A program made the position numbers and the translations under genes. Shown here piece after piece: positions 1-64,000 of a stretch of DNA of 64,000 nucleotides. Source of the stretch: Promethearchaeota archaeon Loki_b31. GTDB taxonomy: Archaea; Asgardarchaeota; Lokiarchaeia; Sigyniarchaeales; SOKP01. Below the pieces are notes generated by a model. It was not told the origin of the DNA. It worked only from the letters and a program-made list of their open reading frames with translations, and did not search any database. The DNA lies in NCBI GenBank assembly GCA_005222975.1, contig NJBI01000007.1, positions 23,752 through 87,751 of the forward strand. The letters run 5' to 3'. How positions within the stretch are numbered: position 1 is the first letter of the stretch; each line of letters opens with the position of its first letter.

Positions 1-150
1 AATTTTTAATCCTTTGCTTTTGAAAGGTCTTCCTCCAAAGAATAGCAAAAGAGCTCCCACTACCAATCCAAATAAACCGATAAGTGAGCCTAAAGCTATT
101 AGGAACTCAAAACCAGCCACCCCACTTGAAAAATACGTGTCAACATCCAT
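1..150 (-). CDS. small membrane protein, runs off window edge (partial)
   Basis: Reverse strand from ATG at 150 reads MDVDTYFSSGVAGFEFLIALGSLIGLFGLVVGALLLFFGGRPFKSKGLKI with no stop before position 1; hydrophobic, Gly-rich. Confidence 0.7.
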   Translation of the reverse strand, partial: MDVDTYFSSGVAGFEFLIALGSLIGLFGLVVGALLLFFGGRPFKSKGLKI

Positions 151-348
151 TTTTTTTTACTAACTTTTAATTAATTATTTTTTCTAATAATATTATAAAT
201 TCGTTATTTATAAAAGGAAAAAGAAGACGATAAAATTAAAAATGAGTCGATCTGGTAATAGGTCTAAAACGACAAGCAAGAAGTATGTGAACCAATCGAA
301 CAGAATTCCAAACGCAAAGACAATGTATAAGAACCCCAGAATCCAAGA

Positions 349-501
349 ATCTTATTGGGGTTCATAATTGGGACGATTCTCCTAATTTGGGGCGGTAATC
401 GGTATCGATATAAGATGATTGGCGTTATTGTCGCGTCCTTCGTACTTTTGGCTGTGTGCGGGCTTAACACTGGGATTAAATACTTCAGGATTTTTAGATA
501 A
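349..501 (+). pseudogene. 5'-truncated paralog of the 1..150 membrane protein
   Basis: Reads ILLGFIIGTILLIWGGNRYRYKMIGVIVASFVLLAVCGLNTGIKYFRIFR*, aligning with LFGLVVGALLLFFGGRPFKSKGLKI of the neighbour; in-frame TAA at 328-330 and no SD-preceded start. Confidence 0.4.
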
Positions 502-795
502 AAAAAAAGAGTTTAGAAAATTGCTAATCTGATCATAACGAGAAGGCTGTTCAAAATATTTCTCCTAGATGTAATGAGAGTTTTGCTATATCAATAAATA
601 AAATTCACCCTATATAACATTAAATTCGTTCTTTTTTAAACCAAACATCATATTCTTTCTTAAAATTGAAACAACTCAATACTTTTTTAGCAAAATCCTC
701 AAAACCATAAAAAATATGGAAAAATTTATACCTTTATTTATATTATTCTATTTAAAATAACTTTAATTGAGTTAAAATATATACAAGTACAATTT

Positions 796-1167
796 GTGAA
801 TACTATGAAAGGGAAAATGAAATTTTATTTATTGTTAGGATTTTTCCAATTAGTGCTTATATTGATTGTGTTTTTTAGTATAGATGGAATTATCACTATG
901 GTTGCAGCACAAACAGAGAGTTATGATTACTTTAATTCTCCAACAGCGGCGATTTTAGCTATTTCAGCAGCAATATCATTTTCAGCAGCAGTAATAGGAA
1001 GTGCAATCGCTTTAAAAACAGTAGGTACAGCAGCAATATCCGCTCTATCCGAAAGAGAAGAAAGTTTTTTTAAAGCATTTTTAGTCGTTGCTTTTTGTGA
1101 GGCATTAGCAATATATGGTTTAATAATAGCGATCCTTTTCTTGACAAAAATTCCTAACCCAGCATAA
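796..1167 (+). CDS. atpK: A/V-type ATP synthase proteolipid subunit K (c), single hairpin plus N-terminal hydrophobic leader
   Basis: Hairpin with GTAAISALSE loop and FCEALAIYGL ion-binding Glu; first gene of ATPase cluster. Confidence 0.92.
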   Translation: MNTMKGKMKFYLLLGFFQLVLILIVFFSIDGIITMVAAQTESYDYFNSPTAAILAISAAISFSAAVIGSAIALKTVGTAAISALSEREESFFKAFLVVAFCEALAIYGLIIAILFLTKIPNPA

Positions 1168-1208
1168 TCTAGATTTTCATTTAAAATCGTTAAGAAGGTG
1201 TTTTTTTT

Positions 1209-2270
1209 ACGAGTGAAATTATTCCGTCCTACGCTTATACATATATTAAAATCGATTATTTAAAACCATTAATAATTGATGATGACACTTTACTAAAACT
1301 TAAAAGAATCTACGATATTGATGATTTCATGGAATCTATTAGACTTTATTATCCTAATTTAGATTTTAAAGAAAATACTATTGAAGATATTGAAGTTGCT
1401 CTTAAAAATAATTACATTAAGCTAATTGGTAAAATTTTACATTATTCACCCCAAAACATGAGAATATTCTTAAGAAATTATCTCATGAAATTTGAAATAC
1501 AAAATCTCAAACAAATAATCATCAGTTTAATTTTAGGAATTAATCAAGAAGAAAAAAGAAAACACATTAATTTTTTAGTTGAAGAATATTTAGATAACAC
1601 GGAATTCATTGAAGATTTGCTTAAATTTACTTCTTTAGATGAAATACAATTATTTCTTAAAAGAACTAAATACAATATAGCTATTAGAGAAGGTATTCTT
1701 TACTATAAGAAAAATAAAGAAATTTTTATTCTGGAAGCTTTTTTAGATCAATTATATTATAAGCAACTTATAATACAACTGGAAAATTTAAATAGAAAAG
1801 AGAAAACAATGATATCGTTGTTTGTGAAATACAAAACTGAAATTTATAATATAAATGTGATTTATAGGGGAATAAAAAATAAAATTGAACCAAAATTATT
1901 ATCTCAATTTCTTGTAAATAATTATTTATTCCTAGATGAAAGTAAATTAGAACATTTGTTAAATCTTGATAATATTGATGAATTTATATCAGTTATTAAA
2001 GAATATTTGAAGAATATTAAGGAAATAAAACCATTTTTTATCAAGCTAAAAATTAATCAAAAGCACTTAATTAGGTCAATTGAACAATTTTATATAACTT
2101 ATTATTTTAAGAAATTTAAGATTAAAATTGACGACATTGATTTTTTCACCATTTACAAAATTTTAGAAATACTTATAAAAAAAGAAAAAGAAATACGATT
2201 TGATATTTTACCAAAAGTAATTAAAATCCTTCACTATAAGTTTAAAGCATTAAAAACGCAGAAATTTTAA
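1209..2270 (+). CDS. atpC: A/V-type ATP synthase subunit C (AC39/d family)
   Basis: KFEIQNLK, LEAFLDQLYY, EIYNINVIYRG and EKEIR motifs plus operon position; frame stays open upstream of ATG 1329 to ACG 1209 and includes a subunit-C-like SYAY N-terminal motif. Confidence 0.85.
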   Translation, partial: TSEIIPSYAYTYIKIDYLKPLIIDDDTLLKLKRIYDIDDFMESIRLYYPNLDFKENTIEDIEVALKNNYIKLIGKILHYSPQNMRIFLRNYLMKFEIQNLKQIIISLILGINQEEKRKHINFLVEEYLDNTEFIEDLLKFTSLDEIQLFLKRTKYNIAIREGILYYKKNKEIFILEAFLDQLYYKQLIIQLENLNRKEKTMISLFVKYKTEIYNINVIYRGIKNKIEPKLLSQFLVNNYLFLDESKLEHLLNLDNIDEFISVIKEYLKNIKEIKPFFIKLKINQKHLIRSIEQFYITYYFKKFKIKIDDIDFFTIYKILEILIKKEKEIRFDILPKVIKILHYKFKALKTQKF

Positions 2271-2322
2271 AGTTAATTATGAAATAAAATATTTAATATT
2301 AAATAATACGGGAGTAGTAATA

Positions 2323-2634
2323 ATGCCAATTTTTAAATGGGTTGAAGAAATCGAAAATATTTATGAAAATTTGATTGAAAACGCCAAAAAAGAAAGTTTA
2401 GAAGACATTGAGAAACTAAACGCTTCACTTGAAAAGGATATAGAAAAAAAAAATCATAATAATCAGGAAATTATTAATTCTGCCTTAAAAACACTTTCAA
2501 AAGAAGTTAATGAAAAATCGTTAAAATTTGGAGAGTCAATATCGAAATTATGTAACAAAATAGAAAAAAATTATTATGAAAATAAGGAAGGACTAATGAA
2601 TTTAATATTTGAGAAATTAGGATTTGATTTTTAA
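2323..2634 (+). CDS. probable A/V-ATPase peripheral stalk subunit H/G
   Basis: 103 aa, E/K-rich helical, LIENAKKES, SD GGGAG upstream, inside ATPase operon. Confidence 0.65.
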   Translation: MPIFKWVEEIENIYENLIENAKKESLEDIEKLNASLEKDIEKKNHNNQEIINSALKTLSKEVNEKSLKFGESISKLCNKIEKNYYENKEGLMNLIFEKLGFDF

Positions 2635-2951
2635 TGCCAGATAAAAAAATACATGTATTAGGCTACGACGAAATAGTTTTATTGTTTGGTCTTTTAGGTA
2701 TTGAAGGAACGATAATTAAACATAATGAAGATTTTTTAAAAATTTTTAAAAATTTAATAAAAAAAACTTCTGTTGCTCTGATAATTATATACATGGATTT
2801 ATCAGACGAAAATCTCGAATTTATAACAGATTTTAAAATAAATAATAGAACGCCATTTGTATATTTATTACCAGATTTTTTTCAACAAGATATAAAGAAT
2901 CAAGATAAGATATTCAACAAAATTCACGAATTAATAGAAGAAATTATATAA
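2634..2951 (+). CDS. atpF: A/V-type ATP synthase subunit F
   Basis: KIHVLGYDEIVLLFGLLGIEG N-terminal motif and PFVYLLP; TAATG overlap with previous gene. Confidence 0.88.
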   Translation: MPDKKIHVLGYDEIVLLFGLLGIEGTIIKHNEDFLKIFKNLIKKTSVALIIIYMDLSDENLEFITDFKINNRTPFVYLLPDFFQQDIKNQDKIFNKIHELIEEII

Positions 2952-2985
2952 CAAGAGATGATCGGCCATTAGTGAAGGAAACGAC

Positions 2986-3690
2986 GTGAAAGAGAGATTT
3001 GGAAAACTAAGTTTGTATTTAATAAATCAAGCTGAAAATGAGATAAAGAAGATCAATCAACAATCCCTTTTTCAAATGGCAGAAGTTAGAAAAAAAGCTA
3101 GGGAAAGAACTTCAGAAAGCTCTTTAAAATTGAAAGCGCATTTTAACGAAACATACAATAAACTATTAAATAATTCTCTATCTTCTTATCTCTTGAAAAT
3201 TAAAGAAGAAGTATTGAAATCAAAAAACAAGTTAATGTTAGAACTTATTTCAGATTTAAAAGACTTAATAAAAGACAAAATAAAAAATAATTATTCGAGC
3301 TACATTATCCTTTTACTAAAAAATCTTGAAAATATCAAGCATTTTGTAGATAAACCACCGGAGATTATCATTCACTTAAATTCAATAGATTTTAAATATT
3401 TCAGCAATAATATGGAAAAGATTGAAAGTATATTAAGAAATAAAGTAAATTTAATCAAGTCAAAAGAAGAATTTACGGGAGGTTTTAAGTGTGTAATTAT
3501 GACCGGACATTTATCTTACGATTATACGATTAAAAATCAATTAAAGAAGAGCACATCGATTATAGAAATTGAGTTTTCAAAGATTTTTTCTGACTCCGAG
3601 CCTGATATTAAAGCTCTAGAAAATAATTATATACAATTTATCAAAAATCAAAAATTAGCTGTAAACGAATATTTAAAGAAATATGAATGA
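2986..3690 (+). CDS. atpE: A/V-type ATP synthase subunit E
   Basis: N-terminal coiled coil then FTGGF...YDYTI C-terminal domain motif; lies between F and A. Confidence 0.82.
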   Translation: MKERFGKLSLYLINQAENEIKKINQQSLFQMAEVRKKARERTSESSLKLKAHFNETYNKLLNNSLSSYLLKIKEEVLKSKNKLMLELISDLKDLIKDKIKNNYSSYIILLLKNLENIKHFVDKPPEIIIHLNSIDFKYFSNNMEKIESILRNKVNLIKSKEEFTGGFKCVIMTGHLSYDYTIKNQLKKSTSIIEIEFSKIFSDSEPDIKALENNYIQFIKNQKLAVNEYLKKYE

Positions 3691-5524
3691 AACTAACGAA
3701 AAAATTAAGTCCGGATATATCTCATCTATAAACGGTTCCTTAATAGAAATAAAAGGCTTAGAAAACTATGTACGGCTAAATGATTTAATTAAGGAGTCTA
3801 AACATAAAATTTTAGGTGAAGTAATCCAAATTTATTCAGATCATGTTACTGTTCAATGTTTTGAAAATACTTCTAATTTAAAATTAAATGAAGAGGTTAT
3901 TAGTTTACAAGAACCCTTATCAATGGAATTAGGTCCTGGTTTATTAGGAAATATCTTTGATGGTATTCAAAGACCATTGGAAGCAACCTTTTTGAGTTCT
4001 GAAGGCGGAGGGTTTTTAAAGAGAGGCGTTGATTTACCCGCTTTATCAAGAACGAAAGATTGGCATTTTAAACCAGTAAAAAAGATAAATGATTATGTAA
4101 GTACGGGGTATGTGGTTGGAACCGTTCAGGAAACAGAATTTATTGAACATAAAATTATGATTCCATTAGGAATTTCCGGAAAAATAACTTATATTGCAAA
4201 GGAAGGAGAATATACAGTCAGTGATGAAATTTACCGCTTAAAAAATGGTTCCAAAGAAAAATCGTTTAATATGATTCAAAAATGGCCAATCACCAAAAAT
4301 AGGCCTTATAAAGAGCGAGGCTTTCCTAATGAACCACTAATTACGGGTATGAGGGTAATCGATCTATTATTTCCAATAGTAAAGGGAGGGACAGTTGCCG
4401 TTCCGGGAGGTTTTGGAACGGGCAAAACGGTAATCCAACAATCCCTAGCAAAATGGTGTAACGCAGATATAATTATTTTTGTTGGATGCGGGGAGCGTGG
4501 GAATGAGATTGCAGATGTCTTAAAACAGTTTTCTGAAATAACAGATCCAAAAAGTGGACGCCCGTTATTAGAACGAATTGTTATCTTAGCTAATACATCT
4601 AATATGCCCGTATCTGCGCGAGAAGCAAGTATATTTTCTGGAGTTACAATTGGGGAATATTATAGAGATATGGGGTATGATGTTGCAGTTTTAGCAGACA
4701 GTACTTCAAGATGGGCAGAATCATTACGGGAAATATCAGGGTTATTAGAAGAAATGCCAGCCGAAGAAGGATATCCCGCTTATTTACCCTCTAAAATTTC
4801 TAGTTTTTATGAAAGAGCCGGTGTTGTTAAGATATTGGGAGAAAAAGATTCTGGAAAAGAGAAATTCGGGTCTATAACAATTATTGGTTCAGTATCACCG
4901 CCTTCAGGAGATTTCAGTGAGCCTGTTACTTCAACTACAAAGCGTTTTGTTCAAGCTTTTTGGGCATTAGATGCGAGTTTAGCATATTCTAAACATTATC
5001 CTGCGATTAATTGGTTAAATTCATATTCAAAATATCCTGAATTCATCTCAGATTGGTGGTTTGAAAGAGATATTTATTGGCCTGAGATAGATATAGATTG
5101 GTACGAGTGTAGAAAACAAATAAATAGCCTCCTATCTCAAGAAAACGAACTAAAAAATGTCACCCAATTAGTTGGTGAAGAAAACTTACCAGAAAATCAA
5201 CAATTTATCCTATTCATTTCAAAATTGATTAGAAATGGTTTATTAATTCAAAATGCCTTTGATTCTATAGATTGTTTTACAGATGTTAAAAAATTAATTG
5301 GACTAGTAAAACTCATTCTATTACTATTTAAAGAGGGCAAACAACTCTTAAAGCAAGGTTTTCTAATTGAAGATATCAAAGAACTCGATGTTGTAAATGA
5401 TATTCTTAGGATTTGCCGTTCTGTTCCTAATAATAACTTTGATCAAATAGAAAAATTAAGAAAGAAAATGCTAAACGAAATAGAGTCATTAAAATTAACA
5501 TATGGTGTTTTTAGGAAAAAATGA
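3683..5524 (+). CDS. atpA: A/V-type ATP synthase catalytic subunit A (copy 1)
   Basis: Walker [62 protein letters not shown]. Confidence 0.97.
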
Positions 5525-6912
5525 GCGTAATTTATAGAAAAATAAAACAAATTGTTGGACCTTTAATAATTATAGATAATAGACACGATGTACAATATGG
5601 TGAAATCGTTAAAATCCATTCTGATGATGGAAAAGAACGCACAGGTCAAGTCGTAAAAATGGATGAAAAGATAATAACAATTGAAGTATTTGAAGATACA
5701 GCTGGAATTTCTTCAGAAAATTCTACAATTACTTTTACTGAAGATTCTTTTAAGATAAAAATTTCAAGTGATATGATTGGAAGGGTTTTTAACTCCTTAG
5801 GAAAACCTATTGATATTAATACGAAACAAGTGTTAGATTCAGACATTTTTACCGAAATCGAACGAGATATAAACGGTTTACCAATTAATCCTTTTGCAAG
5901 AGAATATCCAACGCAAGTCATCCAAACGGGAATATCGGTAATAGACGGTCTTTTTACCTTAATAAGAGGACAAAAACTCCCAATATTTAGTGGTCAAGGA
6001 TTACCCCATAATCTATTAGCTGCTCAAATTGTTACTCAAGCAAAAGTTTTGACAGAAGAACCATTCTTAATAATTTTTTGTGGAATTGGAATTATCCAAG
6101 ATGAAGCGATTTTTTTTATGAATCGTTTTAAAGAAAGTGGAAACATACAAAATATCATTTCTTTTATCAATTTTGCCGACGATCCAATAATGGAAAGACT
6201 AATAATTCCGCGAGTAGCATTAACTACTGCTGAATATTTTGCATTTGAAAAAGATATGCATGTTCTCGTTGTTTTAATAGACATGACAAATTATGCTGAA
6301 GCTTTAAGAGAACTAAGCGCCGCCAAAGAAGAAATTCCTAGCAGAAAGGGGTATCCGGGTTATTTATACACTGATTTCGCATCGCTCTATGAAAGAACTG
6401 GTAAAATTAAAGGTAAAAAAGGGACAATAACCCAATTACCGATTTTGACGATGCCTAACGACGATATTTCTCATCCAATTCCAGATACAACAGGGTACAT
6501 AACTGAAGGTCAGTTAGTTCTAAATCGTAACTTGGATAAAAAGGGAATATATCCCCCTTTTGAAGTTTTAGCGTCTATATCACGACTTATGAAAGATTCA
6601 ATAGGTAAAAATACTACTAGGGAAGACCATGCTGATGTTAACTCTCAGCTATTAGCATCGTATTCAGCTGCACTTGAAGTTAGAGATCTTATATCGATTG
6701 TAGGGGAAGATGGATTAAACTTAAATCAAAAAGCGTTACTAAGATTTGGTAACTTTTTCGAACAAAAATTTTTAAATCAAGGGTACACAGAGGAAAGGGA
6801 TTTTTCAACGACTCTTAATATTGCATGGCAAGCTTTATCTAATTTGCCCAAAAATCAATTATTTAGAATACAGGACGATTTTGTAGATAAGTACTACATT
6901 GAAGAGGTGTAA
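5521..6912 (+). CDS. atpB: A/V-type ATP synthase subunit B
   Basis: [52 protein letters not shown] arginine finger. Confidence 0.97.
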
Positions 6913-6918
6913 GTATCA

Positions 6919-7557
6919 ATTAGTTTTAGAGAGTTTAAGCCCACAAAAACAAATTTAATGAGTCTACAGAAAAGGTTAACTTTTGCTGTTAAAGGCGAAA
7001 ATTTTCTAAAATTTAAATTAGAACAAATAATATTTGAGATAAAAAAAAATTGGGGTAATTATTTAAAACAACGTGAAATCTTTTTAAAATTATATAAAGA
7101 CACTATGATTAAACTTAATCAAACTTATAAAGAAATGGGTAAACGAGAATTTAATTCGATTAGTAAATTAAGTAAAATCCAATATAATCCAAAGATTGCT
7201 GTAAACTTTATAAAAAGGATTGGAACATTAGTGCCAATAATAGATTATGAACTGATACGGGAAGAATTGCTTCCAGCTTACTCTTTTGAAAATACATCTC
7301 ATTATCTTGATGATTTGATTATTCTTTTAATAAAATTTTTTCAAAGCCTCATAATTGTTGCACAGTCTGAAGACCTATTGTTGAAACTCTCTCAAACTTT
7401 TAAAAAAATAAATCGTAGGATAAATGGTCTGAAGAATGTAATAATTCCTGAACTACAAATAGACATTAAAAAAATTAAAGCTGTATTAGAAGAAATTGAA
7501 AGAGAAAATTATGTTCGTTTGAAAAATACAAAAAATTTGATTATAAAAAATGCTTAA
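6919..7557 (+). CDS. atpD: A/V-type ATP synthase subunit D
   Basis: KINRRINGLKNVIIP and LEEIERENYVRLK motifs; the N-terminal KPT motif lies upstream of ATG 6958, implying a start at ATT 6919. Confidence 0.93.
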   Translation: MSFREFKPTKTNLMSLQKRLTFAVKGENFLKFKLEQIIFEIKKNWGNYLKQREIFLKLYKDTMIKLNQTYKEMGKREFNSISKLSKIQYNPKIAVNFIKRIGTLVPIIDYELIREELLPAYSFENTSHYLDDLIILLIKFFQSLIIVAQSEDLLLKLSQTFKKINRRINGLKNVIIPELQIDIKKIKAVLEEIERENYVRLKNTKNLIIKNA

Positions 7558-9861
7558 GTGAGAAAAAAAAAAATGACAAAGAAAAGCTCAATGGAGTTAT
7601 TTAAGGTAAATATTAATCATAATTACAAGGATCTTCTACTACAACACCTATCCCAACTTAATCTAGTTCACATTAAAACGAAACCTGAAATAAGCGACAT
7701 TATTAAAAAAGATAAAGTTTTATTTGATAGAATTAAGAAATTAAGCCAAAATTTAGAAACCTTATTCAAAAACCTTAATATTACTGAATCTGACTTCCAA
7801 AAATTAATATTTGAAAAAGAAGAGAGAAAAGCATTTGAAGCTAAAGATATAGACGATTTGTTAAATCAAATATTGAGTGAAATTAATTTTTATTCAAACC
7901 GTGTTAATGAGTTAAAAAAATATATGATCACTATCAAAGTGGAATTGGATAAAATAAATTTGATTCATGGAAGTTACATTTTTTTGGAAAAATATGAGTT
8001 AACGCGAGATAAATTATCGAAATTTAATCGTTTAGAATTTAAAGCCTTTACAACCTTCTCAAAGAACCTCGAAAATATAGAGAATCTTTTTGAATTTTCT
8101 CATTTTCCGAATTTTTTTCAGTATGATTTTTTAAGCGATGAAAGAATTGCCTTTTTCGTTATCTATCCAAAGGAACAAGAAGAGGCATTTAGAGAGAGAT
8201 TACGTTTCATTCATGCCGAGGAAATACCGATTCTTAAAAAATATTTGCTCTCAAATGGGATAAACTTTCCTCGTATAGCAGATGAAATTAAGTTTATTGT
8301 GACATCTTTAAATAAATATCAAAAGGAATTAGAACGATTAAGAGACGATAACATACTTCTATTTGCTGCTACGAATGAGATCACGCAAAATATAGAAGAA
8401 TATGATTGGGCTTCGCATCAATTCGAAGAATTATCTTTAAATCGATTAAGTTTGAGTTTTTACGTTCCACAAGAAAAAAAACAAGAAATACAAAAGGGGT
8501 TGATTGAAAAGTTCCAAGATCAAATAACGATTGAATCAATCGCTATTACAAAAAATAAATCTGTTAGCCTAAAAGAAGATAAAAACCATATACATTCAGG
8601 AAAATTACCAGATTCCAAAAGAAAAGATTCTTCATTAAAGGAAGAACCGACGAATAATAATAAGGAAATTAAAAAGGATTTAAGAAGTACAGCTCCTACA
8701 ATTATGAAGAATAATTTCTTTGTAAGGCCCTTTGAAACTATTACTAAAATGTACGGTGTTCCTGCTTATTCAGAAATTGATCCCACTCCCTTTTTGGCAA
8801 TAACATTTCCACTTTTGTTTGGATTGATGTTTGGGGATATAGGGCACGGAATAATATTAATTATCTCAGGTTTGATTGGAGTATTTGTCTTTAGGAACAA
8901 AAAAAGTACAGATTTTATAAATTTTTGCTGGATCATTTTGTATTGTGGAATCGGTTCTATACTAGTTGGGATTTTATATGGCGAATTTTTTGGGATGCAT
9001 AACATTGAATTATTTGGAATGGTTTTTTTACACTTAGAACCTGTTACCATTCCAATATTTAATATTACTTTACACAATCCATTAAATAATATAATGGTCG
9101 TTTTTAAGTTTGCTATATTAATTGGAGTAATACATATTAATTTGGGCTGGTTCATACAATTTTTGAATTATTGGAAACAGCATAGAAAATATTTAGGTTT
9201 TACTGACTCTTTAATTAAAATATGGTTATTAACTGGAGGAACTATTTTAATTTTTACTTTTGGTTTTGATATCTATAGATGGATGGAACCTCCTTACCCA
9301 ATTTTGTTGCCCTTGCTCCCAGGTATATTATTAATACTCTTAAAACCTTTTGGGAAACTTTTCCATGTTTCTTATTTGAAAGAAGAGACAATTGGAGGTC
9401 TTATAGGGGAAGGTACAATGGAGTCATTTGAAACATTATTGTCGATAATGAGCAATGTAGCATCTTATATAAGATTACTAGCGTTAGCTTTAGCACATAT
9501 CTCTTTAATGGTCGCAATTATATCAATGGGGAATTTATTTCAAGGTGATGGGATTATTAACGAGATAATTAATATAATAGTATTGATATTTGGTAATATG
9601 TTTGTTATTTTACTAGAAGGATTACTTGTTTTTATAAATACCATCAGGCTCCATTTTTATGAATTTTTCTTCAAATTCTATCAAGGAACTGGAGTTACAT
9701 ATATTCCTTTTTATTTAGACGATAAATATTCTATTATTTCCTTTAAATTATACGCCATAAAAGATGTTATTTCCGAAGAAATAGATAAAGAGATTGAATC
9801 GAAGAAAGCCCATGAGGATATAATTAAGGCAGAAAAATATATTTCTAAAAAATATTTATAA
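7558..9861 (+). CDS. atpI: A/V-type ATP synthase subunit I (a)
   Basis: MYGVPAYSEIDPT, FGLMFGDIGHG, SNVASYIRLLAL (essential Arg), RLHFYEFF; true start may be a few codons downstream (MTKK). Confidence 0.95.
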   Translation: MRKKKMTKKSSMELFKVNINHNYKDLLLQHLSQLNLVHIKTKPEISDIIKKDKVLFDRIKKLSQNLETLFKNLNITESDFQKLIFEKEERKAFEAKDIDDLLNQILSEINFYSNRVNELKKYMITIKVELDKINLIHGSYIFLEKYELTRDKLSKFNRLEFKAFTTFSKNLENIENLFEFSHFPNFFQYDFLSDERIAFFVIYPKEQEEAFRERLRFIHAEEIPILKKYLLSNGINFPRIADEIKFIVTSLNKYQKELERLRDDNILLFAATNEITQNIEEYDWASHQFEELSLNRLSLSFYVPQEKKQEIQKGLIEKFQDQITIESIAITKNKSVSLKEDKNHIHSGKLPDSKRKDSSLKEEPTNNNKEIKKDLRSTAPTIMKNNFFVRPFETITKMYGVPAYSEIDPTPFLAITFPLLFGLMFGDIGHGIILIISGLIGVFVFRNKKSTDFINFCWIILYCGIGSILVGILYGEFFGMHNIELFGMVFLHLEPVTIPIFNITLHNPLNNIMVVFKFAILIGVIHINLGWFIQFLNYWKQHRKYLGFTDSLIKIWLLTGGTILIFTFGFDIYRWMEPPYPILLPLLPGILLILLKPFGKLFHVSYLKEETIGGLIGEGTMESFETLLSIMSNVASYIRLLALALAHISLMVAIISMGNLFQGDGIINEIINIIVLIFGNMFVILLEGLLVFINTIRLHFYEFFFKFYQGTGVTYIPFYLDDKYSIISFKLYAIKDVISEEIDKEIESKKAHEDIIKAEKYISKKYL

Positions 9862-9880
9862 AGTAGATTTATTGTAAAAT

Positions 9881-10408
9881 ATGAAAACCGAAAATAAGAA
9901 AGAAAGCTCATCCAAGAAAAATAATTTTCTCAAAATATTACTACTAATTATTTATCTAATTGTTTTAATCTTTTTATATATTATATTGATGGAATTTGGA
10001 ATAAATCCACTTCTTATTATTTTAATACTAGGATTCGTGTTGTTGCTGTTTGTAGGATCCTTATTTAGGAAAAAAAAGCAAAAATCAATTTATTCGAAAA
10101 TGTTTCCTGATAAAAAAAAAAGAAGAAGTCAAGATTTTCATCGAAAATTAGAATTGAAGATAGAAAGGACACCTGAGAAACCAGCTCAAAAAGATTTTAA
10201 AGAAGTGAATCTAAACTTTAAGTATCGCAAATCCCTTATTAATAAATGCGAAAATTGCGGGATGATCATAACAAGCTACAGTAAAAATTGCCCTACATGT
10301 GGTCAAGCACTTGGAATGAAAGAAATTGTTAAGAAATGTAAAAATTGCGGAATGTTAATTACAAAGTCTGTGAAAGTATGTCCAATTTGTAGAAAGCGAA
10401 CAATATAA
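9881..10408 (+). CDS. membrane protein with two N-terminal TM helices and C-terminal double zinc ribbon
   Basis: Two hydrophobic segments, basic linker, CENC..CPTC and CKNC..CPIC. Confidence 0.8.
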   Translation: MKTENKKESSSKKNNFLKILLLIIYLIVLIFLYIILMEFGINPLLIILILGFVLLLFVGSLFRKKKQKSIYSKMFPDKKKRRSQDFHRKLELKIERTPEKPAQKDFKEVNLNFKYRKSLINKCENCGMIITSYSKNCPTCGQALGMKEIVKKCKNCGMLITKSVKVCPICRKRTI

Positions 10409-10450
10409 TAAAAAACAAAATGTTAACTTACATGGTAGGATTAGTAAAAA

Positions 10451-12280
10451 ATGGTCACAGAAACAAATAATTCTAATTTGGGTTTTATATCTGCTGTTAA
10501 TGGATCATTAGTGGAGGTTAAAGGATTAGAAAATCAGGTTCGGCTTCATGATTTAATTAAGATTAGTAACTATAACATTATTTGTCAGGTAATTCAAATC
10601 TACTCGGATCATGTAATAGCCCAATCTTTTGAAAGTACTAATAGTATAAAATTAAACGATAAAGCAATTAATCTTAACGAACCTTTATCGATGGAGTTAG
10701 CACCAGGTTTATTAGCAAATGTTTTTGATGGAATTCAGAGACCTTTAGATCTTACTTTCAGCCACTTTAAAGAAGGAAGATTAAGAAGAGGCCTTGAATT
10801 TCCTTCTTTATCAAGGACAAAAAAATGGCATTTTATTCCATCGAGAAAAATAAATGGTTCTTTAAGTACTGGAGATGAAATTGGGACCGTTCAAGAAACA
10901 TCCTTTTTTAAACATAAAATAATGATTCCTCCTGAAAATTCTGGTATTTTATCGTTTATTGTTGACGAAGGTGATTATACAATTATCGATGAGATATATA
11001 CCTTAAGAAAGGAGAATGTAGATAAATCTTTTAGTATGTTACAAAAATGGCCAGTCACTATGAGCAAACCTTATAGCGAAAAAAATCAACCTAGCGAACC
11101 TTTACTAACTGGCTTGCGTATTGTAGATCTATTGTTTCCTGTAGCAAAAGGTGGTACTTTTGCGGTTCCAGGAGGGTTTGGAACTGGTAAAACAATTATT
11201 TCACAACATATAGCTAAATTTTGTAACGCAGATGTCGTTCTATATATAGGATGCGGGGAGCCTGGCAATGAGATTGCAAATTTTCTAAAACAATTCGCGG
11301 AAACTATTGATCCTAAAACGGGAAGACCTTTATTAGAACATATTGTTCTTATTGCCAACACTTCAAATATGCCCGTGTCTGCTCGCGAAGCAAGTCTTTT
11401 TTCAGGTATTACAATCGCAGAATATTATAGAGATATGGGGTACGATGTTGCCGTTGTAGCAGATAGTATTTCAAGATGGGCAGAATCTTTAAGAGAGATT
11501 TCAGGGCTATTAGAGGAAATGCCTGCTGAAGAAGGTTATCCTGCGTATTTGCCATCGAAACTATCAAGTTTTTTTGAGCGAGCTGGTGTTATTACAACTT
11601 TAGGATGTGATGCTTATGGTAGAAAAAAAAAAGGATCCATAACAATCATAGGATCGATATCTCCACCAGCGGGAGATTTTAGCGAACCGGTTACCGCAGC
11701 TACTAAACGTGTTGTTCAGGGGATTTGGGCTTTAGATCCTAAATTAGCATATCTAAAACATTATCCTGCAATTAGTTGGATCAGTTCATACTCCAATTAT
11801 CCTGAGTATGTAGCAGAATGGTGGCGCGAGAGAGACATTGTTTGGCCTGAGATAAATTTAAACTGGTTTGAGTGTAGAAAACAAGTAAATGAGATTTTAG
11901 CAAAAGAAAACGAGTTGAAATATCTTATCCAGCTACTAGGACTAAAAAATTTAGCTGAAGATCAAAGGTTAGAAATTTTTACGGCAAATCTAATAAGAAA
12001 TGCAATTTTAATTCAAAATGCTTTCAACGTAGTAGATAGTTATACGAGTAGTAGAAAATTGTTAGGGTTAGTAAAGGTAATACTTTTATTATATAATAAA
12101 AGTAGATCACTCGTAAAACGAGGTTTTCTAATTGATGAGAAGAAGTGCGATGAAGTTCTCATTGAGGTTATGAAAATTAGTCATTATGTTCCTAATGAAA
12201 ATTTTGAACAAATTGAAGAGCTAAGGGATAAAATTAATAATGAATCTTTAGGTTTAGTTTTTAATGTTCATCGAAGATAG
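10451..12280 (+). CDS. atpA: A/V-type ATP synthase subunit A, second paralog with GEPGNE variant
   Basis: Full-length paralog of 3683..5524; GGFGTGKT intact; GCGEPGNE replaces GCGERGNE. Confidence 0.93.
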   Translation: MVTETNNSNLGFISAVNGSLVEVKGLENQVRLHDLIKISNYNIICQVIQIYSDHVIAQSFESTNSIKLNDKAINLNEPLSMELAPGLLANVFDGIQRPLDLTFSHFKEGRLRRGLEFPSLSRTKKWHFIPSRKINGSLSTGDEIGTVQETSFFKHKIMIPPENSGILSFIVDEGDYTIIDEIYTLRKENVDKSFSMLQKWPVTMSKPYSEKNQPSEPLLTGLRIVDLLFPVAKGGTFAVPGGFGTGKTIISQHIAKFCNADVVLYIGCGEPGNEIANFLKQFAETIDPKTGRPLLEHIVLIANTSNMPVSAREASLFSGITIAEYYRDMGYDVAVVADSISRWAESLREISGLLEEMPAEEGYPAYLPSKLSSFFERAGVITTLGCDAYGRKKKGSITIIGSISPPAGDFSEPVTAATKRVVQGIWALDPKLAYLKHYPAISWISSYSNYPEYVAEWWRERDIVWPEINLNWFECRKQVNEILAKENELKYLIQLLGLKNLAEDQRLEIFTANLIRNAILIQNAFNVVDSYTSSRKLLGLVKVILLLYNKSRSLVKRGFLIDEKKCDEVLIEVMKISHYVPNENFEQIEELRDKINNESLGLVFNVHRR

Positions 12281-12308
12281 TAAACCTATCATCAATTTTT
12301 AAGGTTTA
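12281..12308. terminator. inverted repeat between convergent atpA2 and endA
   Basis: TAAACCT (12281-12287) and AGGTTTA (12302-12308) enclosing a T-run in the 36-bp gap between convergent stops. Confidence 0.3.
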
Positions 12309-12316
12309 TCTGCGTC

Positions 12317-12919
12317 TCAGGGTTTGAACCATTCAAAGAAGTAATAACTCATTGTTAGTGGATTGGCGATTACAAATTTCTTCCTTACAGAGGTCGCTAA
12401 CCTTCCAGCTCGAACCATATCAATCGCAGTTATTTTTGCATCATGAGGTAATACATGAGCAATAAATGCTGAATGCTCTAACCCCGGTCCTTTTTTATAC
12501 ACTACAAAATCAGCGCCAAATTTTAGCCCTGGACGAGGAATGTATCCCTTTTTCCTTAAATCTTGATAAATAATATATTTTTCTTCAAATTTATGATGTA
12601 TTTTTTTTCCTATTTCGTGAAATTCTTTGGGAGAAAGGTACTTATCGCTCTTAGCGTCAAATATAGTAATTTTTTCTTTTTCTAACAAGTAAAGTGCTTC
12701 AATTAGGGATAATTCCGATGGTTTAGAGAAATATTCTAAACGGGGTTTACTAATCCCGAGAGGAGACCCAAAAAACTTTTGTTTAACGTACAAATAGGAA
12801 GCAAACAAAGGATTAAACACAATTACGCGATTATTAATAAATTTAGTTGGAATCTTTTCTGGGATATCGTCGTCGTTTATATCCTCTAGCGAAATGGGAG
12901 GCTCTTTTTCTTTACTCAT
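12317..12919 (-). CDS. endA: tRNA-splicing (intron) endonuclease catalytic subunit
   Basis: GLKFGADFVVYKKGPGLEHS and RLATSVRKK give the Tyr-His-Lys triad; LSLIEALYL N-terminal motif. Confidence 0.95.
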   Translation of the reverse strand: MSKEKEPPISLEDINDDDIPEKIPTKFINNRVIVFNPLFASYLYVKQKFFGSPLGISKPRLEYFSKPSELSLIEALYLLEKEKITIFDAKSDKYLSPKEFHEIGKKIHHKFEEKYIIYQDLRKKGYIPRPGLKFGADFVVYKKGPGLEHSAFIAHVLPHDAKITAIDMVRAGRLATSVRKKFVIANPLTMSYYFFEWFKP

Positions 12920-13044
12920 CTAATTAGATGTATAACCGATAATTTAATAATTCTTCCAATTTAACGAACAATAGATATAATTATATAAATTTTTAAAACA
13001 ATTGTTTTAATAGAATAATTTAAATCATTCAATCAAAATTAAAT

Positions 13045-13953
13045 TTGGTATTAAGAGAATCTTCTGCCGCGGGAATTTATTATCCACGATCCAAATCGGA
13101 TTTAATTAAAATGTTAGAAGAATCCTTTTTAGATAAAGAATTTGGACCAAGTGAAAAATTCGACTCTTTAAACCAAAAAACAAGAACAATATTTGGTGGA
13201 TTATCTCCACACGGGGGTTATGTTTATTCTGGTAGCTGTGCGGCGCATACATATTTACATTTGTTTAAGGAAAAAATCCCCGATACTGTTGTAATATTAG
13301 CCACTGAAGATTTAGGATATAACAACATTGCTTTATTAGAAGTAGGCGAATGGGAAACTCCGTTAGGTAACCTAGAGGTTGATAGTGATTTGTCTCAAAA
13401 ATTGCTAAAAACGAGTAGCATGGTTAAAGGAGATGATTCTGCTTTTGTTGGATTTCCCTTTGGAAGAGAGTATTATATTGATGTACAATTGCCGTTTATT
13501 AAATATTGTGCGTTAAAGAGAGAGATAAAAATCTTGCCAATTATTATTTCTATAATGGATTATGATAAATTAGATAAATTATCCAAAGATATCGCGAGAG
13601 TAGTCCAATCCTTAAACAAAGATATAGTATTTATAGGTTCTACAGATATGAGTCATATTATTTGTAAAGATGAATTTACTGCTGGATTTAAAGTGCAAGA
13701 AATGCTCTTAGCAGATAAATCTGTAATCAAATCGTTTACAAAATTTAACCCAAAGAAGACTTTTTTTGATGCGTCAAGATTTTCTATAAAAGGGCCACAA
13801 ATTCTTACCACATTAATGCTAATATGTAAAAGGATGGGTGCAAACGAATGTAGAGCATTAAATTATTACACTAGTTATGACAAGGGTGGAGGATCTGGTC
13901 CATGTAAATATAATGCAGGATATTTTTCGGGGATAATTATAAAAGATATTTAA
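13045..13953 (+). CDS. MEMO1/AmrB family protein, degenerate paralog
   Basis: AGIYYP, PHGGYVYSG, WETPLG, STDMSH present; other metal-site motifs altered. Confidence 0.85.
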   Translation: MVLRESSAAGIYYPRSKSDLIKMLEESFLDKEFGPSEKFDSLNQKTRTIFGGLSPHGGYVYSGSCAAHTYLHLFKEKIPDTVVILATEDLGYNNIALLEVGEWETPLGNLEVDSDLSQKLLKTSSMVKGDDSAFVGFPFGREYYIDVQLPFIKYCALKREIKILPIIISIMDYDKLDKLSKDIARVVQSLNKDIVFIGSTDMSHIICKDEFTAGFKVQEMLLADKSVIKSFTKFNPKKTFFDASRFSIKGPQILTTLMLICKRMGANECRALNYYTSYDKGGGSGPCKYNAGYFSGIIIKDI

Positions 13954-13984
13954 TAGAAAAATAACAATAATTATTTAGAAGAAG

Positions 13985-14875
13985 GTGACAAAATTGGTTA
14001 TAAGAAAAGCATCACATGCGGGAAGTTGGTACCCTGGTAAAAAAGAGGATTTAATAAAAAACCTAGAATATGCTTTTTCTGAAAAAGAGTTTGGGCCAGG
14101 AAAATTACCTGAAACGCTAAATCAAGATAGTAGGAATATTATTGGAGGTGTATCTCCTCATGCGGGATATACTTTTTCTGGAAGATGTGCTGCCTTTACG
14201 TATTTAAACTTATTTAAAGAAAGAATCCCGGATACAGTTATCGTATTAGGGACTGATCATGTTGGCTATGGAAAGGTGGCCCTATTAGGAGATGGAGCTT
14301 GGGAAACGCCTTTAGGAAACTTACAAATTGACGATGAATTATCTAAAAAGATTTTAGATACAAGTGAAATTATTGTTGAAGATCGTTCTGCCTTCACCGG
14401 CTTCATGGAACAAGAACACAATATTGAAATACAATTACCTTTCATTAAATATTGTGCTAAAGATAAAGATGTAAAAATAGTAACACTAAAAATAGGAATT
14501 AGAAGGGATTATAGCGTATTTGAAAAAATAGCATCTGATATTTCTGCAGCAATTAAGGCGTTAAATAAAGATATTGTTCTTGTAGCATCGTCTGATATGT
14601 CACATAAAGAGGTTTTTGATAAAAATCAATTAAGTGAGTTTAAGAAATTTGATCAAGATGTTATTGATGCTTTTGTAGAATTTAATCCTAAAAAAACTCT
14701 TTCAGCTGCTTCAAAAACAACCGTATGCGGAGCCCAAACAATAACGACTTTAATGTTAATTTGTGAAAAATTAAACGCAACTAAAGGTGAATTGTTAAAA
14801 TATTATACTAGTAGCGATATTAGGGGAGGATATGGATATTGTGTTGGTTATTTTTCGGGGATTATAGTAAAATAA
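13985..14875 (+). CDS. amrB: MEMO1 family / AmmeMemoRadiSam system protein B
   Basis: HAGSWYP, PHAGYTFSG, GTDH, WETPLG, EHNIEIQLPF, SSDMSH, TVCG, VGY. Confidence 0.92.
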   Translation: MTKLVIRKASHAGSWYPGKKEDLIKNLEYAFSEKEFGPGKLPETLNQDSRNIIGGVSPHAGYTFSGRCAAFTYLNLFKERIPDTVIVLGTDHVGYGKVALLGDGAWETPLGNLQIDDELSKKILDTSEIIVEDRSAFTGFMEQEHNIEIQLPFIKYCAKDKDVKIVTLKIGIRRDYSVFEKIASDISAAIKALNKDIVLVASSDMSHKEVFDKNQLSEFKKFDQDVIDAFVEFNPKKTLSAASKTTVCGAQTITTLMLICEKLNATKGELLKYYTSSDIRGGYGYCVGYFSGIIVK

Positions 14876-14911
14876 TATAAAAATAAAAAAACTAAAATTG
14901 AAGAAAAAATT

Positions 14912-16033
14912 TTGAGAAATATGTCAGAGGAAAACGAGGAGAAAGTTGAAGACTTCATCTCTCTTTGGAAAAAAAAACACACAACAGAAAATCAATCTTC
15001 TGTAATTGGAGAGTCACTAAAAAAAATTGAATCATTACAAAAAGAAAACGAAGATTTAAGAAAAAAAATTGCTGCTAATATTAATTTGATAACCCGGTCT
15101 GAGGAAATCCTTAAAAATGTTGTTGCTGAAAAAGAAAAATTAAAAGTAGAGAAAGAAGAGGCGGTAACTGAAATAAGCATAAAAGTGAACGAATTAAAGG
15201 TCGAAAATTCAGAGCTTAGTAGTAAAGTAAAAAGTATGATAAAACTCTTGCTAGAAAAGGACGAAGAAATTAAAGCCAAAGATAGTCTAATATCTGATCT
15301 GCAAAAAACGAGAATTTCTACTTCAGTACCAACAACTCCAGTAAATAACGCGTTGGTTGAGGAGCTGCAATCTGATTTAAATAAAAGAAAATCTAATGTA
15401 ACAAATCTAGAGTCAAAAATTTTATTATTATCGGAAGAGATTAACTCCCTAAATAGACAATTAATTGAAAAAATGAAAGGCGAGCCTGTAGATTTCGTAA
15501 TTCAAGCAGAACCTCCTAAACCTCCAGAACCTCCCGTTATCAAACCACTCCCTCCTGAACCGTCGTTAAAGCCGCTTGAAGCATTATGTAAAGATCTGCA
15601 ATCTGATTTAACCAAATATAAACGAGTGATTGAAAAATTAACCAAAGAGAAATCGCAACTTAAGAATGCTTTAGAAGAAAAAGGATTCCAATTTAGCTCT
15701 CAAGATTTGGAATCATTGAAAGAAGAAAATGTATCCCTTAAAAAAGATCTTGAAAAATTACAAAGTTCTCTTGTGGTTGAGAGAATAGAAGCAACGCAGG
15801 TTGCCACCCAAAAAGTCGAACAAAAAATAAAAGACCTTGAAAGTAAAATACAAGAAAGGGAAGCTATAATAGTAGACTTAAAGTTATCACAAATGGCCCC
15901 AACTACGGTTTCTGCTGGTTCAATGACAGAATTAGTCGAAAATCTACAGAAAAATATAAACAAATTAAAATCAATTATTACTGAGAAAGATATAATAATT
16001 TCAGAATTAAATAAACAAGTTAATCAAATGTAG
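14912..16033 (+). CDS. long coiled-coil protein with proline-rich linker
   Basis: Heptad-rich E/K/L sequence; EPPKPPEPPVIKPLPPEP insert; repeated LQSDL motif. Confidence 0.8.
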   Translation: MRNMSEENEEKVEDFISLWKKKHTTENQSSVIGESLKKIESLQKENEDLRKKIAANINLITRSEEILKNVVAEKEKLKVEKEEAVTEISIKVNELKVENSELSSKVKSMIKLLLEKDEEIKAKDSLISDLQKTRISTSVPTTPVNNALVEELQSDLNKRKSNVTNLESKILLLSEEINSLNRQLIEKMKGEPVDFVIQAEPPKPPEPPVIKPLPPEPSLKPLEALCKDLQSDLTKYKRVIEKLTKEKSQLKNALEEKGFQFSSQDLESLKEENVSLKKDLEKLQSSLVVERIEATQVATQKVEQKIKDLESKIQEREAIIVDLKLSQMAPTTVSAGSMTELVENLQKNINKLKSIITEKDIIISELNKQVNQM

Positions 16034-16155
16034 TTAATTGATTTTTTGCAAATTTATTAAGTCTTGTCTCATTTTTAAGAATGAAGTTCTTTCTTAAATA
16101 GATTTTATTTTAAACCATAACCAAAAGTTTCAAATATTATAATTAAGTAAGTTCT

Positions 16156-17166
16156 TTGTGCGATAAGAAATTAAATGAAGAAAAGATGGCTATTCTTAAG
16201 AAAAATTCGTTATCATTTTTATTCATTGGACACATAGCTATCGACAGTATTATTCGATTTAAACAAAAACGAAAACCATCTTTAGGTGGAAGTGTTACTT
16301 TTGGCTCGTTAGGGCTTAGAAAATATACAAAGTCAACAAAGATTGGTATTATCTCAAATTTAGGAATTATAAATTTTGATAAATCGTTGTTAAAACATTT
16401 TGATAACAAGTCTATAGATATTAGCGGTGTGAAATCGTTTGAGACCGAGAATACTAATTTTGTATTAGATTATTCAAATCATTCAAGAACACTAACCCTC
16501 AAATCTAGAAGTCCTAATCTAAGATTTGAAGATATCCCTGAATTTTATAAAACCAACCTTCCGAATATTATCGTGTTAGTTCCTTTATGTAATGAAGTTT
16601 CTTATGAATATGTATCAAAAATATTAGTAGAATTTCCAAATGCTTTTATTGGAATTGATTTACAAGGATTTATTAGAAATATTGATGATGATGGGAAAAT
16701 ATCTTACATCTCAGATGAAGCAATTATTGCTAACATGAAAAAAATAATTAGCTTAATAGGTGATCGATTAATTCTAAAAGGGTCTGAGATTGAAATGAAA
16801 TTATTATCTGGTGAAGCAGACCTACAAAAAGTAATGGAATTCTTTAAGAAATTTGAAAATAAGGCTATATTCATCATGACACTGGGAGAAGGAGGATCAA
16901 TGATATTAAAGAATGGAGAAAAACTGTTAAAAATCCCAGCTTTTAAACCAAAAACTGTTGTGGATGAAACTGGAGCAGGGGATGTATATTTAGCAGTTTT
17001 TGTATATGAACTAATCAATTCTGATAAGTCATGGAATGCGGTTGAAAGTGCAGGATACATCGCATCAGCGGCAGCATCTTTTTTAATTGAAAAGAAAGGT
17101 CCTACGGGGTTTGAAACAAAAAATAAAGTTTTAAAAAGAATAGAAAGTAAAAATTATGTCAATTAA
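16156..17166 (+). CDS. PfkB/ribokinase-family carbohydrate kinase
   Basis: GHIAID, LGGSVTF, DLQG, TLGEGGS, DETGAGDVY anion-hole motif. Confidence 0.92.
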   Translation: MCDKKLNEEKMAILKKNSLSFLFIGHIAIDSIIRFKQKRKPSLGGSVTFGSLGLRKYTKSTKIGIISNLGIINFDKSLLKHFDNKSIDISGVKSFETENTNFVLDYSNHSRTLTLKSRSPNLRFEDIPEFYKTNLPNIIVLVPLCNEVSYEYVSKILVEFPNAFIGIDLQGFIRNIDDDGKISYISDEAIIANMKKIISLIGDRLILKGSEIEMKLLSGEADLQKVMEFFKKFENKAIFIMTLGEGGSMILKNGEKLLKIPAFKPKTVVDETGAGDVYLAVFVYELINSDKSWNAVESAGYIASAAASFLIEKKGPTGFETKNKVLKRIESKNYVN

Positions 17167-17186
17167 TTACCTTTAAGGATCATACT

Positions 17187-17780
17187 ATGCATATAAATAC
17201 TCATTTGGGAATAGGGATAATATTAGCCTCAATTTTGAACTATTTTTTCAATTTTTCTTTGTTTGAATATTTCCTCATCCTTTTACTTTCTTTTATCTGT
17301 GATTTCGATGTCTTTTTTTCTCAATTTGCTAAAAATCATAATCACAGAATGCTTATTTCACATTCAATAATACCTAGTCTCTTTATCATAGTAATTGGAG
17401 TAATTACTAATTGGCCCGCCTTGTACTTCAGTGGTATCGCATATTCTATGCATATCGTTATAGATACTTTTGATTGGGGCACTAATTTTTTCTACTTTCA
17501 AAAAAAACAAGTTGGATTAAAACTATTAATATCAAAAGAAGAATTTAACAATCTTCCTAAATACTTGGCTAAATATAAAAAACCCGAAACCTTTTTTGAT
17601 GAAAAATATTATAGTAGTAAGATTTGTTTAGGAATTGAAGTTATTTTATTTGTACTTATGGTAATATTCATGATTATTTTTGCGTTTCAATATATTTTTC
17701 TTATATTCATTTATTTTATTTTTTTATGTTTCCATTTGTATAGACACTTTCGATTAAAAAGAATTGAATCTTCAGATTAA
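17187..17780 (+). CDS. membrane-bound metal-dependent hydrolase (YdjM-like)
   Basis: TH, DFD, HRMLISHS, HIVID motifs with TM helices. Confidence 0.75.
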   Translation: MHINTHLGIGIILASILNYFFNFSLFEYFLILLLSFICDFDVFFSQFAKNHNHRMLISHSIIPSLFIIVIGVITNWPALYFSGIAYSMHIVIDTFDWGTNFFYFQKKQVGLKLLISKEEFNNLPKYLAKYKKPETFFDEKYYSSKICLGIEVILFVLMVIFMIIFAFQYIFLIFIYFIFLCFHLYRHFRLKRIESSD

Positions 17781-17926
17781 TTTTAGCCAGAAAATAATCG
17801 ATTCCTATACCTTATAAATTAAATGAAAAAAATTTAAGAGTTAAATGTTAGTTTTAAATTATATCCCACAAAGTGGATGCAAATTAAACTAATTACTTAA
17901 AAAAATTAATATAAATGTGATCTTAT

Positions 17927-18364
17927 ATGTCTGAAGGAATGAAAACCAAAGTTGGATTGTCTTTAGAACAAGAAATGATATTTTCGTGCGACCTTGGGGA
18001 TATGGAAGTAAAAGATTGCTATGTGGACGATACACATAAGGATGAAGTTGACATGCTTGGTCCTAACCCTACAAGAATGTTAGGATTAGCCTTATTAGGT
18101 TGTTTGAGTGCTAGTTTTATCTTTTGTTTAAAAAAAAGAAATCTTACTTTAGACGATTTGAAAGCTGAAGCAGAACTAACAATTGCTCGAAACAAAAAAG
18201 GTTTCTGGAGAGTTAAAAAGATCGATGTCGAAATTGATATTAAAATTAGTGATCCTGACACTCGTAAAAGAGCAGATCAATGTAGAAAGATGTTCGAAGA
18301 ATACTGCGTTGTAACTCAAGCCGTTCGAGAAGGTATTGATGTTGAAGTGAATGTTAATTATTAA
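17927..18364 (+). CDS. OsmC/Ohr family protein
   Basis: GPNPTRMLGLALLGC and EEYCVVTQAV two-Cys signature. Confidence 0.9.
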   Translation: MSEGMKTKVGLSLEQEMIFSCDLGDMEVKDCYVDDTHKDEVDMLGPNPTRMLGLALLGCLSASFIFCLKKRNLTLDDLKAEAELTIARNKKGFWRVKKIDVEIDIKISDPDTRKRADQCRKMFEEYCVVTQAVREGIDVEVNVNY

Positions 18365-18442
18365 TTCTTTTTATTATTTCTTTTATAACTTTTTTAATTT
18401 GTGTATAAATTAGTTTCTTGAATAATAAATTAAGTACATAAT

Positions 18443-19456
18443 TTAATCGGTTATACCACCATCAGTTATTGAGAATACAGCTTCTCCTTCGGGTAAATGG
18501 GGGGCATCAACCATTTTTGCTACTCTCTGTTCTCCTTTTCCCTTTCTTAAATAAATTCTTATCGTAGCACCGTGGGCCATTATATGCCCTCCCGTATGAG
18601 TTGTTGGGTTTCCATAGAATACATCTGGTTTCGAAGAAACTTGGTTTGTAATCATTATTGCCAACTCGTCAAATATTTCTGTTAACCTTAATAAATCATG
18701 TATGTGAGTGTTGAGTATTTGTTGTCGATTTGCCAAAGTGCCCCTCCCTACATATTCGCTTCGAAAGTGCCCAATTATTGAATCTATAATTATTAGTTTG
18801 ATATTCCTTTCTTTAATTATCTTTGAAGCTTCTTGTGCTAGCAGGACTTGGTGATCAGAATTATAAGCTCTCCCAACAGTAATATTCCGTAAAACTTGAT
18901 TATGATCTAAATCTTTAGCTTCGGCCATTTGGACTATTCTTTCTGGTCTAAAAGTTCCTTCCGAATCGATATAAAGGGCATTACCTTCTAAACCTCCTTC
19001 TTCGTAGGGTAGTTGAACATTTACACAGAGTTGGTGCGCTATTTGGGTTTTTCCCGTCCTATATTCACCATAAAACTCAGTTAAAGAACCCGGTTCAATC
19101 CCTCCTGCTAATAATTCGTCTAATGTATGACTACTTGTTGTTAACCGATTCAAATGCTTTCTTTTTTCCCATATAATATCAGCGCTTTTAAATCCCATTT
19201 TTTCAATGTCTTGAGCAGCTTTAACAATTTTTTGAGCTGTTTTTTCTCCAATTCCCGCTTTCTCCATTAATTTAGAAATTGGATAAATTGCAAGATATTT
19301 GATCGAGACAATTCCTGCGTCCTTTAACTTTTTTATCGTAACATCTCCTACTCCCGGTAAATCCTTTAGTTCGTATTTTACCTCCGTTTTTATTGCGTCT
19401 TCACTGTTATTTTCTTCTAAATCAACTTTTTTTTTTGCCATGATTTTACCAAACAC
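18443..19456 (-). CDS. radA: DNA repair and recombination protein RadA
   Basis: N-terminal HhH (LKDLPGVG), GFKSA polymerisation motif, GEYRTGKTQ, FRPERI, FRSEYVGRG, YLRKGKG. Confidence 0.96.
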   Translation of the reverse strand: MFGKIMAKKKVDLEENNSEDAIKTEVKYELKDLPGVGDVTIKKLKDAGIVSIKYLAIYPISKLMEKAGIGEKTAQKIVKAAQDIEKMGFKSADIIWEKRKHLNRLTTSSHTLDELLAGGIEPGSLTEFYGEYRTGKTQIAHQLCVNVQLPYEEGGLEGNALYIDSEGTFRPERIVQMAEAKDLDHNQVLRNITVGRAYNSDHQVLLAQEASKIIKERNIKLIIIDSIIGHFRSEYVGRGTLANRQQILNTHIHDLLRLTEIFDELAIMITNQVSSKPDVFYGNPTTHTGGHIMAHGATIRIYLRKGKGEQRVAKMVDAPHLPEGEAVFSITDGGITD

Positions 19457-19542
19457 AAAATTAGTGTAATTTTAATTGTACTGTCAATAATTTATTGTTT
19501 AATAAATATAAAAATAATAACAAAAAAATAAAAAATATAAAG

Positions 19543-20232
19543 TTATTTCTTTTTCTGAACTTCCTTGCCGCTCTTAGTTATTAGTAGTAGTAGAACAAAT
19601 AATAGCACACTCATAAGAAATGTCAACATTGCCATCGCTCCCGGCAACCAAACGTAGCTTAAATAGAGAAAAGGTGGGATAAATAAACCAATTATGATAA
19701 TAAAAACTGGCAAAGGCACATCCTCACCCTTTAGATCTACGAATAATGGAACAATTACTAAACCAATCAAAACAGATGCTGTAACTCTAAAAGCAAACAA
19801 CATGGTGGAGTTTACCCAACCTTCAATTGCAAAAGCACTTGTGTAAGTGTCTGGTAAATAAAAAAACCAATATAGAGTAGTGTTAGTTTGCATTGTATCA
19901 AGAGATACTGGTAAAATCGCAGTAAGAATTAATTGTATTATAATTGCTAAAACTAAGTATAAAACAACATCATTAATTTCCTTTTTCTCTTTTGTTACGC
20001 CATATAAATCTCGTAATAAACAGAAAATCCAAAGAATAAATAATAATAAATATACGCCAAGAACATCAAATTGAAGAAACCATAAGACATTAATGGGTAT
20101 TAGAGCCACGATGTACGCTAGATAACCATATCTTTCGTTCCTCTTGAATAGATCAAAAAATAAAAAAACACCATATATTACGAAAAGAGTTGCTACAATT
20201 ATTATAGCATTTATTAGTTCAAATTCAGCCAC
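19543..20232 (-). CDS. polytopic membrane protein, unknown function
   Basis: About seven hydrophobic segments; SD-like AGGA upstream of GTG. Confidence 0.75.
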   Translation of the reverse strand: MAEFELINAIIIVATLFVIYGVFLFFDLFKRNERYGYLAYIVALIPINVLWFLQFDVLGVYLLLFILWIFCLLRDLYGVTKEKKEINDVVLYLVLAIIIQLILTAILPVSLDTMQTNTTLYWFFYLPDTYTSAFAIEGWVNSTMLFAFRVTASVLIGLVIVPLFVDLKGEDVPLPVFIIIIGLFIPPFLYLSYVWLPGAMAMLTFLMSVLLFVLLLLITKSGKEVQKKK

Positions 20233-20362
20233 TATAAAAACTTCCTTTTAATTAATTATTTTAATTTTATTAATAATAATATAACGACATGTTATTTTAA
20301 ATATAATTCCATTAGAAAGGATTTAAGTTTTAAAATAGTTTATTTTTTCTCCTTCTAATTAA

Positions 20363-21748
20363 TTATAGTTTCGAAATTATTTTAGATAAATCGTTTATCA
20401 TTTTTACTGATTTGCTCTTATCTTCTGACTCTGCTGATAACAAGATTGCATTTCTGTTTAAAGCTACTTTAATGTTTACGTACACGCCTTCACCAATTAT
20501 TTTTAACTCATTTATGATATCTTGGTACTTTAATTCGTGTTCATCGACGAATTCAATTAACCTATTATGAATTGTTTCTATGATTTCTGCTGAAACGGGT
20601 ATTGTTTTATTAACTTTTATCCCATTAGGAAAACCAATTGTAAGGGAACTAATTAAATCTTTTTGCTCTGCCATTATTTCAAGAATTTTAAGTAAGATAT
20701 AATTAGCATCTGAAAAAGGTGCATAATGTGGAAAATAAAATTTCAAAGATTCAGAGGCGGCAAGACAAGCTCTCTCTTGTCTAATTTGCCTTGAAAGCTC
20801 TCCGGGATAATTCTCTACAAGTTTAGTTGGATGTCCACTTTCTTCTATATAACTTTTAACGACGGGAGAAATCGAGGGAGTTAGAATAACCGTACTATTT
20901 CTAGATTTTTGAATTCTCTTATCAAATGCGATAAATAACATTAACAAATTTTCATAGCTAATTTCTAATCCATTTTCATCCACTACTAATATCCTTGATC
21001 CATCGACGTCAAAACACACACCTAAATGGCTATTTGAGGCTTTTACGATGTCCGCAGTATTTTTTATGGTATTTATACTTGGTACGGGTACTAAAGATCT
21101 TTCCCGGTAATGAGTGTTTAGCGCAATTACTTCAACTCCTATCTCGTTAATTAATATTGGAGTAATATTTCCAGTTGGACTAAATGAGCAATCAACTACT
21201 ATCTTTAAACGCGCTTCTTTTATTATTTTTTTATTAACAAATTGTTCTAATGATTTAATGTACACATCTTGAGTTTGAGGGATCGCAATTATGCGCCCTA
21301 TCCTTCGTGGTTCTGCCCGCCTAATTTGCGCGGGGAAATTACGGTATGAATCAATGATTTTTTTTATTTCGACAAGGGATAACTCAATTCCTCCAGCGTC
21401 TACAAATCTAATACCCACATCTTCGCTATATAGATGTCCTCCTGAAAAATATGCCCCTCCACTTGCGCCAAATCTTCTAATCGTAAATTCTAATAAAGGA
21501 AATGTGCAATTGGACAGATTTAAAACATTTACTCCCGTACTCATAACACCCGAAGTATAAGCTCTTTTTAACATGCGGCTGTCGTTATGGTAATCGCGTC
21601 CAATTACGATTGTTTCATCTAATTGAAATGAACTTCCATGAATAGATCCAATAGAGCTGGCTATTTCAGGAGTAAATATATAGTTTGCTCTTCCTACAAT
21701 TCGTCCGTTTTTGTTCAATTCATCTAGATTTTGGACGCGCGCACACAT
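20363..21748 (-). CDS. phosphohexomutase (PMM/PGM)-fold protein with degenerate active site
   Basis: GRAN..TPE, IGRD..SRML, VVDC, DVDGSR; catalytic TASHN replaced by SGGHL. Confidence 0.85.
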   Translation of the reverse strand: MCARVQNLDELNKNGRIVGRANYIFTPEIASSIGSIHGSSFQLDETIVIGRDYHNDSRMLKRAYTSGVMSTGVNVLNLSNCTFPLLEFTIRRFGASGGAYFSGGHLYSEDVGIRFVDAGGIELSLVEIKKIIDSYRNFPAQIRRAEPRRIGRIIAIPQTQDVYIKSLEQFVNKKIIKEARLKIVVDCSFSPTGNITPILINEIGVEVIALNTHYRERSLVPVPSINTIKNTADIVKASNSHLGVCFDVDGSRILVVDENGLEISYENLLMLFIAFDKRIQKSRNSTVILTPSISPVVKSYIEESGHPTKLVENYPGELSRQIRQERACLAASESLKFYFPHYAPFSDANYILLKILEIMAEQKDLISSLTIGFPNGIKVNKTIPVSAEIIETIHNRLIEFVDEHELKYQDIINELKIIGEGVYVNIKVALNRNAILLSAESEDKSKSVKMINDLSKIISKL

Positions 21749-22005
21749 TTCACATCATTATAATTTCGTATTAAAAAAACTAATTAAAAAACTAATTAAT
21801 ATAGCTAGTTTTGATTTAATAACTTTAACTGTTAAAAATTAGGAATGATTTATGTTATTAAATATTATCAAAAAATTAGTAATTTCGAAATAGTTAAACG
21901 CGATAATCACTCTCTTTTAGAATGAAATCTTTTAAAAACTGTTCATTAGATAATTAATATTAACAAAAAATAAAAAAAATTCTAAGGCAAAAAAGGGAAA
22001 TACCT

Positions 22006-25000
22006 ATGAAAATTTCGAGAGATGCAAGAAATAGACATGTATTTGATGAATTCAAATTTTCTGAAAATGGAAGTATTGAATTTGATGGTGATATACATTT
22101 AGTTAGATTATTTGTGCAGAAATTGAATCAAAAGAAAGACTTAGTGAATTATCCAGAAATGGCAATCCGAATAGGAGAATTTAACGGGATGGCATTAATA
22201 TATGAAATTAAAAAATATTTGCTTGATTTGTACAAAGAAGAAACAAAGAATCCATCTTTAAACCGTGAACTTTTTGATTACTTGAAAAAAAGAATAGGGC
22301 CTCCTAAACTTAATAGTGCAATTTACTCATTAATCGATGAATTTCCTCCCGAAAGTATCTATCATCAAGAGAAAGTTGATATCGATCAATTCTTGAAAGA
22401 AAAAATCGATGGTGTTGAAAATGAAATCCAATTTGTCGAGGAATTTTTAAATCTTTGGCTTGGAAATATAAACCCTTCTTTCTCACCATACATTGAACTA
22501 TTTGATGATGGTTTGCTAGAAAAGAGGACGGTATACAGGGAAATAATTAACGAAACAAAGGAATTTTTCAATGGTAAATCTAAATTTGGTCCAAATAATC
22601 AAAATTTAATTGAAATGTTAAATGAGCCTACACTCAAATATCCACATTCAATTCGCGAACAATTAGAATATATACATGAACATTGGGGCGAAAAATTAGG
22701 GAAATATTTGTTTAGAATCTTGGTCGCCATCGATATTATACGAGAAGAAGAGATGTTAAGAGGATTAGGACCTGGTAAGTCAAAAGCTTATGAATACGAC
22801 ATAATGGAACTTGAAAATTACACTCGCGATAAAGAATGGATGCCTAAAGTTGTGATGATTGCTAAGAATGTTTATGTTTGGATGGACCAACTTTCAAAAA
22901 AGTATCAAAGATCTATAACAAAGCTATACGAAATACCAAATGAAGAATTAGATCAATTAAAGGAATGGGGGTTTACAGGACTTTGGCTTATTGGACTATG
23001 GGAAAGAAGTCAGGCATCAAAAACAATTAAACGTTGGTGTGGCAATCCAGAAGCAGAAGCTAGCGCTTATTCAACATACGATTATGCAATCGCGCATGAC
23101 TTAGGTGGTTATGAATCCTATAAAAATTTAAGAGATAGAGCAATGGCGAGGGGTATTCGTCTTGCTTGTGATATGGTTCCAAACCATACGGGCATCGTTT
23201 CAAAATGGATAATAGAACATCCTGATTGGTACATTTCTTTACACTATCCTCCATTTCCTTCTTATAGTTTTTCAGGAGAAAATTTATCTGGTGATCCTAA
23301 TAAAGGGATATTTTTAGAAGACAAATATTTTTCTAGAACTGATGCTGCGGTTACATTTAAACATGTAGACTTTAAAACGGGAGAAGATAAATATATTTAC
23401 CACGGAAATGATGGAACTAGTTTTCCATGGAATGATACTGCTCAATTAAACTTTTTAAAGCCTGAAGTGAGAGAGGCTGTTATACAAACTATACTTCATG
23501 TTTCCAGAATGTTTCCAATTATTCGTTTTGATGCTGCTATGACACTTACGAGAAAGCATTATCAACGATTATGGTTTCCAGAACCGGGAACTGGAGGAGC
23601 TATTCCTTCAAGAGCTGAACAAGGTATATCAAAAGAAGATTTCTATAAAGAAATGCCGAAGGAGTTTTGGCGTGAAGTTGTAGATAGGATCAATAAAGAA
23701 AATCCAGACACTTTACTTTTAGCAGAAGCATTTTGGTTGCTTGAAGGATTCTTTGTGAGAACTCTAGGAATGCATCGTGTATATAATTCTGCCTTTATGA
23801 ATATGCTTCGCGACGAAGATAACGCTATGTACCGATTAGTCTTAAAAAACACTTTAGAATTTGATCCTGAAATTCTTAAACGATTTGTTAATTTCATGAA
23901 TAATCCAGATGAAGAAACTGCTATTAAACAATTTGGAGATGGAGGTAAATATTTCGGCGTTTGCTTAATGCTCATAACTATGCCTGGCTTACCCATGTTT
24001 GGACACGGTCAAATAGAAGGATTTCATGAAAAATACGGCATGGAATATAGACGTGCTTACTGGGATGAAACGGTTAATTCGGGCTTACTTCAACGGCACG
24101 AAGACATAATTTTTCCTATAATGAAGAAACGCTACATTTTTGCTAGTGTGAATAATTTTTTATTATATGATTTTTGGAGTGGTAATGTGGTTAATGAAGA
24201 TGTATTTGCTTACTCAAACAGAGTTAATAATGAACGAGCTTTGGTTATTTATCATAATAAGTTCGCTGAAACAAAAGGTTTTATTAGAAATTCTGTTGGA
24301 TTTGCTGATAAGCTAACAGAAGATAAAGTTATAATTCAAAAAACTTTAATAGACGGTTTAGGTTTACCTAAAGAGGAATATTGCATCTTTAAAGATTATT
24401 TAACTGGGTTAGAATATATTAGACGAAATAGAGACCTACACGAACAAGGAATGTATTTAGAGCTTCAAGCATATCAATTGTTTTTATTTATGGATTTCCA
24501 AACAGTCCAAGATAATGAATTTTTTCATTATGCTCAATTGCATGATTTATTAGGGGGAAAAGGAGTTTATAATATTAATGAAACTCTGCACGAGATAATC
24601 TATCAACCATTACACGAGAAATTTAGAGAAATAGTTAATACACCTAATTTTAAAAATTTATTAAACCCTAAAAAAGCAGAACAGGTAGTAGAAGCTATTA
24701 GCGATAAATTAAATCCATTTTTAAAAGAAGTTAAAAACTACTCTTCGAGTAAAAAAGATGTTACAAGAGTTAAAAAAGAAATAGTTGAAAAATTAAAAGT
24801 AATATCAAGATTGGAACAAAATTTAAAGCATATAAAAAATAACCAGGAATTAACACATATTTATGAGAAAATACTTCCTAATTCTAAATTTGAATGGGGG
24901 ATACTCTTATCTTGGCTATTTATTCACCAATTAGGAAGGGTAGTTTCAGATAAGAATTATGAACTGCAAAGTCGTAGTTGGTTTGACGAATGGAGGCTCT

Positions 25001-25416
25001 CCAAATATATTAAAAATATCCTAGAAGAGTTATCCATAAAAGAAGAAGAGAAAACGCAAGATGGAATTTCTATTATTAAACTAATGGTAACTCTACAAAA
25101 CTGGTCTGCTTCAAATAAATATACCGAAACAAACTTATATTCCATCTTTCAATCATTTTTCAGCGAGCCTGAAGTACAACAATATTTAAATGTCAATAGA
25201 TATCACAATCTTTTATGGTTTAGCGCAGAATTGTTCGACACATTCGTCAGATGGATGTTTTTAATTGCTGTAATAGATAGGCTAGCCCAATCTAAAGAAA
25301 GTGCGGTTAATGAAATAAAAGCGTTACTAGAAGACTATCAAAAACTTATAAAAATCGCGAAAACCTCGAAATATCAAGTTAATAAGTTTCTAGAATGTCT
25401 ACAAAGTTTATCATAG
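22006..25416 (+). CDS. large GH13 alpha-amylase-family glycoside hydrolase/transferase
   Basis: DMVPNH, WNDTAQL, RFDAAM (nucleophile), LAEAFW (acid/base), NNPDE; long N- and C-terminal extensions. Confidence 0.9.
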   Translation: MKISRDARNRHVFDEFKFSENGSIEFDGDIHLVRLFVQKLNQKKDLVNYPEMAIRIGEFNGMALIYEIKKYLLDLYKEETKNPSLNRELFDYLKKRIGPPKLNSAIYSLIDEFPPESIYHQEKVDIDQFLKEKIDGVENEIQFVEEFLNLWLGNINPSFSPYIELFDDGLLEKRTVYREIINETKEFFNGKSKFGPNNQNLIEMLNEPTLKYPHSIREQLEYIHEHWGEKLGKYLFRILVAIDIIREEEMLRGLGPGKSKAYEYDIMELENYTRDKEWMPKVVMIAKNVYVWMDQLSKKYQRSITKLYEIPNEELDQLKEWGFTGLWLIGLWERSQASKTIKRWCGNPEAEASAYSTYDYAIAHDLGGYESYKNLRDRAMARGIRLACDMVPNHTGIVSKWIIEHPDWYISLHYPPFPSYSFSGENLSGDPNKGIFLEDKYFSRTDAAVTFKHVDFKTGEDKYIYHGNDGTSFPWNDTAQLNFLKPEVREAVIQTILHVSRMFPIIRFDAAMTLTRKHYQRLWFPEPGTGGAIPSRAEQGISKEDFYKEMPKEFWREVVDRINKENPDTLLLAEAFWLLEGFFVRTLGMHRVYNSAFMNMLRDEDNAMYRLVLKNTLEFDPEILKRFVNFMNNPDEETAIKQFGDGGKYFGVCLMLITMPGLPMFGHGQIEGFHEKYGMEYRRAYWDETVNSGLLQRHEDIIFPIMKKRYIFASVNNFLLYDFWSGNVVNEDVFAYSNRVNNERALVIYHNKFAETKGFIRNSVGFADKLTEDKVIIQKTLIDGLGLPKEEYCIFKDYLTGLEYIRRNRDLHEQGMYLELQAYQLFLFMDFQTVQDNEFFHYAQLHDLLGGKGVYNINETLHEIIYQPLHEKFREIVNTPNFKNLLNPKKAEQVVEAISDKLNPFLKEVKNYSSSKKDVTRVKKEIVEKLKVISRLEQNLKHIKNNQELTHIYEKILPNSKFEWGILLSWLFIHQLGRVVSDKNYELQSRSWFDEWRLSKYIKNILEELSIKEEEKTQDGISIIKLMVTLQNWSASNKYTETNLYSIFQSFFSEPEVQQYLNVNRYHNLLWFSAELFDTFVRWMFLIAVIDRLAQSKESAVNEIKALLEDYQKLIKIAKTSKYQVNKFLECLQSLS

Positions 25417-25438
25417 AAGTCTTTACTTTATGTATAAT

Positions 25439-25891
25439 CTAGAAAGGAGTAAATAGATAAAAACCTTCAGTAAACCACACTCCAAGGAAAAAATATATGC
25501 TTACATATATAATTACCATTATTACTCTTTCACTTATCATCACAATAATAGCTACTACTAAAGAACCCCAATATTCTTTCTCATAAAAAGAATGCACGAT
25601 AAAAATTCCAATTATTACATTTATTATGAAAATTAATAAACCAATTATTAGATAAATTGAAGTTATCTCATCCATAGTCAAACTTAATCCAATAAAGAGA
25701 GGAGGTGCGATGAAAATAATTAACAAGCTTATAACAACTAAGAAGATTATCCATACTAAATTAACTAGAAACCCCCTTCTAAAAGAGCTTTCCCATTTTA
25801 GCTTTATCGCAAGCCAGTTAGTATACAGTGCTCTTAAAATTAATATTATTATTAAAATTACGATATCTACAAGAATACTAATAGGGTCCAT
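25439..25891 (-). CDS. 4-TM membrane protein (tandem paralog 1)
   Basis: Hydrophobic; LVNLVW and FYEK motifs shared with next ORF. Confidence 0.75.
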   Translation of the reverse strand: MDPISILVDIVILIIILILRALYTNWLAIKLKWESSFRRGFLVNLVWIIFLVVISLLIIFIAPPLFIGLSLTMDEITSIYLIIGLLIFIINVIIGIFIVHSFYEKEYWGSLVVAIIVMISERVIMVIIYVSIYFFLGVWFTEGFYLFTPF

Positions 25892-25943
25892 AATCTCATA
25901 CCTTTATTGATTTTTAATTTTGCTTAATTTTAATTATTTGTAG

Positions 25944-26405
25944 TTAATTGAATTGAAAAACATAAAATGAAATAATTTCCTCTGTTGTTAAAATAAGAAT
26001 AATGCTTAATACATTAGCCACTATAATTCGAATGAAAACCTGGATCGAAATTACAGCTAAAGTTATAAAAATCGAGTCTTTATGACCACTTTTGTAAAAA
26101 ACCTTGATTAGCAGTGCGATAACTATAAAATTTATAATTAACACCACTACCGAAATGATAACGTTAACAAATGCAATTAAGTTCAAATCTGCGCCAATAG
26201 AATTTAAATAATTCAATATCAAACCGATCAAAAAACTTAAAACAAAGAACATAATTAAAAACCAGATCACATTAACTAATATTGCAGTTTTATATGGTTT
26301 ACGATACTCGAATTTGTCTGTAAAAAATTTAGTTAAAAAAATACCTCCAAAAAGGATTATATAACCAAAAATAGCATTTATAGTAATAAAAATTATATCT
26401 GACAT
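25944..26405 (-). CDS. 4-TM membrane protein (tandem paralog 2)
   Basis: Hydrophobic; LVNVIW and FYKS motifs; same length and topology as previous ORF. Confidence 0.75.
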   Translation of the reverse strand: MSDIIFITINAIFGYIILFGGIFLTKFFTDKFEYRKPYKTAILVNVIWFLIMFFVLSFLIGLILNYLNSIGADLNLIAFVNVIISVVVLIINFIVIALLIKVFYKSGHKDSIFITLAVISIQVFIRIIVANVLSIILILTTEEIISFYVFQFN

Positions 26406-26578
26406 AAATTTATGAATGACTTGTATGAGTTATTTGAATTCTCTTCTTTAAGTAAATATAAAATCATTTATAAAGATTTCCTTAATCAAATCACGAAAAA
26501 AAACCCATTAAATTCCCCATAACCTTTTAATGAATTATTTTTGAGTTATAATTCTTATTAAATAAAAATAGGCATACT

Positions 26579-26649
26579 TTTAATTATACATTAATACCAA
26601 GATCAAGTGTTTTATCTCGGATTTGATTGTCATCACTTATTTTGCTATT
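26579..26649. repeat. 71-bp direct repeat, copy A: orphan duplicate of the 3' end of the nucleotidyltransferase gene
   Basis: 66/71 identical to 27907..27977; minus strand reads NSKISDDNQIRDKTLDLGINV*. Confidence 0.95.
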
Positions 26650-26674
26650 AGTACCTTGAACAGATTACTATTTT

Positions 26675-27874
26675 TTATAACGATAAAATAATTCTATTTT
26701 GAGCTTTTAACATATCCTCCATAATTAGTTCCATAGCGTCTTTAATATCTGGCACACTATCTGGAATACTTCTCTTAGCATTGATACTTGCCATTAACAC
26801 TTCGTTTAGTCCTCGTAGAATCATATCTGGGGAATACCAAGGTCTTTTAGAGGCCCACCATTGCTGACACGAATGGATCCCTCGATCTAATAAATTTCTC
26901 GCATTGTCAAAAATTGATTTTTTTTCATCATCCATGCTATTTCGATATTTATACGATAAATGGATTAAAGTCAGAGCATACATAAAAAACCGGTGTTGTT
27001 CAAAGTGAATTTCATTATTAGGATCAAACCAAAGAGGAAAAGGAACATCATGAGCTAAATCATAAGGCATAGTTGACCAAGAAGATGCTCGTGGATTCTG
27101 TATATTGATTTTAGGGAACTTATCTATGATTTCTGAAACATTACATAACTTAACATCATTGCGATGAGGAAGAGCATCAAAAAGGGGTATTAAAAAGTTT
27201 TTTATAGCATGTTTTACATGGTGTCCAAAAGTTTCTCCATCCATTGCTAGAATAACATAATAATCCTCTGAAGTATGTTTGTAATATAATCGATTTATAA
27301 ACTCATCAACAGTATTAATTTTATCAAATGCACAATCAATAGAGATATAATCATCTCTAAATATTAAATTTAAATTGTTAGGATGCTGTGATATAAAAGT
27401 TGTAGGAAATTCGGGTAAAATATTTGCTATACCACTCATAATGATCCAATCATAACCCATTTCTTCTACAACCGAAAATACCTCTTCAGAAACAGCCATT
27501 TCAGGAGGAAAAAAACCTCTCGGTTTAAATAATTCTCCAAAAAATTTTTGATTCGTTTCATAATTTAATTCAATTTGTCGTCTAATTTCTGGCGATGGAA
27601 TAAGCGGTAATAGAGGATGGAATTTTCCAGAACCAGTAAATTCTACTTGACCTCTAGATGCAAGTGTTGTTAGCTCTTCTATGATATCCATATATCCAAA
27701 ATCATTTAATTGTTCAGTCAAAGTACCATTAATATTCAAAGTTATTTTCGCATAGGGATGATTTCTTAAAGCTTCAATTATTGGTCTGTAAGATTCATTT
27801 GCAATTTGTTTGATTACAAAGGGTATTTGCACTGGTGGTTGATAAATATGAAATAAAAACGCAAAATAAATAAT
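26675..27874 (-). CDS. GH57 family glycoside hydrolase (short form)
   Basis: FHIYQPP (upstream of the track's GTG), EFTGSGKFHPLLPLI, GFFPPEMA (nucleophile Glu), AMDGETFGHH (acid/base Asp), SSW, HSCQQWW. Confidence 0.9.
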   Translation of the reverse strand: MIYFAFLFHIYQPPVQIPFVIKQIANESYRPIIEALRNHPYAKITLNINGTLTEQLNDFGYMDIIEELTTLASRGQVEFTGSGKFHPLLPLIPSPEIRRQIELNYETNQKFFGELFKPRGFFPPEMAVSEEVFSVVEEMGYDWIIMSGIANILPEFPTTFISQHPNNLNLIFRDDYISIDCAFDKINTVDEFINRLYYKHTSEDYYVILAMDGETFGHHVKHAIKNFLIPLFDALPHRNDVKLCNVSEIIDKFPKINIQNPRASSWSTMPYDLAHDVPFPLWFDPNNEIHFEQHRFFMYALTLIHLSYKYRNSMDDEKKSIFDNARNLLDRGIHSCQQWWASKRPWYSPDMILRGLNEVLMASINAKRSIPDSVPDIKDAMELIMEDMLKAQNRIILSL

Positions 27875-27906
27875 AAATTAATCTCCCTTTTTTTATTTTT
27901 ATTTAG

Positions 27907-27977
27907 TTTAATTATATATTAGTACCAAGATCAAGAGTTTTATCTCGGATTTGATTATCATCACTAATTTTGCTATT
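27907..27977. repeat. 71-bp direct repeat, copy B: actual 3' end of the nucleotidyltransferase gene
   Basis: Matches 26579..26649; encodes NSKISDDNQIRDKTLDLGTNI*. Confidence 0.95.
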
Positions 27978-29060
27978 TGGGGCAACTATCGCGTTATGGA
28001 GAACAACATTATCGCCTATGTCACAATTATTACAAACGATCGAACTATCAATATGACAACCAGCTCCGATATTTACATTGTCCCAGATAACGCTTTTCTC
28101 GATTACCGTATCCTCTCCGATTTGGACATGGGCTCCAATTGAACATAACGGTTTTATTTTTACTCGATTATGTAATTCTACAAATTCCCCAAAACAAGAC
28201 GGTTTTTCGATAGATACATTTTGTCCCGAATTAATAACGCCCACTACATAAATTCCATCGTATTCCTCACCATTTGGGGTGATCGGCCACGAATATTTAC
28301 GTAATAAGTCCCAATTTGCCCACAGATAAGTTTGAGCGTTTCCACAGTCAAGCCAATAATAATTTTTAACAAATCCATATAAATCGTAATTATTATCGAG
28401 GAGATAAGGGAAAACTTCCCCCCCAAAATCCATTAAGCCCGTTTCTTGTAAGATACTACCAATCTCTTTATTAAAACAATAAATTCCTGTATTTATTATG
28501 TTTGTATGTAAAAATAAATCGGTTCTTTGAGCCATACTACTTAAATACAGTTCCATAGGAGCAGGTTTTTCTAAGAAGAGATAAATTTTTCTATTTTGAT
28601 CGAGAAGCACAACTCCATATTGACTCGTATGACTTTCGCTGGTTTTCATGGAAATAGTAGCAGTTCCCATTTTTTCCGAGTGGAAATCCATAAACGCCTT
28701 CATTGGGAGATTTGTTACGATATCTGCCATGCTAACAACAATCTTTTCGGAATCAATATTATCAGTTAATAATCGGTAAGCGTCGGCCGTACCCTTACTC
28801 TCTTGAATTACGCATTCAAGTTCAACATCTCCCAACTTATCGGGGGTCCATATTTTTTCTACATATTCTTTTAATTCTTGACCCATATAAGCTAAAGCAA
28901 GAATTATGTGCTTAATATCCGCAAATATTAAGTGAGCAATAGAATAATCCACCATAGCTTTATTAGTTACTTTTACAAGCGGTTTTGGAATGAGTGATGT
29001 TAAAGGCATCAACCTCGACCCCTTTCCTCCAGCTAATATTATGGCAGACCATTCTCGCAT
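27912..29060 (-). CDS. sugar-1-phosphate nucleotidyltransferase (NDP-sugar synthase) with C-terminal left-handed beta-helix
   Basis: ILAGGKGSRLMPLT..PKPL, GTAD, YGVV, FLEKP, INTGIY, YWLDCG; hexapeptide repeats. Confidence 0.92.
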   Translation of the reverse strand: MREWSAIILAGGKGSRLMPLTSLIPKPLVKVTNKAMVDYSIAHLIFADIKHIILALAYMGQELKEYVEKIWTPDKLGDVELECVIQESKGTADAYRLLTDNIDSEKIVVSMADIVTNLPMKAFMDFHSEKMGTATISMKTSESHTSQYGVVLLDQNRKIYLFLEKPAPMELYLSSMAQRTDLFLHTNIINTGIYCFNKEIGSILQETGLMDFGGEVFPYLLDNNYDLYGFVKNYYWLDCGNAQTYLWANWDLLRKYSWPITPNGEEYDGIYVVGVINSGQNVSIEKPSCFGEFVELHNRVKIKPLCSIGAHVQIGEDTVIEKSVIWDNVNIGAGCHIDSSIVCNNCDIGDNVVLHNAIVAPNSKISDDNQIRDKTLDLGTNI

Positions 29061-29208
29061 GTTGAATCTCTCACAAAATTACTCATTCATTATATGTTGA
29101 GTAATAGATATAAATCTAGTTTTAATTGAAATTTAAATATTGAGATTATTTACAAAAATGAATATTTGAGTTACTAAAGCAAAAGACAAGAATATGAAAT
29201 ATAGATTA

Positions 29209-30459
29209 TTATTGGTTTAGATATTTGTCTAACGATTTCCTAACTTCTGCTGCCGCTATATGGGGTAATTTTCTTGCAACTCTCATGTCATCTGCCATTT
29301 CTGCCCCACCAATAATTTCGTGTGGAATTATGTCAACAAACATATGGAAATCCGCATCATAACCATACGGACAACAGTTAAATAAAATATTTCGGTTCTT
29401 ATCAATTGAAGTATCATCTAAAGCTTGGAAGACCATCTTAATCGCGTTTGCAAAATCGTTGATTTGGTTTATTTTCAATTGAGTAAACCGTCTAATATGC
29501 TCGTGTGGATACGCGCGAATGTGATAATTTCTTACAGGACTTCCCGTTGTATAAAAAGTCCAAAATTCAGTCTTTAAAATTATCCGATCACTATCCCCAT
29601 GAGTGGTTTGACATAAACGACAATCATCCCCCATTTCTTTAAATGCTTCGAGGTATCCTTCTAATCGACTTCCATGACCATCCATGTTTAAATCGATATA
29701 TACCTGACCGTGAATACGAGGTTGAGAACCACCAACCTTAGTTCCTATGTTAAAAAACGGTGAAACGGGAATATCGTAATAGTCTTTCTCAATAGCTTCT
29801 TGGACACAATAGAGAATTGCCGCTTTCATAGATAAAAAAATACCAGCTAAAACATCTTCTGGAATTAAATTAAAACACAAGGCAGGATAAAAATGCCTTG
29901 AGAGCGTAACTAAATTAATGCCCCGTGAGAGCTTCAAATGAGAAGGCATATTGTCCTTAATCTCTTTTTCAATATCAGAATCCACTATTCGTGCCATAGA
30001 AGGGTATCTATTTATTAATGTCAGTGCTTTGCAGGAATCAGGAATTCGTTCTATTTGATGCGGTGTTTCTAAAAAAGGATCGTCTCTCTTTTTTTCGTCT
30101 TCAGTAATAATTATTGTAAAGCCATCACCAATCTGTTTCCCCCAATCATCGTATATTGGTTTTCCCTCTGTTACCGATGTAAAAACATCCTTATACTTGG
30201 ATTTTATTTTCCTTGAACAATCATAAAATTGGTTTTTCTCTTCTTCAGTTTTAAAACCTTTAGGTCTTTTTCCACGAATAGGGCTTAAATAAGCGTAATG
30301 ACCGTAGTATCTTATTCGTTCTTTTCTAAGGCCAAAATCCTTAGTTTGAATGATAACTGTAGATAAAGGGTCCCATCTCTTAATTGGTACATCATAGCTG
30401 GTTTTACCTTTAAAATTTTCCTTATTTATTATGCCCCATTCCATAAAATCGGGAAACAT
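29209..30459 (-). CDS. GalT/HIT-family nucleotidyltransferase (galactose-1-P uridylyltransferase or ADP-glucose phosphorylase-like)
   Basis: RGKRP, NRYP, FFNIG..VGGSQPRIHGQ, CRLC, FHMFVDIIP, GGAE; may start at ATT 30474. Confidence 0.8.
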   Translation of the reverse strand: MFPDFMEWGIINKENFKGKTSYDVPIKRWDPLSTVIIQTKDFGLRKERIRYYGHYAYLSPIRGKRPKGFKTEEEKNQFYDCSRKIKSKYKDVFTSVTEGKPIYDDWGKQIGDGFTIIITEDEKKRDDPFLETPHQIERIPDSCKALTLINRYPSMARIVDSDIEKEIKDNMPSHLKLSRGINLVTLSRHFYPALCFNLIPEDVLAGIFLSMKAAILYCVQEAIEKDYYDIPVSPFFNIGTKVGGSQPRIHGQVYIDLNMDGHGSRLEGYLEAFKEMGDDCRLCQTTHGDSDRIILKTEFWTFYTTGSPVRNYHIRAYPHEHIRRFTQLKINQINDFANAIKMVFQALDDTSIDKNRNILFNCCPYGYDADFHMFVDIIPHEIIGGAEMADDMRVARKLPHIAAAEVRKSLDKYLNQ

Positions 30460-30811
30460 TCTTTTGATTGAAATTATATCAACACCTATAGTTTCTTGAT
30501 CACATTTTGACTAGATTATACTATTATTAAATATTTAATTTATAACTTCATAGTAATTTATCACTTTATTCGCGTATTAATTCATCAAAATTAATTAATC
30601 AAAAACATATTTATATAAATTACAATAATGTTGAGTAAATGTTAAAATTTGTTCAATCTAACAATACTCATTTATTATACAAAAATGTACTGAATCTATT
30701 ATATTTTAATTCATTTTCAAACCAGTAAATCAAAAAAAGAAAAAAAAATTAAGAACTCTATTCTGCCAATGGTTAAATTAAATATTTTACGATACAAGTT
30801 ATTAAATGTTG

Positions 30812-31102
30812 TTAGTGTTCTAACCTCTTTATAATTTTGTAAGTTTTAAATTCGCGTACCGGCTCAGATTTCTCATTTATACTTTCTATTGGCACGCGTA
30901 CAAAATTTTCATCGTCAAAATCATCAATTTCAGCCTCATTATATTTAGCCATATTGTTAGCCATTTTAAGTTCTTTTAAAAGGAAATCTCGGACGGCACA
31001 CCTAATCAATTCTGAGCGGCTGGGATACAATCCATTTTCCCCTATTAATTTATTTATAGCACCTATATAACTTTCAGGTACATTAACGGTTACAATCTTC
31101 AT
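30812..31102 (-). CDS. ribbon-helix-helix (CopG-like) DNA-binding protein
   Basis: MKIVTVNVPESY..GLYPSRSELIRCAVRDFL. Confidence 0.9.
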   Translation of the reverse strand: MKIVTVNVPESYIGAINKLIGENGLYPSRSELIRCAVRDFLLKELKMANNMAKYNEAEIDDFDDENFVRVPIESINEKSEPVREFKTYKIIKRLEH

Positions 31103-31653
31103 CTAATCGCCTTAACCTAAATTTTTTTAGATTTTACTTTATATAATTATTTATTGCAAACTGATATATAAACATTGTTTTTTAGTGGGTTAATATATTT
31201 TCATAAATATTATTTTTACCTGATTATAGATTAAAGAGAAAATCACCACTAATCTCCCGTTTTAGGCGTAAATGTAGAAGAAAACTGATAATTCTCAATT
31301 TTAATACTTTTTATGAAAATATTTTTGAAAATTTTTTAAAGTATCTGAAAATTTTTTATAAAAATTAAAAGTAAGTAAAAATAAAAAATAGATAATTTTT
31401 AAATTTGAAAAAAAAATTACATATCTTTTTTTTCACAAGAATATTTGGAAATCATTAAACGATTCTAATGTATGCGCAAAATCTTAAAAAATTAATTGAA
31501 ATGCATGTATTTAATATAAAATCTCTAAAATTTAAAAAATTGTTTTCTAAAACATTAAATCTAAACCAAAAATTGGTTTTTAATTAAATTGTTACAGTGC
31601 TTTTCTATTTTTGAAAATTAGTGAAGCTAATTATTTTTAGTACAATACAAAAC

Positions 31654-32679
31654 TTAATACTCTTCTTCGAAACTAACAACATTAATTAACCTTTCGCGCC
31701 CCTTAGCCATACGAGTAATATTTTCTACTACTTCATTCCACCTTAATAGATCACTGAAAGGAGAGTATCCTCTATGCGGAGATAAGATAATGTTATCAAG
31801 TGAATGAAAAGGGAATTTATATGGGCGCTTAACACCGTTTTTATCCGGATTTGGATGATAATCGTACCAGACATCTATAGCTGCACCCGAAATTATTCTA
31901 TTTTTCAAAGCATTGTAAAGATCTTTTTGGTTAATAATGTCTCCTCTCGCAACATTGACAATCAGTCCATTTGGTCCTAATAAACTTATCTCTTTGGCTT
32001 TTATTAATCCAGATGTTAAAGAAGTTACTGGAACAGCTATTATTAAAATATCTATTTCTTTCAAAAATTCATAAAGTTGGTTATTTTTATATCTCTTTGC
32101 TAGAGTTGGTAAATCATCCTTTTGTTTATTCCAATTATTTCTTAAGATGTGGAACTTCACATCAAAACCCGAGAGAAATCGATGTACCTTCTGATTAATC
32201 GCACCATAACCTAAAAGTCCTACTTCCCTAAATCGTAGGGGAATTGACGACGCATCATCATCACCAGTCCGCCATCTTCCCTTTTTCATCCAATTATGAT
32301 GGGGGACTGTTTTATTCATAAGAGTTAAAAGTAAAGCAACAGCATGTTGAGCGACTAAATAGGAATTTCCATGACCATTAATCAGTGATATCTTTCTTGT
32401 TTTATTTAAGCCAATAAATAAATCTAAAAGATGGCTTACACCAGCACCGGGATTAATGAATACTTTTAGATTAGTTGCGTGATTTAAAATGCTTTTCGAA
32501 GGTCTCCATCCAATTAAAACTTCCGCATCTGGAACTATTTTTTCTAAATATTCTTCGGAAGTGTTTTCAGGAAATATAATCTTTACATTTGAAAGGTTTT
32601 TTAAATTCTCTGTTAAGTAATTTTGAACTTCTTCAGATACACTAGAAATAAAACAGACAGTGATATTATTTGCATTCAA
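31654..32679 (-). CDS. D-2-hydroxyacid dehydrogenase family protein
   Basis: GLLGYGAI, NVARG, AAIDVW, SPH. Confidence 0.92.
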   Translation of the reverse strand: MNANNITVCFISSVSEEVQNYLTENLKNLSNVKIIFPENTSEEYLEKIVPDAEVLIGWRPSKSILNHATNLKVFINPGAGVSHLLDLFIGLNKTRKISLINGHGNSYLVAQHAVALLLTLMNKTVPHHNWMKKGRWRTGDDDASSIPLRFREVGLLGYGAINQKVHRFLSGFDVKFHILRNNWNKQKDDLPTLAKRYKNNQLYEFLKEIDILIIAVPVTSLTSGLIKAKEISLLGPNGLIVNVARGDIINQKDLYNALKNRIISGAAIDVWYDYHPNPDKNGVKRPYKFPFHSLDNIILSPHRGYSPFSDLLRWNEVVENITRMAKGRERLINVVSFEEEY

Positions 32680-32814
32680 TTTATCTTCACATTAATCTTA
32701 AATTAATGATGTGCTATAACTACTAGTGAAATGACTATGTTTTAAATAAATTTTTATATTCATTTCGTTGATATATTTATAAAAGAATTTAATCAAAATA
32801 GGTAAGTTTAGAAA

Positions 32815-34239
32815 TTGTCTGAAACAAAATTGTTTGAAATCTTTATAAATAGCCTTAACTTCGATGTGAGCGAATATTTAGTCGAAGAACTCACAGAACT
32901 TCAAAAAAAAATCGTTGACGATGCAACATTCATTCTAAAAGAAAACATCGTAGGAGAAGTGAAATCATTTGGAGGTTCTGTTAAAAAAAATGAGGAAAAG
33001 TTCAAGGAATTAATGAAACAAGCTGAACTAGAACTAGAGAAAAATAAGTACAAAGATATTAAGAAGAATTTAAAGGATTATCTTAAAAAACTACCAGAAT
33101 TAATTATTAAAACCTGTATTACAATTATTCCAGTGAAAGAATTGCCATGGGGCGAAGTCGTTTTTCGAACTATTCCACGGATTACATTCGACGATAAAGT
33201 CCACCTCTTAGATAACGCAATTGCCTATTATGGTGAAATTAATTGTTTCATTGGTAGAACAACTATCTTTGGAAAGATGAAAGATCCTTCTAATGAACCA
33301 CTCTTTGCCCCTTTTATGGGAAATCTTGATTTAGGAGGATTTAAGTTAGAAGAGTCTCAAGATAAGCCTAAATCTCAAGTGTTTTCTTATGTAAACGCTA
33401 TAATTAATTCATTAGATTCCGCAATAACTAAAAGCCAATTAGTTAAGTATCACGAAGGATACCAAAGACACGGCGATCCGATTGCAGATGCACTAATGAA
33501 AGACGATGAATTGCTTAATTCCATGGGAAAAATTACTACTGCTTTAGAATCAGAAAGAAGTAAGTCAGACATCGCAGTATGCAGCATTGCTGTTCCTTTA
33601 CCCTCCGATAAAAGAAGTTTAATTATTACTACTGAAGAAGGTCAGGGAGATAGTCGATTTGGTAATTGTTTCGAAGCTTTGTTAAAATTTTCTGCTGCGT
33701 GTTGTCAAATGCCTTCACCACGCCAAGAAGCTCCGCCTCAAACAGGTTCTACTCCTGAACAAACAGGAGGACCGATTAGAACTCCTGGAGGCCAAGAATT
33801 AAAAGTTTGGACGGCAGAAGACCTCGCTAATGAAGCTCAAAAAAGGTTAGCGGCGCAACCAAATATCCCTTCCTGGTCAGAAGAAGAATTAACCAAATTT
33901 TCTGAAAGTCGCGGATCCGGAATTCCTGAAGGCATGGAAGTTTGGAAAGAAGATGAGTTGCTGGAGTTAGCCGAAAAAAGGCGAAGCGGAGGATTGAATA
34001 TACCTGAATGGCAACCCGATCAGGATATGACAGAATGTTCTAACTGTGGATATAGTTTGAGACCTGGTTGGGCGAAATGTCCTGTTTGCGATACTCCTGT
34101 TGGAGAAAAACCTACTGAAGAAGTTAAAGAGGAAACAGAGGAAACAGAAGAGCCAGAGGAATTATCTGATGAAAATCAAAACGAAGATAAAAATCAAGAA
34201 CCAGAGAGTAAGGAAGAAGAAGAAGATATTGATCTATAA
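32815..34239 (+). CDS. hypothetical protein with tandem W-x-x-[ED]-[ED]-L repeats, zinc ribbon and acidic tail
   Basis: WTAEDL, WSEEEL, WKEDEL; CSNCG..CPVC; Glu-rich C-terminus. Confidence 0.8.
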   Translation: MSETKLFEIFINSLNFDVSEYLVEELTELQKKIVDDATFILKENIVGEVKSFGGSVKKNEEKFKELMKQAELELEKNKYKDIKKNLKDYLKKLPELIIKTCITIIPVKELPWGEVVFRTIPRITFDDKVHLLDNAIAYYGEINCFIGRTTIFGKMKDPSNEPLFAPFMGNLDLGGFKLEESQDKPKSQVFSYVNAIINSLDSAITKSQLVKYHEGYQRHGDPIADALMKDDELLNSMGKITTALESERSKSDIAVCSIAVPLPSDKRSLIITTEEGQGDSRFGNCFEALLKFSAACCQMPSPRQEAPPQTGSTPEQTGGPIRTPGGQELKVWTAEDLANEAQKRLAAQPNIPSWSEEELTKFSESRGSGIPEGMEVWKEDELLELAEKRRSGGLNIPEWQPDQDMTECSNCGYSLRPGWAKCPVCDTPVGEKPTEEVKEETEETEEPEELSDENQNEDKNQEPESKEEEEDIDL

Positions 34240-34414
34240 ATATCTTTTTTAAATTTTATAAATTTGTATAAAATACTTTTTTTCTGTCTATTTATTAAGG
34301 GCTCAAAAGGATAAAGTTTATAAGAAAGTATATCCACCTAATTCCAAACTTTTTTTAAGCATTTTTTATTAACTTAATTAATTTAATCCTTAAATAAATG
34401 ATTAGGAAGATTTT

Positions 34415-35458
34415 TTGCTATCTAAAATATTTTTGTTAAAACGGAAAAATTCTCATGATCTAAACCGTTTCGATATTTATAGCTATCCAGAAGATATCGT
34501 GAAAAAAGGTAACAAAGATATCGTTTCAAAAATCATCTATGGTCACGATCACGGCTCTCTAATAGAACCTTGTAGTGAAAGCATTAAAAAATTAGATGAT
34601 TCTAATGTTATAAACAACAGTTCTAATCTGTTTGAAATTGGTAGCCCTATTCCGCAAATTATTGGCGACCAGAACATATATACTATTTGCATTAATTCAA
34701 AAATGCTAATTGGATTAATATTTGAAAAAGAAGATAACCCTTTTGATTACAAAGAAATTTTTGAAGATTTGTCAAATGAGTTATTAAATACGGAGAAAAG
34801 TTGCTCATTCGAAGATGAGATGGAAATTGAGAATTTTTTGATAACACTATTCATCGATATAAAAAGATACGGAGACGAAATTCTTGAAAAAGTTACAGAA
34901 ACTTCCTTCCGACCGGCAGGATTATTTACAAAAGTATTCCTATTTGGAATTGACGAAGTAGGAAAAAGTTCCTTAACAAGGAGGTTAAAAACCGGTCAAT
35001 TTAACGATAATTTTTTTACTCCAACAAGAAAGTTCAATATAGAATACCTTCAAAAAAAGGAAGGGGGGATGTCTTTGTGGGATATGCCTGGACAAGCTTT
35101 ATTCAGAAAAAAATGGCTAATTGGCCTACAAGACTCAAATATCATCGTTTACATGATAGATATAGCAAATCAATTACGATTTGAGGAGTCTAAAAAAGAA
35201 TTTTGGGACATTATAACGCGAAATGGTATAAAAGACATCCCACTCTTGATTTTAGGTAATAAAGTTGATTTAATTAATAACCTTAATCACGACAAGAAAG
35301 AACCGCTTGAGAGGACAAAGAAAGAAATTATTGAATTTTTTAAGTTTGATAAATTAGCTAATAGAAAGTGGGAATTTTTATTTACTTCTGTTAAAACTAA
35401 TTATAATATTGAAAAATTAATAAATTCAATTTTCACCTTAATTTCAACTATTAATTAA
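34415..35458 (+). CDS. Arf-like small GTPase with N-terminal putative longin/uDENN-like domain
   Basis: G1 GIDEVGKSS, G2 PTRKFN, G3 WDMPGQ, G4 NKVD, G5 TSVK; about 170-aa N-terminal alpha/beta domain (fold is inferred). Confidence 0.88.
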   Translation: MLSKIFLLKRKNSHDLNRFDIYSYPEDIVKKGNKDIVSKIIYGHDHGSLIEPCSESIKKLDDSNVINNSSNLFEIGSPIPQIIGDQNIYTICINSKMLIGLIFEKEDNPFDYKEIFEDLSNELLNTEKSCSFEDEMEIENFLITLFIDIKRYGDEILEKVTETSFRPAGLFTKVFLFGIDEVGKSSLTRRLKTGQFNDNFFTPTRKFNIEYLQKKEGGMSLWDMPGQALFRKKWLIGLQDSNIIVYMIDIANQLRFEESKKEFWDIITRNGIKDIPLLILGNKVDLINNLNHDKKEPLERTKKEIIEFFKFDKLANRKWEFLFTSVKTNYNIEKLINSIFTLISTIN

Positions 35459-35593
35459 TAGTACTAATATAATTAATCTAATTGTATCATCAATAAATTT
35501 ATAACTTAACCAAATAAATTTCTATTATATTAAATATATAAGATATTGTAATTTTAGATCTTAAATTATTGAATATATCGAGTAAGTAAAATT

Positions 35594-36190
35594 ATGTTCA
35601 AACGACTAAAAAAAGAGTTCCAAATTAATATTGAAGAAAAAGAGGGACAGTTATTTTTGGGCGAAAAAAATAAAGACATGCGCCTAGTAATGCTACGTCC
35701 AAACGAAATCATGGAATTCTGTGAATTCGCCGGATCAAATGCGGATGACATTCTAATTTGGACCGGAAAGACTTTAGGTAAAATATTTATAGGAAAGTTC
35801 TTCCATAATAAAGATTGGACCAACGAATTAATGGCTACTAAAAAAGAAGTAGTTTTTGGCACTCTTGAAGTATTGATGCTCATGGGATATGGTGGTTTAG
35901 CTTGTATGTTTAAAAAAGATCATGTTATTATAAACGCGTACGAATCTTTAGCCGTTCAAGAAAAAGAAAATATTATGGCGAAAAATTTGTGTCTACTTTA
36001 TCTCGGAATATTCAATGGCATTTTTGAAGAGTTAGGTATCGATGTCGATGGCAAAGAAGTAGAATGTGTTCTGACTGGGGGAAAAAAATGTTCTTTTAAA
36101 TTCGATATGCTCACAGAAGAAATAGAGGCCCGCTTAGTAGATGAAGATCTTTCTGATACGAAGGTATCAGACTTTTTAACCTCTCTGTAA
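35594..36190 (+). CDS. V4R-domain protein
   Basis: RLVML, GYG, CLLYLGIFNG, EVECVLTGGKKCSF signature. Confidence 0.85.
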   Translation: MFKRLKKEFQINIEEKEGQLFLGEKNKDMRLVMLRPNEIMEFCEFAGSNADDILIWTGKTLGKIFIGKFFHNKDWTNELMATKKEVVFGTLEVLMLMGYGGLACMFKKDHVIINAYESLAVQEKENIMAKNLCLLYLGIFNGIFEELGIDVDGKEVECVLTGGKKCSFKFDMLTEEIEARLVDEDLSDTKVSDFLTSL

Positions 36191-36410
36191 TAAAATAACT
36201 TTTTAACCTCAATTACTTTCCTTATTTGAAACGAATTAACTCACTAAATGGAATTTCACACTAATTTTTTGAAATTAATTAACCAATTTCTATTTTACAA
36301 TCTTCTAAATACCTTTAAATTCACTAAATTATTCTCTCAATAGAAAATATAAATTTTAAAATAATATCAAATATAATTCTAGATATCATTAGAATAAGTA
36401 ATAATTATTC

Positions 36411-36428
36411 AAAAAAAAAAAAAAAAAA
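36411..36428 (+). repeat. A18 homopolymer just upstream of cdhA
   Basis: 18 consecutive A ending 13 nt before the GTG at 36442. Confidence 0.9.
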
Positions 36429-36441
36429 CTTGCAAAAATAA

Positions 36442-38802
36442 GTGAAAAATATGAGTAGGAAAGGCGCAAAATTAAAGATTGATAGCTACTCAGGTCCATT
36501 CGGGCAAATCAAAGGATTTGAATTGACTACGGGCAGAGTATCTTACGGTGATGAGACAGAGTGGGAGCCAGAAGGCCCTCATATGAAGCCCCACATTCCC
36601 ACGCTTAGAAGCTGGTTCTTTAAACTTATGGAAAGGTATAAACCTTTTTATATGCCGATTTGCGACATGTGTTGCTTATGCACATTCGGTAAGTGTAATC
36701 TTTCCAAGGGCAGAACTGGTGCGTGCGGAATCAACATGGAAGGAGCATGTGCAAAGATTGTAGAAATTGCGTGCTGCATTGGCGCTAGTTGCCATTCTGC
36801 ACACGGAGACCATCTACTTCATTGGCTAAAAGAAAAGTTTGGTAACGTTCCTATAGATTTCGGGAACAATATCGCAATTGAAATGCCTATGACCCGATTA
36901 ATCGTCGGAATGAAGCCAGAAACTTTAGAAGACTTAGAAGAGGCTATGAAATGGGTTCAATTTAATATTACACATCTTCTAGCATCGGGACACACAGGTC
37001 AAGAAGCTTCTTACTTAGACTACGAAGCAAAATCTTTTCTAGCTGGTCTTTGCGACCATGTAGGAATGGAAATAAGTGATGCCGTTCAAATTGCTGCTTA
37101 TGGATTTCCCTGTGGAGACCCTGATGTCCCAATCGTCGAATTAGGCATGGGTACAATGGATTTCGAAAATAAGGCAACTATCTTGTTGATTGGGCACAAT
37201 GTAGCTCCAGGGATTGAATTAGTTGATTATCTGAGAGAAAAAGGTTTAGAAGATAAAGTGGATGTAGGAGCAATTTGTTGCACAGCGCTCGATTTAACAA
37301 GGTATTACAGTGGTGCAAAAATAGTCGGTTCGCTTTCCCGTCAGATGCATTACATCCGTTCGGGTTTAGCCGATGTTGTTGTTGTAGACGAACAATGCGT
37401 ACATCTTCGCGCTTTTGAGCAAGCAAAACTTGTTGGCGCTCCCTTCATTGCTACGAATGAAAAGATAATGGCAGGGTTACCGGACAGAACTGATGACCCC
37501 GCAGAAGAAATTATTGACGATTTAGTTAGTGGTAAAGCGGATGGCGTATTAATTTTAGACCCAATAAAGGCAGGAAAAGTTATTGCTGAAGTTGCAGTTA
37601 AAATAAAGCCTATAAGAAATGGTAGAAGCGCGGTTCCAGACGAAGACGGTTGTATAACTATGGCGATGAATTGCAATGGGTGCGGTAACTGTCAACGAAA
37701 TTGTCCCAACGATTTACCCATAGTAGAAGGCGTACGATTAGCTAAAGAAGGAGATTTTTCTGTATTAGCAGAGCAATGTTATGATGCATGCTTGGATTGT
37801 GGCCGATGCGAGGCTGACTGTATGAAAAACGTATCACCTCTCACTCTTATAATGTATGCTGGACGGGATAGAATCAGAAATGAGAAATACAATTGTCGAT
37901 CTGGGAGAGGACCGATTCAAGATACTGAAATCCGTAATGTTGGTGCTCCAATAGTGCTTGGTGAAATTCCCGGAATCGTTGCTATTATTGGTTGTGCAAA
38001 TTACGGTAAAGAAATTCAGGAATTGTATTTGCTTGCTGAAGAATTCTGTGTGAGGAACTATATAGTAGTTGTTTCTGGGTGTGCTGCGATGGACATAGGG
38101 CTCGTTAAAAACGAAGAAGGCCAAACTTTATATGACAGATTCCCAGGCGATTTCGATCGTGGCGGTCTAGTAAACGTAGGAAGTTGCGTTTCGAACCCTC
38201 ACATAACAGGAGCGACAGTTAAAGTAGCTAGTATATTCGCACGTCGTCCAATTAGAGGTAACTTTGAAGAAATTGCTGATTACGTCTTAAATAGAGTTGG
38301 AGCTGTCGGAGTAGCTTGGGGTGCAATGAGTCAGAAAGCCGCAAGTATTGCAAGTAGTGCTAATGGGATTGGAGTTCCCGCAATTGTTGGCCCTCACGCA
38401 GCGGAATATCGTCGTATGTATATAGGACGATCTGACGACGAAGATACTTGGAAAGTGTATAATGCAAGAGATGGTACTGGCGACCATTTAATTGGACCAG
38501 GACCAGAACATTTGCTCACACCAGCAGAAACCATAGAACAAGCAATTTGCTTAGTTGCAAAATTAGCGATACGACCCGCAGACAACTCAAAAGGAAGGAT
38601 GATTAAACTATCTCATTGGATTGACCTTGAACGAAAATACAAGGGCGTTCAATTTCCAAACGATTTAGAAAGATTCATTCGAGTTGAAGCTGACATTCCA
38701 ATTAGTATGAAAACAGAAATTCAAGAGTTTCTTAAGGCAAAAGGTTGGCAACCAAAAGAGATCATTGATCCTACCTTACTTAAGCGATTATGTAGAGAGT
38801 AA
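36442..38802 (+). CDS. cdhA: CO dehydrogenase/acetyl-CoA synthase complex subunit alpha (archaeal Ni-CODH)
   Basis: CDMCCLCTFGKC, GACG, GHN, ICCT, DEQC, two 4Fe-4S motifs (CNGCGNCQRNCP, CLDCGRCEADC), GRGPIQD, GSCVSN, WGAMSQKA, DPT. Confidence 0.97.
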   Translation: MKNMSRKGAKLKIDSYSGPFGQIKGFELTTGRVSYGDETEWEPEGPHMKPHIPTLRSWFFKLMERYKPFYMPICDMCCLCTFGKCNLSKGRTGACGINMEGACAKIVEIACCIGASCHSAHGDHLLHWLKEKFGNVPIDFGNNIAIEMPMTRLIVGMKPETLEDLEEAMKWVQFNITHLLASGHTGQEASYLDYEAKSFLAGLCDHVGMEISDAVQIAAYGFPCGDPDVPIVELGMGTMDFENKATILLIGHNVAPGIELVDYLREKGLEDKVDVGAICCTALDLTRYYSGAKIVGSLSRQMHYIRSGLADVVVVDEQCVHLRAFEQAKLVGAPFIATNEKIMAGLPDRTDDPAEEIIDDLVSGKADGVLILDPIKAGKVIAEVAVKIKPIRNGRSAVPDEDGCITMAMNCNGCGNCQRNCPNDLPIVEGVRLAKEGDFSVLAEQCYDACLDCGRCEADCMKNVSPLTLIMYAGRDRIRNEKYNCRSGRGPIQDTEIRNVGAPIVLGEIPGIVAIIGCANYGKEIQELYLLAEEFCVRNYIVVVSGCAAMDIGLVKNEEGQTLYDRFPGDFDRGGLVNVGSCVSNPHITGATVKVASIFARRPIRGNFEEIADYVLNRVGAVGVAWGAMSQKAASIASSANGIGVPAIVGPHAAEYRRMYIGRSDDEDTWKVYNARDGTGDHLIGPGPEHLLTPAETIEQAICLVAKLAIRPADNSKGRMIKLSHWIDLERKYKGVQFPNDLERFIRVEADIPISMKTEIQEFLKAKGWQPKEIIDPTLLKRLCRE

Positions 38803-38918
38803 TTGAATTTTTATTTTTTTTTATCTTTTTTTTAATTTATTAAAAATTTAGAACAAAGAATTTAAAATTACATATTAATTTTTATTGATTAATTAAATTA
38901 TATATCGAATCTAATTGA

Positions 38919-39164
38919 TTGATATCAGGCTTAAAAAATATGGTTGATAAACAGTTATTAAAACTTTCAAAATTATGCGAGCATTGGGCAAATCACAACG
39001 ATTCTCATAAAGAAAGTTTTGTAAAATGGCGAGACGTCGCAAAGGAAAAAAGTCTAACTTCAGTTGTGGAAAATTTAAACAACGCGATTGAAATGATGGA
39101 TAAATGCACCGAATACTTGCTTTCGGCAAAAGAGTTTATTCGCTTGAATGGCTTGAATGAATAA
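38919..39164 (+). CDS. small helical His-motif protein, possible metal-binding accessory factor
   Basis: KLCEHWANHNDSHKESF (H-x3-H-x3-H); directly downstream of cdhA; probable start ATG 38940. Confidence 0.65.
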   Translation: MISGLKNMVDKQLLKLSKLCEHWANHNDSHKESFVKWRDVAKEKSLTSVVENLNNAIEMMDKCTEYLLSAKEFIRLNGLNE

Positions 39165-39261
39165 AGAAAAGAATTTTAAATTTCTAAATTTTTTTGTTTT
39201 AACAAACTTAAGGAATTCGGTATTTAATCGTTAGAATTATTAGAATTAAAAAGAAAAATAA

Positions 39262-40470
39262 TTAAAGGAATAAATTAATTAGAGGTAATAGTTGTTGCTT
39301 GAAGTAATCGATTTTTTCGTAAAGAAGCTCGACATTTTCGGATAAGATCCATAAATAAACGGGGATGTTCAATTCTGAATATTCAAATAGTTTTTCTCCT
39401 CGAATAGTAAACCCATTTAGTGGAAAATCGAGTGTTATCGAAGGCTCTCTAATTAATCCAATTGAATTGTGGAAGTTTGAGAGAGTTTGCATAATTAAAG
39501 CGGTATTATTTAACAATGCCGTGTCAGTCTCTGAGTCTGTGAAGTTTCCAAAAATTAATCCATCCATGGAAATCAAACTTGCAGCTTTACCTTCAATTGT
39601 ATGGATGAAATCTTCGAGGATGTTTTCGATAATTTCAGATGTTTCGGAGACCTTTTTTAACGCCTCACTGAACATTTGCATTATCGTTTCTTTCTGAAAT
39701 ATTGTTGTATCGGAATAGCTAATAGGCATTTTCTCAAATTCCCCAGCAATGTGATTGAATTTAGATTTTATAGTAGATACGTTATTCTGCCATTCGAGCG
39801 AGGTGCGAACATCCTGATCGCTTTTTGAAAGTACAATTAAAATTGGGGGAGACTCATTTAATTGTTTTAAAGCTTTCAATACTTGACGGAAATAATTCGC
39901 AGATTCTGTAAATCGTTCAGTCTCTTGGGTGTCGACAACGTACAAAATTAAATCAGCCTCAGTAAAAAATAATTCAGGTTTATTAAAGTATAGTTTCTCT
40001 CTATACTGAACTTGACCACCTAAATCCCATGAGAGTATTGGATAACCGAAAAAATCTAATTTTACGCGTTTGACCCCCCTTGTTGGTAACAAAGCCTTAA
40101 TTATAGAATACTTATCCTGAAGCACTGCCAAAATACTGGTCTTCCCACCATTATCGAGTCCAATCATTAATAGCTTTTTATGAGTTCTTAACTTTTCACT
40201 AATCGCTTTCTCTAATACTTGAGCTATCTTGACCCATTTTGTAAGAATATTTATAGGAACTTCTTCTATCTTGGGAAGATTGTCTAATGGAACTTTGGCT
40301 AACGCTTCAATATTTATTATGTTATGTTCAATTAATTTTTCGCTAGAAATCTGATCAATCCCAATAAGACTATTTGGTTTGAATTTTAATGCTTCATCTA
40401 GTTCATTAATAATAACAGACCTTTTGAAGAAGTCTTTAATTACAACCTTTTTTGTCTCCTCTTCAGACAT
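39262..40470 (-). CDS. HhH + Arf/Rag-like small GTPase + roadblock fusion protein
   Basis: LIGIDQISSEKL HhH-like; GLDNGGKTS, PTRG, WDLGGQ, SKSD; C-terminal AASLISMDGLIFG roadblock motif. Confidence 0.88.
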   Translation of the reverse strand: MSEEETKKVVIKDFFKRSVIINELDEALKFKPNSLIGIDQISSEKLIEHNIINIEALAKVPLDNLPKIEEVPINILTKWVKIAQVLEKAISEKLRTHKKLLMIGLDNGGKTSILAVLQDKYSIIKALLPTRGVKRVKLDFFGYPILSWDLGGQVQYREKLYFNKPELFFTEADLILYVVDTQETERFTESANYFRQVLKALKQLNESPPILIVLSKSDQDVRTSLEWQNNVSTIKSKFNHIAGEFEKMPISYSDTTIFQKETIMQMFSEALKKVSETSEIIENILEDFIHTIEGKAASLISMDGLIFGNFTDSETDTALLNNTALIMQTLSNFHNSIGLIREPSITLDFPLNGFTIRGEKLFEYSELNIPVYLWILSENVELLYEKIDYFKQQLLPLINLFL

Positions 40471-40566
40471 TTTTTGTCAACGAACCTAATATCAATTATG
40501 CTTTTTAATAGTCTATAACTTTATTTTATAGTAAAAGATCTAATTAATAAAACTTTAGTTTTGTGA

Positions 40567-40596
40567 AAAACACATAAAACACATAAAACACATAAA
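40567..40596. repeat. tandem 9-mer AAAACACAT x3 in divergent promoter region
   Basis: Exact copies at 40567, 40576 and 40585. Confidence 0.9.
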
Positions 40597-40673
40597 TATT
40601 TATTCTTATTATTTCATATAAAGTTTAGAAAGTAATTAAGGGCATATTTAAAAGTAGTTAAGGTATTTGAACA

Positions 40674-41867
40674 TTGTCTGAACGGACTCCTGAGAACATT
40701 GTTGTTTGTATTGATACTTCTAGATCTATGTATCGAACAGATTATCAGCCAAATCGAATGAAATGTAGTATTGATGCCGTAAAAAAGCTAATTAGCGAAA
40801 GGTTTGCTGAAGATACTTCGAGTGCCTTCGCGATTATTGCTTTTTCTGATAAACCAAAGAAAATCATTGATTTTACGAACATTAAGGGTCGACTCTTTGA
40901 CGCTATAGATTCTTTAAAACTTTCAGGTAAGTCGTCAATGGGAGAAGCTTTAGGCCTTTCAATAAAACTTATTATTTTAGAATTACGTAAAATAGCAGCT
41001 AAAATTCCTCGAATCCTTGTTATTTCTGACGGAAACTACACAAAAATGTCAATAGATCCTTTGAAAATGGCTCGCCTTGCTCAAGGATTAAACATTAAAA
41101 TAGATTCCTTTCGTTTAGGAGAACTCTCTACTCTTAATGTTTTAAAAAGAATGTCCGACATAACAGGTGGTAATTATTACTACAATAACGATGCTCAAAC
41201 TTTATTGCAATCAGCTCACGATCTAGCAAGTTCTAACATCAAAACTTATGGTGGTGGAGATAGTTCGCTGATTGAAAATCCTGTATTTCTAAGAAAAATA
41301 GCTGCTGATTTATTAAGAGTTCAAGATTTAACTAAAGATCAAGAACAGCGATTATTGCAAATCAGAGGTTTAGGAGATTATAAGAAATGTTCGATTTGTT
41401 TTTCCGACACAAACCCATATACAAAAAGTTCATTTTACATTAGCGGACGATATTGCCCTAACTGTCAGACCCCCTTTCACATTCATTGTTTAAATTCATG
41501 GGCAGACGCTCAAAAAGATAAAAAAATGAGACAGGCCGGGACCGTACGGTGTCCACATTGTTTTTATCTATTAAAAATTCCTACTGAAGTTTCTCAGGCA
41601 CAAAAATTAACTTCTTTGATTAAACCACGCATAAGACAAAAACCTGCTCCTGAAGAACCAGAAATATCTCACGCAGAAAAATTAAATTTTAAGGATTTAG
41701 ATTCTGACGAGCTGTTTAACTCATGCCCCGTATGTAATTTCATATTTGAAGAAGGACAAGAAATTTTAAGGTGTGATAACTGTAAAACCTTGTACCACGA
41801 AAAATGCTTTAAAGATTTAAGAAATAATCGATGTAAAAATTGTGGTGTAAAATTACATCTTTACTAA
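40674..41867 (+). CDS. vWA-domain protein with two C4HC3 RING-like fingers (TFIIH p44/Ssl1-like; putative E3 ligase)
   Basis: MIDAS DTSRS + DYQPNR, ISDG, TGGNY; CSIC..CPNC..FHIHC..W..CPHC; CPVC..CDNC..YHEKC..CKNC. Confidence 0.85.
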   Translation: MSERTPENIVVCIDTSRSMYRTDYQPNRMKCSIDAVKKLISERFAEDTSSAFAIIAFSDKPKKIIDFTNIKGRLFDAIDSLKLSGKSSMGEALGLSIKLIILELRKIAAKIPRILVISDGNYTKMSIDPLKMARLAQGLNIKIDSFRLGELSTLNVLKRMSDITGGNYYYNNDAQTLLQSAHDLASSNIKTYGGGDSSLIENPVFLRKIAADLLRVQDLTKDQEQRLLQIRGLGDYKKCSICFSDTNPYTKSSFYISGRYCPNCQTPFHIHCLNSWADAQKDKKMRQAGTVRCPHCFYLLKIPTEVSQAQKLTSLIKPRIRQKPAPEEPEISHAEKLNFKDLDSDELFNSCPVCNFIFEEGQEILRCDNCKTLYHEKCFKDLRNNRCKNCGVKLHLY

Positions 41868-41972
41868 TTGCAACTATCTTACTCAATTAAATTTTTATAA
41901 ATATTAGTTTTAAATAGTTTTAGTGTTATAAAAGATATTATCTTATTATAGAAATTTTAAAATGATCTGAAT

Positions 41973-42854
41973 ATGCCGCAGGAATATTTTCCATATGGAG
42001 ATATCAAATTAGGTTATGGTAGTTATGATTTACCGCCCATAATGATTGGAACGATGTTTTATCAAAATCAAACTTTGGTTGATCGTAAAAATAAAGAAAT
42101 TTTTGACGAAGAAAAAGCTGTTAAAAGAATTACCACTCAAAAAGCTTTAGCTAAACAATATAAAATTCCTGATTTAATAGAGATTTCTGCCGTTTCTCCA
42201 AAAGCTATGGTAAAATATTTAGAATTTTATTTTGATAAATTTGAGCCTCCTTTTATTTTAGGGGGAACTTTTGGGGCTAGAGTTGCGGGTCTTGAATGGC
42301 TTTCAGAAAAAGGGGTTAAGCCAAATGAATTTATATATAATGCCGTATCAAACCTAAAAAATAAGAAAGAAATTGAACTTCTTCAGAAGAACAAAATAAC
42401 TTCAGCTGTGGTTTTAATCCTAGCCTCAAGTAATATGACCTCTACGCAAAGATATTCTTATATAACTGAAAACAACCAACCGGGAGATACAAACATTATT
42501 GATGGTTTGAAAAAAATTGGTATTCAGAATATTTGGGTCGATGGAGGAGTGATTGATATCGAAAGCTTAGCCCACATCCTTGAAACGCAACAATTAATTA
42601 GTAGCTCTCTTAAACTCCCTGTTGGTACCGCGCCTACTCTTTTTCTTTTTAAATATTCCTCGCCTAGATTAAATAAAAAATTTCATACTAAATATCGAAA
42701 AGCTAGTATAATGGCTATAGCATCGTGTTTTTCTAACTTTTTATTCTATGGAGCGATAGAAGATGCTAAAGAGTGCTTCGCGTCTGTTTATCAAGCATTA
42801 GAGTTTAAGAAAGTGTTGAAAAATAATAATATCAAGTTGTTAGATAAATTATAA
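41973..42854 (+). CDS. MtrH-like pterin-binding methyltransferase (divergent)
   Basis: LPPIMIGTMFY..IFDEEKA, IYNA, LPVGTAP, FLFYGAIEDA resemble tetrahydromethanopterin S-methyltransferase subunit H. Confidence 0.75.
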   Translation: MPQEYFPYGDIKLGYGSYDLPPIMIGTMFYQNQTLVDRKNKEIFDEEKAVKRITTQKALAKQYKIPDLIEISAVSPKAMVKYLEFYFDKFEPPFILGGTFGARVAGLEWLSEKGVKPNEFIYNAVSNLKNKKEIELLQKNKITSAVVLILASSNMTSTQRYSYITENNQPGDTNIIDGLKKIGIQNIWVDGGVIDIESLAHILETQQLISSSLKLPVGTAPTLFLFKYSSPRLNKKFHTKYRKASIMAIASCFSNFLFYGAIEDAKECFASVYQALEFKKVLKNNNIKLLDKL

Positions 42855-43026
42855 AATACGGAAAAAGAGCCAAATATCACATAATCAAAATTTAAATAGA
42901 CTTAATTTTTAACAATAACTATAGTAATTACACATTTGGATAAAATTACTAATTCAGTAAATAGCAAAAAAGATTTACAATATGATAAACTCATAATAAA
43001 TTACTAGTAAATAGGAATGTGCGAAT

Positions 43027-44166
43027 ATGTATAATAACGATATTAAAGAAGAAAAAGAAATTGAAGCAATCAAATTAATTGATTGGGCCGAAACCTTAGC
43101 TGATAAAGGAGAAGGAGATAAAGCTATAGACGAGTACGAGAAAGCAGCCCAAATTTATCTCGATATCGGTAGTTATATCAAATTAGATGAATTATATATA
43201 AGAATAACACAACTTATTTCCCAATTTAAAAATAATATTCAAGCAATGTATCGCCTAAAATCGATAATCCGTAAAACTGAAGAATTAAAATTATATGAGA
43301 TATCAGCAAAGTTACTAGTTCAATTAGGGAATTTATCTTTTAGAATGAAAGATTGGGAAACTGCTGGTGAAAGTTGGAATAAAGCTGGTGATTATTTTTA
43401 TGAATCAGATCCTGAAGATTATAATAGTTTAGCTTCGATCCTTTTATTAAAAGCGGGACAATCATATGAGCGGTCACAAATAACAAAAGATTTAGGCAAA
43501 CAATTAATTTTAAAGGCGGTAATGAGAATCAATAAGTTTGATGAACTATATCAACAAGAAGAAAAACAAGCACAAAACTTAATTATCAATAAAGAATTTG
43601 AAGCTGCTGCGGATAAATTTTATATTATTTCTACTTATTTTAAACAATCATTGGATAACTTAGGAGTTTTATTAGATGAGGCAGAATCTAAAGATACCAC
43701 GCTTAACGCTAAAGCTAGATTTATTCATTTTATCGCTGAATATCAAACCGTCTCAGCAATATGCCTAACAGCCACTAAGAATCCGAATTTCAAAGAAAAA
43801 ATCGAAGACCTTGGCCGTAATTCGATTGAACTCTTTAAAGAATCGATATCATTGCTTAAAGAATATTTAAAAAATATAAAAAAGGATTTTGATAGGGAGA
43901 TCATATTAAGAATTACCTTTGATACAATGCTGTTAGCAATTGTCCAAACTATTTTAGGTGTTGAGGAAATAAATTGTACTGAAAATCTCCTAAAAAAGAT
44001 CGAAGAAAACAATGCTTTAATTAAAGAGCTGAAAAAAAGTCCGTACTTCAAAATTGTAAGGAAAATTGAAAAAGCTGGTTTAGCCGAGACTTTAAACGAC
44101 ATTAAAAAAGTAAATTTAGGGCATTTTGAAAAAATCAAAAATACATTAGTTTCTCACTTCCAGTAA
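43027..44166 (+). CDS. alpha-helical TPR-like protein resembling alpha-SNAP
   Basis: AIDEYEKAAQIY, LGNLSFRMKDWETAGESWNKAGDYF, LLLKAGQSYE, FEAAADKFY helical repeats. Confidence 0.65.
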   Translation: MYNNDIKEEKEIEAIKLIDWAETLADKGEGDKAIDEYEKAAQIYLDIGSYIKLDELYIRITQLISQFKNNIQAMYRLKSIIRKTEELKLYEISAKLLVQLGNLSFRMKDWETAGESWNKAGDYFYESDPEDYNSLASILLLKAGQSYERSQITKDLGKQLILKAVMRINKFDELYQQEEKQAQNLIINKEFEAAADKFYIISTYFKQSLDNLGVLLDEAESKDTTLNAKARFIHFIAEYQTVSAICLTATKNPNFKEKIEDLGRNSIELFKESISLLKEYLKNIKKDFDREIILRITFDTMLLAIVQTILGVEEINCTENLLKKIEENNALIKELKKSPYFKIVRKIEKAGLAETLNDIKKVNLGHFEKIKNTLVSHFQ

Positions 44167-44218
44167 ATGTATTTCTCATTTAAGTGTATTCTTCATGTAA
44201 AAGAAGAAAATAGAACGG

Positions 44219-44605
44219 TTAGAATTTTATTACTAATTGTTCGAATTTTAATTTGCTGATTTTTCGAACTCCGTGCTGACCAGAACAATATTCACAGTAA
44301 ATTAAATCCGCCTTCTGTAGTTTTTTAATTTGGGCAGATATGTTAGCTTCGGTCATGCCTAAAATTGAAGCGATATCAGAAACATCTAACCCTTCCTTTG
44401 AAGTTTGGATTCGGTTAAGTATTCGGCGTCTCGTCTCTGAAGAAAGTGCTTTTGCAACCTTTTCGATCTGTTTGTCAGATCCTTTTGCGATCAGATTATG
44501 ATTTATATCGAATAATTCTAATTCTAATGGTCCATGGATTTCTGATTTTTTTAAATCTGAATTTATTAATTCAGAACCGGATAAATTTGTTTCGCTCATC
44601 TCCAT
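44219..44605 (-). CDS. ArsR-family wHTH transcriptional regulator
   Basis: KALSSETRRRIL, VSDIASILGMTEANISAQIKKLQKADLI, GQHGVRK wing. Confidence 0.9.
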   Translation of the reverse strand: MEMSETNLSGSELINSDLKKSEIHGPLELELFDINHNLIAKGSDKQIEKVAKALSSETRRRILNRIQTSKEGLDVSDIASILGMTEANISAQIKKLQKADLIYCEYCSGQHGVRKISKLKFEQLVIKF

Positions 44606-45222
44606 ATAAATTTTTCAACCCTAAACAAATTTTTTAAGTCTTTTTTTATATTGGAATACATTATTACAAAATCTATTTCACCTTTTAAGTCTATTTCATT
44701 ATTCATTTGATAACTTTTTACTAAAAAAGTTACTATTTACTACATTTTATACCATATAATTTAGTTAAAAAAAGGTTTCTCAAAATCGTTTAATCTTCAA
44801 GGTGATATTCAATTATTTAGAAATCTTTCTTAATCTCTTTGATTCATGTTTATAATAAGATCCTATTTAGATTATCTTAAAATATTGACCATCCCTTTTA
44901 ATCAAAAGGTTGTTTATTTAATATATCACATTTTAAAACGATATTAAAAAAAATACTAATTGTTATTAATGTCAAAATAATATAACAAAATTTTAAATCT
45001 GTTAATGGTTGTTTTAGGATCTGAGCAATTAAGCATCATTACAGGGATAAAGTGTTATATTTCCTACGAAATAAGCGAAGAAATAAGAGATAATAATTTG
45101 CCAAAAATTTCCCACTTAATTATCCCAAAAATACATTAATTAAAATACAAGAATTACAATATTAACATATAATGTTAAATGCATACAAAAACTACAATTG
45201 AGGAAGTAAAAGGCGACCTTAA

Positions 45223-45831
45223 ATGAGCGAAATTTATAAGTCAAAAAAACCAACCAAGGTAATTACAATTAGAATTGATGAAAAATTGAACGAACATTTA
45301 GACAACATGAAAGAAAGGATGGGTATTTCTAAAACTAATTTAATTAAAAACTATTTAGAGCTTTCCAAATACTTAATTAAACATAAAACAACAATTCTGT
45401 CGCTAAATGATCGTGATTTGGTTGTTGTTAAAAAAAGTTTTCTACGAAATTTAATTGAACGACTAGAAGAAAAGGAACAACTAAACTTTGGCGATAAATT
45501 AGCGAGGTTCGTAAACGATATAGCAAGGATCTATGGTAAGCAAGAAGATTTACGATATAAGATTGATTTTTGTGATAATTTAGGTTTTTTTAACAGTTTC
45601 TTTGACGATAATAATTACCTATTAACCACTAAAAAATTTGGTCCGAAAAAATTCGTTGAAGCTTTTCTATGGCGGTTATTTAAGCAAAAAGAGTTAAATT
45701 CTAATTATATTGAAGAAGAAATGAAAGGTAATAAGGGTTTACGGCAAAAATATAAAAGTGAAATTAAAGAGTTGGGGATTTCTTCGTCGCATTACTCTTA
45801 CGAATTTGCGCAATTAAAGAAAGAAAATTGA
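45223..45831 (+). CDS. ribbon-helix-helix protein with C-terminal extension
   Basis: KVITIRIDEKLNEHLDNMKERMGISKTNLIKNYL. Confidence 0.8.
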   Translation: MSEIYKSKKPTKVITIRIDEKLNEHLDNMKERMGISKTNLIKNYLELSKYLIKHKTTILSLNDRDLVVVKKSFLRNLIERLEEKEQLNFGDKLARFVNDIARIYGKQEDLRYKIDFCDNLGFFNSFFDDNNYLLTTKKFGPKKFVEAFLWRLFKQKELNSNYIEEEMKGNKGLRQKYKSEIKELGISSSHYSYEFAQLKKEN

Positions 45832-45950
45832 CAAGTTTGAATTCTGAACAAAATAATTTCTTAAAATTAGCAATAAAAAATATTGCTTTGGTTCTTAACC
45901 TCGTTATTTCTCGATTGATTTGATGAAGTAGAATGGAAGTTAAGGAAAAA

Positions 45951-47693
45951 TCAATTTTTGTCAATAATTTCTTTTAAACCTAAGATAGGAATAATTATAT
46001 TATTTGGGCGAAAAAGAAGTTCATAATTTAATTCGTGCAGTGTTCTTTCTATTGTAAAATAATTAATTAGGGTAAAGTGAAGTTTAAGACTTTTATCGAA
46101 TATTTTTCCCATTAATTTATTCTCCCATAAATTAAGGAGGTTTAACGCAATTTCCAAAGTTTTATGTTTTTTACTAATTTTTGAAGACTTTCTAAAATAA
46201 AGACTAAAAAGGAATTCTGCGGGAACTTCAAATTTGTTTTTATCTACAATATTTTTTTCAATAAAGTTAATTAGAGTGTTAAATTTAATGTAGCTCAAAG
46301 ATCTTAGAAAGCTCGCTAAATCTTTTTCAATGGGGAATCTCTCCTTCCTTTCTTCTTGAGAAAGCTGAGGATCTCCTTCAAAGTCGATAAAATAGAACAC
46401 GTAATCGCCGTTGTTTTTGTTGTATAGAATTTGTTGAAAATGGAGGTCTTGGTGAACTGGTTGTATAGTGATCTGTTGAATATCAAATTCAGAACGAAAT
46501 TTTTCGATGATATCTTTAATATCAAGGAAAATTGAAGTAATTTTAGGCGAGTTATAAAATGCTCCTTCAGACTTTTTACTCGTATAATTCAGGATTTTAC
46601 TTACCATGGAATTTAAATTATCCGTATAATTTTTCAGGTAATCTTTACTATCAACCATCTCTTTTGAATAAAGGGGATCATCTTTTAAGATTAAAGCATT
46701 GTGCAATTTCTTAATTTGAAATCCAATTTTCTCAGAAACCTTTAGTGATTCAACACAATGTTTTTTAATCATATTGGACATATTCTCTTTATTATTAAGA
46801 TAGGAATAGTCGTCATTTACTCTTTTAAAAACATCATATATCATTTTATTAACCTCGTTCCAGTAAATGTCACCGAGGTTTCCAATATTTGAAACATCTT
46901 CCAGTATACCAATTGTTTCTTTACCTTGGAGTTTAATGGTTCCATATATTTTGGGAGCATTTGGAAAATTATTTTTAACTAACACAAACAAAGTTCTCGG
47001 TTCTAAACTCCCCGAATAATCTTTATATGATTTTAAAATGTACGAAATAGGTTCTTTATTGGTACTTTTCTTGTAAATTTTTAATAAAAATAGTAAATTT
47101 GTGGTATTTCCACCACCCAATTGTTCTAATCCATATTCATATCTTTCAGGATACAAACTAGCTTCTATGAGGTTGCGTACTTTTGTCATGTTAATTTCAT
47201 CTTCAAACTGTTCAGAATAAAGCGTAAGCTCCATAGACAAGGCGGGGAAAGCTTCAGTTATTTTCTTATCAAATAACATCTTTTTCCAAAAAAATACGCA
47301 ATACTCCGCCTCAACGAGGTTAAGGGAGATAATTTTCTCTTTTTGTTTATCATATACATTTAAAGCAACCATTTTACTATATGTATTTTCTGTTAGTTGT
47401 ACTATGTTGCCGCTTGTTTTTTCCCTTGGTTCAAGGATTTCTTGAATTTTTCCGTAAGATATCATAGGTAGAAAATAAGATTTTGTATATTCTTGAGTAG
47501 TAATTACGATTATTGTTAAAAAAATTCTTTCTGATACAATCTTGAAATAGGATATTGTAACTCTAAATGCTAAATTAGATAACGAAGATTTATCTCCAAA
47601 CCATCTTCTTGAAAGAAGCCATCCTTTAAACTCGTTTGAGTTAAATACCTGTTGAATCAAATTTTTATCAAAGTAATTTCTCATATTCATCAT
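45951..47693 (-). CDS. maltokinase (Mak/Pep2)-like phosphotransferase
   Basis: WLLSRRWFGDK, HQDLHFQQIL, FIDFEGDP, DLASFLRSLSY, ELNYEL..RP match maltokinase motifs. Confidence 0.85.
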   Translation of the reverse strand: MMNMRNYFDKNLIQQVFNSNEFKGWLLSRRWFGDKSSLSNLAFRVTISYFKIVSERIFLTIIVITTQEYTKSYFLPMISYGKIQEILEPREKTSGNIVQLTENTYSKMVALNVYDKQKEKIISLNLVEAEYCVFFWKKMLFDKKITEAFPALSMELTLYSEQFEDEINMTKVRNLIEASLYPERYEYGLEQLGGGNTTNLLFLLKIYKKSTNKEPISYILKSYKDYSGSLEPRTLFVLVKNNFPNAPKIYGTIKLQGKETIGILEDVSNIGNLGDIYWNEVNKMIYDVFKRVNDDYSYLNNKENMSNMIKKHCVESLKVSEKIGFQIKKLHNALILKDDPLYSKEMVDSKDYLKNYTDNLNSMVSKILNYTSKKSEGAFYNSPKITSIFLDIKDIIEKFRSEFDIQQITIQPVHQDLHFQQILYNKNNGDYVFYFIDFEGDPQLSQEERKERFPIEKDLASFLRSLSYIKFNTLINFIEKNIVDKNKFEVPAEFLFSLYFRKSSKISKKHKTLEIALNLLNLWENKLMGKIFDKSLKLHFTLINYFTIERTLHELNYELLFRPNNIIIPILGLKEIIDKN

Positions 47694-47809
47694 TAAGTTA
47701 ATAATAATAATTAAAGATAAATTTCTAACTAGCCATCTTATATATATTTTTTAAATTTAATACTATCTTAAAATGTTTAAGATTTTTAGAGTTTAGAAAA
47801 AGCTATGTT

Positions 47810-48451
47810 CTAACGAATTAATTTCAAATTTTTTATTTTTATTTTAAAAGAGTTATCTAAATCTAAGGGATTAAAAGTTTCTTTTCCAGATTTTATATGG
47901 TAATAAATTATCTCGTTTAACAACTCTAAAGTTTCAATAATATTAACATTCTCTTTTACAGATGTTTCGATATAAGCGGCAAATTTTTCTTTTTCAGCGA
48001 ATTTTTTTGCTTCTTCATATGTAATAGCGCGCTTGTAATTTAAATCAACTTTATTTCCCATTAAAATGATTGGGATACAATTTATATGTTTACGAACTGA
48101 AAACACCCATAATTTTACTTCTTTTAAACTTTCAGGGTTAGTTATATCGAACAAAATAATTGCCCCTAAAGCTCCTCTAAAAAAATTAGACCAATAATTT
48201 TGAAATCTCGCCTGAGGAGCAAACGTCCAGCAAGTATCTGTTATCCTTTCGCCATTAGGGAGCGTGAAATCCTTTACAGAGATATCAACGCCGATAGAAT
48301 ATTTTGAACTATGTGTAAAACCAAGGGTATATTTTGAACTTAATAAACTTTTCCCAGAATTAGCAGATCCTAAGATTAAAATCTTAACTTTGTACGAAAT
48401 TGTGTTTTTTGTTTTGTACAGAGAAGAATGTTCTGGCTGTTTAAGAACCAT
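47810..48451 (-). CDS. Rab-like small GTPase with atypical G3 box
   Basis: GSANSGKS, SIGVD, WTFAPQARF, FFRGA, NKVD, ETSVK. Confidence 0.88.
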   Translation of the reverse strand: MVLKQPEHSSLYKTKNTISYKVKILILGSANSGKSLLSSKYTLGFTHSSKYSIGVDISVKDFTLPNGERITDTCWTFAPQARFQNYWSNFFRGALGAIILFDITNPESLKEVKLWVFSVRKHINCIPIILMGNKVDLNYKRAITYEEAKKFAEKEKFAAYIETSVKENVNIIETLELLNEIIYYHIKSGKETFNPLDLDNSFKIKIKNLKLIR

Positions 48452-48805
48452 ATCTAATTACAAATTATGATTTTCTCGTTTTAATAATTATGTGAATTTA
48501 CTAATAAGCAAAACAAAAATAGATATTTATTTTTCCAAGTCTTTTTCCTTAATAATTTATAAAATATAAATTCCATCTTACTTTAGAACGATTAATATCT
48601 TAAACTTTTATATCTAATGAGAGGTTGTCAAATAAGGCTTTTAAATTCTTTAATAAAATATTAGAATTAATTTCAAATATATCAATTAATTAAAAATTGT
48701 AGGAAATAGGGGATTCCTTTTTATCAATAATTTATTTACCAAATAAATTTAAAGCCATCAAATCTTAATTTTTTTATTAATAAAAAAATTTGTAATTTAC
48801 TAATT

Positions 48806-50992
48806 ATGAGCGAAATACGGATTCACCTACCTATAGTCTTCCATTTTCATCAACCAGTGGATAATTTCAGTTTTGTCATTGAGGATGCCTATGAAAAGTC
48901 ATATAAACCCTTAATTGAGAATATTTTCAAAAATCTTGAGGTAAAGATTACTCTTCACTTTTCAGGAAATTTATTGGAGTGGTTCTTAGATAATAAGCCA
49001 AATTTTATAAAAATGTTAAAAGTCATGGCAAAAAGAGGGCAGATTGAGATAATTGGCGGGGGTTATTACGAACCTATTTTTGCTATTATACCTAATAGGG
49101 ACAAAATAGCCCAAATAAAGAAGCTATCTGACTTAATAAAAAAAGAGTTTGGATTAGATGTTAAGGGGGCTTGGTTATCAGAAAGAGTGTGGGAACCAAA
49201 TTATCCCTCGTTTTTGAGTGAAGTTGGATTGAAATATACAATCGTTGATGATAATCATTTCAGATCTACAGGAATTACGGAGAAAGATACCCTTTATTCT
49301 TATGTTACTGAAGATGAGGGGAAAACGCTTAGAATATTTCTTATCAATGAAAAATTAAGATATTTGGCCCCTTGGAAGCCTACATATATGTCAATTGAAT
49401 ATTTGAAAAATGTTGCGGATGAAAAAGGTGATAGGTGCGTTTTATTCATGTCTGATGCGGAAAAAATGGGCGTTTGGGGCACCACACACCAAATATGTTA
49501 CATTCAAGGTCATGAAGAGGGAGACGAGGGTAAACCTTTTATCCCAGCGTTTTTTGAACAAATTGTAAATAATAAATGGATTAAATCGATCACTCTCTCG
49601 GAGTATATGGAAAAATTTCCAGCAAGAGGATTAATATATCTACCTACAGCAAGTTACGATAAAATGGAGGAATGGGTTTTACCAACTAAAGAAAGGAAAG
49701 CTTTTAAGAAAATTAGAAAAATTCTTAGAGACGATCCCAAAAAACAGGAGGAATACTTATTTTTAAAGGGAGGATTTTGGCGATATTTCTTGGTTAAATA
49801 TCCAGAATCTAATAACATGCACAAGAAAATGCTTTATGTGCGAGAAAAACTCATTCAAGTTGAGAAACAGGTAAATAAAATAAAGAACGAGGAAAATAAA
49901 AGCGAAATTAAAACTAGGATAGCGGAAGCTTGGGAAGAAATATATAAAGCGCAATGTAACGATAGTTACTGGCATGGATTATTCGGTGGTGTATATTTGC
50001 AATTTTTACGGTTTTCCGTATATGCTCATCTTATTAACGCTGAAAATATTATAGATAGCTTGAATTCAGAATTCTACTCGATTGCAAATAAATATATCTC
50101 AATTACACCCATAGATTTCAATAAAGACAGTAAAATGGATGTTATAATAGAATCTAATATATTAAACCTATATATAAACCCCTCGGATGGAGGGACTATA
50201 TTTGAATTAGACTATAAGCCAAAATCTTATAACCTTTTAAATACTTTAACTAGGTGGCCTGAAGCGTATCACGACAACGAAGACGACGAAATAGATAAAG
50301 ACGAGGTTATGGTTGATCGTTATAAGAAAAGCATGTTGCGAATTAGATTTTTTCAAATCGATATATCGCTTGAACAACTTGAAACTGACCATTTTTACGA
50401 ATTTGGAACATTTACTGACGGGGAATTTAAAGTTATTAGAAACGAAAAAGATGGGAAATCTGCTATATTAGAATTAGAACACTTTGGAACGGTAAAAGAT
50501 CCAGAATCAGGTGAGTGCTACCCTTGTAGGATCCTTAAGATAATCGAGGTTGAGGAAAATCAGATTGTTATTACAATAAAAGGTAATTTTCAAAAAATTT
50601 CTGGAGAAGAAGAGGTGTTAAAAAGGATACTAGAAAAATTATATTTAGGCGTAGACCTTCCTTTCTTTTTCAATGGTGATCCCAATAAATTTGAGTGGGA
50701 AAGTAACCAAGTGTTGTTTCTAGAAGGGAAAAAAAGTTCACTATTAAAACCATTTGAATACTTCGGTCACCACTTTAAAGCTTACGACGAATCTTATAAG
50801 TTAAACTTTGAATATTCGTTATCTAGTCAAATTAAAGCAGATACAGATACCATAAAAATATATAAATTTCCGATAGTTGCATACGCGTTCACTGACGAGG
50901 GATATAAAAAGATATACCAAGGGATAAATGTTCTACCTCGATTTAAACTTAAGAAAGAATTCGAGTTTAATTTAATAATTAGCATTTACTAA
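48806..50992 (+). CDS. GH57 alpha-amylase / 4-alpha-glucanotransferase
   Basis: HFHQP, GGGYYEP, WLSERVWEP, DAEKMG, SYDKMEEW, GGFWRYFLVKYPESN, AQCNDSYWHGLFGGVY. Confidence 0.94.
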   Translation: MSEIRIHLPIVFHFHQPVDNFSFVIEDAYEKSYKPLIENIFKNLEVKITLHFSGNLLEWFLDNKPNFIKMLKVMAKRGQIEIIGGGYYEPIFAIIPNRDKIAQIKKLSDLIKKEFGLDVKGAWLSERVWEPNYPSFLSEVGLKYTIVDDNHFRSTGITEKDTLYSYVTEDEGKTLRIFLINEKLRYLAPWKPTYMSIEYLKNVADEKGDRCVLFMSDAEKMGVWGTTHQICYIQGHEEGDEGKPFIPAFFEQIVNNKWIKSITLSEYMEKFPARGLIYLPTASYDKMEEWVLPTKERKAFKKIRKILRDDPKKQEEYLFLKGGFWRYFLVKYPESNNMHKKMLYVREKLIQVEKQVNKIKNEENKSEIKTRIAEAWEEIYKAQCNDSYWHGLFGGVYLQFLRFSVYAHLINAENIIDSLNSEFYSIANKYISITPIDFNKDSKMDVIIESNILNLYINPSDGGTIFELDYKPKSYNLLNTLTRWPEAYHDNEDDEIDKDEVMVDRYKKSMLRIRFFQIDISLEQLETDHFYEFGTFTDGEFKVIRNEKDGKSAILELEHFGTVKDPESGECYPCRILKIIEVEENQIVITIKGNFQKISGEEEVLKRILEKLYLGVDLPFFFNGDPNKFEWESNQVLFLEGKKSSLLKPFEYFGHHFKAYDESYKLNFEYSLSSQIKADTDTIKIYKFPIVAYAFTDEGYKKIYQGINVLPRFKLKKEFEFNLIISIY

Positions 50993-51124
50993 TACTAGTT
51001 TTTTCTCATAAAATTACAAATATGTCTATTTTAGCAATAATTTTGTCGTTTTTAACTAGTTTTAAATATATTAACAGCATAATAACAACTATAACTTTAT
51101 AAAAAAATTGTGGTGTTCTAGTTT

Positions 51125-51268
51125 ATGCGAGATTATAACAAAGGAAAACAAAATGGCTACGCGTATACGAGCAATTCTGTAAAACAACGAATTGAAAATA
51201 ACGAATTTATTAAAAAAATCCGCAAAAAGCTAATGCAAGAACGAATTAAAAAATCTTTTTCTAAATAA
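51125..51268 (+). CDS. small basic protein (47 aa), below ORF-track cutoff
   Basis: MRDYNKGKQNGYAYTSNSVKQRIENNEFIKKIRKKLMQERIKKSFSK*; SD-like GGTG 9 nt upstream; TATA-like TTTAAATA at 51061. Confidence 0.55.
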   Translation: MRDYNKGKQNGYAYTSNSVKQRIENNEFIKKIRKKLMQERIKKSFSK

Positions 51269-51448
51269 ATTTATATTCAGCCAAATCCATTGGCTAAAAA
51301 AGGTAAGAGCTTCCCCCTTCTAACTTTTAAAGTTAATTAAGAATAATAAAATTGAATTATCTGAGCTTAAAACGCGATTAAAGTAAAATTTATTAATTGA
51401 CATAGATTTATTTTTTTATTAAACTACTATTGTAAGAAGGGATAAATT

Positions 51449-52162
51449 ATTTCTATCAAATGGAGAAATAGAGGATTTATAATAACTCTTATTTTATCTA
51501 TGTTTATTTTAATTTTACTAGCACCTAGTATGTTTAATTTTAATGAGTCTTTTCAAATAGGAAGATATACTGAAGAAGCAGATTTTAATAATAGCTTTAC
51601 TGATGGAACAGTGGGAGTTAGAGTAACATTATACTTAGAATATCAAAATCAAGAAATTTATAATGTCAGAACCACAATTATTCCGATTTCTAGTGGTGAA
51701 ATTGTGAACAACGGTCTTATATCTATAAAGTTGTATTATTACACACAAAGCGTATCAAGATTATACATAGATTCAACTTGGGACCCCCCAAGTAGTGATT
51801 TTAGTCATTCTACAAGAGTTTCCCTAGCCAAGGATTATAACATTACAATTAATGGTATTGCCGAAGTACAATGTGTTGTTAATGAAGTTCTTGTCAATGA
51901 AACAATTTCATATACTTTAACCTTTATAGTACCATTAGGTTTAAAAGAATTTGCCGACTTGGATCTACAGATTTACGTAATATTTTATTTATATTTATTA
52001 TTAATTCCTCTTACGCCATTTATTTTATTATATATATTTAAGCCTTTATTTGGAATTAAGATTGATGAGGAAACTCGAAAAAAGGATGAACTGTTTCTTA
52101 GTTATTTTGGTAGAACAGATAAAGAAAAACAAAAAGAAAACACTATTAATAACTCTGAATAA
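51449..52162 (+). CDS. secreted/membrane-anchored protein with N-terminal signal and C-terminal TM helix
   Basis: Extending from ATG 51500 to ATT 51449 completes a signal peptide (SIKWRNRG + hydrophobic core); beta-rich ectodomain with N-x-S/T sites; C-terminal TM. Confidence 0.75.
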   Translation: MSIKWRNRGFIITLILSMFILILLAPSMFNFNESFQIGRYTEEADFNNSFTDGTVGVRVTLYLEYQNQEIYNVRTTIIPISSGEIVNNGLISIKLYYYTQSVSRLYIDSTWDPPSSDFSHSTRVSLAKDYNITINGIAEVQCVVNEVLVNETISYTLTFIVPLGLKEFADLDLQIYVIFYLYLLLIPLTPFILLYIFKPLFGIKIDEETRKKDELFLSYFGRTDKEKQKENTINNSE

Positions 52163-52176
52163 TATAGAAGATAATT

Positions 52177-52851
52177 CTATTCAGGAAAACCCCATTCTCC
52201 TATTAATGGAACAAACCTAACCCCAGTTATTTTCTTAAAGTCGTAGTTTTTTCCTTTTTTAGAAATTACATAGAGATCTTGACCCCATTCTTTAGAACCG
52301 GCAGGAATGCAAAGAATTCCTCCATCTTTTAATTGCTTTTTTAAGGGAGGGGGTACTTTTTTAGGAGATGATGCAGTTACTAAAATTTTATCGTATGGAG
52401 CTTCTTGAGGGTGTCCTAAGGTCCCATCTCCATGGATGACTGTAACAGAATCACCGTAACCCGCATTAATTAATCTAATTTTAGCTCTATCTGCTAACTC
52501 TAAGTGTCGTTCTATTGTGTATATGTGTCCGGGATTTTGTGAATTCTTTGGAGCTATGATCTCAGCACACAAAGCGGCGTGATATCCTGAACCGGTTCCA
52601 ATCTCTAGAACTTTATCACCTTCCTTTAGTTTTAACAACTCACACATCATTGCGTTCATGTGGGGAGCGGAAATAGTTTGCCCCAAACCTATGGAAAGTG
52701 GAGAATCTATATAAGCCGAAGATATAGCACGTTCAGGTAAAAATTTATGGCGGGGGACTTTTAACATTGCCTTAATTACATTCGGTTCGGTCAAAATACT
52801 TCGCTTTTTAAGGCTTTCTACTAGATTTTTCCTTTTTTCTTCAAATTCCAT
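52177..52851 (-). CDS. pcm: protein-L-isoaspartate O-methyltransferase
   Basis: VPRHKF, GQTISAPHM, VLEIGTGSGYHAA, APYDKILVTA, VRFVPL. Confidence 0.96.
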   Translation of the reverse strand: MEFEEKRKNLVESLKKRSILTEPNVIKAMLKVPRHKFLPERAISSAYIDSPLSIGLGQTISAPHMNAMMCELLKLKEGDKVLEIGTGSGYHAALCAEIIAPKNSQNPGHIYTIERHLELADRAKIRLINAGYGDSVTVIHGDGTLGHPQEAPYDKILVTASSPKKVPPPLKKQLKDGGILCIPAGSKEWGQDLYVISKKGKNYDFKKITGVRFVPLIGEWGFPE

Positions 52852-52909
52852 AAAAATTCTTCGCCTTAATATGTTATTTTTTAGTGATTCTTAATTTGAA
52901 ACATTTGAT

Positions 52910-54160
52910 TTATGTCCGATACATGATATAAACTTTATCATCTATCTGAACCTCACTACTTAACCGCATGTTTACTTTAAATGGGCTGTCAAATCTTTTT
53001 TTATAAATGTTTTTAATTTTTTCGCCCTTAAAGACCATATGCTTAATTTTTTGATGGTGATAAGTATTATCACCCACAATAATGATTTCGTTTCCTAGTT
53101 CTAGATTAAATTCTTTGATTTCAATTAATACATTTGCGGTCATGCTATTTTCATTAAATGATAATATCTTTCCAAGATAGTGTTTTTTATATGGGGATAT
53201 ATTTCCTCTGCTTTCTAATTCAACATCTTCAATTGTTGGTCTGTGAAAATAAAATCCTGTGTGAAACCCGCGATTATAGACTTTAGCTAACCTTTCTAAC
53301 CAGTCGCGAACCTTTTCTTGTGTGAATGTATTTTCAAAATAGCTGTCTATTGCTTCTCGGTAGCACTTAGTTACCGTTTCTATATATAGTGGATCTTTCA
53401 TTCTACCTTCAATTTTGAAAATATTAATATTAGCTTCAATTAATTCTGGAATATATTCAATCATACAGAGATCTTTTGCGTTCAAGAACATTTGCCCATC
53501 GTATATGAATTCATTATTTTCATCGTCAATTACTCGCCACTCTCTTCTACATGGCTGAACACAATTACCTCGGTTTGCCGAAAATTCTTCAGAATCACAA
53601 ATTGTAGCTGATAGATAGCATCGACCTGAAATCGAAGTGCACATCGAGCCGTGAACAAAGCATTCAATTTGCGTCTTAGTTAAATGATGTTTAATAAGCT
53701 TTATTTGTTTAAGAGATAGCTCTCTGGCTAAAATAATTCTCTCAGCGCCTACATCTTCAAAAAATTTAGCAGATTCAATGTTAGATACATTTGCTTGGGT
53801 TGAGATGTGAAATCTTAGTTTTTCGCGTTTAGCAAACTTTATTACCGCTAAATCGTGAGCAATTATAGCGTCTATACCCGCTTTCTTTGCTTCTAATATC
53901 AATTTCTCTAAATCTTGCAATTCAGAATCGTAGATTAAGATGTTTGTCGCTAAATATGCTTTCAATGGTGGTTTTTGATGATGACAGAATTTTACTATCT
54001 CTTTAAGTTCGCCTCTTTCGAAATTTTTAGCTTTAGCTCTCATATTATATTTCTTGACGCCAAAATAAATAGCATCAGCTAATCCAGTAACATTTCTTAA
54101 AGATGTCCAATCTTGTGCGGGAGCAAGTAATTCTGGCTTATTTAACGGCTTTTTTGCCAT
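52910..54160 (-). CDS. peptidase U32 family protein (TrhP/RlhA-like Fe-S hydroxylation family)
   Basis: PELLAPA, HISTQAN, LARELS, ECFVHGSMCTSISGRC, NRGNCVQPCR, KDLC, KIEGRMK. Confidence 0.93.
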   Translation of the reverse strand: MAKKPLNKPELLAPAQDWTSLRNVTGLADAIYFGVKKYNMRAKAKNFERGELKEIVKFCHHQKPPLKAYLATNILIYDSELQDLEKLILEAKKAGIDAIIAHDLAVIKFAKREKLRFHISTQANVSNIESAKFFEDVGAERIILARELSLKQIKLIKHHLTKTQIECFVHGSMCTSISGRCYLSATICDSEEFSANRGNCVQPCRREWRVIDDENNEFIYDGQMFLNAKDLCMIEYIPELIEANINIFKIEGRMKDPLYIETVTKCYREAIDSYFENTFTQEKVRDWLERLAKVYNRGFHTGFYFHRPTIEDVELESRGNISPYKKHYLGKILSFNENSMTANVLIEIKEFNLELGNEIIIVGDNTYHHQKIKHMVFKGEKIKNIYKKRFDSPFKVNMRLSSEVQIDDKVYIMYRT

Positions 54161-54172
54161 GATAATTGAAAA

Positions 54173-55884
54173 TTTCTATTGTTCTGTTGAAAAATAACAG
54201 TCTTCGTATTAAAATAACCTTCTAATTATTTATAAAATATTGGTAATTTCTACAAAATTCCAAAATTTATGCCAATTATCAACCTTTCCATTGGAGGAAA
54301 GACCAGCCCTAAGGTTATCAGGCTGTGCACTCGTCACCGAGTTCAAGACATATTTCATTTGTAACGCTTTTTTCATTACTTCGGAAGTCTTGAAGGAAGT
54401 TATCCCGCAGTGCTTGAAAAAATCGTGGAGTTTAGCCCAGTTATAGTAGGGACTGCTTGGTTTCAAACGGGGTTTTATAGCGTCCCCGACTTGTGCAAGC
54501 AACCACTTATAAATGGTTGGAAGTTCTTCCTTAAACCCCAAACCTTTTCGAGCGATCACATAACTTGCTAATACATGAGTAGATAAATTACGTGAGATTG
54601 AATATTTATACTTGCCAATTAATGATGTGTATGCCGGGTGTACCTTTCTAACGGCAACACCTCTTTTAAAGCACTTTCTTTTTAATAAAGCTAAAACTGA
54701 AGTTTTAAAATTGCTTAATTTTCTATTGCGTTTTTTACCATAAGAAAATTCTTGTTCAAAGGAAAGGTCTTCAATCACCAGTCCCTTCTTTTTATTAATG
54801 CAATAGTTAACCACCTTATCCATCTTATAACTTATATAATCTGCACTCTTGTTTTTACGATATGAATGCAAGTTTCTAAACTTAATTTCGTGATAACTCT
54901 TGAAATTACCCTTTTCATCCATGTTACAGAGAGAAATAAAATTATAATTCATGTCTAGCCCTACAGCTCCGTGTTCAAAGCCATAACGCATTTCCACTTC
55001 GGGGATTTCGTAAGAAATGTGAGCGAAATATCGTACGCTACCCTTTATTAAGCGTCTCACGACTTCTACTTGATATAATTCCAAACCGAGTATTTCGTTA
55101 AACCATTTCTCTTGCTTGTAATTCACGGTAAATGGAATTATTAACCATTTCTTCCCTTTTTCCTTAGAAAATGTTCGAACCCTAAGAGTCGTGTTAGGAA
55201 GGATTTTTAAGTTCAAATTAATTCCTCGCCTTTTACCCACGCAACAAAAAGAGGAGTCCCTTCTAATTTTAAACTCGTCTCTGCTAATATTGCCGAGTAT
55301 CCTCTCTCGAAATAACCGTTTCGTGCCAAATACGACCGGTTTAAGTCTTAAAGCGCGTAACTTATTTTGAACAGACGATAAACGGGAGTAAAGCCCTCTT
55401 AATCGCTTATCTCTCTTATCTTTTTGCTTTATTTGTTCAATCCTCTTAATAATCGTAGTTATTTGAAGTTTTAGATATTTCTTATGTTTTGCATACCATG
55501 TTTGTTGCTGGGCTAACTTAGTCTCACAGTCAATCAGGATGCTATTTACATAGGGATTGTTCTGACAGAGTTCCATTAAACACGGCTGAACGAGCTTTCT
55601 CTGTTCTGTTTTGGTCAGATCCATGTCTTTTAAAGTAAAATAGAGTTTAAATCCCACTCGTCTAACTCTATTGTAGATGGTAAAAATTTCGTGTAGTTTT
55701 CTTTCCTGTGAAGGAGTTGGATGTAAGCGGAACTTGACTGTCGTTATCATGATTTTTTTATCTGATTTTTATTTAAAATAAATGTTTTTAAATAAACATT
55801 TAAAATCCAAGAGAGCGTGGAATTTTGCTTTTTTATAGAATTTTATAATAATTTATTTATAAAGTTTCAACAAACAGTTGAAAC
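54173..55884 (-). mobile_element. solo TnpB-like element (no TnpA in window); boundaries approximate
   Basis: tnpB-like ORF flanked by hairpins (55780-55801, 55864-55884, 54184-54200) and a TTCAA right-end-like motif near 54187-54191 on the minus strand. Confidence 0.6.
54230..55750 (-). CDS. tnpB: IS200/IS605-family TnpB-related RuvC protein
   Basis: TVKFRLHPT N-terminus, RuvC-I VGLDMN, RuvC-II VIEDL, VHPAYTS, STHVLASYVIARKGLG. Confidence 0.88.
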   Translation of the reverse strand: MITTVKFRLHPTPSQERKLHEIFTIYNRVRRVGFKLYFTLKDMDLTKTEQRKLVQPCLMELCQNNPYVNSILIDCETKLAQQQTWYAKHKKYLKLQITTIIKRIEQIKQKDKRDKRLRGLYSRLSSVQNKLRALRLKPVVFGTKRLFRERILGNISRDEFKIRRDSSFCCVGKRRGINLNLKILPNTTLRVRTFSKEKGKKWLIIPFTVNYKQEKWFNEILGLELYQVEVVRRLIKGSVRYFAHISYEIPEVEMRYGFEHGAVGLDMNYNFISLCNMDEKGNFKSYHEIKFRNLHSYRKNKSADYISYKMDKVVNYCINKKKGLVIEDLSFEQEFSYGKKRNRKLSNFKTSVLALLKRKCFKRGVAVRKVHPAYTSLIGKYKYSISRNLSTHVLASYVIARKGLGFKEELPTIYKWLLAQVGDAIKPRLKPSSPYYNWAKLHDFFKHCGITSFKTSEVMKKALQMKYVLNSVTSAQPDNLRAGLSSNGKVDNWHKFWNFVEITNIL

Positions 55885-56048
55885 AATATCTCTTTTTTAC
55901 ATAAATTGTTTTTTGATATGTTTTTTAATATAGTAGCAATTATTAGCCCTAAAAATTGAGAAAAATTAAACTAAAATAAATATAATAAAGAATGTCTTTT
56001 TTGTTCTACGAATAAGTGGAGAAATTTATACATCAAATATTTAAATAG

Positions 56049-58442
56049 ATGATTTTATATTTTATGCAAAAAGACATAAAGAATTTTTTATTCGTTTATT
56101 ACGAAATTAAAAATTTTAGATTAAATTTTTTAGGGGATACTATTATCTCTAAGAAAATAATCAAAAAAATATTACAATTTAGTATAAAAAATAGAGGTTT
56201 AATGTTGAGGAAAACAAAGGTTTTAATCATTATTAACATAACATTGCTAATTTTTTTACTAGGGTTAAATTTACGCCCAAATAACGCTAACGCTCAAAGT
56301 AATGGAGATTCTTTAACTATTGATGTTAATTATAGCATACATGAATTTGCAAACTTTTCTAGTATTCAAACAAATACAAATAACATAAACATAAGTCTCC
56401 CTAGTACGAAATGGAATATTACTAATTTAGAACTTGACTTTACCGATATTAAATTAGGAGAAGAGGTACAGTCAATTGAAGAAGGAGGGGATAGTTTTAA
56501 ATCAATATATAAAAGTGTGAAGGGTTATGGGGTTCAACTTAACATCACAGAAGATATTACACTCTTAGGAGTTTATATATATGGGTATTTAGAAGCGATA
56601 CCAAAAAGCGATGTGTATGTTCAAATTAATGGATATGGCCAATCTAACGATTTGCCGAATAATACGGTATATGGTGAACCAGTGCAAATTAATATATCAA
56701 GCATTCCCAATTGGTACATTCAATCATTTCCAGAACCAATACCTCTTTCGAAAGGAAACTATTATTTAGTAGTTAATGGTTCTGCATATGAAACAAATGA
56801 TAATTCCAAACATAATTGGTTTTTAAACGAGGATGATTCAATCCATACAAACCTGTATATATCTAAATACGATGGTAGTAATTGGTCCATTGAAGGGCAA
56901 GGTAAACCTTTTAGGCATAAATTAATACAAAGAACTGAACAATCATATAATCCGGAAGCTATTAATATGACTATAGTAGTCGATGGTAATATATATAATA
57001 TAACTAATGATTTACCTGGAAGTGGAAAAGTGGAAATATCTAATATTAACCTACCACTAAATCAAACTGATTTAATTTTCCCGGTTTATCATAATCAATC
57101 TGTTGAATTAATGTTTAATGTAAATTACTTCCTTGAATTTAAAAACTACTTAACTTCTCCGGGGACTCTTCAGATATCAGAAACCCATAATAACTACTGG
57201 AGTGTAATTCCTTTAATCAACCCCGATTTTTCTAATTATACCGTGAAATTTAACTTTCCTCAAAATTGGTTTGATGTTAATGTGTTAAGGAATGATATTA
57301 ATATCACTGGTATAGTTGATATTAATTATATTGAAAACGATATCTTCATTCCTGCTAATCTAATTTCAGAAGGTGATTTATGGGAAATAACCGCTCGTTT
57401 ATTAAAAATTGATTTTGGTCTCGATGTAAGTAGAACAGAATTTTTAGCAGGTCAAGAATTAAAATTCTTTATCTCAGAGCCCTTGTTGAATGGAAATTAT
57501 ACTTTTAACTTAAACGACCCATTTCACGATAAAATTTACACGAGTAATAAAACTCTCCCTTCAGAATCAAATTCGTTTACTTACATTATCCCATTAAGTG
57601 CTATACACGGAGACTATAAAGCTTACATCTATTGGTTCAACGGTACCGACGCAGGAGTTACAACTCAGATATTTGTAATCACTTTACCTTTTGCAATAAA
57701 TTGGTTTTTAGTCGTTTCAGTCATAATAGTTGTTGGTTTAACTTCTGCAGTATCAGCATCGTCTTACATGCTAATTAAAAAAAGCAGGAAAAAGAGCGCT
57801 GCTCGGAAAGAAACTATTTACAATAGATGCATGGATATTTTGAATTTGAACTATTTACTTATTATAGAGAAGAAATCTTCTTTAAATGTATACGATCAAG
57901 TCTTCACTGACAAAAAATTGAATACAACGTTAATATCTGGGTTTTTAGAAGCAATAAGAACCTTCGGATTAGATATTACTGGTTCTGAAGATCAATCACA
58001 AACTATTAAACTCGAATATAAAAATTCTAAAATTATAATGTCAGATTTTAAAAACTTTAGAATAATCTTTATAATGAAAGATCTTCCTTCCAACCAATTT
58101 TTTAATTCAATAGAGGCTTTATCTTACGAAATAGAAGAAAAATATGGGACTCATCTTAAGGAATTTAAAGGAAACTTACAACCATTCAAAAATATGGAAG
58201 ATTTAGTTAAGAAACATTTTAGAACTTCCTTTTTATACCCATTAAAAGTTGTAGGAACGGGTAAAACTAAAATTTCTGCTACTGAGAAGGCAATGATAGG
58301 TAGAGCTATGGTTTCAATGAAAAAAAACAACTCACAATATTGTTATACTACTCAACTAATGCAAGAAAAAGGATTTAATTCAAAGGATATCGAAATAATA
58401 TTCTCTTTAATAGATAAGAAAGTTTTTCAACCAATAATTTAA
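56049..58442 (+). CDS. single-pass membrane glycoprotein with cytoplasmic longin/roadblock-like domain
   Basis: Probable start 56202/56205 behind GAGG; signal peptide; about 18 N-x-S/T sites; TM WFLVVSVIIVVGL; cytoplasmic YLLIIEKKSSLNVY..LISGFLEAIRTFG motif. Confidence 0.82.
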   Translation: MILYFMQKDIKNFLFVYYEIKNFRLNFLGDTIISKKIIKKILQFSIKNRGLMLRKTKVLIIINITLLIFLLGLNLRPNNANAQSNGDSLTIDVNYSIHEFANFSSIQTNTNNINISLPSTKWNITNLELDFTDIKLGEEVQSIEEGGDSFKSIYKSVKGYGVQLNITEDITLLGVYIYGYLEAIPKSDVYVQINGYGQSNDLPNNTVYGEPVQINISSIPNWYIQSFPEPIPLSKGNYYLVVNGSAYETNDNSKHNWFLNEDDSIHTNLYISKYDGSNWSIEGQGKPFRHKLIQRTEQSYNPEAINMTIVVDGNIYNITNDLPGSGKVEISNINLPLNQTDLIFPVYHNQSVELMFNVNYFLEFKNYLTSPGTLQISETHNNYWSVIPLINPDFSNYTVKFNFPQNWFDVNVLRNDINITGIVDINYIENDIFIPANLISEGDLWEITARLLKIDFGLDVSRTEFLAGQELKFFISEPLLNGNYTFNLNDPFHDKIYTSNKTLPSESNSFTYIIPLSAIHGDYKAYIYWFNGTDAGVTTQIFVITLPFAINWFLVVSVIIVVGLTSAVSASSYMLIKKSRKKSAARKETIYNRCMDILNLNYLLIIEKKSSLNVYDQVFTDKKLNTTLISGFLEAIRTFGLDITGSEDQSQTIKLEYKNSKIIMSDFKNFRIIFIMKDLPSNQFFNSIEALSYEIEEKYGTHLKEFKGNLQPFKNMEDLVKKHFRTSFLYPLKVVGTGKTKISATEKAMIGRAMVSMKKNNSQYCYTTQLMQEKGFNSKDIEIIFSLIDKKVFQPII

Positions 58443-58551
58443 ATTAAAATTTCTTTTCTTCTTTTTTCTACGCTAACTTTATATTTCTAAACATCGAAAT
58501 CTAAATTATACATTATGTTAAAACATAATTTTAATAGAAAAATTCTTCTGT

Positions 58552-60084
58552 TTGATTATTATGAGCGAAAAAATGAACGTATTATTTATAATAACTGATG
58601 CCCAAAGAGCTGATCATTTAGGATGTGCTGGAAACCCTATTCTAAATACTCCGAACCTCGATAGGTTGGCAAGCGAAGGAGTGAGATTCACTAATTATTA
58701 TTGTACTAATCCAATTTGCATGCCTAATAGAGCAACTTTACTCACAGGACTATATCCAAATGTGCATGGCGTTAGAAGCAACGGAATTAATTTACCAGAA
58801 GATACCCCTACCATTACAAAAACGCTTCGAAAGAGAGGGTGGCATACTGCAGCTATTGGAAAAATACACCATCAATTTTGGCTAGGTCCATTTAAACAAA
58901 AAACTAAGTCTGCTGAAAGTTTGTTTAGTTGGGCGGTAGATAAAGGTAAAAAAGATCCTGTGGGAAAGAATTTCCCCCTCCCATATTATGGCTATAACGA
59001 AGTGGAAGTGATTTCAGGAAATGGTACTGTGTGCGCTGGCCATTATACAGAATGGTTGGAAGAAAGAGCTCCTAAAATTGCAGATGAAATGAAAAAAAGA
59101 GTTCAGAATTACGACAATCTTTTCAGTTTATATTGCGATGGAATACCAGAAGATTTATACAATACTACCTATGTTCAAGAACGAACAATTGCTTTCCTCG
59201 AAAGATATGCCAAGGGTGATTATGGAGATAAACCATTTTATTTACATTGTTCTTTTCCAGATCCACACTATCCTCTATATCCACCTAAGAGATTTCAAGA
59301 CTTGTATAAACCAGAAGATATAGAACTCCCCGCAAGTTTTCAAGATGCAAAGAATTTATATCGCCATAAATATTTAGGATACCATTTAAAAAATCCGCCG
59401 TTTAAAAAAGCGTTCTTAAGAGAATCAACAGAAGAAGAGGTTCGCAAGATTACTGCTTTAACTTACGCAGCTATTGCGTATGTAGATTATAGCGTAGGTA
59501 AAATACTAGCGTCTTTAGAAAAGTTGGGATATTCAGAAAATACAATGGTAATTTTTACCAGCGATCACGGCGATTTAATGGGTGATCATGGGCTACTATT
59601 CAAAGGACCATGTCCTTTCATAGGACCTTGTCACATCCCTTTAATTTGGAAAGTACCAGGATTAACAAAGCCAGGAGTGTCTCAATCTTTAATTAGTACT
59701 ATTGATCTTCCTAAAACGATTCTTAACCTTTTAAATGTAAAAGAGCGACACCACCCACCTTATATGCAAGGTCTTGATATGTCTCAAGTCTTAGAAAATT
59801 CAGCCAAGAAAATAAGAGATTGCGTTTTAATAGAGAACGACGAAGAGGTCGGTCCTCTGGAAGCCCGGATAAGGCATTTAATTACTGAAGATTATAAGTT
59901 AACTGTTTACGAAGGGTTAGACAATTTTGGCGATATTTACGATTGTAAAAACGACCCTCATGAATTGAATAATTTATGGGATAAAAAAGACTTCCGAGAC
60001 AAAAGATTCAAGTTGGTAAATAAATTATTGCAGGAAAATCTTAAGGCACAATCCAAATTTCCTAAGAGAGTTGCTGCTACGTAA
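58552..60084 (+). CDS. sulfatase (Cys-type, formylglycine-dependent)
   Basis: NVLFIITD, CMPNRATLLTG (CxPxR), GKIH, DPH, SDHG. Confidence 0.95.
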   Translation: MIIMSEKMNVLFIITDAQRADHLGCAGNPILNTPNLDRLASEGVRFTNYYCTNPICMPNRATLLTGLYPNVHGVRSNGINLPEDTPTITKTLRKRGWHTAAIGKIHHQFWLGPFKQKTKSAESLFSWAVDKGKKDPVGKNFPLPYYGYNEVEVISGNGTVCAGHYTEWLEERAPKIADEMKKRVQNYDNLFSLYCDGIPEDLYNTTYVQERTIAFLERYAKGDYGDKPFYLHCSFPDPHYPLYPPKRFQDLYKPEDIELPASFQDAKNLYRHKYLGYHLKNPPFKKAFLRESTEEEVRKITALTYAAIAYVDYSVGKILASLEKLGYSENTMVIFTSDHGDLMGDHGLLFKGPCPFIGPCHIPLIWKVPGLTKPGVSQSLISTIDLPKTILNLLNVKERHHPPYMQGLDMSQVLENSAKKIRDCVLIENDEEVGPLEARIRHLITEDYKLTVYEGLDNFGDIYDCKNDPHELNNLWDKKDFRDKRFKLVNKLLQENLKAQSKFPKRVAAT

Positions 60085-60096
60085 ATAGAATAAAAA

Positions 60097-60999
60097 TTAT
60101 TCATTGGATGTTGGGTTTTTATCCATACAAGGAACCCCAAATTGACAAAACGCGCAACCAACGGGGTAAACTGGAGGTCTTAACTTTCCATTAACTCGAC
60201 GGATGGTAGGTTTAAGGAGCGATTCATGGCGAATTTTCATTTTTCTTGCTATTTTTTGACCATAATTGTAGCATTTTGCTTTATCGTGCCCATTTTCGGT
60301 TATTGCATTAGCAGGACATTTTTCTATGCATTCCTTGCAAGTACCTTTTGTAAAGTATAGACAATTGGAATACGGTTCTTTATATTTTCGCGGTGTTATT
60401 TCAAGTGGCGCGCTAGTGATCACTGAAGCTAACCGTATATTACACCCGACCTCAGTTATAAGACCTTCGTGCAAACTGAAAGTTCCTAATCCAGTTGCGA
60501 ATGCAACATGCCGTTCAGACCAAGTTGAATAAAAATCTCCTTTTGTAACAATAGTATAGACTTCATTAAGCACTCCAGCTGCAGCCATAAATCCTTTTTC
60601 TTGAAAATATGAAATACATTGTTTTAAAATATAAACTATAAATTCGTTAGCATAGTTCCGCCCTACAGAATAGATATCAGCTGGTAAAGTTACACGAGGT
60701 AATTGGATAATATTCTTGCTCTCGTCACGAATCTTCTTAACATATGGGAAAACTATAGATACTATGCGAAGTTGGTTAGCGGGTAATTCTTCCTGACCAC
60801 ATTCTTTCCACATCTCAAGAGGTGTAAAATGCTCTGCCCCTACTACTTCCTTGAATTTTAAAAATATTGGGTCGTTTCCAGCAGCAACACCAATTAAAGG
60901 AGACGAAAAAATTCTTCCTCCCCCAAATTTCTCGGGAAGGCGGTTGAGTTCACTGTCACCAAAAATATTTTCTAAAAAGTGTAGCAATTGTTTATTCAT
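60097..60999 (-). CDS. QueG/reductive-dehalogenase-superfamily Fe-S (probably cobalamin) protein
   Basis: SERHVAFATGLG, G.NIRLASVIT, CKECIEKCP, CAFCQFGVPC. Confidence 0.85.
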   Translation of the reverse strand: MNKQLLHFLENIFGDSELNRLPEKFGGGRIFSSPLIGVAAGNDPIFLKFKEVVGAEHFTPLEMWKECGQEELPANQLRIVSIVFPYVKKIRDESKNIIQLPRVTLPADIYSVGRNYANEFIVYILKQCISYFQEKGFMAAAGVLNEVYTIVTKGDFYSTWSERHVAFATGLGTFSLHEGLITEVGCNIRLASVITSAPLEITPRKYKEPYSNCLYFTKGTCKECIEKCPANAITENGHDKAKCYNYGQKIARKMKIRHESLLKPTIRRVNGKLRPPVYPVGCAFCQFGVPCMDKNPTSNE

Positions 61000-61010
61000 A
61001 TTTCGATCAA

Positions 61011-62291
61011 CTATTTATTTTTTTCATTTAAAATAAAGGTTATACAGATACGCAACGCGTTCTCCAAAGTCCCCTTCCTAATTTTATCAGGAGTATCTGT
61101 AGATTGGTGATAATAGCTAGACCTTGTTTTCCAATCCGCCGAATTTAAAAATGCAGCTTTAACGTTAGATTTTGAAAAAGCAGCAGCGTCAGATCCTCCG
61201 CTTAATTTACCAACCGTCTTTTCTAATTTACCTGCGCCAAATTTTTTCGCTTTAATGTCGTTCATTTCCGCAGCCTTTAATATCTTTTGAACGACTTCTT
61301 CTGAATGCTTAGTTCGAGTTGTAGGTTCGTACTCAATAACTAAAAATTTATCTGGCGTTTCCAATCCGTCCATGTTAAAAACCGTAGCATCGAATTTTTT
61401 CAGTTCTTCTAAGTGAGCAGCAACGTAACGGTAAGACCCTCGTAATCCGCTCTCTTCACTACCAAAACTAATCAACCTAATTTCAGTGTTTTCCGGGATT
61501 ATATTTCGATGGGTTTTGAGATATCTTCCAAGCCCCACTATAACTGAGCAACTACTAAGGTTATCCACTGAGCCTGGAACAACGTTTCCTTTTTCTCCCA
61601 ATGGAACGAAAAAAAACAAGCCTATAAAACAAGGATTACCAACGATTAGTAACCAAATCACTGTTGAAAAAAATATAGCCTTAAGTCCAATGAACCCAAT
61701 AACCATAAATGTTAAAGAAATAGCCGAAAGAACTAACCATATCAATATTATAATTATAGCAACAAAAGCAAGTGGAATAAAACCCCATTTTAAAACCTTA
61801 AGCAAATTAAACTGTAAAGCAGAATCAATATGGCTCGAGAATATAATAATTTTTTTTACGTCCCCTTTAGATTTAAATTTACCAACAACATTTTGAGACG
61901 ATTTTTTACGGAATATTACATCGATAAACTCTTTGTAGTTGAAAAACTCTTCCCACATGATCACTAAAGATAATAGTACCAAAACAAAAGAGATCGCAGT
62001 AAAAATAATTAACCATATCATTTCTGAAGCGAATTGCATAAGCAAATGAAGTATCATAGAAATAGGGGTCATAATTACAACCATTTTAATCCACCCAAGA
62101 AAAGCTTTTGGATGGCATTCAAAGGGTTCTAAAACGACTTCGTCGCAACTTTTTTCCAGTTCGGCCTTAATTATATTTGCTCCTTCAGCTTCTTGCGGGC
62201 TACAGGGCATTCTAGGACCAACCTCGTCAACTATTCTTTGAACGAGATTATACATATAGTCAGAGTCTTCTTTTGAGATTTCTGTATTCAT
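61011..62291 (-). CDS. M28-family metallopeptidase with inserted TM helices
   Basis: GPR, SHIDS, GSVDNLSS, SEESGLRGS, SDA, YHQSTDT. Confidence 0.9.
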   Translation of the reverse strand: MNTEISKEDSDYMYNLVQRIVDEVGPRMPCSPQEAEGANIIKAELEKSCDEVVLEPFECHPKAFLGWIKMVVIMTPISMILHLLMQFASEMIWLIIFTAISFVLVLLSLVIMWEEFFNYKEFIDVIFRKKSSQNVVGKFKSKGDVKKIIIFSSHIDSALQFNLLKVLKWGFIPLAFVAIIIILIWLVLSAISLTFMVIGFIGLKAIFFSTVIWLLIVGNPCFIGLFFFVPLGEKGNVVPGSVDNLSSCSVIVGLGRYLKTHRNIIPENTEIRLISFGSEESGLRGSYRYVAAHLEELKKFDATVFNMDGLETPDKFLVIEYEPTTRTKHSEEVVQKILKAAEMNDIKAKKFGAGKLEKTVGKLSGGSDAAAFSKSNVKAAFLNSADWKTRSSYYHQSTDTPDKIRKGTLENALRICITFILNEKNK

Positions 62292-62432
62292 ATTTATTAC
62301 TTCTTCAATAAATATTAATTATAAAAAAATTAACCTTAAACGATTTAAAGGTATGCTTTTAGCTATTAATGATAGTTATAAATATATCATAATTCAACAA
62401 TAATTATTATTTAATTTTGAAGAATAAAAGGT

Positions 62433-63365
62433 GTGAATATAATAGCTTTGGAAATATATCAAATCGTAATATTAATCTCTATAGGTGCGCTTGTAGGAAT
62501 CAGTATAAGCTTTATTGGTCAAACTGGTCAAGGAATTGTACTTCCATTTATATTATTATTAACTGGGGATGTGTTTTTAGCTATTGCAATAAATCTGTTA
62601 AATGATTTGATTACAACCGCTGCCGTGGCAATAGGATATCTCAGGAAAAAACAATTCAAAATTAGAGTAGATATTTTCATAATAATGATTATAGCCGTAT
62701 TTATATCCTTTTTTGGCGTTTCTACATTGATGACAACTCCTTTAGGTAGTATTTTTGGATGGTTTGTTCCACTATTTGTGATGATTCTAGGGCTTACTTT
62801 CCTTAAGCGAGGTTTTCCCACTTATGAATCCGTAAAAAAAATGGCTCAGAACATGGCACGCAAAACCGTAAAAAAAGCAAAAAGAGAAGAAGAACTCGCC
62901 GAATTAAATAAAAAGATCGACGAACAGTTAGTTTCTGAAACAGATACTATTCAAGGATTTATATCGCGCGGTTCGAGATTGTTTTATCTATTAGCAATAT
63001 TTTTTGGAATATTTGTTGGTGTAAATTCGGGATTATTTGGAGCAAGTTCTGGTCTAATTTTTGTGTTAGCGTTAGTTATACTTTACGGATACCCACTTAA
63101 AAAAGGGGTTGGTACAGCTCTAATTCTGAGCATAATAATTGGCTTATGCACTTTCTCATTTTACCAAATTTTTGGCATTACAATTAAAGGACAGTTCTTT
63201 TTTAATTTCGAACTTTCGTTTTATCTAGCAATCGGTTCGATTATATCCGGCATAATTGCCTCTACATATATTCAAAAATTATCTGCTAAAACAATGGGAC
63301 GGGCTGTTGGACTTATAATATTCGTATTAGGAGCCTTGTCGCTGGCTTTTTACTTTATACCTTAA
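62433..63365 (+). CDS. TauE/SafE (TSUP) family anion exporter
   Basis: Two repeats: GISISFIGQTGQGIVLP and GVNSGLFGASSG; KKGVGT; about eight TM helices. Confidence 0.85.
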   Translation: MNIIALEIYQIVILISIGALVGISISFIGQTGQGIVLPFILLLTGDVFLAIAINLLNDLITTAAVAIGYLRKKQFKIRVDIFIIMIIAVFISFFGVSTLMTTPLGSIFGWFVPLFVMILGLTFLKRGFPTYESVKKMAQNMARKTVKKAKREEELAELNKKIDEQLVSETDTIQGFISRGSRLFYLLAIFFGIFVGVNSGLFGASSGLIFVLALVILYGYPLKKGVGTALILSIIIGLCTFSFYQIFGITIKGQFFFNFELSFYLAIGSIISGIIASTYIQKLSAKTMGRAVGLIIFVLGALSLAFYFIP

Positions 63366-63438
63366 ATTAGTCAAACCACAATCAAATGCAATAGTTTTAT
63401 ATTCAAAAATGTTCAAATAAGTATTATTAATTTATTAG

Positions 63439-63476
63439 AATCAATTAAATAAAACTAAATCAATCAAATAAAACTA
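63439..63476. repeat. 19-bp tandem duplication upstream of last ORF
   Basis: AATCAATTAAATAAAACTA followed by AATCAATCAAATAAAACTA (1 mismatch). Confidence 0.8.
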
Positions 63477-63491
63477 ATATAGGTAAATAAG

Positions 63492-63899
63492 TTGCCAGAA
63501 ATCGGACATTTTATAATTGCCTTCGGCATAATGGTACCAATTCTATACTTTTGCAAAGATAAATTTAATTACAAAGTAGCAGCGATATTTATACTAGCCA
63601 ATTGGATCGGTCCCGACTCTGCCCAGCCGTTTGGTTTTTTACCTGTTGATTTTCATTATATGATTCCATATCTTATATGGGCGTTACCACTAGCACTATT
63701 CTATTCTTATTTCTCCCGATTTTCAGTTAAACGAAGCGAGCGTTTTGTCAAATTTGTGGATGACGGTAAGAGAGATGTAACTTGGAGGAATACTTATCTG
63801 CTTTTAGTCTCTGGCGGATTGATCCATACTGCGTCTGACGCTATCTTTAGAAATAACCTAAAAATGAAATTTCTGGGTATAATGCTTTTTAGGTCATAA
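63492..63899 (+). CDS. membrane metal-dependent hydrolase-like protein, possibly C-terminally truncated
   Basis: GH, GPD, H and HTASD motifs with TM helices; SD AGGT upstream of TTG; ends shortly after the HxxxD motif. Confidence 0.65.
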   Translation: MPEIGHFIIAFGIMVPILYFCKDKFNYKVAAIFILANWIGPDSAQPFGFLPVDFHYMIPYLIWALPLALFYSYFSRFSVKRSERFVKFVDDGKRDVTWRNTYLLLVSGGLIHTASDAIFRNNLKMKFLGIMLFRS

Positions 63900-64000
63900 A
63901 GAAATTTAAAGTTTTAGTCGAATGCGCTTAAAACAGTTTGAATGGATTTTCGCTTGCCCTCAAGGGTTCTATACCCTATCTCTTTTTTTTTATTTTCTAT

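Follow-up and report, generated by a model that had tools for sequence, protein, structure and literature searches.

Where translation begins is a simple question for most genes, but it is raised in an unusual form by a locus whose conserved N-terminus is encoded upstream of the first canonical start codon of its reading frame. The gene encodes a family 57 glycoside hydrolase (GH57) and lies within a window of 64,000 nucleotides, the whole stretch of DNA analysed here, from the uncultured Lokiarchaeon Promethearchaeota archaeon Loki_b31. The reading that we favour, with a probability of roughly 0.82, is that GH57 and five other genes of the window start at near-cognate codons placed at a fixed distance behind a Shine-Dalgarno (SD) sequence. 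This is inferred from sequence alone, and would probably account for 6 of the ~52 genes in the window.

The start of the GH57 gene

The features of the locus are as follows.

26675..27874, minus strand: GH57 glycoside hydrolase coding sequence, read from ATT 27874 (or ATT 27871) to its stop
26675-27832, minus strand: GH57 as called with canonical codons only, starting at GTG 27832
27869..27874, minus strand: two in-frame ATT codons in tandem, each a possible GH57 start
27878..27880, minus strand: in-frame TAA bounding the GH57 frame on its 5' side, by direct reading
27882..27887, minus strand: SD-like GGGAGA, with a GGAG core that matches the genome SD consensus GGAGGTGAT

Along the minus strand the order is GGGAGA (27887-27882), T, TAA (27880-27878), TTT, ATT 27874 and ATT 27871, and the codons that follow are TAT TTT GCG TTT TTA TTT CAT ATT TAT CAA CCA CCA and then GTG (27832). 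Direct reading finds no ATG, GTG or TTG in the frame between the TAA and this GTG. A first-pass annotation, made without database searches, had claimed that the signature FHIYQPP lies upstream of GTG 27832 in a frame closed by TAA and lacking any earlier ATG, GTG or TTG, and every coordinate of this claim held. Its proposal of ATT 27874 as the start, 7 bases from GGGAGA, also held, with the refinement that ATT 27871 is an equally good candidate. The aligned SD spacing (d) is 6 for ATT 27874 and 9 for ATT 27871; the latter suits the modal spacing of the genome (d = 8-9) no worse than the former, and the GH57 start is best described as either ATT. GTG 27832 has no SD (SD score 1).

The product matches PF03065 (E = 5.8e-39, residues 23-256) and contains the N-terminal HxxQP region of family 57, here as FHIYQPP, which is part of the protein only if translation starts upstream of GTG 27832. 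The conserved strand YFAFLFHIYQPP is likewise encoded 5' of this codon. The open frame runs for 400 codons without stops or frameshifts in a genome of 31% GC. A second, larger GH57 enzyme is encoded in the window at 48806-50992.

Orthologues with 66-93% identity align with the product from residue 2-3 onwards, and where this genome has TTT ATT ATT TAT TTT GCG they have ATG GTT GTT TAT TTT GCG. The start is ATG in 10 of the 11 orthologues examined and GTG in the other (L012). The orthologues' ATG corresponds to TTT 27877-27875, one codon 5' of ATT 27874, and the two ATT codons correspond to their GTT GTT (Val-Val). The ATG of GH57 has therefore been lost in this genome, a loss that is likely to be recent and confined to it. 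An identical start region in a Logan contig makes an assembler error unlikely. The sample behind this contig may be the one that yielded the genome, so a strain-level variant is not excluded.

Two weak points of the case are that the SD consists of the GGAG core only (4 nt) and that the ATT is not conserved in relatives. Together with the ATG (or, in L012, GTG) of the orthologues, they favour a rival explanation in which GH57 has recently been disabled or strongly down-regulated: loss of the ATG would have ended normal translation, and the intact frame would reflect too little time for decay. The larger GH57 enzyme could compensate, and near-cognate starts at other sites may remain real. Against this stand the length of the stop-free frame at such low GC, and a dN/dS of 0.13 relative to the 93%-identical orthologue of G005, which indicates purifying selection. 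A relative-rate count gives 4 private amino-acid changes in this lineage vs 9 in its sister. Furthermore, both ATT codons have an SD-like motif at a usable distance, and the same geometry serves conserved and essential genes across the genome. We consider disablement unlikely. A pseudogene reading was tried and is unsupported by the undisrupted frame, the dN/dS and the counts of private changes.

Five further genes in the window

Comparable arrangements of SD and near-cognate codon are found at five other genes, three of them in the A/V-ATPase operon.

1209..2270, plus strand: atpC, A/V-ATPase subunit C (AC39 family, PF01992), start ACG 1209; upstream, SD GAAGGTG 1194-1200 and in-frame TAA 1191-1193
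2968..3690, plus strand: conserved 240-aa E-like ORF between atpF and atpA, without Pfam match, start ATT 2968; upstream, SD GAGATGATC 2955-2963 and TGA 2959-2961
6919..7557, plus strand: atpD, A/V-ATPase subunit D (PF01813), start ATT 6919; upstream, SD GAGGTG 6904-6909 and TAA 6910-6912, which is the atpB stop
29209..30474, minus strand: conserved 421-aa protein of unknown family, start ATT 30474; upstream, SD AGGTG 30487-30483
51446..52162, plus strand: genus-specific membrane protein, start ATT 51446 or ATT 51449; upstream, TAA 51443-51445 and weak SD GAAGGGA 51436-51442

The first-pass annotation had claimed like geometry at 6919, 1209, 51449 and possibly 30474. The claim held, and is stronger than at GH57, for 6919 (ATT AGT, 9 nt past GAGGTG, d = 10), 1209 (ACG AGT, 8 nt past GAAGGTG, d = 9) and 30474 (ATT TCA, 8 nt past AGGTG, d = 9). 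It held only in part at 51449, where ATT TCT is present, the SD is weak and a second ATT just 5', at 51446, is also possible. ATT 2968 is a sixth site in the window that had been overlooked.

The three ATPase starts have been retained to a considerable extent within the genus. For example, the ACG AGT of atpC is kept in at least 13 genus genomes, and the same position is ATG in other species (L035, L038, L039 and L041) or TTG (L037). The poly-T spacer of this gene varies between 6, 7 and 8 bases among relatives, which shifts the frame of the GTG within the SD and not that of the ACG. For atpD, the string ATT AGT TTT AGA is found in at least nine genus genomes, with ATG at the start position elsewhere (L059, L060, L061, L066, L069, L070 and L071) and ATA in L062. 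The start at 2968 reads ATT AGT in this genome and is conserved in the genus as ATT AGY, with an aligned spacing of 8; in several relatives (L026, L028, L029, L031 and L033) both candidate positions of the E-like ORF lack a canonical start. A Pfam search with the product of 2968..3690 gave no match; it is likely to be a stalk (E-like) subunit.

The 30474 gene adjoins an NTP-transferase gene and GH57, and a Pfam search with its product also gave no match. Its start is conserved as ATT TCR behind GGTG or GGGTG, with a spacer of 7-8 nt, in at least ten genus genomes. The start position of the 51446 gene is GTG in L177 and ATT in L178, and orthologues retain, at the protein level, the basic stretch SIKWRNRGF that is encoded 5' of the first ATG (51500); this site remains the weakest of the six. 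Taken together, orthologues carry ATG, TTG or GTG at the positions of ACG 1209 and ATT 6919, and one codon 5' of ATT 27874.

These comparisons bear on a second rival, in which translation starts at downstream canonical codons, such as GTG 27832, ATG 1329 and ATG 6958, leaving the upstream stretches as untranslated leaders that happen to be open. In its favour, such starts match gene-caller output, and a canonical codon is available downstream at each site. However, the upstream stretches encode conserved protein: the strand described above in GH57, the KPTKTNL motif 5' of the first ATG (6958) in AtpD, and 20 residues of the AC39 Pfam match, which starts that far 5' of the first ATG (1329) in AtpC. 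The entire zinc knuckle of the initiation factor aIF1, considered below, would also be cut. Moreover, the downstream codons have no SD and vary among relatives: ATG 30459 is replaced by ATA or ATT (L194, L197 and L198), and GTG 2986, the downstream canonical codon of the E-like ORF, by ATT or GTT. This rival is all but excluded.

The suggestion that gene callers would mis-annotate these genes is supported, as a public call begins GH57 at the downstream GTG. NCBI translation table 11 already permits ATT, ATC, ATA and CTG as rare prokaryotic starts; ACG is outside its start set. Standard callers use ATG, GTG and TTG only, and near-cognate genes are therefore truncated in public calls.

A frame- and spacing-specific signal across the genome

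A genome-wide scan, which the first-pass annotation had proposed as a check, was run on strong SD sites, defined as matches of five or more bases, with no canonical start within 16 nt. An in-frame ATT, ATA, ATC or ACG is present at an aligned d of 8-9 in 57 of 115 such sites. The same codons at control distances of d = 14-24 occur in 63/544 (12%; p = 3.5e-18), and out of frame in 10/156 (6%; p = 2.8e-16). The excess is thus specific to frame and to spacing. AAG and AGG show no enrichment at SD-spaced positions, and the near-cognate codons usable genome-wide are AUU, AUA, AUC, ACG and CUG, not AAG or AGG. The genome SD consensus is GGAGGTGA(T). A search for the 3' end of 16S rRNA in this assembly did not find it, and the anti-SD is therefore inferred from this consensus.

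Near-cognate candidates resemble canonical starts in several respects. ATG starts have their mode at an aligned spacing of 8, and 56 of the 74 near-cognate candidates fall at their mode of d = 8-9. With a background of ~12% per in-frame codon, chance alone should yield about one in four of the 74; by eye, some of the candidates have N-termini that resemble uS4, uS8 and Rab-like GTPases. Canonical SD-led starts comprise 286 ATG, 87 TTG and 39 GTG, which bears out the claim that TTG and GTG starts are frequent. It had also been pointed out that Ser is the second residue at 6919, 51449, 1209 and 30474. This held, and Ser is likewise the residue that most often follows the start in canonical SD-led genes (22% vs 6.3% in the proteome); the figure for the near-cognate candidates is 18%.

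Two other analyses were less informative. When the scan was widened to the first 100 codons of each ORF, internal SD-like motifs swamped it, and its excess of ~130 serves only as a loose upper bound. A codon-usage test of frame in the N-terminal extensions did not discriminate: frame 0 also scored best in non-coding controls, since the way in which in-frame segments are chosen leaves them free of stops. From the focused scan we infer near-cognate starts for ~45-55 genes or more behind a strong SD, ~11% of strongly SD-led starts, which is likely to represent 2-4% of all genes.

Near-cognate codons could be tolerated where a ribosome is already on the mRNA, and a third rival therefore invokes termination-reinitiation (translational coupling) in operons, with less stringency needed. 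The distances from the atpB stop to ATT 6919 (6 nt) and from the atpF stop to ATT 2968 (16 nt) would fit. Against it, the end of an upstream same-strand ORF is within 30 nt in only 20/70 near-cognate cases vs 92/184 SD-led ATG starts, and half of the near-cognate candidates are more than 100 nt from such an end. GH57 (ATT start 37 nt from the preceding stop) and atpC (ACG 1209, 41 nt past it) also fit poorly. Coupling was rejected after this ORF-distance test and appears very unlikely.

The signal differs between lineages, as judged from 400-800 kb samples of four relatives. A 400 kb sample of G024 gave 4/10 vs 4/49. G026, a complete relative with the same 31% GC and similar SD usage, gave only 4/21 vs a background of 12/106 (11%), and this genome differs from it with p = 0.016, on small counts. 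Since G026 gives so little signal at the same GC and with similar SD usage, neither the method nor AT-richness accounts for the signal.

The initiation factor aIF1 and start-codon stringency

An inspection of aIF1, the factor that proofreads start codons, and of the initiator tRNA had been suggested; it indicates that the start of aIF1 is itself near-cognate, and the initiator tRNA looks ordinary. The aIF1 gene of this genome (contig C88) reads TGA AAA AGG AGT ATT AAA GAA GAA GAC ATT TGT CCG GTA TGT, and its product matches PF01253 (SUI1 family). No canonical codon occurs before codon 44, which lies past the zinc knuckle; the knuckle aligns with M. jannaschii aIF1 (PDB 4MO0) from residue 3 on. 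The pattern TGA AAA ARG AGT ATT ... ATT TGT CCx xTx TGT is shared by this genome and 14 congeners, and a canonical start precedes the zinc knuckle in 0/15 of the genus genomes where aIF1 was found. In other genera the start is ATA (g5), TTG (g2 and g9) or ATG (g4 and g8). It is likely that the ATT of aIF1, the ACG of atpC and the ATT codons of atpD, the E-like ORF and the 30474 gene are old, genus-wide starts and that others, such as that of GH57, are recent. ARAGORN reported 12-14 tRNAs in this genome and no initiator, which was located by pattern search. With its CAU anticodon, an anticodon stem containing three G:C pairs, and A1:U72, the initiator tRNA looks normal; an intron of ~29 nt interrupts its T loop.

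A fourth rival, which remains possible, needs only ordinary machinery and drift: any SD-using archaeon would be able to start inefficiently at AUU, AUA or ACG given a good SD, and an AT-rich, probably small-population lineage would fix tolerated mutations of ATG to ATA or ATT, with no lineage-specific relaxation and no regulatory use. Loss of the GH57 ATG in this genome only, alongside G-to-A/T changes (GTT GTT to ATT ATT), is in keeping with drift, as are the standard-looking initiator tRNA and an aIF1 core that aligns well with characterised aIF1. The SDs of near-cognate starts are also no longer than those of ATG starts (5.50 vs 5.41). Against drift, G026 has little or no excess at the same GC and with similar SD usage. 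The ACG of atpC is not AT-driven, and is kept in its 13 or more species though one mutation away from ATG; some relatives do carry ATG at near-cognate positions kept elsewhere. Finally, aIF1 keeps its ATT in all 15 genus genomes where it was found.

Near-cognate initiation driven by the SD is supported by the genome-wide excess, the canonical starts at homologous positions, conservation and the public mis-call. The geometry, its frame and spacing specificity, the homology to canonical starts, conservation and purifying selection are established. In the mechanism that we propose, the flagged genes, GH57 included, are intact and expressed, and SD:anti-SD pairing would set the start codon in the ribosomal P site. 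This codon would be a one-base variant of AUG (AUU, AUA, AUC or ACG, rarely CUG), presumably decoded by the ordinary initiator Met-tRNA (CAU), such that the protein begins with Met. Lowered stringency may be tied to the near-cognate start of aIF1, giving a feedback loop like those of infC and eIF1. Initiation with Met, lower translation efficiency and lowered stringency at the level of the lineage are all inferred, and there are no protein-level or ribosome-profiling data. The earlier claim of relaxed start-codon fidelity in the lineage is only indirectly supported, by the aIF1 start and the weak signal of G026, without biochemical data.

Known systems offer partial parallels. In E. coli, infC (IF3) is under autocontrol and has an AUU behind an SD on the gene of the very factor that rejects non-canonical starts (Butler et al. 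1987, as cited in PMC4705826), as aIF1 here has ATT in 15/15 genomes. Unlike infC, aIF1 belongs to a different domain of life, SUI1 proteins are not homologous to IF3, and feedback by aIF1 has not been demonstrated. Near-cognate starts are known for very few genes in E. coli; here the habit is shared by several percent of genes, those for ATPase subunits and probable ribosomal proteins among them. Eukaryotic eIF1 is autoregulated through a poor initiation context, and non-AUG initiation is tuned by eIF1 and eIF5 (PMC4705826; Ivanov et al. 2010, as cited in PMC6237735). In this case the factor is homologous (SUI1), a weak start on its own mRNA is common to both systems, and the usable near-cognate sets are alike. 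Unlike in the eIF1 system, there is no scanning here: the SD positions the codon at an aligned spacing of 8-9 nt, and the weak element is the codon rather than its context. Sulfolobus aIF1 discriminates against AUU (PMC4705826, PMC6237735).

A literature search for genome-wide near-cognate starts in Asgard or other archaea returned a single case, AtubA, an Asgard tubulin of the Kariarchaeaceae that was re-annotated with ‘a rare ATT start codon’ (PMC13394414). Like GH57, it is an Asgard gene with ATT at a plausible RBS distance and an N-terminal beta-strand lacking in the database protein. Unlike the present case, it was treated as a one-gene curiosity in another Asgard lineage, reported without genome-wide or comparative claim (PMC13394414).

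These observations have practical consequences. Gene finders and public protein databases hold N-truncated versions of a few percent of proteins in these Asgard archaea, and truncation removes the first beta-strand and HxYQP of GH57, at least 20 residues of ATPase subunit C and the aIF1 zinc knuckle. Structural and biochemical studies of Asgard ‘eukaryotic signature proteins’ depend on these models, and the tubulin case had to be corrected by hand (PMC13394414).

A bolder reading, on which the balance of evidence tips slightly the other way, is that the genus has lowered, self-regulated stringency, with aIF1 made from an AUU start. Conserved AUU, AUA, AUC and ACG starts would then form a selectable, genome-wide expression dial, for example for the stoichiometry of A/V-ATPase subunits, and across genera the strength of the aIF1 start (ATT/ATA vs TTG/ATG) would track the frequency of near-cognate starts. 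Differences between genera, with a strong signal here and almost none in G026 at equal GC, provide a natural comparison. Start-codon stringency under the control of eIF1 is characteristic of initiation in eukaryotes. The near-cognate start on aIF1, together with conserved ones on housekeeping genes, in the archaea most closely related to eukaryotes makes the origin of this control circuit directly testable; if the bolder reading is true, eIF1-style control of stringency would be present in these archaea, acting on SD-led mRNAs.

Start region and history of the GH57 gene

The GH57 protein is identified by Pfam (PF03065, E=5.8e-39), and its start region on the minus strand reads AAAGGGAGAT TAA TTT ATT ATT TAT TTT GCG TTT TTA TTT CAT ATT TAT CAA CCA CCA GTG. 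The first-pass annotation had claimed an ATT start here, in a frame closed by TAA and free of canonical codons (ATG, GTG, TTG) ahead of the GH57 signature, with 7 nt between the Shine-Dalgarno (SD) motif GGGAGA and ATT 27874; all of these details held. Direct reading places the elements as follows.

27880-27878, minus strand: in-frame TAA closing the GH57 frame
27874 and 27871, minus strand: first positions of the two ATT codons
27832, minus strand: GTG, the first canonical codon

The segment from the ATT codons to the GTG codes for (F)IIYFAFLFHIYQPP, and the GTG has no SD upstream. Translation from downstream canonical codons can be all but ruled out, since such starts would remove conserved protein sequence and lack an SD. 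For initiation at ATT, codon 27871 is at the modal SD spacing and a start at 27874 would make the protein one residue shorter than its orthologues; either codon may serve as the start. The Logan assembly of run SRR14872665 is exactly identical across this region, and a gene caller placed the start there at the GTG, so the mis-annotation that had been predicted is borne out for GH57.

A GH57 match (E <= 0.001) occurs in all 31 related genomes searched, this one included. Orthologues, taken as matches of 66-93% identity, have alignments to the extended protein that begin at residue 2-3. Ten of the 11 examined carry ATG (G/A)xx GTx (T/C)AT TT(T/C) GCx TT(T/C), encoding M-V/T-V-Y/H-F-A-F, and the other (locus L012) has GTG at the ATG position. 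Because the orthologues keep ATG or GTG where this genome reads TTT ATT ATT TAT TTT GCG, loss of the canonical ATG is confined to this genome, with the two Val codons changed to ATT. The gene is very probably not decaying, and pseudogenisation is unsupported: the frame is open over 400 codons, comparison with the 93%-identical orthologue in the related genome G005 gives a dN/dS of 0.13, and private amino-acid changes number 4 in this lineage versus 9 in its sister. In G005, the closest relative, the ATG is 15 nt from GGGAGA (locus L002), yet an in-frame ATT AGT is 6 nt away, and the G005 gene may also begin at this ATT, which precedes its own ATG by three codons.

At 26675-30474 on the minus strand, GH57 and the first two genes listed here may form a sugar or glycogen cluster; the 421-aa protein has no Pfam match.

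27915-29060, minus strand: NTP-transferase with hexapeptide-repeat domain, beside GH57
29209-30474, minus strand: conserved 421-aa protein with His-rich motifs RIHGQVY and DFHMFVDIIPH
48806-50992: a second GH57 protein, 728 aa, with 4-alpha-glucanotransferase-type domains

Near-cognate codons at SD spacing across the genome

The assembly containing the window (3.52 Mb, 99 contigs, 31.5% GC) has enriched motifs ahead of first canonical starts that spell GGAGGTGA, and when the SD is aligned to GGAGGTGAT, ATG is most frequent at a spacing of 8 (range 6-12). For ORFs of at least 120 codons, SD matches of at least 5 bases were collected from the stretch that runs from the in-frame stop upstream to the first canonical codon. 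Sites where a canonical start lay within reach, whatever its frame, were left out, which kept 172 sites.

Share of ATT, ATA, ATC and ACG by aligned SD-to-start spacing
In frame, spacing 8: 34/56
In frame, spacing 9: 23/59
In frame, spacings 14-24: 63/544
Out of frame, spacings 8-9: 10/156

The excess at spacings 8-9 is significant against far spacings (p=3.5e-18) and out-of-frame codons (p=2.8e-16), and in the same 172-site test AAG, AGG and the AT-rich control codons AAT, TAT, TTT, TTA and AAA were flat or depleted. There are 74 candidate genes (ATT 29, ATA 24, ATC 10, ACG 8, CTG 3), about 45-55 of them beyond chance expectation, an excess of roughly 11% relative to the 412 strongly SD-led canonical starts (ATG 286, TTG 87, GTG 39). 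Since the strict SD filter admits only three of the six window sites, the true total is likely near 100 genes (2-4%). By eye only, without Pfam, several candidates' N-termini resemble ribosomal proteins uS4 and uS8 and Rab-like GTPases.

Reinitiation, or translational coupling to an upstream gene, is very unlikely as a general route, as an ORF ends within 30 nt upstream of only 20/70 near-cognate candidates, compared with 92/184 ATG starts. SD-led initiation at near-cognate codons is the likely reading (probability about 0.82), inferred from sequence alone.

Conserved, probable near-cognate starts in the window

Four further sites had been flagged (ACG 1209, ATT 6919, ATT 30474 and ATT 51449), and for each the sequence, upstream stop, SD and Ser second codon held. 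Ser is second in 18% of candidates and 22% of canonical SD-led starts (6.3% in the proteome), and the Ser at these sites is therefore one instance of a preference found at N-termini in general. The other window sites are stronger cases than GH57 because the near-cognate codon is conserved. A sixth start had not been flagged.

2955-3690, plus strand: ORF with start ATT 2968 (ATT AGT) and SD GAGATGATC

For atpC, at least 13 of the genus's genomes carry ACG AGT behind GGTGAT or AAGGTG. Four relatives have ATG and one has TTG at the position of ACG 1209, and the Pfam AC39 match begins 20 residues ahead of the first ATG. The poly-T spacer between SD and ACG (1200-1208; loci L023, L024) measures 8, 6 and 7 nt in three genomes 93-95% identical, so that a GTG within the SD shifts frame and the ACG stays in frame; this homopolymer could conceivably modulate SD-to-start spacing. 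ATT 2968 opens a 240-aa ORF between atpF and atpA, conserved within the genus at aligned spacing 8, and several relatives have no canonical alternative; it has no Pfam match and is probably an E-like stalk subunit. In atpD (ATT 6919), ATT AGT TTT AGA stands behind GAGGTG-TAA in at least nine genomes of the genus, and at this position seven relatives have ATG and one has ATA. Near-cognates therefore open three subunit genes of a single ATPase operon, whose order is K-C-?-F-(E-like)-A-B-D-I. Candidate atpI starts (7555-7575, plus strand) are GTG 7558, which immediately follows TAA, the stop of atpD, and in-frame ATG 7573, after an A10 run; both lack a well-spaced SD.

At ATT 30474, ATT TCR after GGTG or GGGTG is kept in at least 10 genomes, and an ATG five codons downstream is not conserved. 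ATT 51446/51449 is the weakest case, with a weak SD. In its favour, orthologues conserve the protein sequence of the basic segment before the first ATG, and one of them has GTG and another ATT at the start.

Initiation machinery and related genomes

The initiator tRNA (contig C55, minus strand, ~13130-13230 in reverse-complement coordinates) has a CAU anticodon, three G:C anticodon-stem pairs and A1:U72, features that give no sign of altered decoding; its gene carries a ~29-nt intron in the T loop. Across the assembly ARAGORN finds 12-14 tRNAs and Rfam 23, several with long insertions, and many tRNA genes here appear to be interrupted at non-canonical positions. The gene for initiation factor aIF1 reads TGA AAA AGG AGT ATT AAA GAA GAA GAC ATT TGT CCG GTA TGT.

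Contig C88, frame start 29774 (locus L021:1450-1800), minus strand: aIF1 (SUI1), with no ATG, GTG or TTG before the zinc knuckle

The knuckle, CPVC...CIC, aligns with M. jannaschii aIF1 from residue 3 on (PDB 4MO0, E=3e-23) and precedes the first canonical codon (codon 44), which leaves aIF1 with two ATT codons as its only possible starts. Another 14 genomes of the genus share exactly this arrangement; elsewhere the start is ATA (genus g5), TTG (g2, g9) or ATG (g4, g8). A second aIF1 paralogue with GAGGTG-N9-ATT occurs in two congeners, G005 and G007.

AT mutation pressure alone is an unlikely cause of the pattern. The complete 4.36-Mb relative G026, from another family, has the same GC and similar SD usage, yet only 4/21 near-cognates against a background of 12/106 (800 kb; p=0.016 versus this genome). 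Other relatives do have a signal, with shares of 7/22 against 11/106 in G008 (same genus), 7/28 against 10/128 in G027 (53% GC) and 4/10 against 4/49 in G024; all four samples are small. An apparent link between a weak aIF1 start and near-cognate frequency (this genus and G024 versus G026) has too few data behind it.

The first-pass observation is thus confirmed and its SD-driven initiation supported as far as sequence analysis reaches; relaxed fidelity remains a hypothesis without proteomics or biochemistry. The analysis adds the history of GH57 (ATG lost, purifying selection kept), the homologous canonical positions in atpC and atpD, the sixth site, the coupling test and the comparison with G026, G008, G027 and G024. 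SD-led near-cognate starts are known in bacteria, and translation table 11 lists ATT, ATC, ATA and CTG as rare starts. The searchable literature yielded a single Asgard case, a tubulin gene whose start was manually corrected to 'a rare ATT start codon' (PMC13394414), and no account for archaea that was genome-wide or comparative.

Bacterial infC (IF3) is autoregulatory through its AUU start and eIF1 through poor context, and the ATT start of aIF1 in this lineage looks similar, since in Sulfolobus it is aIF1 that has been shown to reject AUU (PMC4705826; PMC6237735). Such feedback is a possible, inferred hypothesis without biochemical or proteomic data. What is likely new is the scale of near-cognate initiation, its conservation across the genus, the use of ACG, the involvement of aIF1 and the contrast between related genera.
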